Translations under genes and position numbers: made by a program | The notes under the pieces: model-generated | The model's input: only the letters and a program-made list of their open reading frames with translations | The model's database searches: none | What the model was told of the DNA's origin: nothing | Part shown: piece by piece, positions 1 through 51,051 of the stretch | Numbering within the stretch: the first letter of the stretch is position 1 | How the letters are laid out: every line of letters begins with the position of its first letter | Origin: Rickettsia typhi | GTDB lineage: Bacteria; Pseudomonadota; Alphaproteobacteria; Rickettsiales; UBA1997 | NCBI GenBank assembly: GCA_945874115.1 | Contig: CAMCFD010000001.1 | Span: 1 to 51,051 of the forward strand | DNA length: 51,051 bases | Reading direction: 5' to 3'

Positions 1-134
1 ATTCTTCTTTTTACAACCATGATTTCTAAATAAATTTTTATAATTAATCTTATAAATAATGGCGAAAAAACATCGATAAATCAAGAACAATAGAAATTTA
101 TTAATTTCGCGCTACAATTTTATGGTTTTTAAAA

Positions 135-1457
135 TCACATTCTTGCAAAAATATCAAGAAAGGTCGGAAAAGATGTCGCAATCATTTGACAATCGTCGAT
201 TTCAAGGCCATTTTCAAGGCTTAAGCCCATTATGAAAAATGACATTGCGATGCGATGATCCATTGCGGTTGTGATTTTTACGAGATTTTTTGGCTGATGA
301 ATTCCACCTTCAACTTCTAAAAAATCATCGCCCATTTTAAGCTTGACGCCGCAATTTTCTAGGTTTTGTGCGATCATCAACAAACGATTGCTTTCTTTAA
401 CTTTCAACTCGGCAAGGCCACACATTTTTGTTTTTCCTTTTGCGTGCGCCGCGGCAATTGATAAAATTGGATATTCGTCAATCATAGACGGAGCGCGATC
501 CGCCGGCACTTCAATTCCTTTCAAATCACTTGATTCGACTAAAATATCAGCAACTTTTTCGCCGCCAATTTCGCGCAAATTTTTAAATTCAATATTTCCG
601 CCCATCTCTTTGAGCGTAGAAATAATGCCGTCGCGCAGAGGATTTATCCCGACATTTTTTATCGTGATTTTCGAATTTTTTGTGATTAGGGCCGCAACAA
701 TAAAAAACGCCGCAGAAGAAATATCGGCAGGAACTTCGAAATTTTTGGCGCCAAATTCTTGCATTCCTTGATAAGAAATTTTCGTACCGCTTTTGCCATA
801 ATTTTCAACTCCGATTTTAAGTCCTAAATGACGCATCATAATTTCAGAATGATCGCGACATTTTTCTGGTTCGATTATCACTGTGGTTCCGCGAATATTA
901 AGGGCTGCGAGCAATATGCAGCTTTTAACTTGCGCTGACGCCACCTTCATTTCATATTCGATCGGCAACGGATTTTTCGCGCCAACAACCGCAAAAGGCA
1001 TTAGATTATTTTGGCGTGCGATTATTTTTGCACCAATTGCGGTGATCGGTTCAAAAACTCGCTTCATCGGACGTTTGCGCAGCGAAGCATCGCCCGTAAA
1101 AAATGACGTGAAGTCGTAAGAAGCCACCAATCCAGCCATAAGGCGCGATGAGGTGCCAGAATTTCCCATGTCAAAAATATCAGCACTTTCTTGAAGGCCG
1201 GCATAACCAACGCCGTTAACTTGCCAAACTCCGTCGCTGTCTCGCGAAATTTCAACACCCATTTGCCTTAGAGCCGCAGCAGTTCTAAGGACATCTTCAC
1301 CTTCAAGTAATCCTTTAATTTGAGATTTTCCATAGGCCAAAGCCGAGAAAATCAAGGCGCGATGTGATATTGATTTGTCTCCGGCAACTTCAATTTCGCC
1401 TTTCAACGCAATATCTTTCTTGATCGAAATTAGCGGTTTTTTTTCTTGATTATGCAT
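135..1457 (-). CDS. aroA: 3-phosphoshikimate 1-carboxyvinyltransferase (EPSP synthase)
   Basis: 440-aa ORF with EPSP synthase hallmarks: 'GDKSISHRALIFSALA', 'LEGEDV', 'MGNSGTSSRL', 'KESNRL', 'DHRIAMSF'. Confidence 0.92.
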   Translation of the reverse strand: MHNQEKKPLISIKKDIALKGEIEVAGDKSISHRALIFSALAYGKSQIKGLLEGEDVLRTAAALRQMGVEISRDSDGVWQVNGVGYAGLQESADIFDMGNSGTSSRLMAGLVASYDFTSFFTGDASLRKRPMKRVFEPITAIGAKIIARQNNLMPFAVVGAKNPLPIEYEMKVASAQVKSCILLAALNIRGTTVIIEPEKCRDHSEIMMRHLGLKIGVENYGKSGTKISYQGMQEFGAKNFEVPADISSAAFFIVAALITKNSKITIKNVGINPLRDGIISTLKEMGGNIEFKNLREIGGEKVADILVESSDLKGIEVPADRAPSMIDEYPILSIAAAHAKGKTKMCGLAELKVKESNRLLMIAQNLENCGVKLKMGDDFLEVEGGIHQPKNLVKITTAMDHRIAMSFFIMGLSLENGLEIDDCQMIATSFPTFLDIFARM

Positions 1458-1673
1458 TTTGTAATAAAATTTTTTAGTTGATTATAGTGAATTTAGACAA
1501 AAATTGCAACAAATAAAGTGTCGCAAAAACAGTGTATAAAATTCTCTCAATTTGCAAGTTTATGTTCGATAACAAACCTAGAGCGCCAAGCCCTGTCAAA
1601 ATTGCTTGATTAATTGCTTTATAATTGTTATTTTTTAATTATAAGAAATATTACATTAAAAATTATCGCTAAA

Positions 1674-2339
1674 ATGAGCAAAGAAGTTCTTTATAAAAAC
1701 ATAAGAAATCGTTGGAATGCCTCAGAGGTGAGCGTTAAGGGCGTTTTGGGTGGCTATGAAAATCTTCACGAAGCAGATTTAAAATCGTCGATAATGACAT
1801 TAGATTGGCTAAAAGAAACTGGGCAAATTAACGGTGGACAAGCTCTTGATTGTTGCGCCGGCATTGGTCGCGTCACCCAAAATGCTCTGCAATATTATTT
1901 TGACGAAATTGATTTATTTGACCAAGAAAAAAATTTTACTGATTATTGCGAAGAATTTTTTGCACAAAATGATAAAATCGATGAAATTCTATGCTGTTCT
2001 TTGCAGGAATATGAGTTTATAAAAAAATACGATTTAATCTGGGTTCAGTGGGGATTCGAGAATCTTGAAGATGAAGATTTGACGCAATTTTTGTTAAAAT
2101 GCAAAGATTCTCTAAAAGAAGGTGGCGTGATTATTGCGAAAGAAAATTTTACAAGTCTTGAAGATTTTTATTTGGGCGAGAACTATAAAATAAGGTCGCA
2201 ACAGCTTATCGCAGATTTTTTTGAGAACTGTGGTTTTGAAATTTTAGTTCAAGAATCGCTTGAAGATGAGTGGCCGCAAGAATTATTTCGAATTATTACT
2301 TTTGTCGCAAAACCAAAGGCGTACGAAGTCTTTTTATAA
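1674..2339 (+). CDS. Class I SAM methyltransferase of the eukaryotic protein N-terminal Xaa-Pro-Lys methyltransferase (NTM1/NTMT1, DUF858) type
   Basis: 'GVLGGY', 'ALDCCAGIGRVT', 'YDLIWVQWGFENLEDEDLTQFLLKCKDSLKEGGVIIAKEN' run colinear with my recollection of human NTMT1 (GMLGGY / ALDCGAGIGRIT / YDVIWIQW..HLTD..FL.RCK.SL.P.G.IVIKDN). I prefer the ATG at 1674; the track ORF begins at a TTG at 1614. Confidence 0.7.
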   Translation: MSKEVLYKNIRNRWNASEVSVKGVLGGYENLHEADLKSSIMTLDWLKETGQINGGQALDCCAGIGRVTQNALQYYFDEIDLFDQEKNFTDYCEEFFAQNDKIDEILCCSLQEYEFIKKYDLIWVQWGFENLEDEDLTQFLLKCKDSLKEGGVIIAKENFTSLEDFYLGENYKIRSQQLIADFFENCGFEILVQESLEDEWPQELFRIITFVAKPKAYEVFL

Positions 2340-2345
2340 TTCTGT

Positions 2346-2416
2346 TTTTCACCAATAATTAGCTTTTTAGGCCGAAATTATGAAGCGTAGAAGGTTTTAT
2401 TAGCGGAAAATGGCAT
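2346..2416. repeat. Intergenic palindromic repeat, copy A (about 85% identical to copy B at 5919..6008)
   Basis: 'ttttcaccaataattagctttttaggccgaaattatgaagcgtagaaggttttattagcggaaaatggcat' aligns with copy B apart from a 12-14-nt indel. It lies between convergent genes. Confidence 0.6.
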
Positions 2417-2438
2417 ATCATCCATCGCGCGGCAAAAA

Positions 2439-3689
2439 CTACAACTCTAAATTCAACATTTCGTCGTAAGACGGCCTTTTTCTGATGATTTTAAAATTAT
2501 CGCCATCGACTAAAATTTCAGGAATTAGCGGTCGACAATTATATTCGTTCGACATAGACGAACCATAGGCTCCGGCGGTTAGAAATATCATTAAATCTTG
2601 CGGTTTTGGGTTTATTAATTCGCGATTTTTTGCCAAAACATCGGTCGATTCGCAAATTGGCCCAACCACATCGCACTTTAGTTTTTCGCCAAATTTTTTT
2701 ACAACTGGCAAAATTTCATGATAAGAATCGTAGAGTCCGGGACGCGCCAAATCGTTCATCGCGGCGTTAATAATCACGAAATTTTTATGTTCAGTTTCTT
2801 TAATATAAATTATTTCTGCAAGCATTAAGCCAGAATTCGCAATCATCGCGCGACCGGGAGCTATCGTGATTTTCACGTTTAAATCTTTCGCAATTTTCTT
2901 GATAATTTTAGCATAATCATTCACGTCGATAATTTTTTCATCTTTGTAAGAAACGCCAATTCCACCGCCAAAATCAAGGCTTTGAATATTGTGACCATTT
3001 TTTCGGAGTTTTGTGCAAAGCTGTGAAAGCTTTAAAAACGCGGCTTCGAAAGGCTCAAGCGAAGTTATTTGTGAGCCAATATGCGTTGAAATGCCATGAA
3101 TTTCAAGACCTTCAAGCTTTGACGCTTTTGCATAAACTTCTTCGGCAAGTTCAATGTCAACACCGAATTTATCACCTTTTCGTCCAGTTGAAATTTTATC
3201 GTGAGTTTTTGCGTCAACATTTGGATTTACTCTTAGAGAAAATTTTATTTTTTTGCTCAAGCTAACAGCCACTTCGTTTAGCGCAAACATCTCACTTAAA
3301 GATTCGCAAGAAAATTCTTCAACACCTTGTTCAAGCGCAAATTTTATTTCGCTTTTTGTTTTACCGACTCCAGCAAAAACAATTTTTTTTGGGTTGATTC
3401 CTGCTTTAATAGCGCGATGAACTTCTCCGGCCGAAACCGCGTCGATTCCGCTTCCAAGGCCAGCAAGAATTTTTACAATTGACAAATTGCAATTCGCTTT
3501 TATCGCATAACAAATTTTGCAATCAATATCAGAAAATGCGTTTTTAAACTCAAGATAATTTTCCTCAATAATTTTTTTAGAATAGACATAAAAAGGTGAG
3601 CCAATTTCTTTGGCAATGCGCGTCAAAGCAACATTTTCAAGAAAAAGTTCTGAGTGATTATTTATATTTTTATAAGCCAAATATTTCAT
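2439..3689 (-). CDS. lysA: Diaminopimelate decarboxylase
   Basis: 416-aa ORF of the PLP-dependent Orn/DAP/Arg decarboxylase family: 'YAIKAN' (PLP lysine), 'GGGIGVSY', 'CESTD', 'GAYGSSMSNEYN'. The start codon abuts the murE stop codon. Confidence 0.9.
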   Translation of the reverse strand: MKYLAYKNINNHSELFLENVALTRIAKEIGSPFYVYSKKIIEENYLEFKNAFSDIDCKICYAIKANCNLSIVKILAGLGSGIDAVSAGEVHRAIKAGINPKKIVFAGVGKTKSEIKFALEQGVEEFSCESLSEMFALNEVAVSLSKKIKFSLRVNPNVDAKTHDKISTGRKGDKFGVDIELAEEVYAKASKLEGLEIHGISTHIGSQITSLEPFEAAFLKLSQLCTKLRKNGHNIQSLDFGGGIGVSYKDEKIIDVNDYAKIIKKIAKDLNVKITIAPGRAMIANSGLMLAEIIYIKETEHKNFVIINAAMNDLARPGLYDSYHEILPVVKKFGEKLKCDVVGPICESTDVLAKNRELINPKPQDLMIFLTAGAYGSSMSNEYNCRPLIPEILVDGDNFKIIRKRPSYDEMLNLEL

Positions 3690-5195
3690 TTATTTCTGAA
3701 TTAATTTATTTAAAATTTCAGCGACAATTTTTTCTTCATCAAACTCACTTTTTTTATCGCCAATAATTTGATATTTCTCGTGACCTTTGCCCGCTAGAAT
3801 TAGTATATCATTGATTTGCAGCATTTGCAACGCTTTTTCAATCGCATATTTTCGATCAGCAATTTCAACAGTTTTTGTCATGTCGCAACCCTGCAAAATT
3901 TCTTTTCTAATGACGCTCGCATCTTCATTTCGCGGATTATCGTCTGTTGCAATCACGAAATCGGCGTGGGTGCAAGCAATCTTTCCCATCAACGGCCTCT
4001 TGGTCGCATCGCGATTTCCGCCGCATCCAAAAAGAACGCCAACTCGGTGATGTTCAAGATTTTTCGCCAGCTTCAAAACATTTTCAAGCGCGTCGGGAGA
4101 GTGCGCGAAATCGATAAAAACTTGCGCGCCATTTGGCAACACAGCCACTTTTTGCATTCGTCCATCAGCAGTTTTTAGTGAAGAAAATTTCTCTAATAAT
4201 TGTGTAAATTTTTCTTCATCTAAATAATGTTTCGCCATTGTCATTCCAAGGGCGCAAAGCACATTATAAACCTGAAATTCACCAGCAACATTTAGCGTAA
4301 TTTCATGTTTTTTTCCGCCGCATTCAAACGTTGCAATTTGACAATTATTTTCTTGCTTTATTTCTATAATTTTTAAATCAGCAGCTTTAAATCCATATTC
4401 AAAAATGTGATGTTTCTTGTTTTGACACATTCTTCTTATCTTGACAAATTCAGCGCTGTCGGCGTTTAGAACTGTGGGCGAGCCATTTTTGAGGACTACT
4501 TCGAAAAGTAGCATTTTGCTAAAGAAATATTCCTCCATCGTTTTGTGATAATCAAGATGGTCTTGTGTGAAGTTTGTAAAACCCGCGACAGAAATTTGCA
4601 AACCGGCTATTCTGGCCTGTTCAAGACCAATCGAGCTTACTTCAATTGCAACATCATCAATATTATTTTCTTTCAAAATAGCCAAGTTTTTATAAAGTGA
4701 AACAATGTCTGGCGTGGTTAGCGCAGAGCTTGCCAGCTTTGACTTGATGACTTCATCACAAACAACTCCAAGTGTACCAATTGATGCCGATTTTTTGCCA
4801 AGTAGGCCTAAAATTTGTCTTATAAATTCAGCGACCGAAGTTTTTCCATTAGTGCCTGTAACTGCATAAATATTGGCGGGAAGGGGGTTGTAAAAAATCT
4901 TCAAACACTCGACAAGAAAAATAAATGGATTTTCAACTTGAATTGAAATTATATTTTTATCATCGAAAAATTCATTAGAAACGATAACCTTTGCGCCTTT
5001 TTCTATGGCGGAGGCAGCGAATTTTTTGCCATCAGAATTTTTGCCAACAAGTGCAAAAAAAATCGTGTTTTTTTCGTGATTTATTAATCGAGAATCTATT
5101 GAAATGTCTTCAATCGAAATATTTTCAAGCCCTGATATATCTTGCTTGATCGCATATTGAGTTTTTGTTTTTGCAAGAATTTCTACTAGCTTCAT
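3690..5195 (-). CDS. murE: UDP-N-acetylmuramoyl-L-alanyl-D-glutamate--2,6-diaminopimelate ligase
   Basis: 501-aa Mur ligase with P-loop 'VTGTNGKTS', 'DNPR' (the meso-DAP specificity motif of MurE) and 'ILILAGKGHE'. Confidence 0.9.
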   Translation of the reverse strand: MKLVEILAKTKTQYAIKQDISGLENISIEDISIDSRLINHEKNTIFFALVGKNSDGKKFAASAIEKGAKVIVSNEFFDDKNIISIQVENPFIFLVECLKIFYNPLPANIYAVTGTNGKTSVAEFIRQILGLLGKKSASIGTLGVVCDEVIKSKLASSALTTPDIVSLYKNLAILKENNIDDVAIEVSSIGLEQARIAGLQISVAGFTNFTQDHLDYHKTMEEYFFSKMLLFEVVLKNGSPTVLNADSAEFVKIRRMCQNKKHHIFEYGFKAADLKIIEIKQENNCQIATFECGGKKHEITLNVAGEFQVYNVLCALGMTMAKHYLDEEKFTQLLEKFSSLKTADGRMQKVAVLPNGAQVFIDFAHSPDALENVLKLAKNLEHHRVGVLFGCGGNRDATKRPLMGKIACTHADFVIATDDNPRNEDASVIRKEILQGCDMTKTVEIADRKYAIEKALQMLQINDILILAGKGHEKYQIIGDKKSEFDEEKIVAEILNKLIQK

Positions 5196-5205
5196 TTTTT
5201 ATATT

Positions 5206-5898
5206 TTAAAGAATCATGTCTATAAAAGATCGTGCCGTTTCGCGCGGCTGTTGGCTTTGCGTAATTGGTCGACCGACAACTAAATAATCTGCGCCAGCAA
5301 TCAACGCCGATTTTACGTCAGAAACGCGCTTCTGATCTTGGTGCGAACCGCCGCCAATTCTGATTCCGGGCGTTACGATCAAAAAATCATTTCCTAATTT
5401 TTTTCGCAAAAACTCAGTTTCTAAAACTGAGGCGACAACGCCATCAATGCCTGATTTTATTGATAATTCCGATTTTTTCAAGACCAAATCTTCAAGTGAT
5501 AATTCGTGCGAAAATCCCATTTCATTTAAATCACTTTTTTCAAGACAAGTTAAAACACTCACTGCCAAAATCTTCATTTTAGCCTTATTTTGCGCGGCTT
5601 CTCGCATTATTTCAGAATTTGCGGAGTGAATTGTTAAAAGATCAATTTCATATTGCGTCAAATTTTTAACTGTGCGACCGATGGTTGCGGGGATGTCGTA
5701 TAATTTTAAGTCAGCAAAAACTTTTTTGCCTTTGTTTTTGAGATAGTCTACCATCTTAAAATAATCGCCGCTCGCAAGCATTTCTAGGCCGATTTTATAA
5801 AAAATAATTTCGTCGCCAATCTCTTCAACAATTTTGCAAGACGAAGCAAAATCAGGAAAATCAAGGGCTACAATTAATTTTTCTTTTTTATTTTTCAC
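5206..5898 (-). CDS. pyrF: Orotidine-5'-phosphate decarboxylase
   Basis: 230-aa ORF with 'LIVALDF', 'DLKLYDIP', 'LLTIH', 'VVGRPI'. The apparent start is GTG. Confidence 0.88.
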   Translation of the reverse strand: MKNKKEKLIVALDFPDFASSCKIVEEIGDEIIFYKIGLEMLASGDYFKMVDYLKNKGKKVFADLKLYDIPATIGRTVKNLTQYEIDLLTIHSANSEIMREAAQNKAKMKILAVSVLTCLEKSDLNEMGFSHELSLEDLVLKKSELSIKSGIDGVVASVLETEFLRKKLGNDFLIVTPGIRIGGGSHQDQKRVSDVKSALIAGADYLVVGRPITQSQQPRETARSFIDMIL

Positions 5899-5918
5899 GA
5901 ATTTATAATTAAATTATA

Positions 5919-6008
5919 CCATTTTCACAAATAATTAGCCTTTTTTGGCAAAATAATTTTAGACAGAAATTATGAAGCATAGATGGTTAACTATTAGTGA
6001 AAATGGTA
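5919..6008. repeat. Intergenic palindromic repeat, copy B, with termini 'ccattttcac' / 'gtgaaaatgg'
   Basis: It has terminal inverted repeats and an internal 'gaaattatgaagcatagatggtt' shared with copy A. Its right end, 'aaaatggta', abuts the plsY stop codon. Confidence 0.6.
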
Positions 6009-6608
6009 TTACATCTTATTTTCTTGTCCCATGAGCATTCGCATAATATTTTCTTTGTGGCGAATGATGATTAGCGCGGTTAAAAAAGTGCAGAGAACCA
6101 CTTGACTTGTGGGTGATTCATAATGACACGATAACAATATCGAAGAAAATATTGCCAGCATCGACGCGATGGCCGAAATTCGAAACATTAAAAATGACAT
6201 GATCCAAAATACGATTACTAAGAATCCAACAGATGGGTCAAGCGCGAAAAGCACGGCGATTGCGGTTGCGACACCTTTTCCGCCTTTAAAATCGAGATAT
6301 ATTGGATATACGTGGCCAATCACGGCGATGAAAGAAACTAGGGCCAAAAATAGGTGTAAATATTTTATGTCATAAAACATGAAACGTGCAAAAATCACCA
6401 TTAACATGCCTTTTAGTGCGTCGAGCAAAAAAGTTAGAATTCCTAATTTTTTGCCGCCAACTCTCATAACATTTGTCGCGCCGATATTTCCTGAGCCTTC
6501 GCTTCTAACGTCTTTTCCTAGATATTTTTTTGTCAAAATCAAGCCAAATGGAATTGACGCAACAAAATATGTTGCAGCCAAAAAGATCAGCTGGTAAAAA
6601 TAGGTCAT
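6009..6608 (-). CDS. plsY: Glycerol-3-phosphate acyltransferase PlsY
   Basis: 199-aa polytopic membrane ORF with 'GSGNIGATNV' and 'FKGGKGVAT' PlsY motifs. It overlaps sspB by 4 nt (ATGA). Confidence 0.9.
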   Translation of the reverse strand: MTYFYQLIFLAATYFVASIPFGLILTKKYLGKDVRSEGSGNIGATNVMRVGGKKLGILTFLLDALKGMLMVIFARFMFYDIKYLHLFLALVSFIAVIGHVYPIYLDFKGGKGVATAIAVLFALDPSVGFLVIVFWIMSFLMFRISAIASMLAIFSSILLSCHYESPTSQVVLCTFLTALIIIRHKENIMRMLMGQENKM

Positions 6609-7123
6609 TCTTTAATGTCGTTGTTTTTATTCTTTCTGAAAGCATCAAGAGACACCACTTTCGCCGATAAGTCAACATTTGCTTTAACTTTTTTCTTAGA
6701 TTCGTTTTTATTGGCGTGTTTCGAGTCAAAACTTTCTTCATCACTTGGTGAATTTTCGTCATAACTGACGCTAAATTTCAAGCCAAAATTCATCGACGGA
6801 TCAGCAAACGAAGTGATCGCGCGATACGGCACAACCAATTTTTCATAGCGACCGTTAAAGCTCAGCGAAATTTTGAACATATCGTGATCAACGACAAGTC
6901 CTTTAAATTGATATTGTACGACTATTGTCATTTCTTCATCATATCTTTCTTTCAGAGTTTTTGGCACTGAAACCCCGGGAAAATTAGTTAAAAACGTCAT
7001 TATAAAATAATGTTTTCCAGGTAATCCATTTTTTTCAACCTTTTTCAAAGTCTCATAAATAACAGAGCGCATAGAATTTTCGATGATTTCATCATATCCT
7101 ATCAAATCTTGAATTTCTTGCAT
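6605..7123 (-). CDS. sspB: ClpXP adaptor SspB, alphaproteobacterial type
   Basis: 172 aa. 'YDEIIENSMRSVIYETL', 'LPGKHYFIMTF', 'EEMTIVVQYQF', 'LVVPYRAITSFADPS' match my recollection of Caulobacter SspB-alpha. An acidic/Ser linker precedes a C-terminal 'VVSLDAFRK' segment resembling a ClpX-binding (XB) tail. Confidence 0.7.
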   Translation of the reverse strand: MQEIQDLIGYDEIIENSMRSVIYETLKKVEKNGLPGKHYFIMTFLTNFPGVSVPKTLKERYDEEMTIVVQYQFKGLVVDHDMFKISLSFNGRYEKLVVPYRAITSFADPSMNFGLKFSVSYDENSPSDEESFDSKHANKNESKKKVKANVDLSAKVVSLDAFRKNKNNDIKE

Positions 7124-7177
7124 TTAAATAAATTTTTTATTGTAAAAATCAGGGTTGTTTATTCTTAAAGTCATGAA

Positions 7178-7544
7178 CCAAACTTAGTAAAATAAAGCAA
7201 ATTAAGCGTCGGTTTTTCTGTTGAAAGGAAAACCGACAAACCCCGACAAAATCACTTATGCTAAGCAGCTACTGCCACTTTAGCAAACTCGAAATTGTCA
7301 TTAGCAAAATTTTCGTTTGCGTTTATTGTTTTTGAACGGGTATCCGTAGAGCTTGCGCTCCTAAGACCGGCAGTATCTCAACCGAGTAAAATCAACCTTT
7401 TTATTATGCATGTCGAAGCTATGTCACCCCCATAAATCAGCGCCAATAGCGCCTTTTAAAATGGTGGAGGTGTCGGGTACCGCCCCCGAGTCCATGTCCA
7501 TCTATTTTAAGTTAAGTTTATCACCATAGCACCATTTCTGATGC
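7178..7544 (-). ncRNA. ssrA: tmRNA (ssrA), circularly permuted two-piece form. The acceptor piece ends in CCA at 7462. The coding piece starts at 7431. The tag ORF is 7261..7320.
   Basis: On the minus strand the T-arm and 3' acceptor strand read 'UCGGG-GGCGGUA-CCCGA-CACCUCC-A-CCA' (ending at 7462). A 30-nt spacer follows, then 'GGGGGUGACAUAGCUUCGAC' (7431 downward), which pairs with CACCUCC and includes the G3:U pair. The resume frame GCA AAC GAA AAT TTT GCT AAT GAC AAT TTC GAG TTT GCT AAA GTG GCA GTA GCT GCT TAG encodes ANENFANDNFEFAKVAVAA. The 3' segment 'UAUUUUACUAAGUUU' (7180..7194) can pair with 'AAACUUAACUUAAAAUA' of the acceptor piece. The outer ends are approximate, +/-20 nt. Confidence 0.88.
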
Positions 7545-7550
7545 ATATAT

Positions 7551-7579
7551 AATATAACAATTCCTAATTGATTTTTCAA
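7551..7579 (-). promoter_or_regulatory. Sigma-70-type promoter candidate for ssrA (TTGAAA-17 nt-TATATT)
   Basis: On the minus strand the -35 TTGAAA is at 7574..7579 and the -10 TATATT at 7551..7556, with a 17-nt spacer. This sits just upstream of the acceptor piece. Confidence 0.5.
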
Positions 7580-7824
7580 GGGTTTTGCGAAATTTTATTG
7601 AATTTCATCGATTTTTCTTTAAAATGTAGCAATTTCGGACAAATTTTTATATTTTTTTGAGAAAAATTAATTTTATTGCAGAATTTATTGGATTAATAAA
7701 AATTTAATTTTTATTAAAAAAATGATCTTATGCTTAGGAATGTTTTGTCATTTTTGCGCGAGAAAGAATCTATTTTTTTAAAGATTAGATGGCTTTCAGC
7801 CTACGCAAAAAAGACACGAGGTTG

Positions 7825-8766
7825 TTATGTTCTCGATTTGGCGCGAGAAACATCAATTTCTATTTGTTTTTTAAGTTCGTCAATTGAAGAGAATTTTTTT
7901 TCCTCTCTTATGAAATCGAGCAGCTGTGCTATAATTTTTTTTCCATAAAGTGGGCCGTAAATTTTTTCATCGAAATCAAAAAGATGGATTTCATAAATTG
8001 GCGCTAAAAAATTTCCGATCGTTGGTTTTACGCCAAAATTCATAACTCCCGAAAAGTTTTTTTGTAAAGAGGGAATAAAAACTTCAACTTTATAAACCCC
8101 GAATTTTGGTTGAATTAAATGAGGTTTTGCAGCCAAATTTAAAGTTGGAAAGCCAATTGTTCGCGCCAATTTTTTGCCATTTAAAACAACGCCTTCAATT
8201 TCGAAATTTCTTCCTAAAATTTCGCCGGCTTGATCAACTTTTCCGAGTTTTAATAATTCGCGAACTTTGGATGAAGAGCATAAAATTTCACTTTTCATAA
8301 ATGCTTCAATGCTTTGAACGCCAAAGTCTAGCGAGTTAGATTTTTGTTTTAGAAAATCAAAATTTCCTTGGCGATTTTTGCCAAAAGTAAAATCATAGCC
8401 AATAATTAATTCACGCATTTTCAGTTGCTTAATCAAAACTTTTGCAATAAAATCTTCGGGACTTATATTGGAAAAATTTTGATCGAAAGGCAGGACAAAA
8501 ACATAGTCAAAAGAATGTTGCTTCAGAGTTTTTAATTTTCGCGCAAGACTAGAAATCAGAAAATTTTGCGCCAAATCGGGTCTAAAAAATTTGATTGGAT
8601 GCGGAAAAAATGTCAAAGCGGCCGATTTTAAATTATGGCGCTTGGCCCTTTCTTTCGTAGCCTCGATAATTTTTTGGTGACCAAGATGAACGCCGTCAAA
8701 ATTGCCAATTGTAAGGGCGCAAGGGCTTATGTCATCAATGTTTTTTAAATGGCGAATTATACGCAT
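7825..8766 (-). CDS. ribF: Bifunctional riboflavin kinase / FMN adenylyltransferase
   Basis: 313 aa with 'LTIGNFDGVHLGHQ', 'ALTFFPHP', 'GFPTLN', 'GVMNFGVKPT' and 'EIHLFDF'. Confidence 0.9.
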   Translation of the reverse strand: MRIIRHLKNIDDISPCALTIGNFDGVHLGHQKIIEATKERAKRHNLKSAALTFFPHPIKFFRPDLAQNFLISSLARKLKTLKQHSFDYVFVLPFDQNFSNISPEDFIAKVLIKQLKMRELIIGYDFTFGKNRQGNFDFLKQKSNSLDFGVQSIEAFMKSEILCSSSKVRELLKLGKVDQAGEILGRNFEIEGVVLNGKKLARTIGFPTLNLAAKPHLIQPKFGVYKVEVFIPSLQKNFSGVMNFGVKPTIGNFLAPIYEIHLFDFDEKIYGPLYGKKIIAQLLDFIREEKKFSSIDELKKQIEIDVSRAKSRT

Positions 8767-8769
8767 TTT

Positions 8770-10491
8770 ATGATAAAGAAATTTTTTTTTGCTACGTTGT
8801 TAATTGCAATAATTCCTAATCTTAGCAAAGCTGACGACAATTTCAAGCGTGGAATTTCAATTTTTGGCGATTTAAAATATGGCGCCAATTTTAAGCATTT
8901 CGAATATGTTAACCCAAGTGCGAAAAAAGGCGGCCTAGTCAAAATGGGCGCGGAGGGCACTTTTAACAGCCTGAATCCCTTTATTCTTAAGGGAATAAGC
9001 GCTAGCGGAATCGATTATTTATACGATTCTTTGATGGAAGGTTCTGATGACGAAATTTCGTCGCGATATGGCCTTGTTGCTGAGTCGGTGATGATTGCGC
9101 CCGACAAATATTCGATGACATTTCGACTTAATAAAAATGCGCGTTTTCATGATGATAGACCAATCACGGCTGATGACGTAATTTTCACCTTCAAAACTTT
9201 AGTTGAAAAAGGCCATCCGTCTTACAAAATAGCTTATCGCGATGTGAAAGATGTGATAAAAATAAACAATCACGAAGTAAAATTTTTATTTACGACGAAC
9301 AAGAATAAAGACTTGCCGCTGCTTGTTTCGTCGCTCAAAATTTTGCCGAAGCATTATTATGAGAACCATAAATTTGACGAAACTTCGATGCAACCACCTT
9401 TGGGCTCTGGGCCCTATAAAATCAAGGAAGTTAAGCAGGGGAAAACTGTAGTTTACGAGCGCGTCAAAAATTATTGGGCTAAAGATTTGCCAATTAATGT
9501 GGGACGCTATAATTTTGACTTAATTCAATATGATTATTATCTTGATTCTAATGTTTTGATAGAGGCCTTCAAAGCTGGCCAATTCGATATTCGCCAAGAA
9601 AATGTCGCAAGAAACTGGGCCAATTCTTACAATATTGACAAAGTTAAAAATGGCGAAATAATCAAGCAAGAAATTGAACATAATTTGCCGGCGGGGACTC
9701 AAACTTTTATTTTAAATTTGCGCCGCGAAAAGTTTCGCGACATAGAATTGCGTAAGGCTATGACTTATGCTTTTAATTTTGAGTGGCTTAAAAAACACAT
9801 TTTTTATAACTCATATAAGCGCACCGAAAGCTATTTTGCCAATTCAGAATTTGCTTATAATTATGACGCGAAAGATAAATTTAAATTACCAATCTCGCAA
9901 GAAAATAATTTCGGCAGGCAGAATTTAATCATCGCTAAAGACTTGCTAGATAAGGCTGGATATAAAATTAAAGATGGAAAATTAATTGATCCAAAAACGC
10001 AAAAACCCATAAATATCGAATTTTTAATTGCATCAAAATCTTTCGAAATGATAATTGCGCCTTTTGTCGATAATTTGCAAAAGTTAGGAATTTCGGCGAC
10101 CATAAAATTTGTCGAAGAAAATCAATATGATTCAAGGGTACGCAATTTTGATTATGACGTTATTGTTGCGGTTTTTTCGCCAAGTTTAATCCCCGGAAGT
10201 GAACTTTTTAGATATTGGCATTCATCGCAAAAAGACACAATTGGTTCGCAAAATTATTCGGGCTTGGTTGATAAAAAAACTGATATTTTTGTCGAAAAAA
10301 TCGCAAAAACACAAAATAAAGACGAATTAATTGCGCTTTGTCGTGAGTTTGACCGACATATGCTTGAAAATTATTACACAATCCCGCAGTGGCACAATAA
10401 TTCGCATCGAATTTTGCATAAAAACAATCTTCGTCGCCCTAAAATTTCGCCAAAATATTCGCTCGCATTTGATTCTTGGTGGATTGAATAA
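8770..10491 (+). CDS. ABC transporter periplasmic substrate-binding protein, family 5 (peptide/opine, YejA-like)
   Basis: About 573 aa with signal peptide 'MIKKFFFATLLIAIIPNLSKA'. The length and motifs ('RFHDDRPITADDVIFTF', 'GSGPYKIKE', 'YWHS') fit SBP family 5. An alternative start is at 8749. No permease or ATPase genes are adjacent. Confidence 0.75.
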   Translation: MIKKFFFATLLIAIIPNLSKADDNFKRGISIFGDLKYGANFKHFEYVNPSAKKGGLVKMGAEGTFNSLNPFILKGISASGIDYLYDSLMEGSDDEISSRYGLVAESVMIAPDKYSMTFRLNKNARFHDDRPITADDVIFTFKTLVEKGHPSYKIAYRDVKDVIKINNHEVKFLFTTNKNKDLPLLVSSLKILPKHYYENHKFDETSMQPPLGSGPYKIKEVKQGKTVVYERVKNYWAKDLPINVGRYNFDLIQYDYYLDSNVLIEAFKAGQFDIRQENVARNWANSYNIDKVKNGEIIKQEIEHNLPAGTQTFILNLRREKFRDIELRKAMTYAFNFEWLKKHIFYNSYKRTESYFANSEFAYNYDAKDKFKLPISQENNFGRQNLIIAKDLLDKAGYKIKDGKLIDPKTQKPINIEFLIASKSFEMIIAPFVDNLQKLGISATIKFVEENQYDSRVRNFDYDVIVAVFSPSLIPGSELFRYWHSSQKDTIGSQNYSGLVDKKTDIFVEKIAKTQNKDELIALCREFDRHMLENYYTIPQWHNNSHRILHKNNLRRPKISPKYSLAFDSWWIE

Positions 10492-10542
10492 TTTGATATA
10501 TCGCCAAATTAGCCAGATTCGTCCTTTATTCTCTAGTTTTTC

Positions 10543-10571
10543 TTGACAAAGGCCAAAAATTGGGCTATAAT
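10543..10571 (+). promoter_or_regulatory. Consensus sigma-70 promoter (TTGACA-17 nt-TATAAT) upstream of the Nfu gene
   Basis: TTGACA at 10543..10548 and TATAAT at 10566..10571, with exactly 17 nt between them, lie 40 nt upstream of the ATG at 10612. Confidence 0.6.
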
Positions 10572-10611
10572 TTGGCGAAGATGGCTTTATTAACTGTAAA
10601 ATTAACGAAAA

Positions 10612-11178
10612 ATGTTTATTCAAACCGAAGAAACGCCTAATCCGGCGAGTTTAAAATTTATACCAGATGGCGCCGTTGTTGTTGAAAACGCGACTTTCGA
10701 GTTTAAAAACAAGGAAATTGCACGCGAGAAATCTGAGTTGGCGTTCGAATTATTCAAGGTTGAAGGCGTTGCATCGGTGTTTTTTGGCCACGATTTTATC
10801 ACCGTCACTAAATCTGAAGAAATTGATTGGAAGCAGATAAAAACAGAAATCATGGCCACAATCGTCGATTTTTTTGTTGCCGGAAAGTCAGTTTTGAAAG
10901 ACGGAATAAAAAAAGAAGTTGTTAGTGATGAAAATGACAGCGACGTTGTGAAACAAATAAAGGAATTGCTTGAAATTAAGGTTAAGCCAGCTGTTGCAAT
11001 GGATGGCGGCGATGTAATTTATCGCGGATTTGAAGACGGAATCGTAAAATTAGAGCTGAAAGGCTCGTGTTCTGGTTGTCCGAGTTCGACGATTACGTTG
11101 AAAAATGGGATTGAGAATATGTTCAAGCACTACATTCCTGAGGTTGTGTCGGTTGAACAGTTTTTTGAAGAGGATTAA
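10612..11178 (+). CDS. NifU/Nfu-type Fe-S cluster assembly protein (Nfu N-terminal domain plus NifU C-terminal CxxC domain)
   Basis: 188 aa with 'MFIQTEETPNPASLKFIP' (Nfu_N signature), 'VKPAVAMDGGDV' and 'LKGSCSGCPSS'. Confidence 0.85.
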   Translation: MFIQTEETPNPASLKFIPDGAVVVENATFEFKNKEIAREKSELAFELFKVEGVASVFFGHDFITVTKSEEIDWKQIKTEIMATIVDFFVAGKSVLKDGIKKEVVSDENDSDVVKQIKELLEIKVKPAVAMDGGDVIYRGFEDGIVKLELKGSCSGCPSSTITLKNGIENMFKHYIPEVVSVEQFFEED

Positions 11179-11281
11179 AAAAATCTGCGATTTTTTTAAG
11201 GGAAAATGAGCATATCATAAAATTGATAGGAGGCAAAGCCTCCATAGAGTAAGGCTCTAGTTTTTGAGGTTTGATCCTCAT

Positions 11282-11318
11282 ACCCGCAACTCTCTTTGAG
11301 GGGAGTTGCGGGTTTTTC
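11282..11318 (+). terminator. Rho-independent terminator
   Basis: An 11-bp perfect stem, 'acccgcaactc' (11282..11292) with 'gagttgcgggt' (11303..11313), is followed by a T5 run. It lies about 100 nt downstream of the Nfu stop codon. Confidence 0.7.
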
Positions 11319-11360
11319 TCCCTCTTCCTTTGAGGTTGTAGTGGCATCGAAAAAATATTT

Positions 11361-12140
11361 ATGGATATTATGAACGATAAATTAATAATCGCCGGTAAAG
11401 AATTCAATTCACGGTTGCTTGTTGGCACGGGAAAATATAAAGATTTTGTTGAAACGCGTGATGCGATTGCGGCGAGTGGTGCTGAAATCGTCACGGTTGC
11501 TGTGCGCCGCGTCAATATTGAGAAGAAGGGCGAACCGATGTTGCAAGATTTTCTTGATCCAAAAAAATATGTTTATTTGCCAAATACTGCGGGCTGTTTC
11601 ACGGCTGATGATGCGGTTAGAACTCTGCGTTTGGCGCGGGCTGCGGGAGGGTGGAATTTGGTCAAATTAGAAGTTTTGGCGGATGAAAAAACACTTTACC
11701 CAAAAGTTATCGAAACCATCAAAGCCGCAGAATTATTGATTAAAGACGGTTTTGACGTGATGGTTTACACTTCTGATGACCCAATTGTTGCGCGCGAACT
11801 CGAAGATATTGGTTGCTGTGCGATTATGCCTTTGGCCGCGCCAATCGGGTCTGGATTAGGCATTCAAAATCGCCTCAATATCGAATTTATTGTCGAGCAA
11901 TCGAAAGTTCCAGTTTTGGTTGACGCTGGAGTCGGAACTGCTTCTGACGCTGCCGTTGCGATGGAAATTGGCTGCGCTGGCGTGTTGATGAACACGGCGA
12001 TTGCGAAAGCGCAAAATCCAATTTTGATGGCGCATGCTATGAAGCTTGCAATTGAGGCTGGGCGCGCTGCGTTTTTGGCTGGAAGAATGGAAAAGAAAAA
12101 ATATGCTTCACCATCTTCGCCGGTGGCGGGGAAGATTTAA
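11361..12140 (+). CDS. thiG: Thiazole synthase
   Basis: 259 aa with '[12 protein letters not shown]', 'EIVTVAVRR', 'LPNTAGC', 'KLEV', '[14 protein letters not shown]' and '[12 protein letters not shown]'. Confidence 0.92.
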
Positions 12141-12158
12141 AACTAAAATATTCAAATT

Positions 12159-12341
12159 ATGTCTAGAAGCTCATCTTCAGTATCAGAAGAGTTTGATGAA
12201 GAATCTTCACAGAGTTCAAAAGGAGACTTCACAGCAGAATATGAATATCTGCAAAGCCCAGATTTAGCGCAGTGGATTCAATTTTCACAACAGCTGAATC
12301 CGTTTATTGCGAAGAAATTAAAGGTCAGGCGGCGGCGATAG
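12159..12341 (+). CDS. Hypothetical Ser/acidic-rich ORF (orphan). It may be the 5' part of a frameshifted gene continuing in 12272..12682.
   Basis: 60-aa ORF with no motif I recognise. Its frame overlaps the next ORF's open frame over 12245..12341. Confidence 0.3.
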   Translation: MSRSSSSVSEEFDEESSQSSKGDFTAEYEYLQSPDLAQWIQFSQQLNPFIAKKLKVRRRR

Positions 12342-12682
12342 CTCAAATATCGCAGGGTGTTTTGCGCTCTTATAAAGACACATCTCGCCCGCTTACCGCT
12401 GTAGATATTTTGAATAGAATGGATGCAAGTGTTAATTCTATATTCGCAAATAGGCACAGGGTTGCTAACGCTTCGCAGCGAGGCGCTGTGGCTGGTTCTG
12501 GCGTCGAGGCTTCACTGGCCGCAGATCCTCAACTAGAAAGAATTCAGATATTAAGAGGATTGCTAGCCGAGTTGAGGGGTGAGGAAGTCGCTATTGCCGC
12601 GGCAGCCGCTGCGTCTGGCTCGCCAAGCTCTCCTCAATTTTCGTCATTGTCGCAAGATTTGGGTCGCTCTTCTAGAGCGTAG
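12272..12682 (+). CDS. Hypothetical Ala/Ser-rich protein (orphan) in a locally GC-rich segment
   Basis: 136-aa ORF with a GTG start. The DNA is visibly far more GC-rich than its neighbours (for example 12440..12680). It has no recognisable domain. Confidence 0.4.
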   Translation: MDSIFTTAESVYCEEIKGQAAAIAQISQGVLRSYKDTSRPLTAVDILNRMDASVNSIFANRHRVANASQRGAVAGSGVEASLAADPQLERIQILRGLLAELRGEEVAIAAAAAASGSPSSPQFSSLSQDLGRSSRA

Positions 12683-12704
12683 TTATATAATTTAATATTT
12701 TTTT

Positions 12705-14105
12705 ATGAAACATAATTTTAATTCTTCAATCATCCGCGCTTATGACATTCGCGGCATTTATAACGAAACTTTATATGATTTGGACGCATTTTTCGTCGGA
12801 AAATCTTTCGCCAGTTTTATGCATAAAAATTCGAAGAAAAAAATTGCGGTGGCGTGCGATGGGCGCGTTAGTTCGCCGGCTTTGAAGAGGCAATTGATTA
12901 AAGGCTTGCTTGAGTCTGGCTTAGAGATTGTTGATGTCGGCATGGGGCCAACTCCGATGTTATATTTTTCTGTTTATCATCTTGGTTGCGACGCGGGCAT
13001 TATGGTCACGGGCTCGCATAATCCGGGGCATCACAATGGTTTTAAAATAATTCTCAAAGAACGTCCATTTTTCGGTGGTGATATTCTTGGATTAGAAAAA
13101 ATTGCCGCGACAGGCGATTTTGTTGAGGGCGACGGCATTCTGAAAGAAGTTTATGTAGAAGACGAATATGTTGAAAGCGTTGTTGCTGATTGCGTTTTAG
13201 ATAATCCTGAAATTAAAATTGTGTGGGACGCTGGAAATGGCGCTGCTGGTGGCGTGATGAGAAAAATTTCTGACAAAATTAATGCAAAGCATTTTTTGTT
13301 GTTTGAAGAAATTGATGGAACCTTTCCAAATCACCATCCAGACCCAACGGTTGAAAAGAATTTGCAGGATTTGAAGAAAAAAATTCTCGAAGAAAAATGC
13401 GATATCGGAATTGCCTTTGACGGCGATGGCGACAGAATTGGCGTTATGGACGATGAAGGCGGAATTTTATGGGGCGACCAACTTCTAATTTTTTATGCGC
13501 GTGAAGTGTTGCAAAAAAACCCAGGCGCAACAATCATCGCCGATGTTAAGGCGAGCAAAATTTTGTTCGATGAAGTTGCAAAAGCTGGCGGCACGCCATT
13601 GATGTGGAAAACTGGACATTCTTTTGTGAAAGCCAAAATGAAAGAAACAAAATCGCCGCTTGCGGGTGAAATGAGTGGCCATATTTTTTTCGCCGACAAA
13701 TATATTTCGAAGCAAAATCACGGCTATGACGACGCACTTTATGCCGCGATTCGCATTATAAATATTTTAGCAAAATCGGGAAAAAAACTTTCTGATTTGC
13801 GAAAATCGCTGCCACAAAGTTTTTCAACGGCAGAAATAAGAATTGAAGTTTTGGAAGAAAAAAAGTTTTTAGTTATTGATGAATTAAAAAATAAATTAGC
13901 AAAATCAAAAATTGATTTTAACGATGTCGACGGAATTCGCGCCACGAATGACAATGGTTGGTGGCTTATTCGCGCATCAAACACGCAAGCAGTTTTGGTC
14001 GCAAGATGCGAAGCTGACTCGAAAAAAAATCTCGAAATTCTGAAAGGAAATTTACGTGAAAATTTAGAATTTTTGCAAATAAAAATTCCAGATGAATTAA
14101 AATAA
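12705..14105 (+). CDS. Phosphomannomutase / phosphoglucomutase (alpha-D-phosphohexomutase family)
   Basis: 466 aa with active-site 'TGSHNPGHHNGFK', metal site 'FDGDGDR' and 'GEMSGH'. Confidence 0.9.
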   Translation: MKHNFNSSIIRAYDIRGIYNETLYDLDAFFVGKSFASFMHKNSKKKIAVACDGRVSSPALKRQLIKGLLESGLEIVDVGMGPTPMLYFSVYHLGCDAGIMVTGSHNPGHHNGFKIILKERPFFGGDILGLEKIAATGDFVEGDGILKEVYVEDEYVESVVADCVLDNPEIKIVWDAGNGAAGGVMRKISDKINAKHFLLFEEIDGTFPNHHPDPTVEKNLQDLKKKILEEKCDIGIAFDGDGDRIGVMDDEGGILWGDQLLIFYAREVLQKNPGATIIADVKASKILFDEVAKAGGTPLMWKTGHSFVKAKMKETKSPLAGEMSGHIFFADKYISKQNHGYDDALYAAIRIINILAKSGKKLSDLRKSLPQSFSTAEIRIEVLEEKKFLVIDELKNKLAKSKIDFNDVDGIRATNDNGWWLIRASNTQAVLVARCEADSKKNLEILKGNLRENLEFLQIKIPDELK

Positions 14106-14137
14106 TTTGTTTTTATTTTTAACAAAAATATTATAAG

Positions 14138-14752
14138 ATGAAAATAATCGGCCTTACGGGCGGAATTGCCGCCGGAAAAAATTTTGTCTCTGAAATATTT
14201 TCAAAAGAAGGAGCTTGGATTTTTGACGCCGATAAAGAATCTCATAAAATTTTAGAAGAAAATCAAGAAATAATTTTACTGGTCATAGAAAAATTTCCGC
14301 AAGCCGCGCAAAATAATAAAATCTGCCGCGAAATTTTAGGAAAAATAGTTTTTGGTGATGCGAAAAATCTTAAAATTCTCGAAGAAATAATTTATCCAAA
14401 TGTTAGAAAAAATTATCAAGAATTTCTCAAAAAAGCAAAAAATGAAGGCGCAGAAATGTTGGTTTTAAATGTTCCGCTTTTACTTGAAAAGCAAGGTTAT
14501 GAATATGATTTTCTAGTGGTTGTGGTTGCAGATTTAAAACTTAGAAATGAAAGATTCATTAAGCGCGAATTAGCAAAAAGACCGCGAGAAGTTTTTGAAT
14601 TAGAGCAAAAATTTAGCAGAATTATTGCGCGACAAATGTCAGATGAAGATAGAACTAAAAACGCTGATTTCGTGATTAATTGTAACGAATCTGAAGAAGA
14701 TATTATTGCAAGAACAAGAGAAATTATTCTTGCAATAAAACAAAAATTATAA
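14138..14752 (+). CDS. coaE: Dephospho-CoA kinase
   Basis: 204 aa with P-loop '[12 protein letters not shown]' and 'PLLLE'. Its 3' end overlaps the convergent carB stop codon within the palindrome TTATAA. Confidence 0.88.
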
Positions 14753-16342
14753 ATCTTGCAAAGCTCGAACTTCAAACTCGCAATTCGCATTTTTATAAGC
14801 TAAAATTCCGTCAACCAAAGCTCTAGCGCCAGAAATTGTGGTTGCGTGAGTGATTTGCTTCATGAATGCGGTTCTTCGAATCGAGAAGCTGTCTCGAGTG
14901 GCTTGTGCACCCTCGGTTGTGTTGATTATCAGCGATATTTCGCCTTTCTCAATCATGTCAACAACGTGAGGTTTATCCTCGGTGATTTTATTCACGATTG
15001 TCGCCGCAATATTATTTTCGGCCAAAAATTTTGCCGTGCCTTTTGTGGCGACAATTTTAAAGCCAATCTCAATTAATTTTTTCGCAATATCAATCGTATA
15101 TTTTTTGTCCGAATCTTTCACTGAAACAAAGGCAAGTCCGCTGGTTGGAAGTTTGCTTCCGGCTGCTAATTGCGCCTTTGCGAAGGCTAGTGGAAAAGTT
15201 ATATCGATGCCCATAACTTCACCCGTAGATTTCATTTCGGGCCCTAAAATTATATCCGCATTATTGAAGCGCGCAAAAGGAAAAACAACCTCTTTCACTG
15301 AAAAATAATCGAACTTTTTTTCTTTCAAATTAAATTCTTTAAGCTTTTTGCCAACCATAATTAAAGAGGCAATTTTCGCAATTTGCAAACCCGTAGCTTT
15401 CGCAACAAACGGCACAGTTCTTGATGCGCGAGGGTTAACTTCTAACACATAAATCACGTCATCTTTAACCGCGAATTGAATATTCATCAGGCCTTTTACG
15501 TTAAGAGCCAGTGCCAATTTTTTCGTGGCAACTTTAATTTCGTCGATAATTTTTTGCGATAAAGAATATGGTGGAATCGAACAGGCTGAGTCTCCTGAGT
15601 GAATTCCGGCTTCTTCGATGTGTTGCATAATTCCCGCGACAAAAACTTCTTCGCCGTCGCAAAGTGCGTCAACGTCGATTTCGATTGCGTCAGTCAAAAA
15701 TTTGTCGAGAAGAAGTGGCCCAGTGTCAAAAACTTCGGCAAAATCGGTGAGATATTTCATTAAATAATCGCGGTCATAAACAATCGCCATTCCGCGTCCA
15801 CCAAGGACATAAGAAGGGCGCACCACGACCGGAAATCCAATTTCGCTCACGTGATCAACAACTTCTTTTGCGCTGTGAGCGATGTGGTTTTCGGGTTGAT
15901 TTAAATCGAGTTTTTGCAATAATTTTTTGAAGCGATCGCGGTCTTCGGCTAAGTCAATCATGTCAGGCGATGTGCCGATAATTGGGACATTTTCATCTTG
16001 CAAAAATTTCGCGAGGCCAAGTGGAGTTTGTCCGCCAAACTGAACGTTGACGCCAAGAAGCTCGCCATTTTCCATTTCTTTTTTAATAAGCGCAAGAACA
16101 TCTTCGCCTGTGAGTGGCTCAAAATAAAGGCGATCAGATGTGTCGTAGTCGGTTGAAACGGTTTCTGGGTTGCAATTTACCATGATTGCTTCAATTCCGG
16201 CTGCTCTGAAAGCAAACGCGGCATGAACACAAGTATAATCGAACTCGATTCCTTGGCCGATGCGGTTTGGGCCGCTTCCTAGAATCACAACTTTTTTGCG
16301 ATTAGTTGGTCTTGATTCGCAAGAAAAAATTTCTTCTGTCAT
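14747..16342 (-). CDS. carB: Carbamoyl-phosphate synthase large subunit, C-terminal half only (second ATP-grasp synthetase domain plus MGS-like allosteric domain)
   Basis: 531 aa, colinear with E. coli CarB from about residue 545 to the end: '[19 protein letters not shown]', '[24 protein letters not shown]', '[13 protein letters not shown]', 'HSGDSACS', '[24 protein letters not shown]'. No N-terminal half is encoded upstream. Confidence 0.88.
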
Positions 16343-16417
16343 TTTTACTTTATCTTTAAAATTAATTTGCTATATTCTACACGATAATTTGATAAAATTA
16401 AAGAGTTTTTTTTAAAA

Positions 16418-17137
16418 ATGACAAAAATCACACAAAGCTTTATTTTTGCTGCTGGTCGCGGTGAGCGCATGAGACCAATAACTGACAGCATTCCAAAGCC
16501 ATTAGTTAAAATAAAAAACAAGTCAATAATCGATTATATTATTGAAAAACTTGATAAAACTCCTCAAATTGAAAAAATCGTCATAAACGGATTTTATTTA
16601 GCGCAACAAATTGAAGATCATATCAAAAATTTAGCGAATAGAAAAATAATTTTCTCGCGCGAAGACTCTAAAATAGAGACTGGAGGAGGATTATTGTTCG
16701 CGCTAAAAAATCACAAATTCGATCAAAATCAACCAATTTTATTGATAAATGGCGATATTTTATGGCAAGAATCGCAAGAAAACGATGAAATTACGGATTT
16801 TTGCCAGAAATATCAAAAAAATGATTGCGACATTCTTTTGGGTCTTAAAAAAACCGGCGAAGTTTTAGGTTATGAAGGCGAGGGTGATTTTAATCTCGAC
16901 GAAAAAACCGGCAAAATATTAGCTTCAGAAAACAAATCAAGAGATTATGTTTTTGTTGGATTGCAGATAATTAATCCAGAAATTTTAAAATTTGCGCCAG
17001 AAAATTTCTTTTCGATGAATTATTTTTATAAAAATGCCGATGCTCTTGGAATAAAAATCAAAGGCGTTGAATTAAAATCGAAATTCTTCCACATTAGCGA
17101 TGTCAAAGGGCTTAAAGCGATTGAAGAAGTTCTTTAA
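16418..17137 (+). CDS. Sugar-phosphate nucleotidyltransferase (MurU-like / NTP_transferase family)
   Basis: 239 aa with 'FIFAAGRGERMRPITDSIPKPLVKI' (G-x-G-t-R-l motif) and 'LLINGDILW'. Confidence 0.7.
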   Translation: MTKITQSFIFAAGRGERMRPITDSIPKPLVKIKNKSIIDYIIEKLDKTPQIEKIVINGFYLAQQIEDHIKNLANRKIIFSREDSKIETGGGLLFALKNHKFDQNQPILLINGDILWQESQENDEITDFCQKYQKNDCDILLGLKKTGEVLGYEGEGDFNLDEKTGKILASENKSRDYVFVGLQIINPEILKFAPENFFSMNYFYKNADALGIKIKGVELKSKFFHISDVKGLKAIEEVL

Positions 17138-17173
17138 TTTGAGCGGAGTTTTTAAGTTTAAAAGCCGCTCAAA
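17138..17173. terminator. Bidirectional hairpin terminator candidate between convergent genes
   Basis: A 9-bp stem, 'tttgagcgg' (17138..17146) with 'ccgctcaaa' (17165..17173), encloses an 18-nt A/T-rich loop with A/T runs on both sides. Confidence 0.45.
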
Positions 17174-17179
17174 TTAAAT

Positions 17180-17617
17180 TTATTTCTTGCAAAATTTGCA
17201 TAAAATTCCGTCAAGTGATAGTTTTCCACCGCCATAAATTGCAATTGTCGCAAGTAAAAACAGCCAATAAAAATGTTCAGGATTTGCAAAAACGGCAAAC
17301 TGAATAACTAGAGTCATGATAATTAAAGGAAGAGCGGCAAGTCTTGAAAGCAGGCCTAAAATTAAGGCGCCACCACATAAAATTTCGAAAATCATCGCGC
17401 TGTATGTTGCAAATATTGGTGATATATGAGGAACTTGATATTCATATTCGAACAACAAAATTGACGAATCGACGTTTGAAAATTTAACTAATCCGCTTTT
17501 TAAAAAGACAAGGCCAATAAAAACGCGTATTGCAAGCAATAAAATCGGAGATAAATAAATTTGTAAAAAATCAGAATATTTCGCGTAAATATTTTTTGTT
17601 GTTTCGCATAATTTCAT
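17180..17617 (-). CDS. DoxX family membrane protein (last gene of the MNIO operon)
   Basis: 145 aa with four predicted TM helices. 'RVFIGLVFLKSGLVKF' is typical of DoxX. It follows the DUF2063 gene after 11 nt. Confidence 0.7.
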   Translation of the reverse strand: MKLCETTKNIYAKYSDFLQIYLSPILLLAIRVFIGLVFLKSGLVKFSNVDSSILLFEYEYQVPHISPIFATYSAMIFEILCGGALILGLLSRLAALPLIIMTLVIQFAVFANPEHFYWLFLLATIAIYGGGKLSLDGILCKFCKK

Positions 17618-17628
17618 ATAAATTTATT

Positions 17629-18342
17629 TTAGTTAGTGTGAAAATCAATTAAAACGCCATTCCCAATATATTTTTGCAAAGAATTTTGTATATTACAATT
17701 AAATTTATCGTAAATTTGAAACAGCGTCAAGCCTTGTTTCGCGCCGCTTAAAAACTGAAATTCTTTTTTGGTAATTTTTTCAACTTTTATCTCGTTATTT
17801 TGTCTAAAAATTACGAAAAAATAACTATTTTTTCCAGGTTTTTCGCGATTTTTTTTGCCAAATAAATTATATTTTGACTCAATAAAAAAACATGTACAGC
17901 TTAGCTTGAATTTTAAATCGAATAATTTTTCTTGAGGAATGTTTTGCAAAGCTTCAACGTCGAAGATTATTTCATTTTCTTTGAGATAAGATTCTTGTTC
18001 AAGCCAATTAACAAAAGACAAGTCGCGCAAAAAATCTCCGTGAACTTTTTCTAAAAATTCGGGAAAATCAGCGCCATAATCGTCTAAATTTCCACTTTGC
18101 GAGCGATGATTTTTTATAAATTCGTGCGCAATTTCATTGAACTTTTTTTCGCCCAAAAATTCGTACACATCTTTAAAAGTAATTCTTAAGGCATTAGTCA
18201 AAACGCAAAAAAGATTATTTTGATAAATGCTAATAAGGCTTTGTTTCGAAGCTTTTGCGGGCTTTATTACATCAAAAATTTTGTTGTTGTTTTTATAAAC
18301 GCCGTCGATAAAATCACTTTGCAAATCTTTAAGATTTTTCAT
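17629..18342 (-). CDS. DUF2063-type partner protein of the MNIO enzyme (BufC-like)
   Basis: 237 aa. The N-terminal 'LQSDFIDGVY' and the gene's position immediately after, and overlapping by 14 nt, a DUF692 gene match the conserved DUF692-DUF2063 pair. Confidence 0.65.
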   Translation of the reverse strand: MKNLKDLQSDFIDGVYKNNNKIFDVIKPAKASKQSLISIYQNNLFCVLTNALRITFKDVYEFLGEKKFNEIAHEFIKNHRSQSGNLDDYGADFPEFLEKVHGDFLRDLSFVNWLEQESYLKENEIIFDVEALQNIPQEKLFDLKFKLSCTCFFIESKYNLFGKKNREKPGKNSYFFVIFRQNNEIKVEKITKKEFQFLSGAKQGLTLFQIYDKFNCNIQNSLQKYIGNGVLIDFHTN

Positions 18343-19141
18343 AAACCTCGCGAACTTTTTTCATTTCTTCATATAAAACTTCGAATTCAGGAATTTCTTC
18401 GTCCCATTCAACTAAAGTCGGAATTGCTAATTTTTTCGCAGAGAATTTTTTGTATAACTCAAAAACTTCGTCGCAAATTTGCGTGCTGTGCGTGTCGATT
18501 CTAATTTCTTGTCCATCAAAATTGCTGACGCTGTGCCCGGCTAGATGAATTTCTTTGACGCTGTTAATGTCAATGTTTTCTAAGTATTTAAAAGCATCGA
18601 AACCGAAGTTTTTTGCGCTCACAAAAATATTATTTATGTCTAGTAAAATCGCGCAATTTGTTTGTTTTGCGACTTCGTTTATAAAATCAACTTCGCTAAA
18701 ATCGGCGTCTTCGAACTCGAGATAGGCTGACGGATTTTCGATCAAAATTTGACGTCCGAAAAAATTTTGAGCAGACTTCACGTTGTCGCAAAAAATCTGC
18801 AAAGCTTCTTTGGTGTATGGAATTGGTAATAAATCGTTGGAAACGCCTTTATCAGAAGAGCTCCACGACAGATGATCTGAAAGTAAAATCGGCTTAAATT
18901 GGTCGCAAAGATTTTTAATGTTGGCCAAATGTTTTTTGTCAAGACCGACGGCTGATCCAAGAGACAAGCCAACGCAGTGAAAGCTTAACGGGTAAAGTTG
19001 CGATATTTTGTCTAGAAATTCGATTGAAGCACCGCCATTTGCGATAAAATTTTCGCTGTGGATTTCAAAAAATCCAACATCTGGTTTTTGCGTTAAAACA
19101 GTGTTGTGATGAGGGTGTCTTAAACCTAGACCGAAAAGCAT
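18329..19141 (-). CDS. DUF692 / multinuclear non-heme iron-dependent oxidase (MNIO, MbnB/BufB-like)
   Basis: 'MLFGLGLRHPHH', 'FFEIHSENF', 'LSFHCVGLSLGS', 'LSDHLSW', 'NDLLPIPYT', 'ILIENPSAY', 'LLDINNIFVSAKN', 'EIHLAGH', 'IDTHS' and 'TLVEWDEEIP' fit the DUF692 TIM-barrel family. I prefer the ATG at 19141; the track ORF extends to a TTG at 19186. Confidence 0.85.
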   Translation of the reverse strand: MLFGLGLRHPHHNTVLTQKPDVGFFEIHSENFIANGGASIEFLDKISQLYPLSFHCVGLSLGSAVGLDKKHLANIKNLCDQFKPILLSDHLSWSSSDKGVSNDLLPIPYTKEALQIFCDNVKSAQNFFGRQILIENPSAYLEFEDADFSEVDFINEVAKQTNCAILLDINNIFVSAKNFGFDAFKYLENIDINSVKEIHLAGHSVSNFDGQEIRIDTHSTQICDEVFELYKKFSAKKLAIPTLVEWDEEIPEFEVLYEEMKKVREVYEKS

Positions 19142-19209
19142 TTGAGTGATATTTATGAAGCAAAAGAACAAGGGTAATTTTTGCAATCACCCTTGTTTAA
19201 AATCAAAAA

Positions 19210-19458
19210 CTATTTTGCACTTTTGCAAGAATGTTTAGCTTTAGAAGAGCAAGAAGATTTTCCTTCTTTTTTCTTTGAAGCATCTTCTCTTTTTGCTGAA
19301 TTAGTTGAAGCAGCTTGTTTAGAAGAGCAAGAAGCTTTTTCTGTTTTTTTAGAAGCGCATTTGTGCTTTTCAGTCATTTTGCAAGCTGACAAGCCAGAGG
19401 CCAAAACTACGCCAGCAATTGCTAGTTTCGCAGATTCTAAAAATAATTTTCTAGACAT
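19210..19458 (-). CDS. Small secreted Lys/Ser/Cys-repeat peptide (putative lipoprotein; candidate second RiPP precursor)
   Basis: 82 aa with signal peptide 'MSRKLFLESAKLAIAGVVLASGLSAC' (lipobox LSAC). The tail carries four more Cys in K-x-x-C-[AS]-SK contexts. The internal DNA repeat 'tttagaagagcaagaag' occurs twice (about 19241 and 19318). The ORF is co-oriented with the MNIO gene and ends 68 nt before its ATG (23 nt if the TTG at 19186 is used). Confidence 0.5.
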   Translation of the reverse strand: MSRKLFLESAKLAIAGVVLASGLSACKMTEKHKCASKKTEKASCSSKQAASTNSAKREDASKKKEGKSSCSSKAKHSCKSAK

Positions 19459-19561
19459 AGATATAGATTGTTTAAGTTAATAATTTAAAAAGATCAAAGA
19501 AAGAGGTTCTTAAAAACCACTGCCTAAGAAAGATGTTATACTTGCTGTTTTCTATTTTCAA

Positions 19562-19819
19562 CTAAACTTTTGGTTTTTTTGAGCCGTTGACTAATCTTTC
19601 GCAAATTCCCTCTGGAAGAAGAACCCATTCAGATTTGTCGCTATCAATTGAAGCCGCTCCAGCGCAAGAGTGCCCACCTTTTTTAGCTGAACTACAGTCG
19701 TTTTTCCCAGCTTTTACTACGCCATAACATTTTTCCATTTTTTCATCGGCGAAAGACGCGCTTGATGAAGCTAGAGCTATTCCGGTTAGTGCGAGAGTTA
19801 AAAATTTTTGTTTTTTCAT
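19562..19819 (-). CDS. DUF2282-type signal-peptide-bearing 4-Cys peptide (bufferin/BufA1-like RiPP precursor)
   Basis: 85 aa with signal peptide 'MKKQKFLTLALTGIALASSSASFA'. It then has 'EKCYGVVKAGKNDCSS..GGHSCAGAAS....EWVLLPEGICERL', the four-Cys DUF2282 pattern. Confidence 0.8.
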   Translation of the reverse strand: MKKQKFLTLALTGIALASSSASFADEKMEKCYGVVKAGKNDCSSAKKGGHSCAGAASIDSDKSEWVLLPEGICERLVNGSKKPKV

Positions 19820-19974
19820 GATCGATATTTTAAAAAATTAATATTAAAATTTATTGCATTTTTGACTAAGAATTGCTAAAATCGTGCTAATTTTAAGAGT
19901 TTGTTTTTTTATAAATAAGATTTAAGTCCTTTAAAATAAAAGAGTTGAGCCTGTTTTTAAAAAAATAAAAAACT

Positions 19975-19992
19975 ATACAGACTTGTCTATAT
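19975..19992. promoter_or_regulatory. Imperfect inverted repeat (ATACAGAC-TT-GTCTATAT), candidate TetR operator
   Basis: Arms match 7 of 8 positions around a 2-nt centre. The repeat lies 46 nt upstream of the TetR ATG, inside the 218-nt divergent intergenic region shared with the peptide operon. Confidence 0.35.
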
Positions 19993-20037
19993 ATAAAAAT
20001 AATAATGATTATAAAAATTTTGTCAAGTTCTTAGTTT

Positions 20038-20583
20038 ATGAATAATAAAAAACGTAAAATTATAGAAACATCTTTCGAGCTTTTCTGCAGCAATGGATTT
20101 AACGCGACCGGAATAAATATTATCATCGATAAATCGAAAGTTAGTAAAATGATGATGTATTATTATTTTAAAAATAAAGAAGAGTTGATTATTGAGGTTC
20201 TTGAGTTTGCGCATAATATTTTTGTCGAAAATGTTTTGCAAAAAGTTGAAAAATCGAAGCTTTCTGCAAAGAAAAAAATTCTTAGTTTATTCGAGATTTT
20301 GTTTGAAATTAGTAAAGAAAAAGATTTGGTCAGGTGTGTTTTTATAAATGCGACGGCAGAATTTTCTGATATTAAAAATCCGATTCATCGAGTTACGATA
20401 AAGCACCAAAAGTCAATCGAAGATTTTATCAAGAATGCGTTAAAAAAAGATGGATTCACTGATGTAAAATATTTAGCAAGAACTATAAACTTAACCCTGC
20501 AAGGAGCGCTGGTTATGGTTCAAACGACAAATGATAAAAAATATTATCTTGACGCCAAGAAGCTTGTTGCCAAAATTTTATAA
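20038..20583 (+). CDS. TetR/AcrR family transcriptional regulator
   Basis: 181 aa. The N-terminal HTH 'IIETSFELFCSNGFNATGINIIIDKSKVSKMMMYYYFKNKEELI' is a typical TetR_N domain. Confidence 0.85.
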   Translation: MNNKKRKIIETSFELFCSNGFNATGINIIIDKSKVSKMMMYYYFKNKEELIIEVLEFAHNIFVENVLQKVEKSKLSAKKKILSLFEILFEISKEKDLVRCVFINATAEFSDIKNPIHRVTIKHQKSIEDFIKNALKKDGFTDVKYLARTINLTLQGALVMVQTTNDKKYYLDAKKLVAKIL

Positions 20584-20587
20584 TTTT

Positions 20588-21100
20588 TTATTGCAATAGT
20601 CTGAACAAATTTGTGTTTAAATTTTCGGGAACAATCATAATTGGAACGTGAATTTTTGTGCCGATTTTTTGAGCCATTCTAGGCAAGACAGTGTTGTCGC
20701 TTTGTGAATTATGAGACTTTCCAAAGACAACCATAACGCAACAAGGATTTGCTCTTACTTCTCTAATAATCTCGTTGGCGATATCTCCTTCACGGATTGA
20801 AACCACAGGCAAAAAATCAATTTCTTTGTTAACTTCGTCGATTAATTTGCTTAAATATTTCTCAAGTTGGGTGCGTTTTTCTTTGCCAATTGTGTGCGAT
20901 CCGAAAAGTAAATTTTTGTGCGAAGATTCTAATACTGATAAAATCTGCACGCTAAATCCTAGTCTTTTTGCTTTTAGGCAGGCATATTTCAATGTTATCG
21001 CGGAAGCGTTTGTGGTGTCGATGCACACCAAAATTGTTGGCACATTATCACCTTGACATTTTTCCTGTTGTGAATTTTCCATATTTTTTTTATCCGTCAT
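20588..21100 (-). CDS. Universal stress protein (UspA-like)
   Basis: 170 aa with 'ILVCIDTTNAS', 'VMVVFGKSHNS' and 'VPIMIVPE', the USP alpha/beta fold pattern. Confidence 0.65.
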   Translation of the reverse strand: MTDKKNMENSQQEKCQGDNVPTILVCIDTTNASAITLKYACLKAKRLGFSVQILSVLESSHKNLLFGSHTIGKEKRTQLEKYLSKLIDEVNKEIDFLPVVSIREGDIANEIIREVRANPCCVMVVFGKSHNSQSDNTVLPRMAQKIGTKIHVPIMIVPENLNTNLFRLLQ

Positions 21101-21108
21101 AATTAAAA

Positions 21109-21855
21109 TTATTTTCCAATAAAACGAGCGAAGAAATAATTAGCTAACCAGCCAATTAATAAAGCAATTATAACTGATAACAGACCGTATAAAAGTGGTT
21201 GTTGATAAGCATAATCTGAAATTTGAGCACTTAACCCGATTTGATTAACGTAAATTGGGATTGACTGAAATGACGTTAAATTATCTTCGTTGATTAAATA
21301 AATTTCAACGATGTAAACTCCGCGCGAAATATTTTTTGGGAAATCTAAAATTACTTTGAATAAGGTTTCGTCAAGAAAGTCTATTTTGTTGACTCCGACC
21401 GAATAAAGATTTTCTTTTTCGAGCTTTTCTATAAGTTGCAAAGTGAATTCATTTTCGTTTACTTCTTTTTCTTCTTTATTTTTGAAGGTTTCGAATTTTA
21501 TATTTCCCGTTCCAAGTTCGAGCTGAGACAATAGTGAGTTGGTAGTTTTGTTGTCGTCAAAGGTTGAAAAAATTGAATAATAGCTAAACGAGTCTTTGAA
21601 TTTTACTCTTTTTCCGTTATACCAAACTCCGAGTAATTTTTCTTTTTTTGTGACGAGGAAGTTTTTTTTCGGTCCGCGCACAGTAATTACAATGTTTCCA
21701 GCGTCACCTTTCGCTCCGAACAAAAGAATTTTTGTGCCGTTAAATTTTGTGTCGATGTTTATTTCATTGGTTGAAATGCCCGAAACGATTGGTTGCGCGC
21801 TTAGTGTCGAGATTTTGAATAATAATATAGCGGCCAATAAAAAAATTTTTTTCAT
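21109..21855 (-). CDS. TIGR02186 / Alph_Pro_TM family membrane protein
   Basis: 248 aa with a signal peptide, 'ILLFGAKGDAGNIVITVRGP', 'LGVWYN' and a C-terminal TM helix. It sits immediately after a TSUP gene, as is usual in alphaproteobacteria. Confidence 0.55.
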   Translation of the reverse strand: MKKIFLLAAILLFKISTLSAQPIVSGISTNEINIDTKFNGTKILLFGAKGDAGNIVITVRGPKKNFLVTKKEKLLGVWYNGKRVKFKDSFSYYSIFSTFDDNKTTNSLLSQLELGTGNIKFETFKNKEEKEVNENEFTLQLIEKLEKENLYSVGVNKIDFLDETLFKVILDFPKNISRGVYIVEIYLINEDNLTSFQSIPIYVNQIGLSAQISDYAYQQPLLYGLLSVIIALLIGWLANYFFARFIGK

Positions 21856-22806
21856 CTATTTTAGCATTTCAATTACGAACAAACTTTCTGGTCTTGTGAA
21901 TAAGTTTAGGAATATTTTGAAACATACGCCAAAAAGCAATAAAGCAAGGAATGATCGCATTTTGTCGGCGTCGAGGCGATATCCGGTTCTGGTTCCGATT
22001 TGTGCGCCAATCGATGAGCTTATGATTAATAAAAACGCCAAAACGATATCGACGGTTTTATTGCTGTAAGCCTGCAAAAAAGTTGTGTTGCTTGCGATGA
22101 AAATGATTTGAAAAAGCGATGTTCCAACCACGACATTTGAAGGCATTCTTAAAATGTAAATCATGGCGGGAATCATTAAAAATCCGCCGCCAATGCCCAT
22201 TAAGGCGACTAAAATTCCGATTCCAATACTTAAAATTATTGGCACGATAAGACTGACTTCGATTCCTGATTTTGGGAAATAAATTTTATAGGGAAGGTTG
22301 TCTAATTTTGTGAGAAATTTCTTAAAAAAGGCGCTGCATTTCTTGTTTTTTTTGTCGTCATCATCTTCGAATGAGAGTTGATATTTTCTCGATAAAATCA
22401 TCTTTATGTTGTCGAAGAGCATGAGGGTGCTGATTGAGCCGAGAAATAAGACGTAGGTGATTCCGACAACGAGATCGATGTCGCCTGATTTTTGAAGGAC
22501 TCGAAAAATTGAAACGCCAAGTGTCGAGCCGATGAAACCGCCAATTAACAGGAAGCCGCCCATTTTTATGTCTACGCCGCCTTTTTTTAATTGCGCGAAA
22601 AGGCCGGAAACCGAGGCCGCGACGATTTGATTCGCCGATGTTGCGACCGCAATCGCTGGCGAAATGCCGATGAACATCAAAAACGGGGTTGTTAGAAATC
22701 CGCCGCCAATCCCGAACATTCCTGCTAAAAAGCCCGTGAAAAGGCCGAGGGCAAGGATAAGTAAGACGTTAATAGGAATTTCTGCAATCGGTAAATAAAT
22801 TTGCAT
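21856..22806 (-). CDS. TSUP (TauE/SafE) family anion exporter
   Basis: 316 aa arranged as two 4-TM halves, each carrying a 'G(M)FGIGGGFL' motif, separated by a charged loop. Confidence 0.8.
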   Translation of the reverse strand: MQIYLPIAEIPINVLLILALGLFTGFLAGMFGIGGGFLTTPFLMFIGISPAIAVATSANQIVAASVSGLFAQLKKGGVDIKMGGFLLIGGFIGSTLGVSIFRVLQKSGDIDLVVGITYVLFLGSISTLMLFDNIKMILSRKYQLSFEDDDDKKNKKCSAFFKKFLTKLDNLPYKIYFPKSGIEVSLIVPIILSIGIGILVALMGIGGGFLMIPAMIYILRMPSNVVVGTSLFQIIFIASNTTFLQAYSNKTVDIVLAFLLIISSSIGAQIGTRTGYRLDADKMRSFLALLLFGVCFKIFLNLFTRPESLFVIEMLK

Positions 22807-23660
22807 TAATTTATAATCGTTAATTTATTTTTTTCTTCCGTGACGCAAAGATTGTTCGAGTCTTGCGTTTCATTTTCGGTTTTTAATAAGGCTAGCGCGC
22901 TTAGTTTATCGCCAAATTTAACTGAAGATAATATTATCCCAATGTTTTTTCCTTCGCAATAGATTTCGCAATTTTTTTCAATTTGCTCTAAATTGTCGAT
23001 TTCTACGTGGAAGAGTTTTTTTCTAACTTGTCCCAAATGATGAGTTCGCGCCGTTAATTCTTGGCCAACATAACAGCCTTTTTGATAATCGATTGCGCTT
23101 AATTCATCGAATCCAAATTCTAAAATTATCGATTTTTCATAAGTTAAATCATGTTCGCTTTCGGCTATTTTTAAGGAAATTCGTCTAAAATGATATTTTT
23201 TATCATCTTTTTCGAGTAAATTTTCGTCAATTTTTTGCGCCACATAAATTCTTTTTCCCATATTTTTGTTACGCGCGTCTTCAAATATCATGGCATTTGC
23301 AAGATTTTTGTCTAAATCTTCATTGTCATTTTTATCGCTAAAATATGAAAAAACTTGCAATTCATCATTTTTTTTCAGTACAACATCGGCTTTTAATTTA
23401 TAAAAAGTTAGTTTTTTCATGATCTCGTCTCGTCTCGATTTTAAGCAATCGACAAATAAAATTCCATCTTTTTCGAAGATGAAAATATCGTATAAAAATC
23501 GGCCTTGAGCGTTTAACATTGCGGCGTATAAGAGCTTTGACGACGAAGCGCTATTGATGTCGTTTGAAATTAATCCCTGCAAAAACTTTTTTGCGTCTTT
23601 GCCTTTGATTTCAATGATTGCGCGATCTTGGAGTAGAATTAATTTGTTATTCATTTTCAA
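22806..23660 (-). CDS. ygfZ: Folate-binding YgfZ family protein (Fe-S cluster repair/tRNA modification, GcvT-like fold)
   Basis: 284 aa with the signature 'QKGCYVGQELTAR'. Confidence 0.75.
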   Translation of the reverse strand: MKMNNKLILLQDRAIIEIKGKDAKKFLQGLISNDINSASSSKLLYAAMLNAQGRFLYDIFIFEKDGILFVDCLKSRRDEIMKKLTFYKLKADVVLKKNDELQVFSYFSDKNDNEDLDKNLANAMIFEDARNKNMGKRIYVAQKIDENLLEKDDKKYHFRRISLKIAESEHDLTYEKSIILEFGFDELSAIDYQKGCYVGQELTARTHHLGQVRKKLFHVEIDNLEQIEKNCEIYCEGKNIGIILSSVKFGDKLSALALLKTENETQDSNNLCVTEEKNKLTIIN

Positions 23661-24660
23661 GCATTTGTTTAAGATTTTTTTCTAATTTGGCTAAATCGAC
23701 AAAAAAAGTTGACATGTGAGTGTCGGTTTGGCCGCTGTGAAATTTCGATTCGTGATAAAAATAATTAAAATTAATTAGCGAGGCCAATCCAAAATATTCG
23801 GTGACTGGTCTTCCGTTGTTTGGTTCGGTGGCAATTTCAAGAATTGACGAATTTTCTTTCATAAATAAAATATTGGTAAGGCCGGCTCCGTGTGGGCTTA
23901 CGACATATTTTGCGCCGCGCATAATGTTAACTTGGTCTTGATATGAAAATTTTTCGGCGATGATTTTTTTGAAGCCATATTTTTGCAGCAACTCGACGAC
24001 TTCTTTTTCATTTTCGACGAAGCGCAATTTTTGTCCTTCGCGCGAAATATATATTTTTTCGCCAAAACCCAAATCTTTCGTGGCGCTAGTTTTTAGAATG
24101 GTTTCGCGCACTTTCACCAAAGCTTGCGGATAATATTGTGGCATTTTTACCAGTGCCAATTCTTTCGTTTTAATATTTGATTTTTTTGGTAAAAAAACAA
24201 TTTGTTTTTCGTCAATTCCAAATATTTTCAAGCTTGGCAAAACGAATTTATAACTTTTATATTTTTTTGGCAAAAACAAAACCGCGTCTTTTGCGGTTCC
24301 TGCAGTTTGTAAAATCACGAGTTTCTGAAGCGTAAAAATGTGCCAGTGATAATAATTGCTAGTCCATTCGTCAGTAATTAGCAAAAATCTTTTTTTGCTA
24401 AAATTAAATTTCGGGAAAATAAATTTCAGAAAAAATTTATAGCCTTTTTGATATTTTTCAAAATTTACAACGCTTATACAACTTTCTCGCAAAATTTTAA
24501 AATATTGGAAGGCGACGCTATTTGTCGCGATTCGAAAGTTTTTCTTCAAAATAATTTCTGGCTTATAAAAATTAACTGATTTAATATCTTTGAATATATC
24601 AAATTCGCTATCATTTGGATCAAAATTTTTCGGTAAAATATATTTATAATCGTTTTTCAT
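23647..24660 (-). CDS. Glycosyltransferase family 61 (DUF563)
   Basis: 337 aa with 'NYYHWHIFTLQKL' and 'VVSPHGAGLTNILFM', both typical of DUF563/GT61. Confidence 0.65.
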   Translation of the reverse strand: MKNDYKYILPKNFDPNDSEFDIFKDIKSVNFYKPEIILKKNFRIATNSVAFQYFKILRESCISVVNFEKYQKGYKFFLKFIFPKFNFSKKRFLLITDEWTSNYYHWHIFTLQKLVILQTAGTAKDAVLFLPKKYKSYKFVLPSLKIFGIDEKQIVFLPKKSNIKTKELALVKMPQYYPQALVKVRETILKTSATKDLGFGEKIYISREGQKLRFVENEKEVVELLQKYGFKKIIAEKFSYQDQVNIMRGAKYVVSPHGAGLTNILFMKENSSILEIATEPNNGRPVTEYFGLASLINFNYFYHESKFHSGQTDTHMSTFFVDLAKLEKNLKQMLENE

Positions 24661-24663
24661 TTT

Positions 24664-25689
24664 ATGAGAATTTTAAACGCAATTCATAATCAGTCAATTG
24701 GCGGCGTTGAGCAAATGTTTCGCAATTATACAATCGCGCTAAAAAATTCTGGCCATGAAGTTGCTTTATTAATTTCGAAGAACAATTATGATTATACAAA
24801 TGTAAAAAGAATTTTCAAACTAAATAATTTCTCGCAAATTTCTGATTTTTTTCATTTATTGTGGATTTTATTGATTTTCCGCCCAAATTTGGTGATTTGC
24901 CATTCAAATCGGATAATGAAGTGGATGAAAATTTTCGCGAAATTTACGCCGATAAAGTCGGTTGCGATCAATCACGGAATCTCTTTTAAAAGCTCGCTTA
25001 ATTGCGATTATATCATTAACATTAATTCTCAAATTCACGAAATGGTTATTGGCGCGGGTTTCAATCGCGAAAATTCTTTTGTGATTGAAAACGTGATCGA
25101 AAATAATTATCCATATCGCGCGCGTCAATTAAACGAAAAAACGCCGGTGATCGCTATGTATGGAAGAATTGAGCCGCGCAAGGGTTTCGATATTTTAATC
25201 AAGGCTGGCGAAATTTTGGCCAAAAAAAATTATGATTTCAGCCTTAAAATTGGTGGTTTTGAAGTTGAGGGAAGTTATGGTTTGCAGAATGTAAAAAATC
25301 TTGCCAAGGATCGCGGCGTTTATGAAAAATGTGATTTTGTCGGAGTAGTTTATGATAAGGCAGATTTTTTCAAAGATGTCGATATTTTTGTTATTCCGTC
25401 TCGTGAAGAGCCTTTTGGCCTTGTGATTCTCGAATCTTTCGCTAATTCGGTTTTAGCGATTTCATCAAATACAATTGGTGGAAAAATGTTAATAAATCAT
25501 GGTGAAGATGGAATTTTATTTGAAAATGAAAATTACGAAAATTTGGCGCAAAAAATAATTTATGCACTTGAAAATAAAGAAAATTATTGTAATTATACCA
25601 AGAAAGCTTACGAAAAATTAGAGAAAAATTTCAATTTTGATGTTTTTTCGGCAAAATTTGGTGATTTTTTGACTAAAACGATGAAATAA
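24664..25689 (+). CDS. Glycosyltransferase family 4 (GT-B, RfaG-like)
   Basis: 341 aa with 'MRILNAIHNQSIGGVEQ', 'YGRIEPRKGFDILI' and 'PSREEPFGLVILESFA' (EX7E motif). Confidence 0.8.
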   Translation: MRILNAIHNQSIGGVEQMFRNYTIALKNSGHEVALLISKNNYDYTNVKRIFKLNNFSQISDFFHLLWILLIFRPNLVICHSNRIMKWMKIFAKFTPIKSVAINHGISFKSSLNCDYIININSQIHEMVIGAGFNRENSFVIENVIENNYPYRARQLNEKTPVIAMYGRIEPRKGFDILIKAGEILAKKNYDFSLKIGGFEVEGSYGLQNVKNLAKDRGVYEKCDFVGVVYDKADFFKDVDIFVIPSREEPFGLVILESFANSVLAISSNTIGGKMLINHGEDGILFENENYENLAQKIIYALENKENYCNYTKKAYEKLEKNFNFDVFSAKFGDFLTKTMK

Positions 25690-25700
25690 TTTGATTTTTC

Positions 25701-25729
25701 TTGTTAAAAAGTTAGAATTTTTTTATAAC
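25701..25729 (+). promoter_or_regulatory. Sigma-70-type promoter candidate (TTGTTA-17 nt-TATAAC) for the lipoprotein array
   Basis: The -35 is at 25701..25706 and the -10 at 25724..25729, about 20 nt upstream of the first lipoprotein ATG. Confidence 0.35.
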
Positions 25730-25749
25730 AAAAGATAAAAAATAAATTA

Positions 25750-26085
25750 ATGACAAATTGTATAAAATATATTCTTGCAGTAACTTTATTTTTTACACTA
25801 GCGGGATGTGAAATTATTTTTGAGAAATCGCCGCGAGGCTGGCCAGCTTTTGAACCAAGACCTCTTGTTGGGGTGAAGAATTTTCCGCCAACTGACACCG
25901 ATTATGGCAAGGGTTTTCGCGGTGGCTGTGGTTCGGCGTGGGACGCGGTTACGAAGGGATTGACTTCTGATGTTAGTCCGAAAGCTATTGATACGCAAAA
26001 AATGGTAAAAAGCCCTGATTACGCCTTGGGTTGGTCGGATGGTTTTGAGCAATGCACTTATATTGTTGACTGGGATGTCGTATAA
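25750..26085 (+). CDS. Small lipoprotein, paralogue 1 of 5 (G-aromatic-x-x-G-C family)
   Basis: 111 aa with lipobox 'LAGC' and motifs 'DYGKGFRGGCGSAWD' and 'DYALGWSDGFEQC'. Confidence 0.7.
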   Translation: MTNCIKYILAVTLFFTLAGCEIIFEKSPRGWPAFEPRPLVGVKNFPPTDTDYGKGFRGGCGSAWDAVTKGLTSDVSPKAIDTQKMVKSPDYALGWSDGFEQCTYIVDWDVV

Positions 26086-26428
26086 AATCCTCAAAAAACA
26101 CAGCTTCATTGTTTTGTTTTTTGTTGTGCTGACATCAATCACTTCATCTTGTCGATTGGTGGGGTTTTATGAGCCAGTTACACTCGATTTAGATATACCG
26201 GACGGTCCAGCTGAATATAAGGCGGGATATCGCGCTGGTTGTCGCTCTGGCCTTGGCGCCGGAAGGGCCTTTGCTGGAGGATTTGTTTATGATCCTGATC
26301 ATGGTACGGGTGTTTATCAGCACGATTCTAACTTTGTTACTGGCTGGAGCCATGGTTGGTTTACCTGCGTAATTCATGCCTCAACTTTCAGTACATTGAA
26401 CGCAATGAAACATGGGCCATTAGAATAA
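26075..26428 (+). CDS. Small lipoprotein, paralogue 2 of 5
   Basis: The ATG at 26075 overlaps the stop codon of paralogue 1 by 11 nt. Signal peptide 'MSYKILKKHSFIVLFFVVLTSITSSC'; motifs 'EYKAGYRAGCRSGLG' and 'NFVTGWSHGWFTC'. Confidence 0.7.
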   Translation: MSYKILKKHSFIVLFFVVLTSITSSCRLVGFYEPVTLDLDIPDGPAEYKAGYRAGCRSGLGAGRAFAGGFVYDPDHGTGVYQHDSNFVTGWSHGWFTCVIHASTFSTLNAMKHGPLE

Positions 26429-26430
26429 TT

Positions 26431-26793
26431 ATGAAATATTTAAAAATAATAAGCCTAATCTCGATATTATCGCTGACTTTTTTTGTCGGCTCTTGTAGGC
26501 AGATAGGCAAAAAAATGCCAAATACTCCACTTAGTGATTTTAAAGATACGATGGCGACCGCAACTCCTGATTTTAGAAAGGGTTGGTACGATGGTTGTGA
26601 AGTCGGGCTTTCGACCGGAGCTAATACTTTTTATAAAACTCTCTATAAAAGTAATCAAATTGATGGTTATAAAATGACCGAGTCTCCTGAATATAAAGCG
26701 GCTTGGGGAACGTCCTTTTGGTATTGCTATCGCTATACTTTTATTAAACAAAAAAGTCCGTTTTGGAAGTCATTCTTTGAAGGATATAAATAA
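26431..26793 (+). CDS. Small lipoprotein, paralogue 3 of 5
   Basis: The ATG lies 2 nt after the preceding stop codon. Signal/lipobox 'ILSLTFFVGSC'; motifs 'DFRKGWYDGCEVGLS' and 'EYKAAWGTSFWYC'. Confidence 0.7.
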   Translation: MKYLKIISLISILSLTFFVGSCRQIGKKMPNTPLSDFKDTMATATPDFRKGWYDGCEVGLSTGANTFYKTLYKSNQIDGYKMTESPEYKAAWGTSFWYCYRYTFIKQKSPFWKSFFEGYK

Positions 26794-26794
26794 T

Positions 26795-27313
26795 ATGGTG
26801 AGAATAATTTTAATAACATTGCTGCTTTTTATCCCGTGTTGTCGGTGGTTTGAAAATGCCTCGACCCCATATACAATTGGCGCGGGATTTAAAGTTCCAC
26901 CGGGAACACCAGCTTTTCAGCAAGGTTATCGCGATGGCTGTTCGCAGATTTTTTATTCTCGTGGTAACAGTTTTTATCGTTGGCGCCATAAATATAAATA
27001 TAATCCGAAAATGAACGGCAATTCAGAATATCGTTTTGGCTATAAAAGGGGAGGTTCTTTTTGTTTCAACTTCATAACTCCGGGCGTGACTGCGCCAGAT
27101 CGCTATATATTTCCTAATAAAGACCCAATTTTGGCGATGGACTACAACAAAACCGGTTTCTTTGAGGGTCCGCTCGACGCTTTTATACCACAAGCAGAGT
27201 GGGGAGGTCTTGACGGTGTTTATAAGGTTTGGTCGGGAGGCGGCGGAGATTCTGTGTTTGGCGCAAATCCTTTGTGGGCTGGCGGTTCTAGTGGTCAATT
27301 TTTTGGACAATAA
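26795..27313 (+). CDS. Small secreted/lipoprotein, paralogue 4 of 5 (Gly-rich C-terminal extension)
   Basis: The ATG lies 1 nt after the preceding stop codon. Signal 'MVRIILITLLLFIPCC' is an atypical lipobox. Motifs 'AFQQGYRDGCSQ' and 'EYRFGYKRGGSFC'. Confidence 0.65.
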   Translation: MVRIILITLLLFIPCCRWFENASTPYTIGAGFKVPPGTPAFQQGYRDGCSQIFYSRGNSFYRWRHKYKYNPKMNGNSEYRFGYKRGGSFCFNFITPGVTAPDRYIFPNKDPILAMDYNKTGFFEGPLDAFIPQAEWGGLDGVYKVWSGGGGDSVFGANPLWAGGSSGQFFGQ

Positions 27314-27326
27314 AATTATTTGATAT

Positions 27327-27854
27327 ATGAATTTTGTAAAGTTCACGATTCTGATGTTTTTTGTGGCTTCATGCTCAACGCCAAATTGGTATAAGCCGCA
27401 TGGATATAAATTGTTTAGCCTTATGCCAAAAGGAGGAACTCCCGGCTATAATCTTGGTTGGGTTCATGGCTGTGAATCGGGAGCGGGAACGCAATTTGGT
27501 GGCGCAGTTTATCAAACTTTTTACACTTGGAATCGTGATCCTGACATTTCAAGTTCGCGGCCCGATATTGAGAAAATTCGAAAACGCTACGGAAAAAAAG
27601 AATTAAAAGATGTTAACTGGAGCGATAGTGCTGAAATAAAACGCAACTTTTCCGACTATAATCTAGTTTTTTGGGACGCGCATTATTTCTGTCGTCAAAC
27701 TGTTTTGGGAACTCTTCAGCTGGGTGATATGGATCCGCCTCTTCCGGGTGAAACACGCTATAATCCATCAGCTCATCACTTGGGAAGTGTTTATAAATTG
27801 AATGGAAAAAATGACCCGAGGTTGGGATCTCAAAGAAGTGGAGGTTTTTGGTAG
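27327..27854 (+). CDS. Small lipoprotein, paralogue 5 of 5
   Basis: Lipobox 'FVASC'; motifs 'GYNLGWVHGCESGAG' and 'YNLVFWDAHYFC'. Confidence 0.7.
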   Translation: MNFVKFTILMFFVASCSTPNWYKPHGYKLFSLMPKGGTPGYNLGWVHGCESGAGTQFGGAVYQTFYTWNRDPDISSSRPDIEKIRKRYGKKELKDVNWSDSAEIKRNFSDYNLVFWDAHYFCRQTVLGTLQLGDMDPPLPGETRYNPSAHHLGSVYKLNGKNDPRLGSQRSGGFW

Positions 27855-27865
27855 AGTTTTTACGA

Positions 27866-29038
27866 TTAAATCAAAAGTTTTTGCACAACTTTGTTAATTA
27901 TAGAATTCGTCAAAATTTTCCCCTTTTGCGTAATTTTCATCGAATCATGAGAAATGCTTAAAAATCCCTCGTTTTCGAGATTTTTCAGAGCTTTATAATC
28001 AACGATTTCGCTAAGTTTTTTACCAAAATGGCTGATGAAAATTTCGTCATTTATGCCCGCGTCAAGTCTAAGTCCCATTAAAATTAACTCTTGCGCCAGT
28101 TCGTGATCTGAAATTGCTTCGATTTTTTGAATTCCATTGCCTTTTTTTGCCACTTGATCAAGCCAATTTTGCGGTTTGTGAGTCATCATAATTGCGCTTC
28201 TTTGTTTTTCGCCGTCAAGATAAACTCGAGAATGAGCTCCGGCTCCAACTCCAATATAATCAAGGCCTCGCCAATAAACCAAATTATGTTTGCACTCAAA
28301 ATTCTTCTTGGCATAATTAGAAATTTCATAATTTAAAAAACCATTCTTGTCCAAAACTTCGTTGGTTTTTTCATAAATCTCTGCGGATAATTCTTCGTCT
28401 GGCAATGTAAATTTTTTGTCGGCAAAATCTCTAAAAAATGGCGTGCCTTTTTCAATCGTAAGTTGATAAAGCGAAATATGTTTTGAGCCAAAACTTAGCG
28501 CCAATTCTATTTCTTTAAGCCATTCTTCAGCTTTTTGTTTTGGCCTTGCATAAATTAAATCAAACGAAAAATTGTCGAAAATTTGCGCAGTGTTTTTTAT
28601 CACCGAAATTGCTTCTTGCGATGAATGGTTGCGTCCCAAAAATTTTAAATCTTCGTTGTTAAGAGCTTGAATTCCGATCGACAAACGATTTATTCCGGTT
28701 TTTTTTAATTCCAAAAATTTCGCACTTTCGTAAGAAGTTGGGTTGGTTTCCAGCGTAATTTCGCAATCATTGCTAATTTTCCAATTTTTGGCAATTCTGT
28801 TTAAAATTGCCTCAACTAAGCTAATTGGCATCAATGAAGGCGTGCCTCCGCCAAAGAAAATCGTTTTTATTTCGCGATTTTCTAAATTTTTGCCAAAAAA
28901 ATCTATTTCATTAATATAACATTGCTCAAAATTTTTATGATCAATATTTTGTGAAACGTGTGAATTAAAGTCGCAATACGGACATTTCGACTTGCAAAAA
29001 GGATAATGAACATAGACAGAAAGCGGTTTTGTAGCCAT
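27866..29038 (-). CDS. hemW: Radical SAM heme chaperone HemW (HemN-like, coproporphyrinogen III oxidase family)
   Basis: 390 aa with 'YVHYPFCKSKCPYCDFNS' (CxxxCxxC), 'FFGGGTPS' and 'NRLSIGIQ'. Confidence 0.88.
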   Translation of the reverse strand: MATKPLSVYVHYPFCKSKCPYCDFNSHVSQNIDHKNFEQCYINEIDFFGKNLENREIKTIFFGGGTPSLMPISLVEAILNRIAKNWKISNDCEITLETNPTSYESAKFLELKKTGINRLSIGIQALNNEDLKFLGRNHSSQEAISVIKNTAQIFDNFSFDLIYARPKQKAEEWLKEIELALSFGSKHISLYQLTIEKGTPFFRDFADKKFTLPDEELSAEIYEKTNEVLDKNGFLNYEISNYAKKNFECKHNLVYWRGLDYIGVGAGAHSRVYLDGEKQRSAIMMTHKPQNWLDQVAKKGNGIQKIEAISDHELAQELILMGLRLDAGINDEIFISHFGKKLSEIVDYKALKNLENEGFLSISHDSMKITQKGKILTNSIINKVVQKLLI

Positions 29039-29072
29039 ATTAATTTTTCTTGTATTTATTTATGCGCAATGT

Positions 29073-29091
29073 TATAATGATAACCATTATC
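29073..29091. promoter_or_regulatory. Fur box (matches GATAATGATAATCATTATC at 17 of 19 positions)
   Basis: 'TATAATGATAACCATTATC' lies 44 nt upstream of the FTR1 permease ATG. It contains a TATAAT hexamer, so repressor binding would occlude the -10. Confidence 0.65.
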
Positions 29092-29134
29092 AATATTTGT
29101 GCTTCATCAGGACTAATAAATAAATTATAACAAA

Positions 29135-29956
29135 ATGCTACAAATTTTAATAGTAGTTTTTCGCGAAATGCTTGAAATTTCTTTAATTCTCGGAGTTTTA
29201 ACTGTCGCAACAAGACAGATAAAGGGTCGCGACAAGTGGATTTGGGGTGGTTTATTGCTTGGAATTTTCGGTTCATTTTTATTGGCCTTATCAACCGATT
29301 CAATCTCGCAAAGCCTTGATGGCGTTGGACAAGAAATATTCAACGGCGCAATTTTACTTTCGGCTGCAATCATGATTTCGTGGACAGTGATTTGGATGCA
29401 GCAACACGCCAGAAGCTTGTCGGGCGAATTTAAAAATCTCGGAAAATCAATAGAGCGGGGCGCAAGGCCGCCATACAGCCTTCTCATCGTAGTATTTTTA
29501 TCAGTTTTGCGCGAAGGTTCTGAAATTGTTCTTTTCACTTACAGCTCGTTCATTTCTGGCATTGCTTTTAACGAAATAATCATTGGATTATTGTGTGGCG
29601 TTGCGCTTGGAGTCGGAATCGGAGTCGCTTTATATTTCGGAATGCTTAAAATTTTTGGCAAATATTTCTTTAAAGTTACAACTTTAATCCTAGTTTTTTT
29701 AGCTTGTTCAATAACCGCGCAAGCCTTTGGTTTTTGGGTCAGCGCCGATTTTGTTCCGTCAATTGTTGATCAAGTTTGGGACAGTTCTAATATTTTATCG
29801 CAAAAAAGTTTTTTCGGAAATTTCCTTCATATTTTCTTTGGTTATATTGACCAGCCATCAGCTGTTCAAATCATCGCTTATTTGACAAATTTGACAATAT
29901 TATTTTTTGGGCTTAAAATCGCTTCTAAAAAAATTAACAATGGCAAGAAAATTTAA
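29135..29956 (+). CDS. FTR1 family high-affinity iron permease (EfeU-like)
   Basis: 273 aa with seven TM segments and two REXXE motifs ('FREMLE', 'LREGSE'). Confidence 0.8.
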   Translation: MLQILIVVFREMLEISLILGVLTVATRQIKGRDKWIWGGLLLGIFGSFLLALSTDSISQSLDGVGQEIFNGAILLSAAIMISWTVIWMQQHARSLSGEFKNLGKSIERGARPPYSLLIVVFLSVLREGSEIVLFTYSSFISGIAFNEIIIGLLCGVALGVGIGVALYFGMLKIFGKYFFKVTTLILVFLACSITAQAFGFWVSADFVPSIVDQVWDSSNILSQKSFFGNFLHIFFGYIDQPSAVQIIAYLTNLTILFFGLKIASKKINNGKKI

Positions 29957-30710
29957 AATTTTTGGTCGTGAATTTGAATGGTACGACGTAAAAACCAAAT
30001 TTAAAAAGCTGCTTCGAGGCCTTTTCTATTTAGGTTTTACGCAAGAGTTAATCTGCTACATAATAATTTTTTATATGTGGTTGGTTTATTTAACTAGCAC
30101 CAAGAAATTCGTAAATTTTGAACCGTTCACAGAATTGTTGCGCCAGAAACGTGCGATAATTCTGGCTTCGTGGCATAATCGCTTGATGATGACGCCTTTC
30201 GTTTTACTTTCAGCTAGGAAAAAAGCTAAGCTTAAATATAACATGATGACTCTGGTTTCACGCCATGGCGACGGAAGATTTGTCGGCATTGTCATGGAGA
30301 AATTCGGCTTTAAAAATATGTATGGTTCATCACAAGACAGCCGCAAAAGCACTCGCGGCATTGATTTAGCAACGATGAGAAGTTTAATTCGCGGCCTAAA
30401 AAACGGACACGGCTTGGGGATTACGCCAGACGGCCCTAGGGGTCCCAATCAAAAAATTAATGGCGAGATTGTCAACATCGCCAAAATTTCTGGTGCGGTT
30501 ATCGTGCCAATTTCCTACTCAACTTCGCGCATGATCGAGCTTAACAGCTGGGACAAGTTCAAGATTCCTTTGCCGTTTTCGAAATTAACTTTTTATTGCG
30601 GCGAGTTCTTTGAAATAGACAAAAACTTGCCCAAAGAAGATGAAGAAAAAATGCGTCTCAGATTAGAAAATGCGATGAATTTTGCGCAAGAAGAATCTCG
30701 AAAATTCTAA
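29940..30710 (+). CDS. DUF374 domain protein (lysophospholipid acyltransferase-like)
   Basis: 'ASWHNRL' and 'GITPDGPRGP' are DUF374 signatures. The ATG at 29940 gives 'MARKFKIF...'; the track ORF starts at 29907. Confidence 0.7.
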   Translation: MARKFKIFGREFEWYDVKTKFKKLLRGLFYLGFTQELICYIIIFYMWLVYLTSTKKFVNFEPFTELLRQKRAIILASWHNRLMMTPFVLLSARKKAKLKYNMMTLVSRHGDGRFVGIVMEKFGFKNMYGSSQDSRKSTRGIDLATMRSLIRGLKNGHGLGITPDGPRGPNQKINGEIVNIAKISGAVIVPISYSTSRMIELNSWDKFKIPLPFSKLTFYCGEFFEIDKNLPKEDEEKMRLRLENAMNFAQEESRKF

Positions 30711-30727
30711 AATTATTGCGCCATAAA

Positions 30728-31192
30728 ATGCAAAAAATTCTTTTTATCTGCACCGGAAACATCTGTAGATCGCCAACCGCAGAAGCAGTTGCGCGCCACA
30801 AAGCAATTATTGCCAAAAAACAAGACTCATTTATTTTTGACTCAGCAGCCACCAGCAATCATCATGCAGGACAAGCTTGCGATAAAAGATCGGTTGAAAT
30901 TGGCGAGGCGCGCGGAATTTCATTTAAAAACATTTATTCGCGCCAAATTAACAAGCAAGATTTTGAAAATTTCGATTTCATTTTTTGCATGGATCGCGGC
31001 CATTTATCAACTCTTTATCGAATTGCTGATCAAAAATATCACCACAAAATTCATTTATTTTTACAATTTTGTGGCGTAAAAAATTCTTGGAATGATGAGG
31101 TAATAGACCCATATTACGGCTCTAATAAAGGATTTGAAGAAGTTTTTGATATGATTGATTTGGCGCTTCAAGAAATGTTTGTCATTTTATAA
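30728..31192 (+). CDS. Low-molecular-weight protein tyrosine phosphatase
   Basis: 'ILFICTGNICRSP' (C-X5-R-S P-loop) and 'DPYY' (the Asp general acid). Confidence 0.88.
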   Translation: MQKILFICTGNICRSPTAEAVARHKAIIAKKQDSFIFDSAATSNHHAGQACDKRSVEIGEARGISFKNIYSRQINKQDFENFDFIFCMDRGHLSTLYRIADQKYHHKIHLFLQFCGVKNSWNDEVIDPYYGSNKGFEEVFDMIDLALQEMFVIL

Positions 31193-31339
31193 GTAAAAAA
31201 TATGGCTAAATATTTTTTTTCATAATAAAATGACGACATTAATGCGTTATTTTACAAATAAAAGAGTGAATTTTCTCTAAAAATGGCCAAAATATAATAA
31301 TTCTCGCTACTTATTAATAATTTTCGAAGCTTCCAAAAA

Positions 31340-33829
31340 ATGAATTTATCTATGTTTAGAATCTTGTTATTACTCTTGCTGATTTCCGCTTGTGGTGGAG
31401 GTGGCGGAGGTGGAGGTAGGGGGCCTCTCACCACCCCGACTCCTGTCATAAATGATCCAGAGCCAGAGCCGGAGCCGGAGCCTGACACAGCTTGGATCGA
31501 TAGCGTTAGTGTTGCTGAGGCCAATGTATACAGAACCGCAGAATATAACGCGCAGTGGGGCCTTGAGGCAATTGGGGCTGCGAAAGCCTACGCGTTGCTG
31601 GCAAAAAATGACAAAGCTGTTGGGGGTCAGGGCGTAAAAATTGCCATTGCTGACAGTGGGGCGCGTGTTGCTCACAACGAAATTGCAGGAAATATTATCA
31701 CCGCCGACAGCTATAATTATTTTTATGAAAACGCCAATGTTGACGATGCTCACGGACACGGAACCCACGTCGCTTCAACGGCCGCTGGCGTTAAGAATGG
31801 AGGTGGCATGCACGGTGTCGCTTATAATTCACAAATTATAGTTTCTGATTTATTTAATGACACCACTGATCTTGGAGACATTTCTGGTGCGCTCGACGGC
31901 TCGTCTGACAAGGGTGCAAAAGTCGTAAACGCCAGCGTTTCATATGGAACATACACTGCTTATAATGGCGACACCATCTCGGCGGGCACTGACACCGCGA
32001 TCATCAACGCCATAACCGATGCAAGAGTAAATGACGTTTTATTTGTGTTCGCCGCCGGAAACGACGCTGATAACGCGGGAAACGGTCAAACCGGTTTTCA
32101 AGATCCTAATTATTTAATTCATCAAAAGCCGTCAAAGCCAGCTTTGTTCGCCAATAATCCAACTTTAGAAGGTTATGTTTTGGCGGTTGGCGCCGTTGAT
32201 GAAAATGGCGACATCGCCGATTTCAGCAATAATTGCACGGTTACTAAAGATTATTGTTTAGTTGCTCCGGGCGTTGACATTTATGCGGCATTTCGCGGAA
32301 CTAATTCAACTTATCAAGCCCTTGACGGCACGTCAATGGCCGCTCCACACGTTAGTGGCGCGGCTGCGGTTCTTCGCGGGGCTTGGCCACATTTAACCGC
32401 GCCACAAACCGCGCAAATTTTATTGTTGACCGCCGACGACTTGGGTGTTGCGGGTGTTGACGATGTTTATGGCCACGGCATGTTGAATTTATATGAAGCT
32501 GTTCAAGGCTATGGTTCTGAAGCTATTGTTTTTGGCGCTTCGGTTTCAAGTAAAGGTTACGATTTATCCTCAACTTCATTTTTATCTGATCCAATTTTTG
32601 GCGATGCGTTAGTTTCAAAAGTTGCGCCAGCGTTAAAAGATGCAGTTTTCTTTGACGATTTTGGTCGTGATTATAAAGCTTCTCTAGGAAATAAAATATC
32701 TTACAAAACCAATGCTCGCAATACTTCATTTAATGTCAGCCAAATTTTGCTAAATGAATATGAAACAAAAAATATTCCATTTTCATTTTCATCAAGCGAC
32801 GGAAAATCGAACACGAAAATTAATTTTAAATTAAAATCTTATAGTAAAAATAAATTAAAATTTCAAACCACCGACAATTCAACAATTGGCCAAGAATTAG
32901 AAAATGATCGCGGCTTTTCTTTTGTCGAAACACTCAGCAAAAAATCATCTTTCGGATTTGCTTTTAACGTCGATGAAATCACAAATTCAAGTTCGAATAT
33001 TTTAAAAGAAATGCAATTCTTGTCTTTAAATTCTCTAAATTCAAATCCATTTCAAAATTTCGTGAATCAAGGATCAGGATCGGTTTCGTTCAATAATTCG
33101 CAAAAAAATTTCAACCAACTTTTTATAAATCATAAAATTCTTGATGAAAAAATAAAAATCGGATTTTCTCATCAAGCTTCATATTTAAGAAATTCCTCCG
33201 ACATTAAAAACGGCAGTTTGCAAAACCAAATTAATGATTTTAATTTGGGATTCAAGGCTAACAAAAATTCCGATATTTCTGTTTCGTTTGGAAAATTAGA
33301 CGAGTTTGATAATAATTTATTAAACTCGAAAGCCCTTGGTGCGTTTGAGTCGGCACAAGATGTTAAAACTTCTTATATGAAAATTTCTATGGTGCAAAAA
33401 TTGTTTAGCGACATTTCTTTAATTGCCAATTTTTCGCAAGGCTCAACAAAAATTAATGGCAACGAATTTGGAATTTTTCGCGATTTTTCAAACATAAAAA
33501 GTCGCGCTTTCGCGGTCGGCTTCGTAAACAAAAATATTTTTGGTGGAAATTTAGGATTAATTTATAACGAACCGATGCGCGTTTATGAAGGAAAAGTTTC
33601 AATTGACGCTCCGATCGCTCGCGACTTGGCCGGAAACGTTACGCGATATCAAGATAAAATTTCGCTAAAACCAGTTGGAAAAGAGCAAAATCTCGAATTA
33701 TTTTTCGCAAAAAGCCTTGGTAATTTTTCGCGAGTTTCTCTAAACTTGATCGCGATAAAAGATGCTGGAAATATCGTCAGAAGAAACAAAGATTATTTTG
33801 CGATAATGAATTACGGACTGGCGTTTTAA
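31340..33829 (+). CDS. Lipidated subtilisin-like (S8) serine protease autotransporter (NalP/SphB1-like architecture)
   Basis: 829 aa with lipobox 'LLLISAC'. The catalytic triad contexts are 'IAIADSG' (Asp), 'HGHGTHVAS' (His) and 'GTSMAAPHVSGAAAVL' (Ser). The Asn/Ser-rich C-terminal ~300 aa show alternating beta-strand patterns and a terminal 'YGLAF', consistent with an autotransporter barrel. Confidence 0.8.
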   Translation: MNLSMFRILLLLLLISACGGGGGGGGRGPLTTPTPVINDPEPEPEPEPDTAWIDSVSVAEANVYRTAEYNAQWGLEAIGAAKAYALLAKNDKAVGGQGVKIAIADSGARVAHNEIAGNIITADSYNYFYENANVDDAHGHGTHVASTAAGVKNGGGMHGVAYNSQIIVSDLFNDTTDLGDISGALDGSSDKGAKVVNASVSYGTYTAYNGDTISAGTDTAIINAITDARVNDVLFVFAAGNDADNAGNGQTGFQDPNYLIHQKPSKPALFANNPTLEGYVLAVGAVDENGDIADFSNNCTVTKDYCLVAPGVDIYAAFRGTNSTYQALDGTSMAAPHVSGAAAVLRGAWPHLTAPQTAQILLLTADDLGVAGVDDVYGHGMLNLYEAVQGYGSEAIVFGASVSSKGYDLSSTSFLSDPIFGDALVSKVAPALKDAVFFDDFGRDYKASLGNKISYKTNARNTSFNVSQILLNEYETKNIPFSFSSSDGKSNTKINFKLKSYSKNKLKFQTTDNSTIGQELENDRGFSFVETLSKKSSFGFAFNVDEITNSSSNILKEMQFLSLNSLNSNPFQNFVNQGSGSVSFNNSQKNFNQLFINHKILDEKIKIGFSHQASYLRNSSDIKNGSLQNQINDFNLGFKANKNSDISVSFGKLDEFDNNLLNSKALGAFESAQDVKTSYMKISMVQKLFSDISLIANFSQGSTKINGNEFGIFRDFSNIKSRAFAVGFVNKNIFGGNLGLIYNEPMRVYEGKVSIDAPIARDLAGNVTRYQDKISLKPVGKEQNLELFFAKSLGNFSRVSLNLIAIKDAGNIVRRNKDYFAIMNYGLAF
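31394..31483 (+). repeat. In-frame low-complexity repeats: (GGN)8 Gly tract and (GAGCCN)4 Pro-Glu repeat
   Basis: GGT GGA GGT GGC GGA GGT GGA GGT at 31394..31417 and CCA GAG CCA GAG CCG GAG CCG GAG CCT at 31457..31483. Both lie immediately after the lipobox Cys. Confidence 0.85.
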
Positions 33830-33841
33830 GTGATATGATTT

Positions 33842-34288
33842 TTATCGAGACAGTTCAGCAACACTAAGCCAGCGGCTTCGAGCGCGAAGTCTTCTGGCGT
33901 CAACGCGACCTCTAATTGTGCGTCCGCGGTCTCTAACCTCAACTTTGTCGCGCCATTTTCTATTTTCTTCAGGAATTTCCGGCGTCGTTCTGGCTAATTT
34001 TCTTGCTGCTATTTTTGTTTTTGCTGAAGCAATTACGATTTGACGATTTTTATCATGAAGCCTTTTGTGGTGCATGATAATGTTGTCCGTGAACCATCTG
34101 CGTCTTCTATTCATCATGCGTCGTCTTTGCGCGCGCGTAAGTCTTTTGCCTTTAGTTTTGCGAATTACGCTGAAAAACGAATGCATAATTTCATGACCAA
34201 TCAGGTGATGAACCAGCGGAGAGTTCAAAAGCCCAGAAGAGGCGAGGTTTATAGCGTTAAAATTAGCGAGACCTATGAATTCAATCAT
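33842..34288 (-). CDS. Hypothetical small, extremely Arg/Lys-rich protein with an N-terminal HExxH motif
   Basis: 148-aa ORF containing 'HHLIGHEIMH'. The remainder is dominated by R/K ('RAQRRRMMNRRRRW', 'RGRVDARRLRARSR'). It starts 2 nt after the stop codon of the upstream OMP gene (coupled). The DNA is GC-richer than its surroundings. Confidence 0.4.
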   Translation of the reverse strand: MIEFIGLANFNAINLASSGLLNSPLVHHLIGHEIMHSFFSVIRKTKGKRLTRAQRRRMMNRRRRWFTDNIIMHHKRLHDKNRQIVIASAKTKIAARKLARTTPEIPEENRKWRDKVEVRDRGRTIRGRVDARRLRARSRWLSVAELSR

Positions 34289-34290
34289 TT

Positions 34291-35433
34291 TTAAAATTCG
34301 TATAAATAACTTATCATCAAGCCCAAGAGAGCGGCTCTGTGACCATCTTCTCTAACACTTGCGCGGTTTATGTCGACCGCAATATTATTGGCAAATTTAT
34401 ATCCGATCGAAAGTTGCATCAAACGATCGTGACTTTTCGAAGTTAATGCGCTTGGATAATTATTGTCTAAATTGCGTAAAATGCTTGATATGCTTGCGCT
34501 CCAGCCGCTATATTTTCCGATAATTGAGGTCGTGATATATTCTCCATCGCGATTTTTTCTTCCAGTAAAATTGCTAAGTTTAACAATTTCAAACACAGGA
34601 ATAATGGAAGTTAATCTGTTAATTTTGTGCAAATATTCAAGATTTGCTGTGTATGCAATTTCGCGCGAACCTTGAGAATCTTGCTTATCAACGCCAAGGC
34701 TACGATATCCGAGATTGTAATACAAATTTTCTACGCCAAGAAATTTTTGGCCTTCCATGGTGATGCTGTAAGAAGAAAGTGTTCCCGTATTTCCAGAAAG
34801 TCCGTCATTGCGGCTTTGTTTGTCGCGGTCATTAAACGCACTTCTGCTTAAATCTGTAGCGTCAGTAAAAAAGCTGTTGATCGTAATTTCGCTATCTTCC
34901 AAAAGCGCGCCAAGACTGAACCCAAGCTTCTCGCGAAGCTCATAATCTTCGGTAAAATCGGTGACAAAAAGTCCGATTCTTTTATTTCTTCTATATAAAG
35001 TTGCGAAAGTCGGGTTATATTTCCCGACTGAAAATTTCATATCATCATTTTCGAAATTCAGCTTTAATTCTTCGACAATTAGGCCTGTGTCATCTTGATT
35101 TATGCCGCGATTAATCCCCTCTTTATTGCCAAGAATAGAGCGTGAGCGCTCGGGGCTGTCATATTGTCTGTGGCGAATTGGCAGAATTCTCCAGCCCGTT
35201 TTTACTGACCAGCGTTCGTTAAAACTTAAAGTAAAATCTGGCTCAATATTAATTAAGGCGCTGTTTGATTCAAGCCCTTGTTTTTTGCTTTCAAGAACGT
35301 GATCGTTTCGTGATTCGAACAAAATTTGTCCGCTAACGTTTGGATATTGCTCCGCCGAGTTCGCGTAAGAAATTTCTGCTATGCAAAATAAAGCCGATAA
35401 AACAACAAATTTAATTTTTTTCATATGTTTCAA
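34291..35433 (-). CDS. Outer-membrane beta-barrel protein (porin-like)
   Basis: 380 aa with signal peptide 'KKIKFVVLSALFCIAEISYA', alternating-hydrophobicity strands and the C-terminal OMP signature 'ISYLYEF' (terminal Phe). Confidence 0.65.
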   Translation of the reverse strand: MKHMKKIKFVVLSALFCIAEISYANSAEQYPNVSGQILFESRNDHVLESKKQGLESNSALINIEPDFTLSFNERWSVKTGWRILPIRHRQYDSPERSRSILGNKEGINRGINQDDTGLIVEELKLNFENDDMKFSVGKYNPTFATLYRRNKRIGLFVTDFTEDYELREKLGFSLGALLEDSEITINSFFTDATDLSRSAFNDRDKQSRNDGLSGNTGTLSSYSITMEGQKFLGVENLYYNLGYRSLGVDKQDSQGSREIAYTANLEYLHKINRLTSIIPVFEIVKLSNFTGRKNRDGEYITTSIIGKYSGWSASISSILRNLDNNYPSALTSKSHDRLMQLSIGYKFANNIAVDINRASVREDGHRAALLGLMISYLYEF

Positions 35434-35443
35434 TGTCTTGTGT

Positions 35444-35592
35444 CATTTTAACCTCAAAATCAGCGTTTTAAGCCTCATCTTTTTGGTCAAAATTCAAAAG
35501 AGAACCTTCTCTTATATTTCATACAAGAGTTTTTTCTTTTAAATTTATTCTCAAAATATTTTACCTAAAGTGCTGATTTTGAGGTTAAAATG
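35444..35592. repeat. Intergenic element bounded by a perfect 21-bp inverted repeat with a 107-nt spacer
   Basis: 'cattttaacctcaaaatcagc' (35444..35464) is the exact reverse complement of 'gctgattttgaggttaaaatg' (35572..35592). The right end, 'aaaatggta', abuts the kinase stop codon, as repeat copy B does at plsY. Confidence 0.7.
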
Positions 35593-35595
35593 GTA

Positions 35596-37464
35596 TTATT
35601 TACGCGGTAAAATCACAGTGAATGAAGTTCCGACATTTATTTCACTTTCAATGTTAACACTACCATTATGTAATTCAACGAAATATTTTGTTAAATAAAT
35701 TCCAATTCCTGTTCCAGAAACCGACAAAGTATTTTTCGCACGGAAAAATTTTTGCCCAATTTTTGCAACGTCATCTTTCGGAATTCCAATTCCGTGATCA
35801 ATAACCCTTACAGCAATCTTGTTTTCATTGCATTTCGTAATCACGCTCACTTCAGAATTATCCTTAGAATATTTCACGGCATTTGCAAGAATATTAGTAA
35901 AACAATGGTCAAGCAATTTTTGGTCGGCGTTTATTCTCGAGTCATTTTGACAAAAATTTACATTGATTTTGATATTTTTGTTAAGCGCCAAATTCGAAGC
36001 TTTTTCAATCACTTCAAGCAATAAATCGTTCAAATTAAATTCTTGTTTATTGACGTTAATTTCACTGTTGCCACTTTCCATTTTCGCCAAGTTCAGCGTG
36101 CTGTTTATGAGGCCAGTCATTCTTTGAATTCCGTTTTTAATGCGCTCGAGATATTTGTTGAAATTGTCATCAGAAATATTCAAGCTCTTCGCTTTTCTCG
36201 CAATTAATTCGCGCGTAGAATCTATAATTTGCAACGGAGTTTTAAACTCGTGCGACACCAGCGCCACAAACTCAGTTTGCATTTTACGCATTTCTTTTTC
36301 TTTCTTGATCGCCTCTTTTAATTCAAGGGTTTTGGTCAATAAATTATGATTTGCAATCATGACTTTTTCAATCGAATAAGAGCGGTCAATCGCAATCGAG
36401 AGTTGGTCTGCGATAATTTCTATCAACTCAATTTCATCGACCGTAAAATTTCTATTTTCGCTCGAATGTATATAAATCGCGCCATTAACTTCATTATCGA
36501 ATGAAATAATTGCTGCAACTTGCGAATTAATTGAAAATTTTTGATAAAAATCCTTCAGATTAGAAAATGTCGGGTCAGATTTTATATCGTTTGCAATAAA
36601 TAACGTACTGTTTTTCACCGTGTCATTTTGCGAATTTGCTCTGATTTTTTCATAAAAATTTCCTTGAGTTTTAACATATTCTTCCGTGATTATTCTGCCA
36701 TTTTCTTCGCCGCCATCGTTTAAAATAGACTTCACTTGCGGATTGCAAAACTCAATAATAAAATTGGCCTCACCATCTTTTTTGTCGTGAATCAAGCATC
36801 GGTCAATTTTCAAAACCTTGCAAAGAGACTGCGAAATGCTTTGCGCGATTTCTTTGACGGGCTTATCTGAAATAATCAAATAGCTAATTTCGCGCAATAA
36901 TTTCTCGTTGCTAAGTGCGCGTTCAAGATTTTTTACTAAAGTTTGATTTTGTGATTTTATGTTTTCTTTCTGAAGCTTGATTTCGTCATTTTCGACAGCT
37001 TCTTCGCCAATTTTTTCAAACGAAAAAATCGCATAAAATTTTTGCGATTCTTTTTCTATGATTGGTTTAAAGCCGATTTTAAATTTCGCGATTTGGTGAT
37101 TTTCATCTAAATGATTGTCTAAATTTAGAAGGATGCTACATTCTTCGCGAGTCTTGACAGACTTGATCATTCTGATATATTCAAGTTGATCTTCAGAAGA
37201 ATAGTTTACGTCAATTTCGTCAAGTAAAAAATCATAACTTTTGCCGATAAGTTCATCTTGCGTGATTTTAAAAGTCTGACAAAATATGTCGTTTGCGTGA
37301 ATTATAGAAAGATAATTTGGGTTTTCTATTTTAATCGTGGTGCAAAGAAAAGAAGCGTAATCGCTTTCATCAACATTTTTCTTAAGGCGATCTAAATATT
37401 CACCATTTGTTGTAAGAACCTTTTGGCTTTGCTCGAGAGAGTCTTGCGGTGATAATTTTGTCAT
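35596..37464 (-). CDS. Cytoplasmic sensor histidine kinase (PAS-like plus GAF-like N-terminal regions, HisKA, HATPase_c)
   Basis: 622 aa with no TM segment. It has H-box 'SHEFKTPL', N-box 'NILANAVKYS', G1 'DHGIGIP' and G2 'GTGIGIY'. Confidence 0.85.
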   Translation of the reverse strand: MTKLSPQDSLEQSQKVLTTNGEYLDRLKKNVDESDYASFLCTTIKIENPNYLSIIHANDIFCQTFKITQDELIGKSYDFLLDEIDVNYSSEDQLEYIRMIKSVKTREECSILLNLDNHLDENHQIAKFKIGFKPIIEKESQKFYAIFSFEKIGEEAVENDEIKLQKENIKSQNQTLVKNLERALSNEKLLREISYLIISDKPVKEIAQSISQSLCKVLKIDRCLIHDKKDGEANFIIEFCNPQVKSILNDGGEENGRIITEEYVKTQGNFYEKIRANSQNDTVKNSTLFIANDIKSDPTFSNLKDFYQKFSINSQVAAIISFDNEVNGAIYIHSSENRNFTVDEIELIEIIADQLSIAIDRSYSIEKVMIANHNLLTKTLELKEAIKKEKEMRKMQTEFVALVSHEFKTPLQIIDSTRELIARKAKSLNISDDNFNKYLERIKNGIQRMTGLINSTLNLAKMESGNSEINVNKQEFNLNDLLLEVIEKASNLALNKNIKINVNFCQNDSRINADQKLLDHCFTNILANAVKYSKDNSEVSVITKCNENKIAVRVIDHGIGIPKDDVAKIGQKFFRAKNTLSVSGTGIGIYLTKYFVELHNGSVNIESEINVGTSFTVILPRK

Positions 37465-38643
37465 TTAAATAAAATTTTTTAAAGTGATTTTTATTTTTTC
37501 ACAAGCCTCAAAAATATGTTTTTCTTCGACAATTAGTGGCGGCAAAATTCTTATAACATTTTCGCCGGCCGCAACAACAAGTAAGCCATTTTCGATTAAT
37601 TTTGCCACAAATTGTAAATTATCTATTTTTTGATTCAGCTTAATGCCAAGCATAAAGCCAACTCCGCGAATTTCGTCGACTAAATCAGGATTTTCATTTT
37701 TAATTTCCTCGAGATTTTTTTTCAGCAGTGCGCTATTTTTTCTGACATTTTCAAGAAAATTCGGCGCGGTCATAACGCTAAGAACCGAGTCTGCGACGGC
37801 CATTGCCAGAGGATTTCCGCCATAAGTTGTGCCGTGAACTCCGAAAGTCATGCCTTTTGCTGCATCTTTGGTTGCCAAGCAAGCGCCAAGAGGAAAGCCA
37901 CCGCCAATAGCTTTAGCAAGCGAAATTATGTCTGGCTTTGCGCCAAAATATTCATAAGCACCAAGATATCCCGTCCTTCCCATGCCGCATTGAACCTCGT
38001 CAAAAGCCAAAAGTAAATTGAATTCATCGCACAGTTCGCGAAGATTGTGCAAGAATTTTTTGTCAGCGACTTTAATTCCTTCTTCGCCTTGAATTGGTTC
38101 GATTAAAATTCCCGCCGTGTTTTCGGTGATTGCTTTTCTTACTGCGTCAATATTGCCAAATTCAACATTGTCAAACCCTTCAAGCGCGGGCTTAAAACCC
38201 TCAAGATATTTTTCTTTCGAGGCCGCAGAAATCGTCGCAATCGTGCGTCCGTGAAAGGCGCCAGTGAAGGTTATAATGCGATTTTTTTGTGGCTTTCCCC
38301 CAACATAAAAATGACGACGAATCATTTTGATCGCACATTCATTGGCTTCGGCGCCAGAATTACAGAAAAAAACATAATCGAAACCATAATTACTGACCAA
38401 CTTCTCAGCGTATAAATTAAGCTCGTTGCCGTTATAAATGTTAGAAACGTGCCATAATTTTTTGGCCTGATTAGTGATGGCGTCAACCATTTTGGGGTGG
38501 CAATGTCCAAGCGCGTTAACCGCAATTCCTGCGCCAAAATCGAGATATTTTTTGTTTTTATCAAACAAATAAACTCCTTCTCCGTGCGAAAAAGTGACAT
38601 CAAATCTTTTGTGAACTGGTAATAATCTATCGCTTGTTGCCAT
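37465..38643 (-). CDS. argD: Acetylornithine (or succinyl-DAP) aminotransferase, class III
   Basis: 392 aa with 'FCNSGAEANE', 'FDEVQCGMGRTG', 'LAKAIGGGFP' (PLP Lys) and 'HGTTYGGNPLA'. Confidence 0.85.
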   Translation of the reverse strand: MATSDRLLPVHKRFDVTFSHGEGVYLFDKNKKYLDFGAGIAVNALGHCHPKMVDAITNQAKKLWHVSNIYNGNELNLYAEKLVSNYGFDYVFFCNSGAEANECAIKMIRRHFYVGGKPQKNRIITFTGAFHGRTIATISAASKEKYLEGFKPALEGFDNVEFGNIDAVRKAITENTAGILIEPIQGEEGIKVADKKFLHNLRELCDEFNLLLAFDEVQCGMGRTGYLGAYEYFGAKPDIISLAKAIGGGFPLGACLATKDAAKGMTFGVHGTTYGGNPLAMAVADSVLSVMTAPNFLENVRKNSALLKKNLEEIKNENPDLVDEIRGVGFMLGIKLNQKIDNLQFVAKLIENGLLVVAAGENVIRILPPLIVEEKHIFEACEKIKITLKNFI

Positions 38644-38896
38644 TTTTTATAGTGTTAAAAATTGCTTTGAATGTTGGGCACTGTTCGCTGATTCTTTCAA
38701 CCTTATTTTTCGTCCTAATTTTGTCAAAAAAGCGCTAAAAATATACCAAAATCTGAAATCGAAATAATTCAGCTAACAGTCCTAATTTTCCTTTAATTTG
38801 CCTAAGAATCGTTTAGAGCTTGAGGCAAAAGTAATTTATATTGCTTTTATTATATTTATTTGATTAAATATTTAAAGTAAAATCTACATATTTTTT

Positions 38897-39649
38897 ATGA
38901 TAATAGACAATCTTGAAAATAAACGCAAAATTTTGGCAAAATTCCTCGAAATTTGTGCTTTTGAAGGCATAAATGAAGAGATTTTGGAAAAATCGATGGA
39001 AAGCTGCGAGATTCCGGTGAAATTCAAGAATTTAATTTTTGAAAACGGCGTCTTAAGTTTGGTTGATTTTTACATTGACGAAATCATTGAAAATCTTGCA
39101 AAAAACATCGAAAAGCGGCAAGATTTTTCTAATTTTAAAATTCGCGATAAAATAAAATTCGCACTTCGCGATATTTTTGATCAGCAAAAAAATCACCAAA
39201 TCGCCGCTCAAAGATTGCGCAATTTTTATTTTGATTTGTCGAATTTTAAAAATAAAAATTATGGCGCAAGGCCGACTTTATTCGCTTTTCGAAATGCTTT
39301 TAAAGTTTCCAGCCAAATTTGGTATTTAATCGGCGACAAATCAACTGATTATAATTTTTACACAAAAAGATTAATTCTTGCAAAAATAATTTCGCGAAGT
39401 TTTTTGGTTTTTGTTAAAGATGATTCCTCAAATTTCGAAAAAACTAATAAATTTATCGATTCACAAATCGAAAATGTTATGAAATTCGAAAAATTTAAAG
39501 CAAAAATAAAAAGTTTTTCACAAAAATCGCAAAGCGAAATTTGCGATTTAAAAGAAAAACTAAGCGATTTTTTTGTTGACGAAAAAGGAAAAAGCAGGCA
39601 AGCTAGCGATATCATAAAAAATTTACCTTTTATTAGGCTGTTTTATTAA
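38897..39649 (+). CDS. COQ9-like / 'rpsU-divergently transcribed protein' family (TIGR02396-like)
   Basis: 250 aa and all-helical. The N-terminal 'RKILAKFLEICAFEGINEEILEKSMESCEIP....F.NGVLSLVDFY' resembles the bacterial COQ9 family. Recognition is weak. Confidence 0.45.
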   Translation: MIIDNLENKRKILAKFLEICAFEGINEEILEKSMESCEIPVKFKNLIFENGVLSLVDFYIDEIIENLAKNIEKRQDFSNFKIRDKIKFALRDIFDQQKNHQIAAQRLRNFYFDLSNFKNKNYGARPTLFAFRNAFKVSSQIWYLIGDKSTDYNFYTKRLILAKIISRSFLVFVKDDSSNFEKTNKFIDSQIENVMKFEKFKAKIKSFSQKSQSEICDLKEKLSDFFVDEKGKSRQASDIIKNLPFIRLFY

Positions 39650-39664
39650 TACAAATTAAAATAT

Positions 39665-40393
39665 ATGTCGACAACTTTAAACATGTTTGATTTAATATTT
39701 ATATTCTCTGCGATCGCAATCGTGCTAATCGCGTTCTTCCGCGGCTTTGTGCGTGAAATATTTTCGGTTTTTAACTGGATTATCACCATCGCTTTAGTCT
39801 ATTTTTTATCTCCATTTCTCGCGAAATTCGTCAACAGCTATTCGCATAACACAGAAATTTCAAATATTATAAGTTCGACGATAATTTTCATAATTATTTT
39901 TATCGGCTCAACCTTGTTAATGCGCAAAGTTTCTGAGTCTTGTCAAGAAAAAATTCCTTTCACGACCAATCAAATTTTAGGTGTAATATTTGGCGTTTTT
40001 AAAACTTTCCTAATTTTTGGCCTTGTTTATGGTGCGACAATAAATATTTATGGCGAAATATACAATGTCTCAGCCAAAGCAAAGCAAAGCGAAACAATGC
40101 CAATCTGGCTTTATGACGCAAAAACTCGCGCGTTAATTTCGCCTCTCGGCAAAGTTTTAGATCCGCTCGTGAAGTTCTCAATTTCTAAGGTTGAAGAGAG
40201 ATTTTTGGGTAAAAAAATCACGAAAAAGAAAGAAAAAATCGAAGATATTATTGATGAAGTTGACGAGGTTGAAGAATCGAGTGAAAAACCCGATAAAAAA
40301 GATGTAAAAAAAGTTAATGAAAAATATGAAGAGAAAGGTTATTCTAAGAAAGAGATAGAAAAAATGGATCGTTTAATTGAGATTGTTGAATAA
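39665..40393 (+). CDS. cvpA: CvpA family membrane protein with a Lys/Glu-rich C-terminal tail
   Basis: 'MFDLIFIFSAIAIVLIAFFRGFVREIFSVFNWI' is the typical CvpA N-terminus. Four TM segments are followed by a ~70-aa KE-rich tail. Confidence 0.7.
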   Translation: MSTTLNMFDLIFIFSAIAIVLIAFFRGFVREIFSVFNWIITIALVYFLSPFLAKFVNSYSHNTEISNIISSTIIFIIIFIGSTLLMRKVSESCQEKIPFTTNQILGVIFGVFKTFLIFGLVYGATINIYGEIYNVSAKAKQSETMPIWLYDAKTRALISPLGKVLDPLVKFSISKVEERFLGKKITKKKEKIEDIIDEVDEVEESSEKPDKKDVKKVNEKYEEKGYSKKEIEKMDRLIEIVE

Positions 40394-40502
40394 TGTTATA
40401 ATATAACATATTTAAGAATAGTCATTTATCTACACGCAAGCTTTTGTTTTACTGGTTCCATAAGTGATTTAAATAATCATTTTTGTTATATTATAACATT
40501 AT
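40390..40502. repeat. Perfect 19-bp AT-rich inverted repeat flanking a 75-nt spacer (hairpin or MITE-like element)
   Basis: 'ataatgttataatataaca' (40390..40408) is the reverse complement of 'tgttatattataacattat' (40484..40502). The left arm overlaps the cvpA stop codon. Confidence 0.65.
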
Positions 40503-40517
40503 AATTTATTGAAAAAT

Positions 40518-41261
40518 ATGTTCAAACTTACTGCAAAAAATGCGCTAATTACTGGTGCGACTGGTGGAATTGGAGCTGAAATAGCTCAAACTTTAGCGGC
40601 TCAGGGCGCAAATGTCGTGATTTCTGGCACGAAAGAAGAGCGCTTGCTTGAATTGCAAGCCAAAATTGGCGCGGATAAATGCAAAATATTGCCATGCAAT
40701 TTGTCAGATGTTGAGCAAGTTGAGTCTTTGTTTGAAAAGGCCGAAGAATTAATCGGTGGCGGAATTGACATTTTGGTTTGCAACGCCGGAATTACCAAAG
40801 ATAATCTTGCTTTGCGCATTAAAACTGAAGATTTCGATGAAGTTTTAAACGTAAATTTAAAATCGACTTTCATTTTGAATAAAAATGCGATCAAAAAAAT
40901 GATCCGCAGAAAATATGGTCGAATCATAAATATTGCTTCAGTTGTTGGTTTTACAGGAAATCCGGGGCAGGCCAATTATGTTGCATCAAAAGCGGGAATG
41001 GTCGGAATGTCAAAATCATTTGCTCAAGAAATTGCAAGTCGCGGAATCACAATAAATTGTGTAGCGCCCGGTTTTATTCAAACTGCGATGACTGACATTT
41101 TAAATGATACGCAAAGACAAGGAATTTTATCATCAATTCCGATGCAAAAAATGGGAACGCCAAAAGATATCGCAAATGGTGTGGCATATTTAGCGAGCGA
41201 AGAAGCGTCTTATGTTACGGGACAAACACTTCATATTAATGGTGGAATGTTGATGCTTTAA
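40518..41261 (+). CDS. fabG: 3-oxoacyl-[acyl-carrier-protein] reductase
   Basis: 'ALITGATGGIGAEIA', 'NAGIT', 'IINIASVVG' and 'YVASKAG' fit the SDR fold and FabG pattern. I prefer the ATG at 40518 over the TTG at 40509. Confidence 0.88.
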   Translation: MFKLTAKNALITGATGGIGAEIAQTLAAQGANVVISGTKEERLLELQAKIGADKCKILPCNLSDVEQVESLFEKAEELIGGGIDILVCNAGITKDNLALRIKTEDFDEVLNVNLKSTFILNKNAIKKMIRRKYGRIINIASVVGFTGNPGQANYVASKAGMVGMSKSFAQEIASRGITINCVAPGFIQTAMTDILNDTQRQGILSSIPMQKMGTPKDIANGVAYLASEEASYVTGQTLHINGGMLML

Positions 41262-41285
41262 GATAAATTTAATTATTGAAATAAA

Positions 41286-42227
41286 ATGACGACACATAAA
41301 ACAAAAGTTCTAATTATCGGTTCTGGGCCGGCGGGATATAGCGCGGCGATTTATGCGGCGCGGGCAAATCTAGAGCCAATTTTGGTTAGCGGAATGCAAC
41401 CGGGTGGACAGCTTACGATCACGACCGATGTTGAAAATTATCCGGGATTCGCCGATGTGATTCAAGGTCCGTGGCTTATGGAGCAAATGGAAAAACAAGC
41501 GGCTCACGTTGGCACAAAAATTGTTTCTGACCACATTAAGCAAGTCGATTTTTCTAAGCGTCCATTCAAAGCAATTGGCGAATCTGACGATGTTTACGAA
41601 GCTGACTCTGTTATTATTTCTACTGGGGCGCAGGCAAAATGGCTTGGCCTTCCGTCGGAAAAAAAGTTCCAAGGATTTGGCGTTTCGGGCTGTGCGACTT
41701 GCGATGGATTTTTCTTCAAAAATAAAAACGTAATCGTTGTTGGCGGCGGAAACAGCGCGGTTGAAGAGGCTCTATATTTAACAAACCACGCCAAAAAAGT
41801 TTATGTTGTTCACAGGCGCGATAAATTTAAATCAGAAAAAATTCTGCAAGATCGACTTTTCAAAAACGAGAAAATCGAAGTAATTTGGAACCACGCTTTG
41901 GAAGAAGTTGTCGGCGTTGAAAGCCCTGCAAAATCGGTCACTGCGGCGCGTTTAAAAAACACGGTTGATGGTTCGATAAAAGAACTTCCGATCGACGGAA
42001 TTTTCATCGCAATTGGCCATAAACCGAACTCAGACATGTTCAGAAGCACTGGACTTGAAATTGACGAAGAAGGTTATATCGTTACAAAAAAGGGCAGTGC
42101 GAAAACTAATATCGAAGGCGTTTTTGCGGCGGGAGACATTCAAGATAAAACTTATCGCCAAGCCGTGACGGCCGCGGGAAGTGGATGTATGGCGTCTTTG
42201 GACGCTGAGAAATTTTTAGCGCATTAA
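41286..42227 (+). CDS. trxB: Thioredoxin-disulfide reductase
   Basis: 313 aa with 'IIGSGPAGYSAA', redox centre 'CATCDG', 'VVGGGNSAVEEA' and 'FAAGD'. Confidence 0.92.
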   Translation: MTTHKTKVLIIGSGPAGYSAAIYAARANLEPILVSGMQPGGQLTITTDVENYPGFADVIQGPWLMEQMEKQAAHVGTKIVSDHIKQVDFSKRPFKAIGESDDVYEADSVIISTGAQAKWLGLPSEKKFQGFGVSGCATCDGFFFKNKNVIVVGGGNSAVEEALYLTNHAKKVYVVHRRDKFKSEKILQDRLFKNEKIEVIWNHALEEVVGVESPAKSVTAARLKNTVDGSIKELPIDGIFIAIGHKPNSDMFRSTGLEIDEEGYIVTKKGSAKTNIEGVFAAGDIQDKTYRQAVTAAGSGCMASLDAEKFLAH

Positions 42228-42263
42228 TTTTGGTTGTTAAAATAAACGTGAAAAAATAAAGCT

Positions 42264-44444
42264 ATGGCAAACTCATTAAAATTCACCATCGATAAAAATG
42301 GTGTCGCTAATTTGGTTTTTGATTTAGAGGGAGAGAAAATTAACAAGCTCTCGGCGCCCGTTTTGCTTGAGCTTGAAAAGGCCATAAATGTCATTGACGG
42401 CAACAGAGCAATTCGTGTTTTATTAATTTCATCAAACAAAAAAGATATTTTCATTGCCGGCGCCGACATCAATGAAATCAAAGATTTGCGCGAGCCAAAA
42501 GACGCATACGCCAAAGTTTCTTACGGACAAAATATTCTCGATAAAATCGCGAATTTAAAAATCCCGACGATTGCAATTATTAACGGAGCGTGTCTTGGTG
42601 GCGGTCTAGAGCTTGCGATTGCCTGCAAATATCGCGTCGGTGTTGTTAACTCAAAAACCGTTATGGGCCTGCCCGAAGTTAATCTTGGCATAATCCCTGG
42701 ATTTGGCGGAACTCAGCGCCTTCCAAAACTTGTTGGACTCGAACAATCTTTAAAAATGATTCTTACGGGAAGTCCGATTGACACCGCCAAGGCCTATAAA
42801 TCTGGGCTTATCGACGACATTGTTCGCGAAGAATTTTTGGAAGAAAAAATGGGTCATTTTGTGACCGAAATTATCAAAAATGGCGAACAAAATTGCTATT
42901 TATTAAAGCGCAAAAAAGATGCCAATTCGCGCTTTATAGTTGAATCTTTGTTGCTAAAAAAATATTTAATTTATTATTTTGTCAAAAAAGATTTAATGGC
43001 AAAAACTAAAGGAAATTATCCGGCGCCGCTCGCCGCACTTGAAGTTATAAAAAAAACTTACGGACTTACTTACGGCAAAAGAGGATTCAAAGTCGAGCTT
43101 GACGCTTTTTGTGAGTTGTGTGTTGGTGAAATTTCGAAAAATTTAATCGAAATTTTCTTTATAAATGAAGATCTAAAAAAAGATGACGGCGTCGCCAATT
43201 CGGCCGAACTTGTTGACAATAAATATTTCATAAAAAATGCCGCACTTGTCGGAGCCGGAATTATGGGCGGTGGAATCGCTTGGCTTTTCGCCAATAAAGA
43301 CATCAACATTCGCATCAAAGACATCTCGCAAAAAGCCATCAGTATTGGATATAATCAAATTTCTAAAATTTTCGATCAGCTTAAAAAAATCAGAAAATTG
43401 ACGCAATCCCAAATTGATATGAAAATGGGGAAAGTGACTTCTGTCCTTGATTATAGCGGGTTCTCACAATCACAAATAGTTGTCGAAGCGGTGATTGAAA
43501 ATATGTCAGTGAAAAAAACTATTTTGGCGCAAATTGAAGAAGAAATCGCGCCAAATGCGATAATCGTAAGCAACACTTCATCTTTGTCTATTACTGAAAT
43601 GGGCAGCGCGCTCAAGAATCCCGCGCGTTTTGCGGGAATGCATTTTTTTAATCCTGTCAACAGAATGCCTTTGGTTGAAGTTATTCGCGGCGAAAAAACT
43701 TCGGACGAAACTATCGTAAAAGTCGTGAAGCTCTCTAAAAAGCTTGGCAAAACACCGATTGTGGTTAAAGACGTTGCCGGATTCTTGGTTAATAGAATTT
43801 TGCTTCCATTAATGAACGAAGCATCTTATTTATTGCAAGAAGGCGGAGAAATTGAAAAAATCGACCGCGCGATCGAAAATTTCGGCATGCCGATGGGCCC
43901 ATTTGTTTTGGCTGATGTGGTCGGGATTGACGTTGGTTCTAAAGTCGCTTATTCGCTTTATGAGGCTTATGGAAATCGCATGAAAGTCGCTGAAATTTTG
44001 GTCGAAATTCATGAAAATCATAAAGAATTACTTGGCAAAAAATCAGGAATCGGTTTTTATAATTATTCACTTGGCGAGAAAAAACCTTTCGTAAATTTGC
44101 AAATTAAAAAGATTCTTGCTGAGTTGCGCACAAAAAAATCTTTGCCAATTTATTATGCAAGCGACGAAAAAATTGTTGATCGCTGCATTTTAACTATGGT
44201 TAACGAGGCCGCAAAATGTTTGGAAGAAGGTGTTGTGAAAAACGCACGCCATCTTGACATGGCAATGATTATGGGCGCTGGATTTCCTGCGTTTCGTGGT
44301 GGAGTTTTGCGTTATGTCGACAATCGTGGAATTAAAAATGTTGTCGCAAAACTTCAGGAATTCGAAGATAAAATTGGTGAGCGTTTTAAAGTGAGCCAGC
44401 TGTTGATTGATATGGCGAAGCACGATCAGAAATTTTATCAATAA
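42264..44444 (+). CDS. fadB: Fatty-acid oxidation multifunctional protein (enoyl-CoA hydratase / 3-hydroxyacyl-CoA dehydrogenase, FadB/FadJ type)
   Basis: 726 aa with an N-terminal crotonase fold ('FIAGADI', 'INGACLGGGLELA'), a central Rossmann fold 'AALVGAGIMGGGIA' and 'HFFNPV'. Confidence 0.85.
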   Translation: MANSLKFTIDKNGVANLVFDLEGEKINKLSAPVLLELEKAINVIDGNRAIRVLLISSNKKDIFIAGADINEIKDLREPKDAYAKVSYGQNILDKIANLKIPTIAIINGACLGGGLELAIACKYRVGVVNSKTVMGLPEVNLGIIPGFGGTQRLPKLVGLEQSLKMILTGSPIDTAKAYKSGLIDDIVREEFLEEKMGHFVTEIIKNGEQNCYLLKRKKDANSRFIVESLLLKKYLIYYFVKKDLMAKTKGNYPAPLAALEVIKKTYGLTYGKRGFKVELDAFCELCVGEISKNLIEIFFINEDLKKDDGVANSAELVDNKYFIKNAALVGAGIMGGGIAWLFANKDINIRIKDISQKAISIGYNQISKIFDQLKKIRKLTQSQIDMKMGKVTSVLDYSGFSQSQIVVEAVIENMSVKKTILAQIEEEIAPNAIIVSNTSSLSITEMGSALKNPARFAGMHFFNPVNRMPLVEVIRGEKTSDETIVKVVKLSKKLGKTPIVVKDVAGFLVNRILLPLMNEASYLLQEGGEIEKIDRAIENFGMPMGPFVLADVVGIDVGSKVAYSLYEAYGNRMKVAEILVEIHENHKELLGKKSGIGFYNYSLGEKKPFVNLQIKKILAELRTKKSLPIYYASDEKIVDRCILTMVNEAAKCLEEGVVKNARHLDMAMIMGAGFPAFRGGVLRYVDNRGIKNVVAKLQEFEDKIGERFKVSQLLIDMAKHDQKFYQ

Positions 44445-44484
44445 TCGCGAGGCGGTTTTTGTGAGGCGAGTTTGGTTTTAAAAA

Positions 44485-45747
44485 CTACTCATATTTTTCT
44501 TCTTGCAAAAAATCGAATTTTTCATTTTTTCTTTCGGCGATTAAATCACTCAAAATTTTTGCAGAGCCGCAAGACATTGTCCAGCCTAAATGTCCATGTC
44601 CGGCGTTTAAGAACAAGTTGCCATAAGTTTTAACTTTACAAATTAATGGAATTGAATTTGGGCGAAATGGGCGAAATCCTTGCCACGAAATGCAATTTGC
44701 AATATTACCAAAATCGGAAAAATTATTGCGAATTCTTGATTTTAAGAAAGAGATGAGCGAGTCGTTAATTTTGCTTTGTGGGTCAGAAATTTCAATCGCG
44801 CCGGCCGCTCGAAATATGTTGCTGATTCTGCTGTAAACCATTTTATTTTCAGGGTCAGTCAGTGCCATTTTTGGCGCCAAAAACTCTCCATCGGCCTTAA
44901 TTGACAAGCTGTATCCTTTAATTGGATAAATTCCGCTATTTAATTTTATACCTTCCAGTAATTTTTCGCCGCCAAATCCGAGCGCATAAACATAAGCGTC
45001 GCCAACGTAAACATTTTTAGTAGTGTTAATTCCGGTAATTTTCTTGTAATTTGTGAAAATATTTTTAATTTCGCAGTCATATTCAAAAACAACGCCATAT
45101 TTTTCTGTACAAATTTTTGCCAAATTGTTAGCAAATAAAGACGCATTTCCACTAGCGTCACGAGCGTGGAATAAGCCTCCAAGCAACTTTCCTTCGTCAT
45201 AAAGCTTGACAAGAGTCGGTTCTTTTTCTATACAATTTTCTTTGTTTAGAATTTCTATTTTGTCGCCCAAACCATTCTGAATTTCGGCCTGTTTTATGGC
45301 GCTTTCAAAAAGTTTATGGTTAGTATAAAAATGTAAAATTCCTTGATTTGAATATTCAAAATCAATCTTTTCTTCTCTCATTATAAAATCAAGAGAATCG
45401 AGGCTTTGCTGCCCTAATAAAAAAAGTTTATTGCTGATTATTTGTGATTTTTTTTCGCCATAATTTTTTAAGAAATCTAGACAGAATCTTAAGAATTTTT
45501 TATTGGCAAAACTTTTTACTGACAAGAAAGAATTTGGCTTAAACAGTGATTTTGCGATCAATGGAAGTGAGGATTTCGACGAAAAAGGTTCGATATGAGA
45601 ATAGCTTAATTGTCCACCGTTTGCAAAAGAGCAGCCCGAAGCCACCTTGTCGCTTTTTTCTAAAACCACAACTTCGTGACCGTCGCGAGCCAGAAAATAT
45701 GCGGTCGTAACCCCAATTATTCCAGCGCCCATTACAATTACTTTCAT
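44485..45747 (-). CDS. dadA: FAD-dependent D-amino-acid dehydrogenase-like oxidoreductase
   Basis: 420 aa with 'KVIVMGAGIIGVTTAYFLARDGHEVVVLEK' and 'NAGHGHLGWT' near the C-terminus, as in DadA. Confidence 0.7.
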   Translation of the reverse strand: MKVIVMGAGIIGVTTAYFLARDGHEVVVLEKSDKVASGCSFANGGQLSYSHIEPFSSKSSLPLIAKSLFKPNSFLSVKSFANKKFLRFCLDFLKNYGEKKSQIISNKLFLLGQQSLDSLDFIMREEKIDFEYSNQGILHFYTNHKLFESAIKQAEIQNGLGDKIEILNKENCIEKEPTLVKLYDEGKLLGGLFHARDASGNASLFANNLAKICTEKYGVVFEYDCEIKNIFTNYKKITGINTTKNVYVGDAYVYALGFGGEKLLEGIKLNSGIYPIKGYSLSIKADGEFLAPKMALTDPENKMVYSRISNIFRAAGAIEISDPQSKINDSLISFLKSRIRNNFSDFGNIANCISWQGFRPFRPNSIPLICKVKTYGNLFLNAGHGHLGWTMSCGSAKILSDLIAERKNEKFDFLQEEKYE

Positions 45748-45843
45748 TTTACAAAATAGGGTTGTTAATTTTTTAAAAATATTTAAAATATATTCTATAA
45801 AGTTTTTCTAAAATAACAATATTTTTCCGTTCATTTTACTTCA

Positions 45844-48669
45844 ATGTCCAATATTTTCAGCATTCCGTCAAATTTTGGCTTTTTCGACTCATTTTTGAAG
45901 TGGATTTCGCTTGAATTCGCAAGTAATCCTCAAAAAATAAGTGACTTAACGGTTATTTTTCCAAATCGCAGATCTTGTCGCGAATTTGAAAGGCTTTTTA
46001 GTATCAACTTCGAAAGCAGCGTAAAGCCTCCAAAATTCAAGGCGATTGCCGATATTTCGTCAAAAGATTTTTATAATTTTTTCCCAAGCGAGAAAATAAA
46101 GTCAACGATTGACGAAATTAACAAAATTCAACATTTAAACAATCTCGACTATTTATTTTTCCTAAGTGAAGAAGTTATAAAGGCTGAAATCTTCGGAAAG
46201 ATTGATTTTTCTCAGGCGCTAAGCCTTGCCGAGAGTCTAAAAAATCTATTTGATGACATTGAAAGAAATGAAATCGATATCGAAAAATTATACGAAATTG
46301 ACGATTCAAAACTTTCACAGCATCGCCAATTTACTCTCGATTTTTTAAGAGAATTTTATGTTAAAATCAAAAGCCAAACCATAAAAAAGAATATCTTCAA
46401 TGACGTTGCTTTGCAAAATTTTATAATTCAAAAATTCGCATCAGCAATTGAAGAATTTGGATTGTCATCAAGACTTATAATTGCAGGATCAACCGGAAGT
46501 ATTGACTATGGAAAAAAGTTAATAAAGGCGATTTTTTCTCAGAAAAATGGCCATGTTATTTTGTATGGATTAAACAAAAATTATCAAATTTTTAATGACG
46601 AAAAAGACGCGCAATTTATTTTAAATGAACTGCTGAATTTTATTCAAGTTCAAAAAAATGAAATCAAAGAAATTATTTTTGACGAGTTTCTTTTGTGTGA
46701 TAAAAAAAGAATCGACTTTATTTCATGCGCCTTGCTTCCAAGCGAAGAAACTCATGTTTGGAATTCTCTGAAATTCGATGAAGATTTTCTCGAAAAAGAT
46801 TTTACAAAAAACTTTTCATATTTTGAAGCTTCAAATGAAATTGAAGAGGCTAGAATTGTTGCAAATAAAGCATTGCAGGCTTTTAAAGAAAATAAAAAAA
46901 CTGCAATAATCGTAAATTCTAAAGATTTTTCGCGACTAATAAAAACTCAATTAAAGAATTTAGAATTAGAGTTTAATGACACAAGAAGCCTTGATTTGTC
47001 TGAATCTAAGCTTATAAATTTTATTTTATTAATAACAGAATTAATCGAAAGCAATTTTGAAAGCGCAACATTGCTTGCCGTTTTGAAGCATCAATATAAT
47101 TCTTTTTCTTGCGATGAAAAAAATCTAAAAATATTCGAAATAGAAGTTCTGAGAAATGCTAGAAATGGCGCAGGAATTGATTCAATTCAATCAAGATTGA
47201 GGTTTTTAGAAAATGAAACGCAAGAGTTTTTCTCAAATTTTTATGATAAAATAAAAAATCTTCAAAAGAATAATTACGAGATAAATTTATCAAGTTTTTT
47301 CGAAGAAATAATAAATGTAACTCAAGATCTATCTTCAAAAAATATTGAAGAACTTCTTGAAGATGAAGAGGCTAAGGATGAAATTTCAGAATTGTTCTTA
47401 AAAATAAAGTCTAAGCAAAATCTAAAAATAAAATTTAGTGAAATTTCTGAGTTTTTTATTAAATTATTTTCGCATATTTCTTATTTTGAAAAAAGCCCAA
47501 AAGAATGGCAAATACAGATTATTTCGCCAATTGAAGTGCGACTTTTAAATTTTGATTTACTTATAATAACTTCACTAAATCACGGCGAATTTCCTCAAAT
47601 TCAGAGCGATAATTGGCTTGGAAAAAAAATCAGAAAAGATTTAGACATCGATTTAGCGAATAAAAAATATGGACAAAATGCCTATGATTTTTGTAATTAT
47701 TTATCGAATGAATCGGTTATTTTAACGCGCTCAAAGTCGAAAAATGGGTCGCCGACAATGCCTTCACCTTTTATTTTAAGATTAGAAATATTGCTAAAAA
47801 AAATCGGATTTTCTTTTGATTGCGATAAAAAATTATCAGAAAGTAAAATCACAAAATCTATAAAGAACAAACTTCAATCGCCAAAAGTTCCCTTGAAACA
47901 TAGGCCGCAAAAGCTTGCGATAACTGATATTGCGAAATTAATTTCTGACCCATATCAAATTTATGTGAAGAAAATTTTGTGCCTTAAAGAATTGAATAAA
48001 ATTGATTATGAGCCAAATTATAAAGAGTTTGGAAGCTTTATTCATAAGGCTCTAGAAGAATTTGTAAAAAATAACCAAAGTGAAAAAGATTTCCTTCAAA
48101 ATGCGCAAAATATTTTTTATCAATATTTTTTAAGCGAAGAATCGAAAATGATTTGGTGGCCAAAATTCGAAAATATTTTCCGCAATTTTGCCTTACAAAA
48201 TAGAGAACTAGTGGCTTTAAAAAATTTCGTTGAAATTTCGGCTAAAATTAGAATAAAGAACGTTTTGATAAGTGCAAAAATTGACAGAATTTCTATTGCA
48301 CAAAATGGCGAAATAGAAATTTTTGATTATAAAACTGGCCAAATTCCGGCGAAGAAAAATGTCTTTGCAGGTCACGATCCACAGCTTACGCTTTATGGCT
48401 TGACATTGCTTGAAGGTGAGGTTGGTGATGAAAATTTTGGTAAAAATTTTAACAAAATCAAAAGCTTAAATTATTGGAAATTGTCCGCTTTTCGAGATGG
48501 TGAAATAAAAAATATTGCCAAAGATGATGAAATATTAAAGCTGATTGAGGCTTCAAAAACCGGAGTTGAGAAGCTTTTGCAATATTATGAAGCTGAAGAA
48601 AATTGCTATAAAATTTCGCTAAATCAGGCTAGGCGACACGAATATTCACATTTGGAGAGGATTTTTTAA
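45844..48669 (+). CDS. addB: Double-strand break repair protein AddB, alphaproteobacterial type (PD-(D/E)XK nuclease C-terminus)
   Basis: 941 aa with a C-terminal nuclease motif 'KIDRISI...IEIFDYKTGQIP'. The length and the absence of helicase motifs fit alpha-type AddB. No addA follows. Confidence 0.65.
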   Translation: MSNIFSIPSNFGFFDSFLKWISLEFASNPQKISDLTVIFPNRRSCREFERLFSINFESSVKPPKFKAIADISSKDFYNFFPSEKIKSTIDEINKIQHLNNLDYLFFLSEEVIKAEIFGKIDFSQALSLAESLKNLFDDIERNEIDIEKLYEIDDSKLSQHRQFTLDFLREFYVKIKSQTIKKNIFNDVALQNFIIQKFASAIEEFGLSSRLIIAGSTGSIDYGKKLIKAIFSQKNGHVILYGLNKNYQIFNDEKDAQFILNELLNFIQVQKNEIKEIIFDEFLLCDKKRIDFISCALLPSEETHVWNSLKFDEDFLEKDFTKNFSYFEASNEIEEARIVANKALQAFKENKKTAIIVNSKDFSRLIKTQLKNLELEFNDTRSLDLSESKLINFILLITELIESNFESATLLAVLKHQYNSFSCDEKNLKIFEIEVLRNARNGAGIDSIQSRLRFLENETQEFFSNFYDKIKNLQKNNYEINLSSFFEEIINVTQDLSSKNIEELLEDEEAKDEISELFLKIKSKQNLKIKFSEISEFFIKLFSHISYFEKSPKEWQIQIISPIEVRLLNFDLLIITSLNHGEFPQIQSDNWLGKKIRKDLDIDLANKKYGQNAYDFCNYLSNESVILTRSKSKNGSPTMPSPFILRLEILLKKIGFSFDCDKKLSESKITKSIKNKLQSPKVPLKHRPQKLAITDIAKLISDPYQIYVKKILCLKELNKIDYEPNYKEFGSFIHKALEEFVKNNQSEKDFLQNAQNIFYQYFLSEESKMIWWPKFENIFRNFALQNRELVALKNFVEISAKIRIKNVLISAKIDRISIAQNGEIEIFDYKTGQIPAKKNVFAGHDPQLTLYGLTLLEGEVGDENFGKNFNKIKSLNYWKLSAFRDGEIKNIAKDDEILKLIEASKTGVEKLLQYYEAEENCYKISLNQARRHEYSHLERIF

Positions 48670-48672
48670 AAT

Positions 48673-49413
48673 ATGCATTACAAAATTACCATTGAATATG
48701 ACGGCACAAATTATGTCGGATGGCAGGCGCAAATTGACTGCGAGACGCCTTCGATTGAAAAAGTTTTGCAAGATGCGATTTTTGCAATGACGCAAGAAGT
48801 GGTTAAATTAAATTGCTCGGGGCGAACGGATTCTGGTGTTCACGCAATTGCTCAAGTCGCCGATTTTGTTGCAAGCAAAGAGCTAGAGCCGTTTCGCATG
48901 ATGATGGGCCTCAACAATTATTTAATCGACAGCGACATCGTCATAACAAATTGCGAAATTGTCGACGAAAATTTTCACGCCAGATTTGACGCAAAACTCA
49001 GATCTTATCGTTATATAATTGTGAATCGCAAGTCGCGTCTGGCTCTGCAAAAAAACCGCGCTTGGCATATTCACGGTGATTTAAATCTTGAAAATATGCA
49101 AAAAGCGGCGCAGCATTTGCTTGGAAGTCATGATTTTTCGGCCTTTCGCGACGCAAAATGTCAGGCAAAATCGCCAATTAAAACAGTTGAAAAAATTGAT
49201 ATTTTGCGAAACGAAGATCAAATAATAATCGAAATTAGCGCCAAATCTTTTCTTCATCACATGGTAAGAAATCTGGTCGGAACCATTGTTTTGGCAGGCT
49301 TAAATAAGATTGAAGTTGATGATGTGAAAGAAATTTTAAAAAGCAAAGATCGTACAAAATCAGGCCAAAATGCGCCAGCTTGTGGGCTTTATTTTCTAGG
49401 AGTGAAATATTAG
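48673..49413 (+). CDS. truA: tRNA pseudouridine(38-40) synthase
   Basis: 246 aa with 'YDGTNYVGWQ', catalytic 'GRTDSGVHA', 'RSYRY' and 'FLHHMVRNLVG'. Confidence 0.92.
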   Translation: MHYKITIEYDGTNYVGWQAQIDCETPSIEKVLQDAIFAMTQEVVKLNCSGRTDSGVHAIAQVADFVASKELEPFRMMMGLNNYLIDSDIVITNCEIVDENFHARFDAKLRSYRYIIVNRKSRLALQKNRAWHIHGDLNLENMQKAAQHLLGSHDFSAFRDAKCQAKSPIKTVEKIDILRNEDQIIIEISAKSFLHHMVRNLVGTIVLAGLNKIEVDDVKEILKSKDRTKSGQNAPACGLYFLGVKY

Positions 49414-49450
49414 ATAAGCCTCGAAGATGGTGAAAATTAGAGCTCTTCGC

Positions 49451-49777
49451 CTAAAATTCGTTAAAAAAACATGTTTTTTCGCCCGTGTGACAAGCGGCGC
49501 CAGTTTGTTTAACTTTCAATAAAATACAGTCATAATCACAGTCAGCTGTAAGGCTTATGACTTCTTGCAAATGTCCCGAAGTTGCGCCTTTTTTCCAAAT
49601 TTCGCCTCGAGAGCGCGAGAAATATGTGGCAAAACCAGTTTTTTGTGTTATAATTATACTTTCTTCGTTCATCCAAGCTTGCATCAGCACCTGATTAGTT
49701 TGATAATCTTGCGCAATTGCACAAATAAGGCCGTCTTGGTTGAACTTTAGTTTTTTTAGAATATCGGTCATTTTCAC
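49451..49777 (-). CDS. hisI: Phosphoribosyl-AMP cyclohydrolase (monofunctional)
   Basis: 108 aa with 'LMQAWMNEES', 'YFSRSRGEIWKKGATSGH', 'DCDYDCILLKV' and 'ACHTGEKTCF'. Confidence 0.9.
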   Translation of the reverse strand: MKMTDILKKLKFNQDGLICAIAQDYQTNQVLMQAWMNEESIIITQKTGFATYFSRSRGEIWKKGATSGHLQEVISLTADCDYDCILLKVKQTGAACHTGEKTCFFNEF

Positions 49778-49786
49778 AAATTATTT

Positions 49787-49798
49787 GGCAAATTTGCC
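49787..49798. promoter_or_regulatory. Perfect 12-bp palindrome GGCAAATTTGCC in the hisI-queD divergent intergenic region (possible operator)
   Basis: It is self-complementary, lying 10 nt from the hisI start and 31 nt from the queD start. The flanking 'cattttcacaaatta' resembles the left end of repeat copy B. Confidence 0.25.
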
Positions 49799-49829
49799 GA
49801 TAATTATAACAAAGTTTTTTTAAAACAAA

Positions 49830-50249
49830 ATGATTATTTGTACCAGAAGAATCGAATTTGACGCCGCGCACAGAATTCGCGATCACGAAAGTAAATGCAA
49901 AATGTTGCACGGACATCGCTATGCCCTTGAAGCCAGCTTCGAAGCGCCATCTCTCGACGATTTGGGGCGAGTCATCGACTTTGGCGCAATCAGAGAAATT
50001 CTCGGATCTTGGATTGATGAAAATTTCGATCACAACACAATCTTGTCGAAAGATGATAAAGAGCTTGGCGAAAAAATCGCACAAGAAACCGGACAAAAAA
50101 TTTTCTACCTCAATTATCACCCTACAGCAGAAAACATCGCGAGATTCTTGTTTGAAGAAATTTGCCCAAAATTATTCGCTTTGCAAAAAATAAAATGCGT
50201 CGAAATTAAACTTTATGAAACCCCGAATTGCTATGCAAAAATTAAATAA
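49830..50249 (+). CDS. queD: 6-carboxy-5,6,7,8-tetrahydropterin synthase
   Basis: 139 aa with 'FDAAHRI', 'CKMLHGHRY' and 'FDHN', the PTPS/QueD zinc and catalytic motifs. Confidence 0.85.
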   Translation: MIICTRRIEFDAAHRIRDHESKCKMLHGHRYALEASFEAPSLDDLGRVIDFGAIREILGSWIDENFDHNTILSKDDKELGEKIAQETGQKIFYLNYHPTAENIARFLFEEICPKLFALQKIKCVEIKLYETPNCYAKIK

Positions 50250-50637
50250 CTTTTCGACAAAATATCGCATTTACTACGAAGACACCGACGCTGGCGGCGT
50301 TGTTTATTACGCGAATTATCTCAAATTTTTCGAGCGCGCCAGAACAGATTTTTTGCGCGCTTCAAATATTTCGCAAAATCAATTATTGCAAAGCGAAAAA
50401 TTAATTTTCGTGGTAAGGCGCTGCGAGATTGATTATGTAAGTCCCGCAAAGCTTGACGATTTGGTTGAGGTCAGTGTTTTTGTCGAAAAAATTGGTGGCG
50501 CATCAATTAATATGAAGCAAGAAATGAGTGTTGACGGAAAAATTCTATCACGTCTAAACGTTGAGATTGTAAGTGTTGACGCGGAAAGCTTCAGGCCAAA
50601 AAAAATCTCGCAAGAATTAAAAGATTTATTGTCATAA
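50233..50637 (+). CDS. ybgC: Tol-Pal-associated acyl-CoA thioesterase (4HBT hotdog fold)
   Basis: 'YRIYYEDTDAGGVVYYANYLKFFERARTDFLR' is the YbgC signature. I prefer the ATG at 50233; the track ORF starts at 50215. Confidence 0.85.
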   Translation: MQKLNNFSTKYRIYYEDTDAGGVVYYANYLKFFERARTDFLRASNISQNQLLQSEKLIFVVRRCEIDYVSPAKLDDLVEVSVFVEKIGGASINMKQEMSVDGKILSRLNVEIVSVDAESFRPKKISQELKDLLS

Positions 50638-50660
50638 ATTTCTACGCAACTTCCAAATAA

Positions 50661-51051
50661 TTATTCCTTCATCAAAATAATTTCCGGAAGCGCGATTTCA
50701 ATAGTGTTTGCGCGAATATTAACTTTTGGAAAAAACTCATCTTGAAAAGGAAAATTCTCAATTTTATTTAAATTTAGCGCCGGATTTTCTTCATCGAATT
50801 TAATTTCAAGCATTGTTCCGCCGCCAAAATCAAGGACTGCGAGAACTTTGCCGATTTTTTTTCCATCAGAATTAACAACATCAAGCCCGATTAAATCAAC
50901 TTGATAAAATTCGTCGTCTGGCAATTCAGAAAAGTCTGCGCGATTAGTAAACAGTTGAACTTTGCCCATTTTTTCCGCCGCATTTCTGTCGTCAATTCCC
51001 GCAAATTTCGCAATTAAAACTGCATCACCTTGTTTGCTAAATCCAATTGAA
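50661..51051 (-). CDS. rimM: 16S rRNA processing protein RimM (5' end beyond the window)
   Basis: The reading frame stays open upstream of the listed Met to the window edge ('...SIGFSKQGDAVLIAKFAGIDDRNAAEKMGKVQLFTNR...LPDDEFYQVDLIGLDV'), matching RimM PRC-barrel proteins. Confidence 0.8.
   Translation of the reverse strand, partial: SIGFSKQGDAVLIAKFAGIDDRNAAEKMGKVQLFTNRADFSELPDDEFYQVDLIGLDVVNSDGKKIGKVLAVLDFGGGTMLEIKFDEENPALNLNKIENFPFQDEFFPKVNIRANTIEIALPEIILMKE

Follow-up and report, generated by a model that had tools for sequence, protein, structure and literature searches.

Our favoured reading, to which we give a probability of about 0.55, is that five consecutive genes in this stretch of DNA form an ancient operon encoding a hetero-oligomeric lipoprotein complex of the cell envelope, of unassigned function, rather than a set of fast-evolving interface proteins. 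The genes, O1-O5, lie on the + strand at positions 25750-27854 of the window, i.e. the whole stretch of 51,051 nucleotides that was analysed, and are listed here with two features that lie 5' of them.

24664..25689, + strand: GT4-family glycosyltransferase gene (Pfam Glycos_transf_1, E 9.4e-35).
25691..25718, + strand: candidate sigma-70-type promoter, TTGATT-16-TAGAAT (consensus scan, 9/12).
25750..26085, + strand: O1, lipoprotein paralogue 1, 111 aa; LAGC, putative lipid Cys20; motif 1 YGKGFRGGC (C60), second Cys C102; conserved C terminus DWDV[VLP].
26075..26428, + strand: O2, lipoprotein paralogue 2, 117 aa from the ATG at 26075; TSSC, putative lipid Cys26; motif 1 YKAGYRAGC (C56), second Cys C98; conserved C terminus PL[EQ].
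26431..26793, + strand: O3, lipoprotein paralogue 3, 120 aa; VGSC, putative lipid Cys22; motif 1 FRKGWYDGC (C56), second Cys C99; conserved C terminus FGGY[RK].
26795..27313, + strand: O4, lipoprotein paralogue 4, 172 aa; IPCC, putative lipid Cys16 by orthologue alignment; motif 1 FQQGYRDGC (C49), second Cys C90; Gly-/aromatic-rich C-terminal tail ending in NPLWAGGSSGQFFGQ.
27327..27854, + strand: O5, lipoprotein paralogue 5, 175 aa; VASC, putative lipid Cys16; motif 1 YNLGWVHGC (C49), second Cys C122; invariant C-terminal Trp175.

The close packing of the five small ORFs is as the preliminary description had given it (intergenic spacings of -11, +2, +1 and +13 nt): the start of O2 overlaps O1 by 11 nt, and O3, O4 and O5 start 2, 1 and 13 nt past the stops of O2, O3 and O4, respectively. 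The same five orthogroups in the arrangement 12345 were found in 61 of 85 related loci (~94 species-level MAGs), most of the non-12345 loci among the 85 being interrupted by contig ends, and five-gene arrays number 99 in total among 173 loci. The carriers are uncultured freshwater bacteria, Rickettsiales-like and about a hundred in number, and the chromosomal synteny of the array locus is stable. Across the 99 arrays ~80-98% of the junctions overlap or abut and the median gaps lie between -1 and +2 nt, a retention of tight spacing that is consistent with the translational coupling proposed at the outset; overlapping or abutting genes are the usual layout for subunits produced in a fixed ratio. 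Distant relatives, which are lipoproteins of other uncultured Alphaproteobacteria and Rickettsiales MAGs, are also encoded in tight five-gene arrays, and their order roughly matches that of O1-O5: among 27 such arrays an O1-like member occupies position 1 in 18 and an O3-like member position 3 in 21, and O5-like members occur at position 5 only. Positional orthology persists even below 40% identity.

All five window proteins begin with a hydrophobic leader ending in Cys (LAGC, TSSC, VGSC, IPCC and VASC), as had been described, and the signal with its Cys is kept in all five orthogroups, the leader running to L-[STAN]-[SGA]-C in 58-82 orthologues per class. The bacterial criterion of a signal peptide plus a lipobox of the form [LVI][ASTVI][GAS]C with invariant Cys thus predicts all five to be lipoproteins. 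Weak matches to the lipobox profile LPAM_1 occur in profile scans of relatives. The lipobox of the window O4, IPCC, is unusual. The +2 residue is never Asp in the sequences listed, the +2 rules for lipoprotein localisation not being validated in these bacteria.

The motif [FY]xxG[FWY]xxGC (motif 1), which the preliminary description considered common to the five proteins, has exactly five matches in a six-frame translation of the 51-kb window, all inside O1-O5 (starting at 25903, 26216, 26572, 26915 and 27447), with 0.025 expected by chance from shuffling. The second motif, with its Cys, is likewise real, including in O5, where the preliminary description had correctly located it at YNLVFWDAHYFC; an alignment by MAFFT of only the five sequences misplaces it. 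The two Cys residues are 41-42 residues apart in O1-O4, compared with 73 in O5. In each orthogroup the lipid Cys is accompanied by exactly two more Cys columns, both 100% conserved, i.e. by the single conserved Cys pair that had been proposed, and in 71 distant relatives (alignment A6) the invariant Cys columns are these three as well. The pentad family (GWxDGC ... YCR domain) can be defined by a lipobox Cys, followed by P-x-G-x-P-x-[FY]-x-x-G-[WYF]-x-[DEHQ]-G-C and, after this, by a second helix bearing [WY] and an invariant Cys ~35-45 residues on (73 in O5), in a tight five-paralogue array; 5/5 window ORFs conform to this definition.

Sequence identity among the five window paralogues is only 20-27%, and it is profile-profile comparison (hhalign) that identifies them as true paralogues, as the preliminary description had supposed. 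Pairwise comparisons within O1-O4 gave probabilities of 94-98% (E 1e-7 to 1e-12; 97-98% for O2 with O3 and O4), and O5 is tied to the family via O2, O3 and O4 (91-96%), O1-O5 being the sole pair without direct detection. The additional proposal that each protein is an internally duplicated module, with the two motif helices arising from one, is weakly supported: the best comparison of N- and C-terminal halves reached 85% probability (E 6.5e-6, 19 columns), but most were below 50%.

The family was not recognised at first, and profile searches left it without known relatives. The five window proteins gave only noise at E<=1 against Pfam-A 2025 and NCBIfam 20.0; Pfam with 46 O3 orthologues, and Pfam and NCBIfam with the 71 distant relatives, gave noise and weak lipobox matches only; and hmmsearch of the PDB with profiles A5 and A3 gave nothing below E 0.4. 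A recurrent weak match to Peptidase_M4 (6/46 O3 orthologues, E ~0.04) was judged spurious. We found no description of the lipoprotein family in the literature. It is a new protein family, absent from Pfam, NCBIfam and the PDB, with 237 representative clusters (50% identity) matching the O3 profile at E<=1e-3.

AlphaFold2 predicts O3 to be all-helical (mean pLDDT 87.2), with C56 within helix 46-63 and C99 within helix 86-108. In the O5 model, residues 26-132 make up a helical core and residues 135-175 a tail of low confidence, and the Gly/aromatic C-terminal tails of both O4 and O5 are predicted to be disordered. Foldseek with the two models found no relative in the PDB or BFVD (best E 2.8-3.7, TM ~0.2-0.3), the query models having kept their signal peptides and tails, which reduces sensitivity.

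The preliminary description took the array to be a family of surface lipoproteins that had been amplified locally, diverged fast and acted at an interface with a host or phage; such a role would fit antigenic or receptor variation. Consistent with such a role are the lipoprotein nature of the products, the low identity of the paralogues and the lifestyle of UBA1997, a freshwater Rickettsiales family with members attached to cryptophyte algae (preprint, bioRxiv 10.1101/2023.01.31.526412), which implies that a host interface exists in UBA1997. The orthologues, however, do not behave in this manner. When array copy number was compared among related genomes it was constant at five, with the order kept and no copy-number variation of the contingency-family type seen; the supposed local amplification resolved into five ancient orthogroups, in the same order in 61/85 loci and roughly so in distant lineages. 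Median orthologue identity to the window protein is 58% for O5, the best conserved class, 52% for O1 and 43-46% for O2-O4, such that the clade-wide values of 43-58% resemble those of YgfZ, GT4 and HemW; neighbouring housekeeping genes have medians of 53-69%, and the conservation of O1-O5 is about that of these genes or 5-15 points lower. The retention of orthogroups and order, together with orthologue identity near that of housekeeping genes, implies that the divergence of the paralogues is old rather than ongoing.

Each class moreover has its own conserved residues, surface features and C terminus. The differing C-terminal extensions noted initially are real, but they are conserved, class-specific tails and termini, e.g. 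the motif nPlWaggs.gqffG is kept across the O4 orthogroup. Median pI values by class are 5.7, 6.6, 8.9, 8.5 and 9.3 for O1 to O5, respectively. As to phage, no match to the family was found in PHROGs or PADLOC, no relative in IMG/VR, and no match by tblastn of O5 against phage records or of O3 against plasmid records; these empty searches and the stable synteny also led us to reject a phage, defence or mobile origin (e.g. Cor, superinfection exclusion). The orthology data largely refute a role at the host or phage interface, and we regard it as highly improbable.

A different possibility is that the five are independent periplasmic or outer-membrane lipoproteins, e.g. with five ligands or clients, which are grouped for co-regulation and do not form a complex. 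Several observations accord with this. O1 is the member most often absent or displaced (2345 arrays), being inverted and ~4.5 kb from the array in two loci (L057 and L058) and so separable from it; O5 is the only class found alone, at 9 loci (two clades and two singletons); a few metagenomic loci, with flanks of several kb, contain a single family member (e.g. L118, L148 and L156); and the conserved residues of each class are its own, as the alignments of orthologues (n=56 distinct sequences in the case of O1) indicate. In contrast, number, order and overlapping spacing have been strictly retained across deep divergence, and there are natural two-domain fusions of adjacent members in two combinations, one in P0267 and P0389-92, which are equivalent to positions 4+5 of the distant array L086, and the other in P0263 and P0259. 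Gene fusions are a classic sign of physical interaction, and the spacing, order and fusions typify obligate partners more than paralogues that are only co-regulated; we consequently find independent action of the five unlikely.

In weighing the hetero-oligomeric complex, we counted in its favour the fixed number and order, tight spacing, fusions, class-specific features and housekeeping-like conservation, as well as the lipoprotein signals in every class, the invariant Cys in two helices and the envelope-gene neighbours. Counted against it were the 9 loci with O5 alone and the absence or displacement of O1 in several arrays, which mean that the five are not always co-encoded locally, and the variation of neighbourhoods between lineages.

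Concerning the upstream region, the array does follow two glycosyltransferase genes, as first described, i.e. the GT4 gene and a GT61 gene that lies beside the array region and is divergently oriented, but their presence is optional among relatives. In the 31 loci with GT4, the median gap to O1 is -4 nt, with 29 of the gaps at <=3 nt; by comparison, 21 same-clade loci with >=1.5 kb of upstream sequence lack GT4 5' of O1 and have YgfZ(-) or another gene instead, and the distant arrays have no GT4 either. GT4 is thus common as a sixth gene at the upstream end of the operon, but optional. In the window the GT4-to-O1 gap is 60 nt and contains the promoter-like site, which ends 32 nt 5' of the O1 start codon. 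The promoter proposed for the array is present as a sequence match, but such matches are not enriched over shuffled sequence (9 found in the region compared with 6.2+/-2.1 expected), and the site at 25691-25718 is for this reason a candidate only. GT4 overlaps O1 in most GT4-carrying relatives, so transcription there begins further upstream.

The coupling of GT4 to O1 in 29/31 GT4-bearing loci and the adjacent, divergent GT61 might suggest a glycan module, in which the lipoproteins act with GT4 (and GT61), whether they are themselves the glycosylated products or provide a platform in the outer membrane for a surface glycoconjugate. Given the 21 same-clade loci and the distant arrays without GT4, and the 60-nt gap with its promoter-like site in the window, we think this decidedly improbable.

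Genes of envelope function are often near the array, including GT4, GT61, MurJ, YdbH/YnbE/YdbL (YnbE being our reading of a 63-aa lipoprotein), tad/cpa genes and secretins. The neighbours differ by lineage (YgfZ/TauE/Alph_Pro_TM, GT61/GT4, a MoxR-like ATPase, ribBA-ribH-nusB-thiL, tad/cpa or a response regulator), and no universal or consistent functional partner emerged from the neighbourhoods across lineages. Two weak leads to a function are the coupled GT4 gene, present in half of the clade, and the tad/cpa pilus genes beside the array in a single group of distant lineages.

The tad/cpa neighbours raise the question of whether the lipoproteins serve a Tad/Flp (Cpa) pilus, or a secretin, as pilotin-like or docking accessories, helping to assemble or anchor an adhesive pilus at the outer membrane; such a pilus would fit a surface-attached lifestyle. 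One array (L091) lies directly 3' of cpaC(secretin)-cpaD-cpaE-cpaF-tadB-tadC, a second (L086) is 3' of T2SSE-T2SSF-T2SSF-SelO, and in three others (L089, L090 and L130) the genes for a prepilin peptidase and a secretin are 2.6 kb away; the position near tad genes is one that we take to be the usual site of the tadD-G accessory genes. The association is, however, limited to three related lineages, whose shared downstream synteny (RecJ, HAD) means that it may have arisen no more than once or twice independently. Pilus genes are absent within 25 kb either side of the array in the window and near the remaining ~60 long loci, the proteins are not pilins (they lack a class III signal and are predicted to be all-helical) and no TadD-like TPR match was found with Pfam. 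A pilus accessory role is accordingly rather improbable.

Returning to the complex that we favour, the five-lipoprotein operon would have been passed on vertically, with each protein exported and lipid-anchored via its N-terminal Cys. Each would fold into a compact helical domain of ~75 residues, in which one disulfide probably staples the GWxDGCExG helix to the YxxAWxxxxxYC helix, and O4 and O5 would also have flexible Gly/aromatic tails, the aromatic ends of which are conserved. Translational coupling would most likely yield the five products in fixed proportions, and these most likely form one hetero-oligomer on the periplasmic side of the (outer) membrane, with a constitutive role in the cell envelope. 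O1-O5 would thus be neither interchangeable nor antigenically varying surface proteins.

A more specific proposal is that the pentad is a hitherto unrecognised hetero-oligomeric lipoprotein machine of the envelope, with five subunits and a new fold, required for a surface function such as attachment or the assembly of a pilus or glycan. It would be restricted to extracellular Rickettsiales, whether free-living or epibiotic, and to related Alphaproteobacteria, and would have been lost in the classical intracellular Rickettsiales. We consider this possible, but doubtful; if true, the pentad would mark the transition from extracellular to intracellular life and might also be one of its determinants. 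Should the broader inference of a complex hold, the pentad would be a conserved multi-subunit envelope component of poorly known environmental Rickettsiales, some of which are preprint-reported algal epibionts, opening a comparison of the envelopes of extracellular and intracellular Rickettsiales. No counterpart of the pentad exists in model organisms, and Pfam, NCBIfam and the PDB lack an entry for it. Its five genes in fixed order, with natural fusions and an invariant Cys pair, provide a testable unit suited to structural work, and the new family, with its ~237 clusters at 50% identity, is a candidate for family databases. The results also serve as a corrective, in that a tandem lipoprotein array need not be a fast-evolving host-interface family.

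With respect to known systems, the minor pilins and pseudopilins of T2SS/T4P are similar in that about five small paralogues, whose genes overlap, assemble into one hetero-oligomer, and some distant pentad arrays adjoin tad/cpa or secretin genes. Pilins, however, have a class III signal (G/FTLxE), in which a short basic leader with Gly-1 precedes a hydrophobic helix with Glu+5, are cut by prepilin peptidase and have an alpha/beta fold, whereas O1-O5 have a lipobox Cys and all-helical predictions. An identity as type IV pilins, pseudopilins or TadE/F, which the number five and the tad neighbours had prompted us to consider, was rejected on the basis of the lipobox Cys leaders, which are not of the G|FTLxE type, and the helical models. 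A TadD/PilF-type pilotin was also rejected, TPR matches being absent in Pfam and adjacency to pilus loci being restricted to L086, L089 and L091.

Braun's lipoprotein, Lpp, is likewise a small helical outer-membrane lipoprotein, and its C-terminal end, ...YRK, recalls the ...GGY[RK] end of O3. O1-O5 differ in lacking a coiled-coil repeat and any Pfam or NCBIfam match to Lpp. The C termini of O3 orthologues include GGYR, GGYK, KGFR, SGFQ, GGVQ and others, with R, Q, N or I also found as the last residue; as a terminal Lys is not conserved, Lpp-like anchoring to peptidoglycan via O3 was rejected.

The Cys-rich Sel1-like proteins of Helicobacter and the mitochondrial CHCH (twin CX9C) proteins are disulfide-stapled helical hairpins. 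The structural analogy with these lies in small helical modules, located in an oxidising compartment, with Cys on neighbouring helices; O1-O5 differ in having a single Cys pair, with no SEL1 or CHCH match in Pfam and no Foldseek relative.

Finally, the Bam accessory lipoproteins (BamB/C/D/E) are not mutual paralogues, their genes do not share a single tight operon, and their folds (beta-propeller, TPR and others) are known; we found no sequence or fold similarity between them and O1-O5 with Pfam, NCBIfam or Foldseek. The resemblance is one of how the pentad may work, and is an analogy in that sense only: as in Bam, several small lipoproteins would be required together, in a set ratio, on the periplasmic side of the outer membrane.

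The window contains five consecutive ORFs, O1 to O5, each encoding a small protein with a hydrophobic N-terminal leader that ends in Cys, as confirmed in the ORF listing and the raw sequence, with successive spacings of -11, +2, +1 and +13 nt:

25750-26085, + strand, O1, 111 aa
26075-26428, + strand, O2, 117 aa
26431-26793, + strand, O3, 120 aa
26795-27313, + strand, O4, 172 aa
27327-27854, + strand, O5, 175 aa

The motif [FY]xxG[FWY]xxGC has five matches in the six-frame translation of the window, all inside O1-O5, compared with 0.025 expected on shuffling. Profile-profile comparison matched the O1-O4 orthogroups mutually at 94-98% probability and the O5 orthogroup to O2, O3 and O4 at 91-96%; the paralogy is therefore real. 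The preliminary description of the five ORFs, their spacing, leaders, common motif and paralogy thus stands, and we hold this descriptive part of the account with high confidence.

In a search with a profile of the O5 orthogroup, relatives turned up in 94 species-representative genomes; 80 loci were fetched, and every ORF was given to its best-matching paralogue class. O1-O2-O3-O4-O5 occur in this order at 61 of 85 loci; arrays lacking O1, O1-O2 or O1-O3 account for 15, most being cut by contig ends, with some four-gene arrays truly lacking O1 locally or having it displaced, and O5 stands by itself at nine. Median identities of orthologues to the window proteins are 58% (O5), 52% (O1), 46% (O3), 44% (O2) and 43% (O4), as against 53% for YgfZ, 57% for GT4 (a glycosyltransferase), 58% for HemW and 69% for TauE, all encoded nearby. 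These data contradict the initial proposal of a locally amplified, fast-diverging surface family at a host or phage interface, and no phage, plasmid or defence relation was found; we regard such an interface family as very improbable.

The nine loci with O5 alone (L013, L045, L054, L056, L065, L068, L081, L082 and L084) lack O1-O4 nearby (upstream flank 1.4-6 kb, varying by locus) and form two clades and two singletons in the O5 tree; at L065, O5 is flanked on one side by a 415-aa ORF that appears on visual inspection to encode an RlmI-like methyltransferase, and on the other by an XRE-like helix-turn-helix ORF. At L057 and L058 (113-457, - strand), O1 has been parted from O2-O5 by inversion of the block Alph_Pro_TM-TauE-YgfZ-O1 and is now about 4.5 kb off on the opposite strand.

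Conservation is class-specific, with C termini DWDV[VLP] in O1, PL[EQ] in O2, FGGY[RK] in O3, gqFFG in O4 and G.W in O5, together with further invariant residues particular to each class and differing pI. A lipoprotein leader is retained in all classes, in most cases ending in L-[STAN]-[SGA]-C; none of the sequences listed has Asp at position +2, and the mature proteins are 15-19% aromatic. Beyond the lipid Cys, exactly two Cys are 100% conserved in every class. AlphaFold2 models, built with orthologue alignments, are all-helical and confident for O3 (mean pLDDT 87.2; helices 46-63, 66-69, 79-84, 86-108 and 110-119, preceded by the helix of the signal peptide and by short ones near the N terminus), and for O5 comprise a helical core (26-132) with a low-confidence tail (135-175; mean pLDDT 75). 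In these models one long helix carries the above motif with its Cys and another carries the second Cys, so a disulfide staple between them is plausible; the Cys may instead form a metal site with neighbouring Asp/His and Glu. The conserved Cys pair proposed at the outset is borne out; the accompanying proposal that the two motif helices are duplicates of each other within the protein is at most faintly suggested.

Foldseek searches of the PDB and BFVD with the O3 and O5 models revealed no relative (best E 2.1-3.7, TM about 0.2-0.3), and profile searches found no match among PDB sequences. Tests of membership did not place O1-O5 with Lpp, with the TadD or PilF pilotins, or with Sel1/CHCH-type disulfide-stapled helical proteins.

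An exhaustive HMMER search with the O3 profile over 1.84 billion representative proteins gave 237 clusters at E<=1e-3. Among the best 150 of these, 148 were newly returned; by score only about 30 fall, clearly or probably, within the orthogroups of the window clade, chiefly O3. Some 119 are small lipoproteins of more distant relationship that share the core PPEYxxGWxDGCESG ... FYKxFYxFKQD ... YYxAWKDAxxYCRxY, and these matched no family in the Pfam or NCBIfam libraries. Individually fetched loci and 80 metagenomic loci show five tandem family genes in the distant members wherever the contig is long enough: among 88 newly fetched loci, 42 have exactly five and one has six, lower counts being mostly on short contigs. 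With all loci pooled there are 99 five-gene arrays, with median intergenic gaps of -1 to +2 nt, so copy number, too, speaks against local amplification. Best-hit analysis indicates positional orthology: across the 27 distant arrays, O1-like members occupy position 1 in 18, O2-like members position 2 in 12 and O3-like members position 3 in 21; position 4 is taken by O3- or O4-like members, and O5-like ones are confined to position 5. The five-fold architecture and positional orthology imply that the pentad is older than the divergence of these lineages. Two kinds of two-domain natural fusion occur, one (P0267, P0389-P0392) corresponding to positions 4 and 5 of L086, with a linker in place of the second gene's signal peptide, and the other comprising P0263 and P0259; fusion genes map at L088 55-741 and L091 8001-8693.

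In the window clade the order is Usp(-), Alph_Pro_TM(-), TauE(-), YgfZ(-), optionally GT61(-), a second glycosyltransferase, and GT4(+), then O1-O5. GT4 is present at 31 of 56 loci with O1 and overlaps O1 in 29 of the 31 relatives having it (L001 and 30 others; median gap -4 nt), giving a six-gene operon in which GT4 and O1 are almost always translationally coupled. The window is an exception, with GT4 (24664-25689) 60 nt before O1 and a promoter-like site in the gap. A glycan-related module working with GT4 appears quite improbable; 21 other relatives lack the gene. Some distant arrays adjoin ribBA-ribH-nusB-thiL, response regulators or YdbH/YnbE/YdbL (YnbE being our reading of a 63-aa lipoprotein sequence). 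In one group of related distant lineages, the array has tad/cpa genes for pilus assembly immediately upstream, or lies close to secretin and prepilin peptidase genes (L091 1-6637; L086 1-3367; L089 1-2247). This pilus link is a lead only, and an accessory of a Tad pilus or secretin is improbable, because the three loci are few and syntenic with each other, and there are no pilus genes within 25 kb on either side of the array in the window or near the other long loci.

The window has a G+C content of about 36% and a normal complement of biosynthetic and housekeeping genes. Other features include an MbnB/DUF692-type RiPP operon (17180-19819, - strand), which may be bufferin-like, and an NTM1-like protein of a mostly eukaryotic family:

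1614-2339, + strand, match to PF05891, AdoMet-dependent N-terminal proline dimethyltransferase, E 9.3e-45
6605-7123, - strand, sspB, adjoining the tmRNA
7207-7583, - strand, permuted (two-piece) alphaproteobacterial tmRNA, tag ANENFANDNFEFAKVAVAA
17180-17617, - strand, DoxX
17629-18342, - strand, DUF2063
18329-19186, - strand, MbnB/TglH/ChrH, E 2.8e-98
19210-19458, - strand, second secreted ORF, 82 aa, Lys/Ser/Cys-rich
19562-19819, - strand, precursor candidate, 85 aa, secreted, Cys-containing
31340-33829, + strand, large subtilase (Peptidase_S8), 829 aa
33842-35433, - strand, after the subtilase, two ORFs (148 and 380 aa) without Pfam match

Apart from obvious mislabels, the named relatives of O1-O5 all come from MAGs that bear the label Rickettsiales, Alphaproteobacteria, Proteobacteria or Pseudomonadota bacterium, and many are lake-derived; the source of L065 is 'Rickettsiales bacterium UBA1997'. 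According to a preprint (bioRxiv 10.1101/2023.01.31.526412), the family UBA1997 comprises freshwater, extracellular Rickettsiales that occur attached to cryptophyte algae.

The fixed number and order of the genes, their overlaps, the class-specific conservation, the differing pI and the natural fusions together make a stoichiometric hetero-oligomeric complex of the five lipoproteins the best-supported reading, held with moderate confidence (probability about 0.55). Such a complex would be tethered to the (outer) membrane on its periplasmic side and would have a constitutive envelope role. That the five paralogues act independently and are merely co-regulated seems rather unlikely. The family, not recognised in the preliminary description, indeed has no representative in Pfam-A (2025), NCBIfam 20.0 or the PDB, and we found no description of it in the literature; we rate O1-O5 as a new family with a new operon architecture. 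The pentad should interest specialists in bacterial envelopes and in Rickettsiales evolution. Its closest functional analogies are multi-lipoprotein outer-membrane assemblies and five-member minor-pilin sets; tests of membership did not place O1-O5 in those families.
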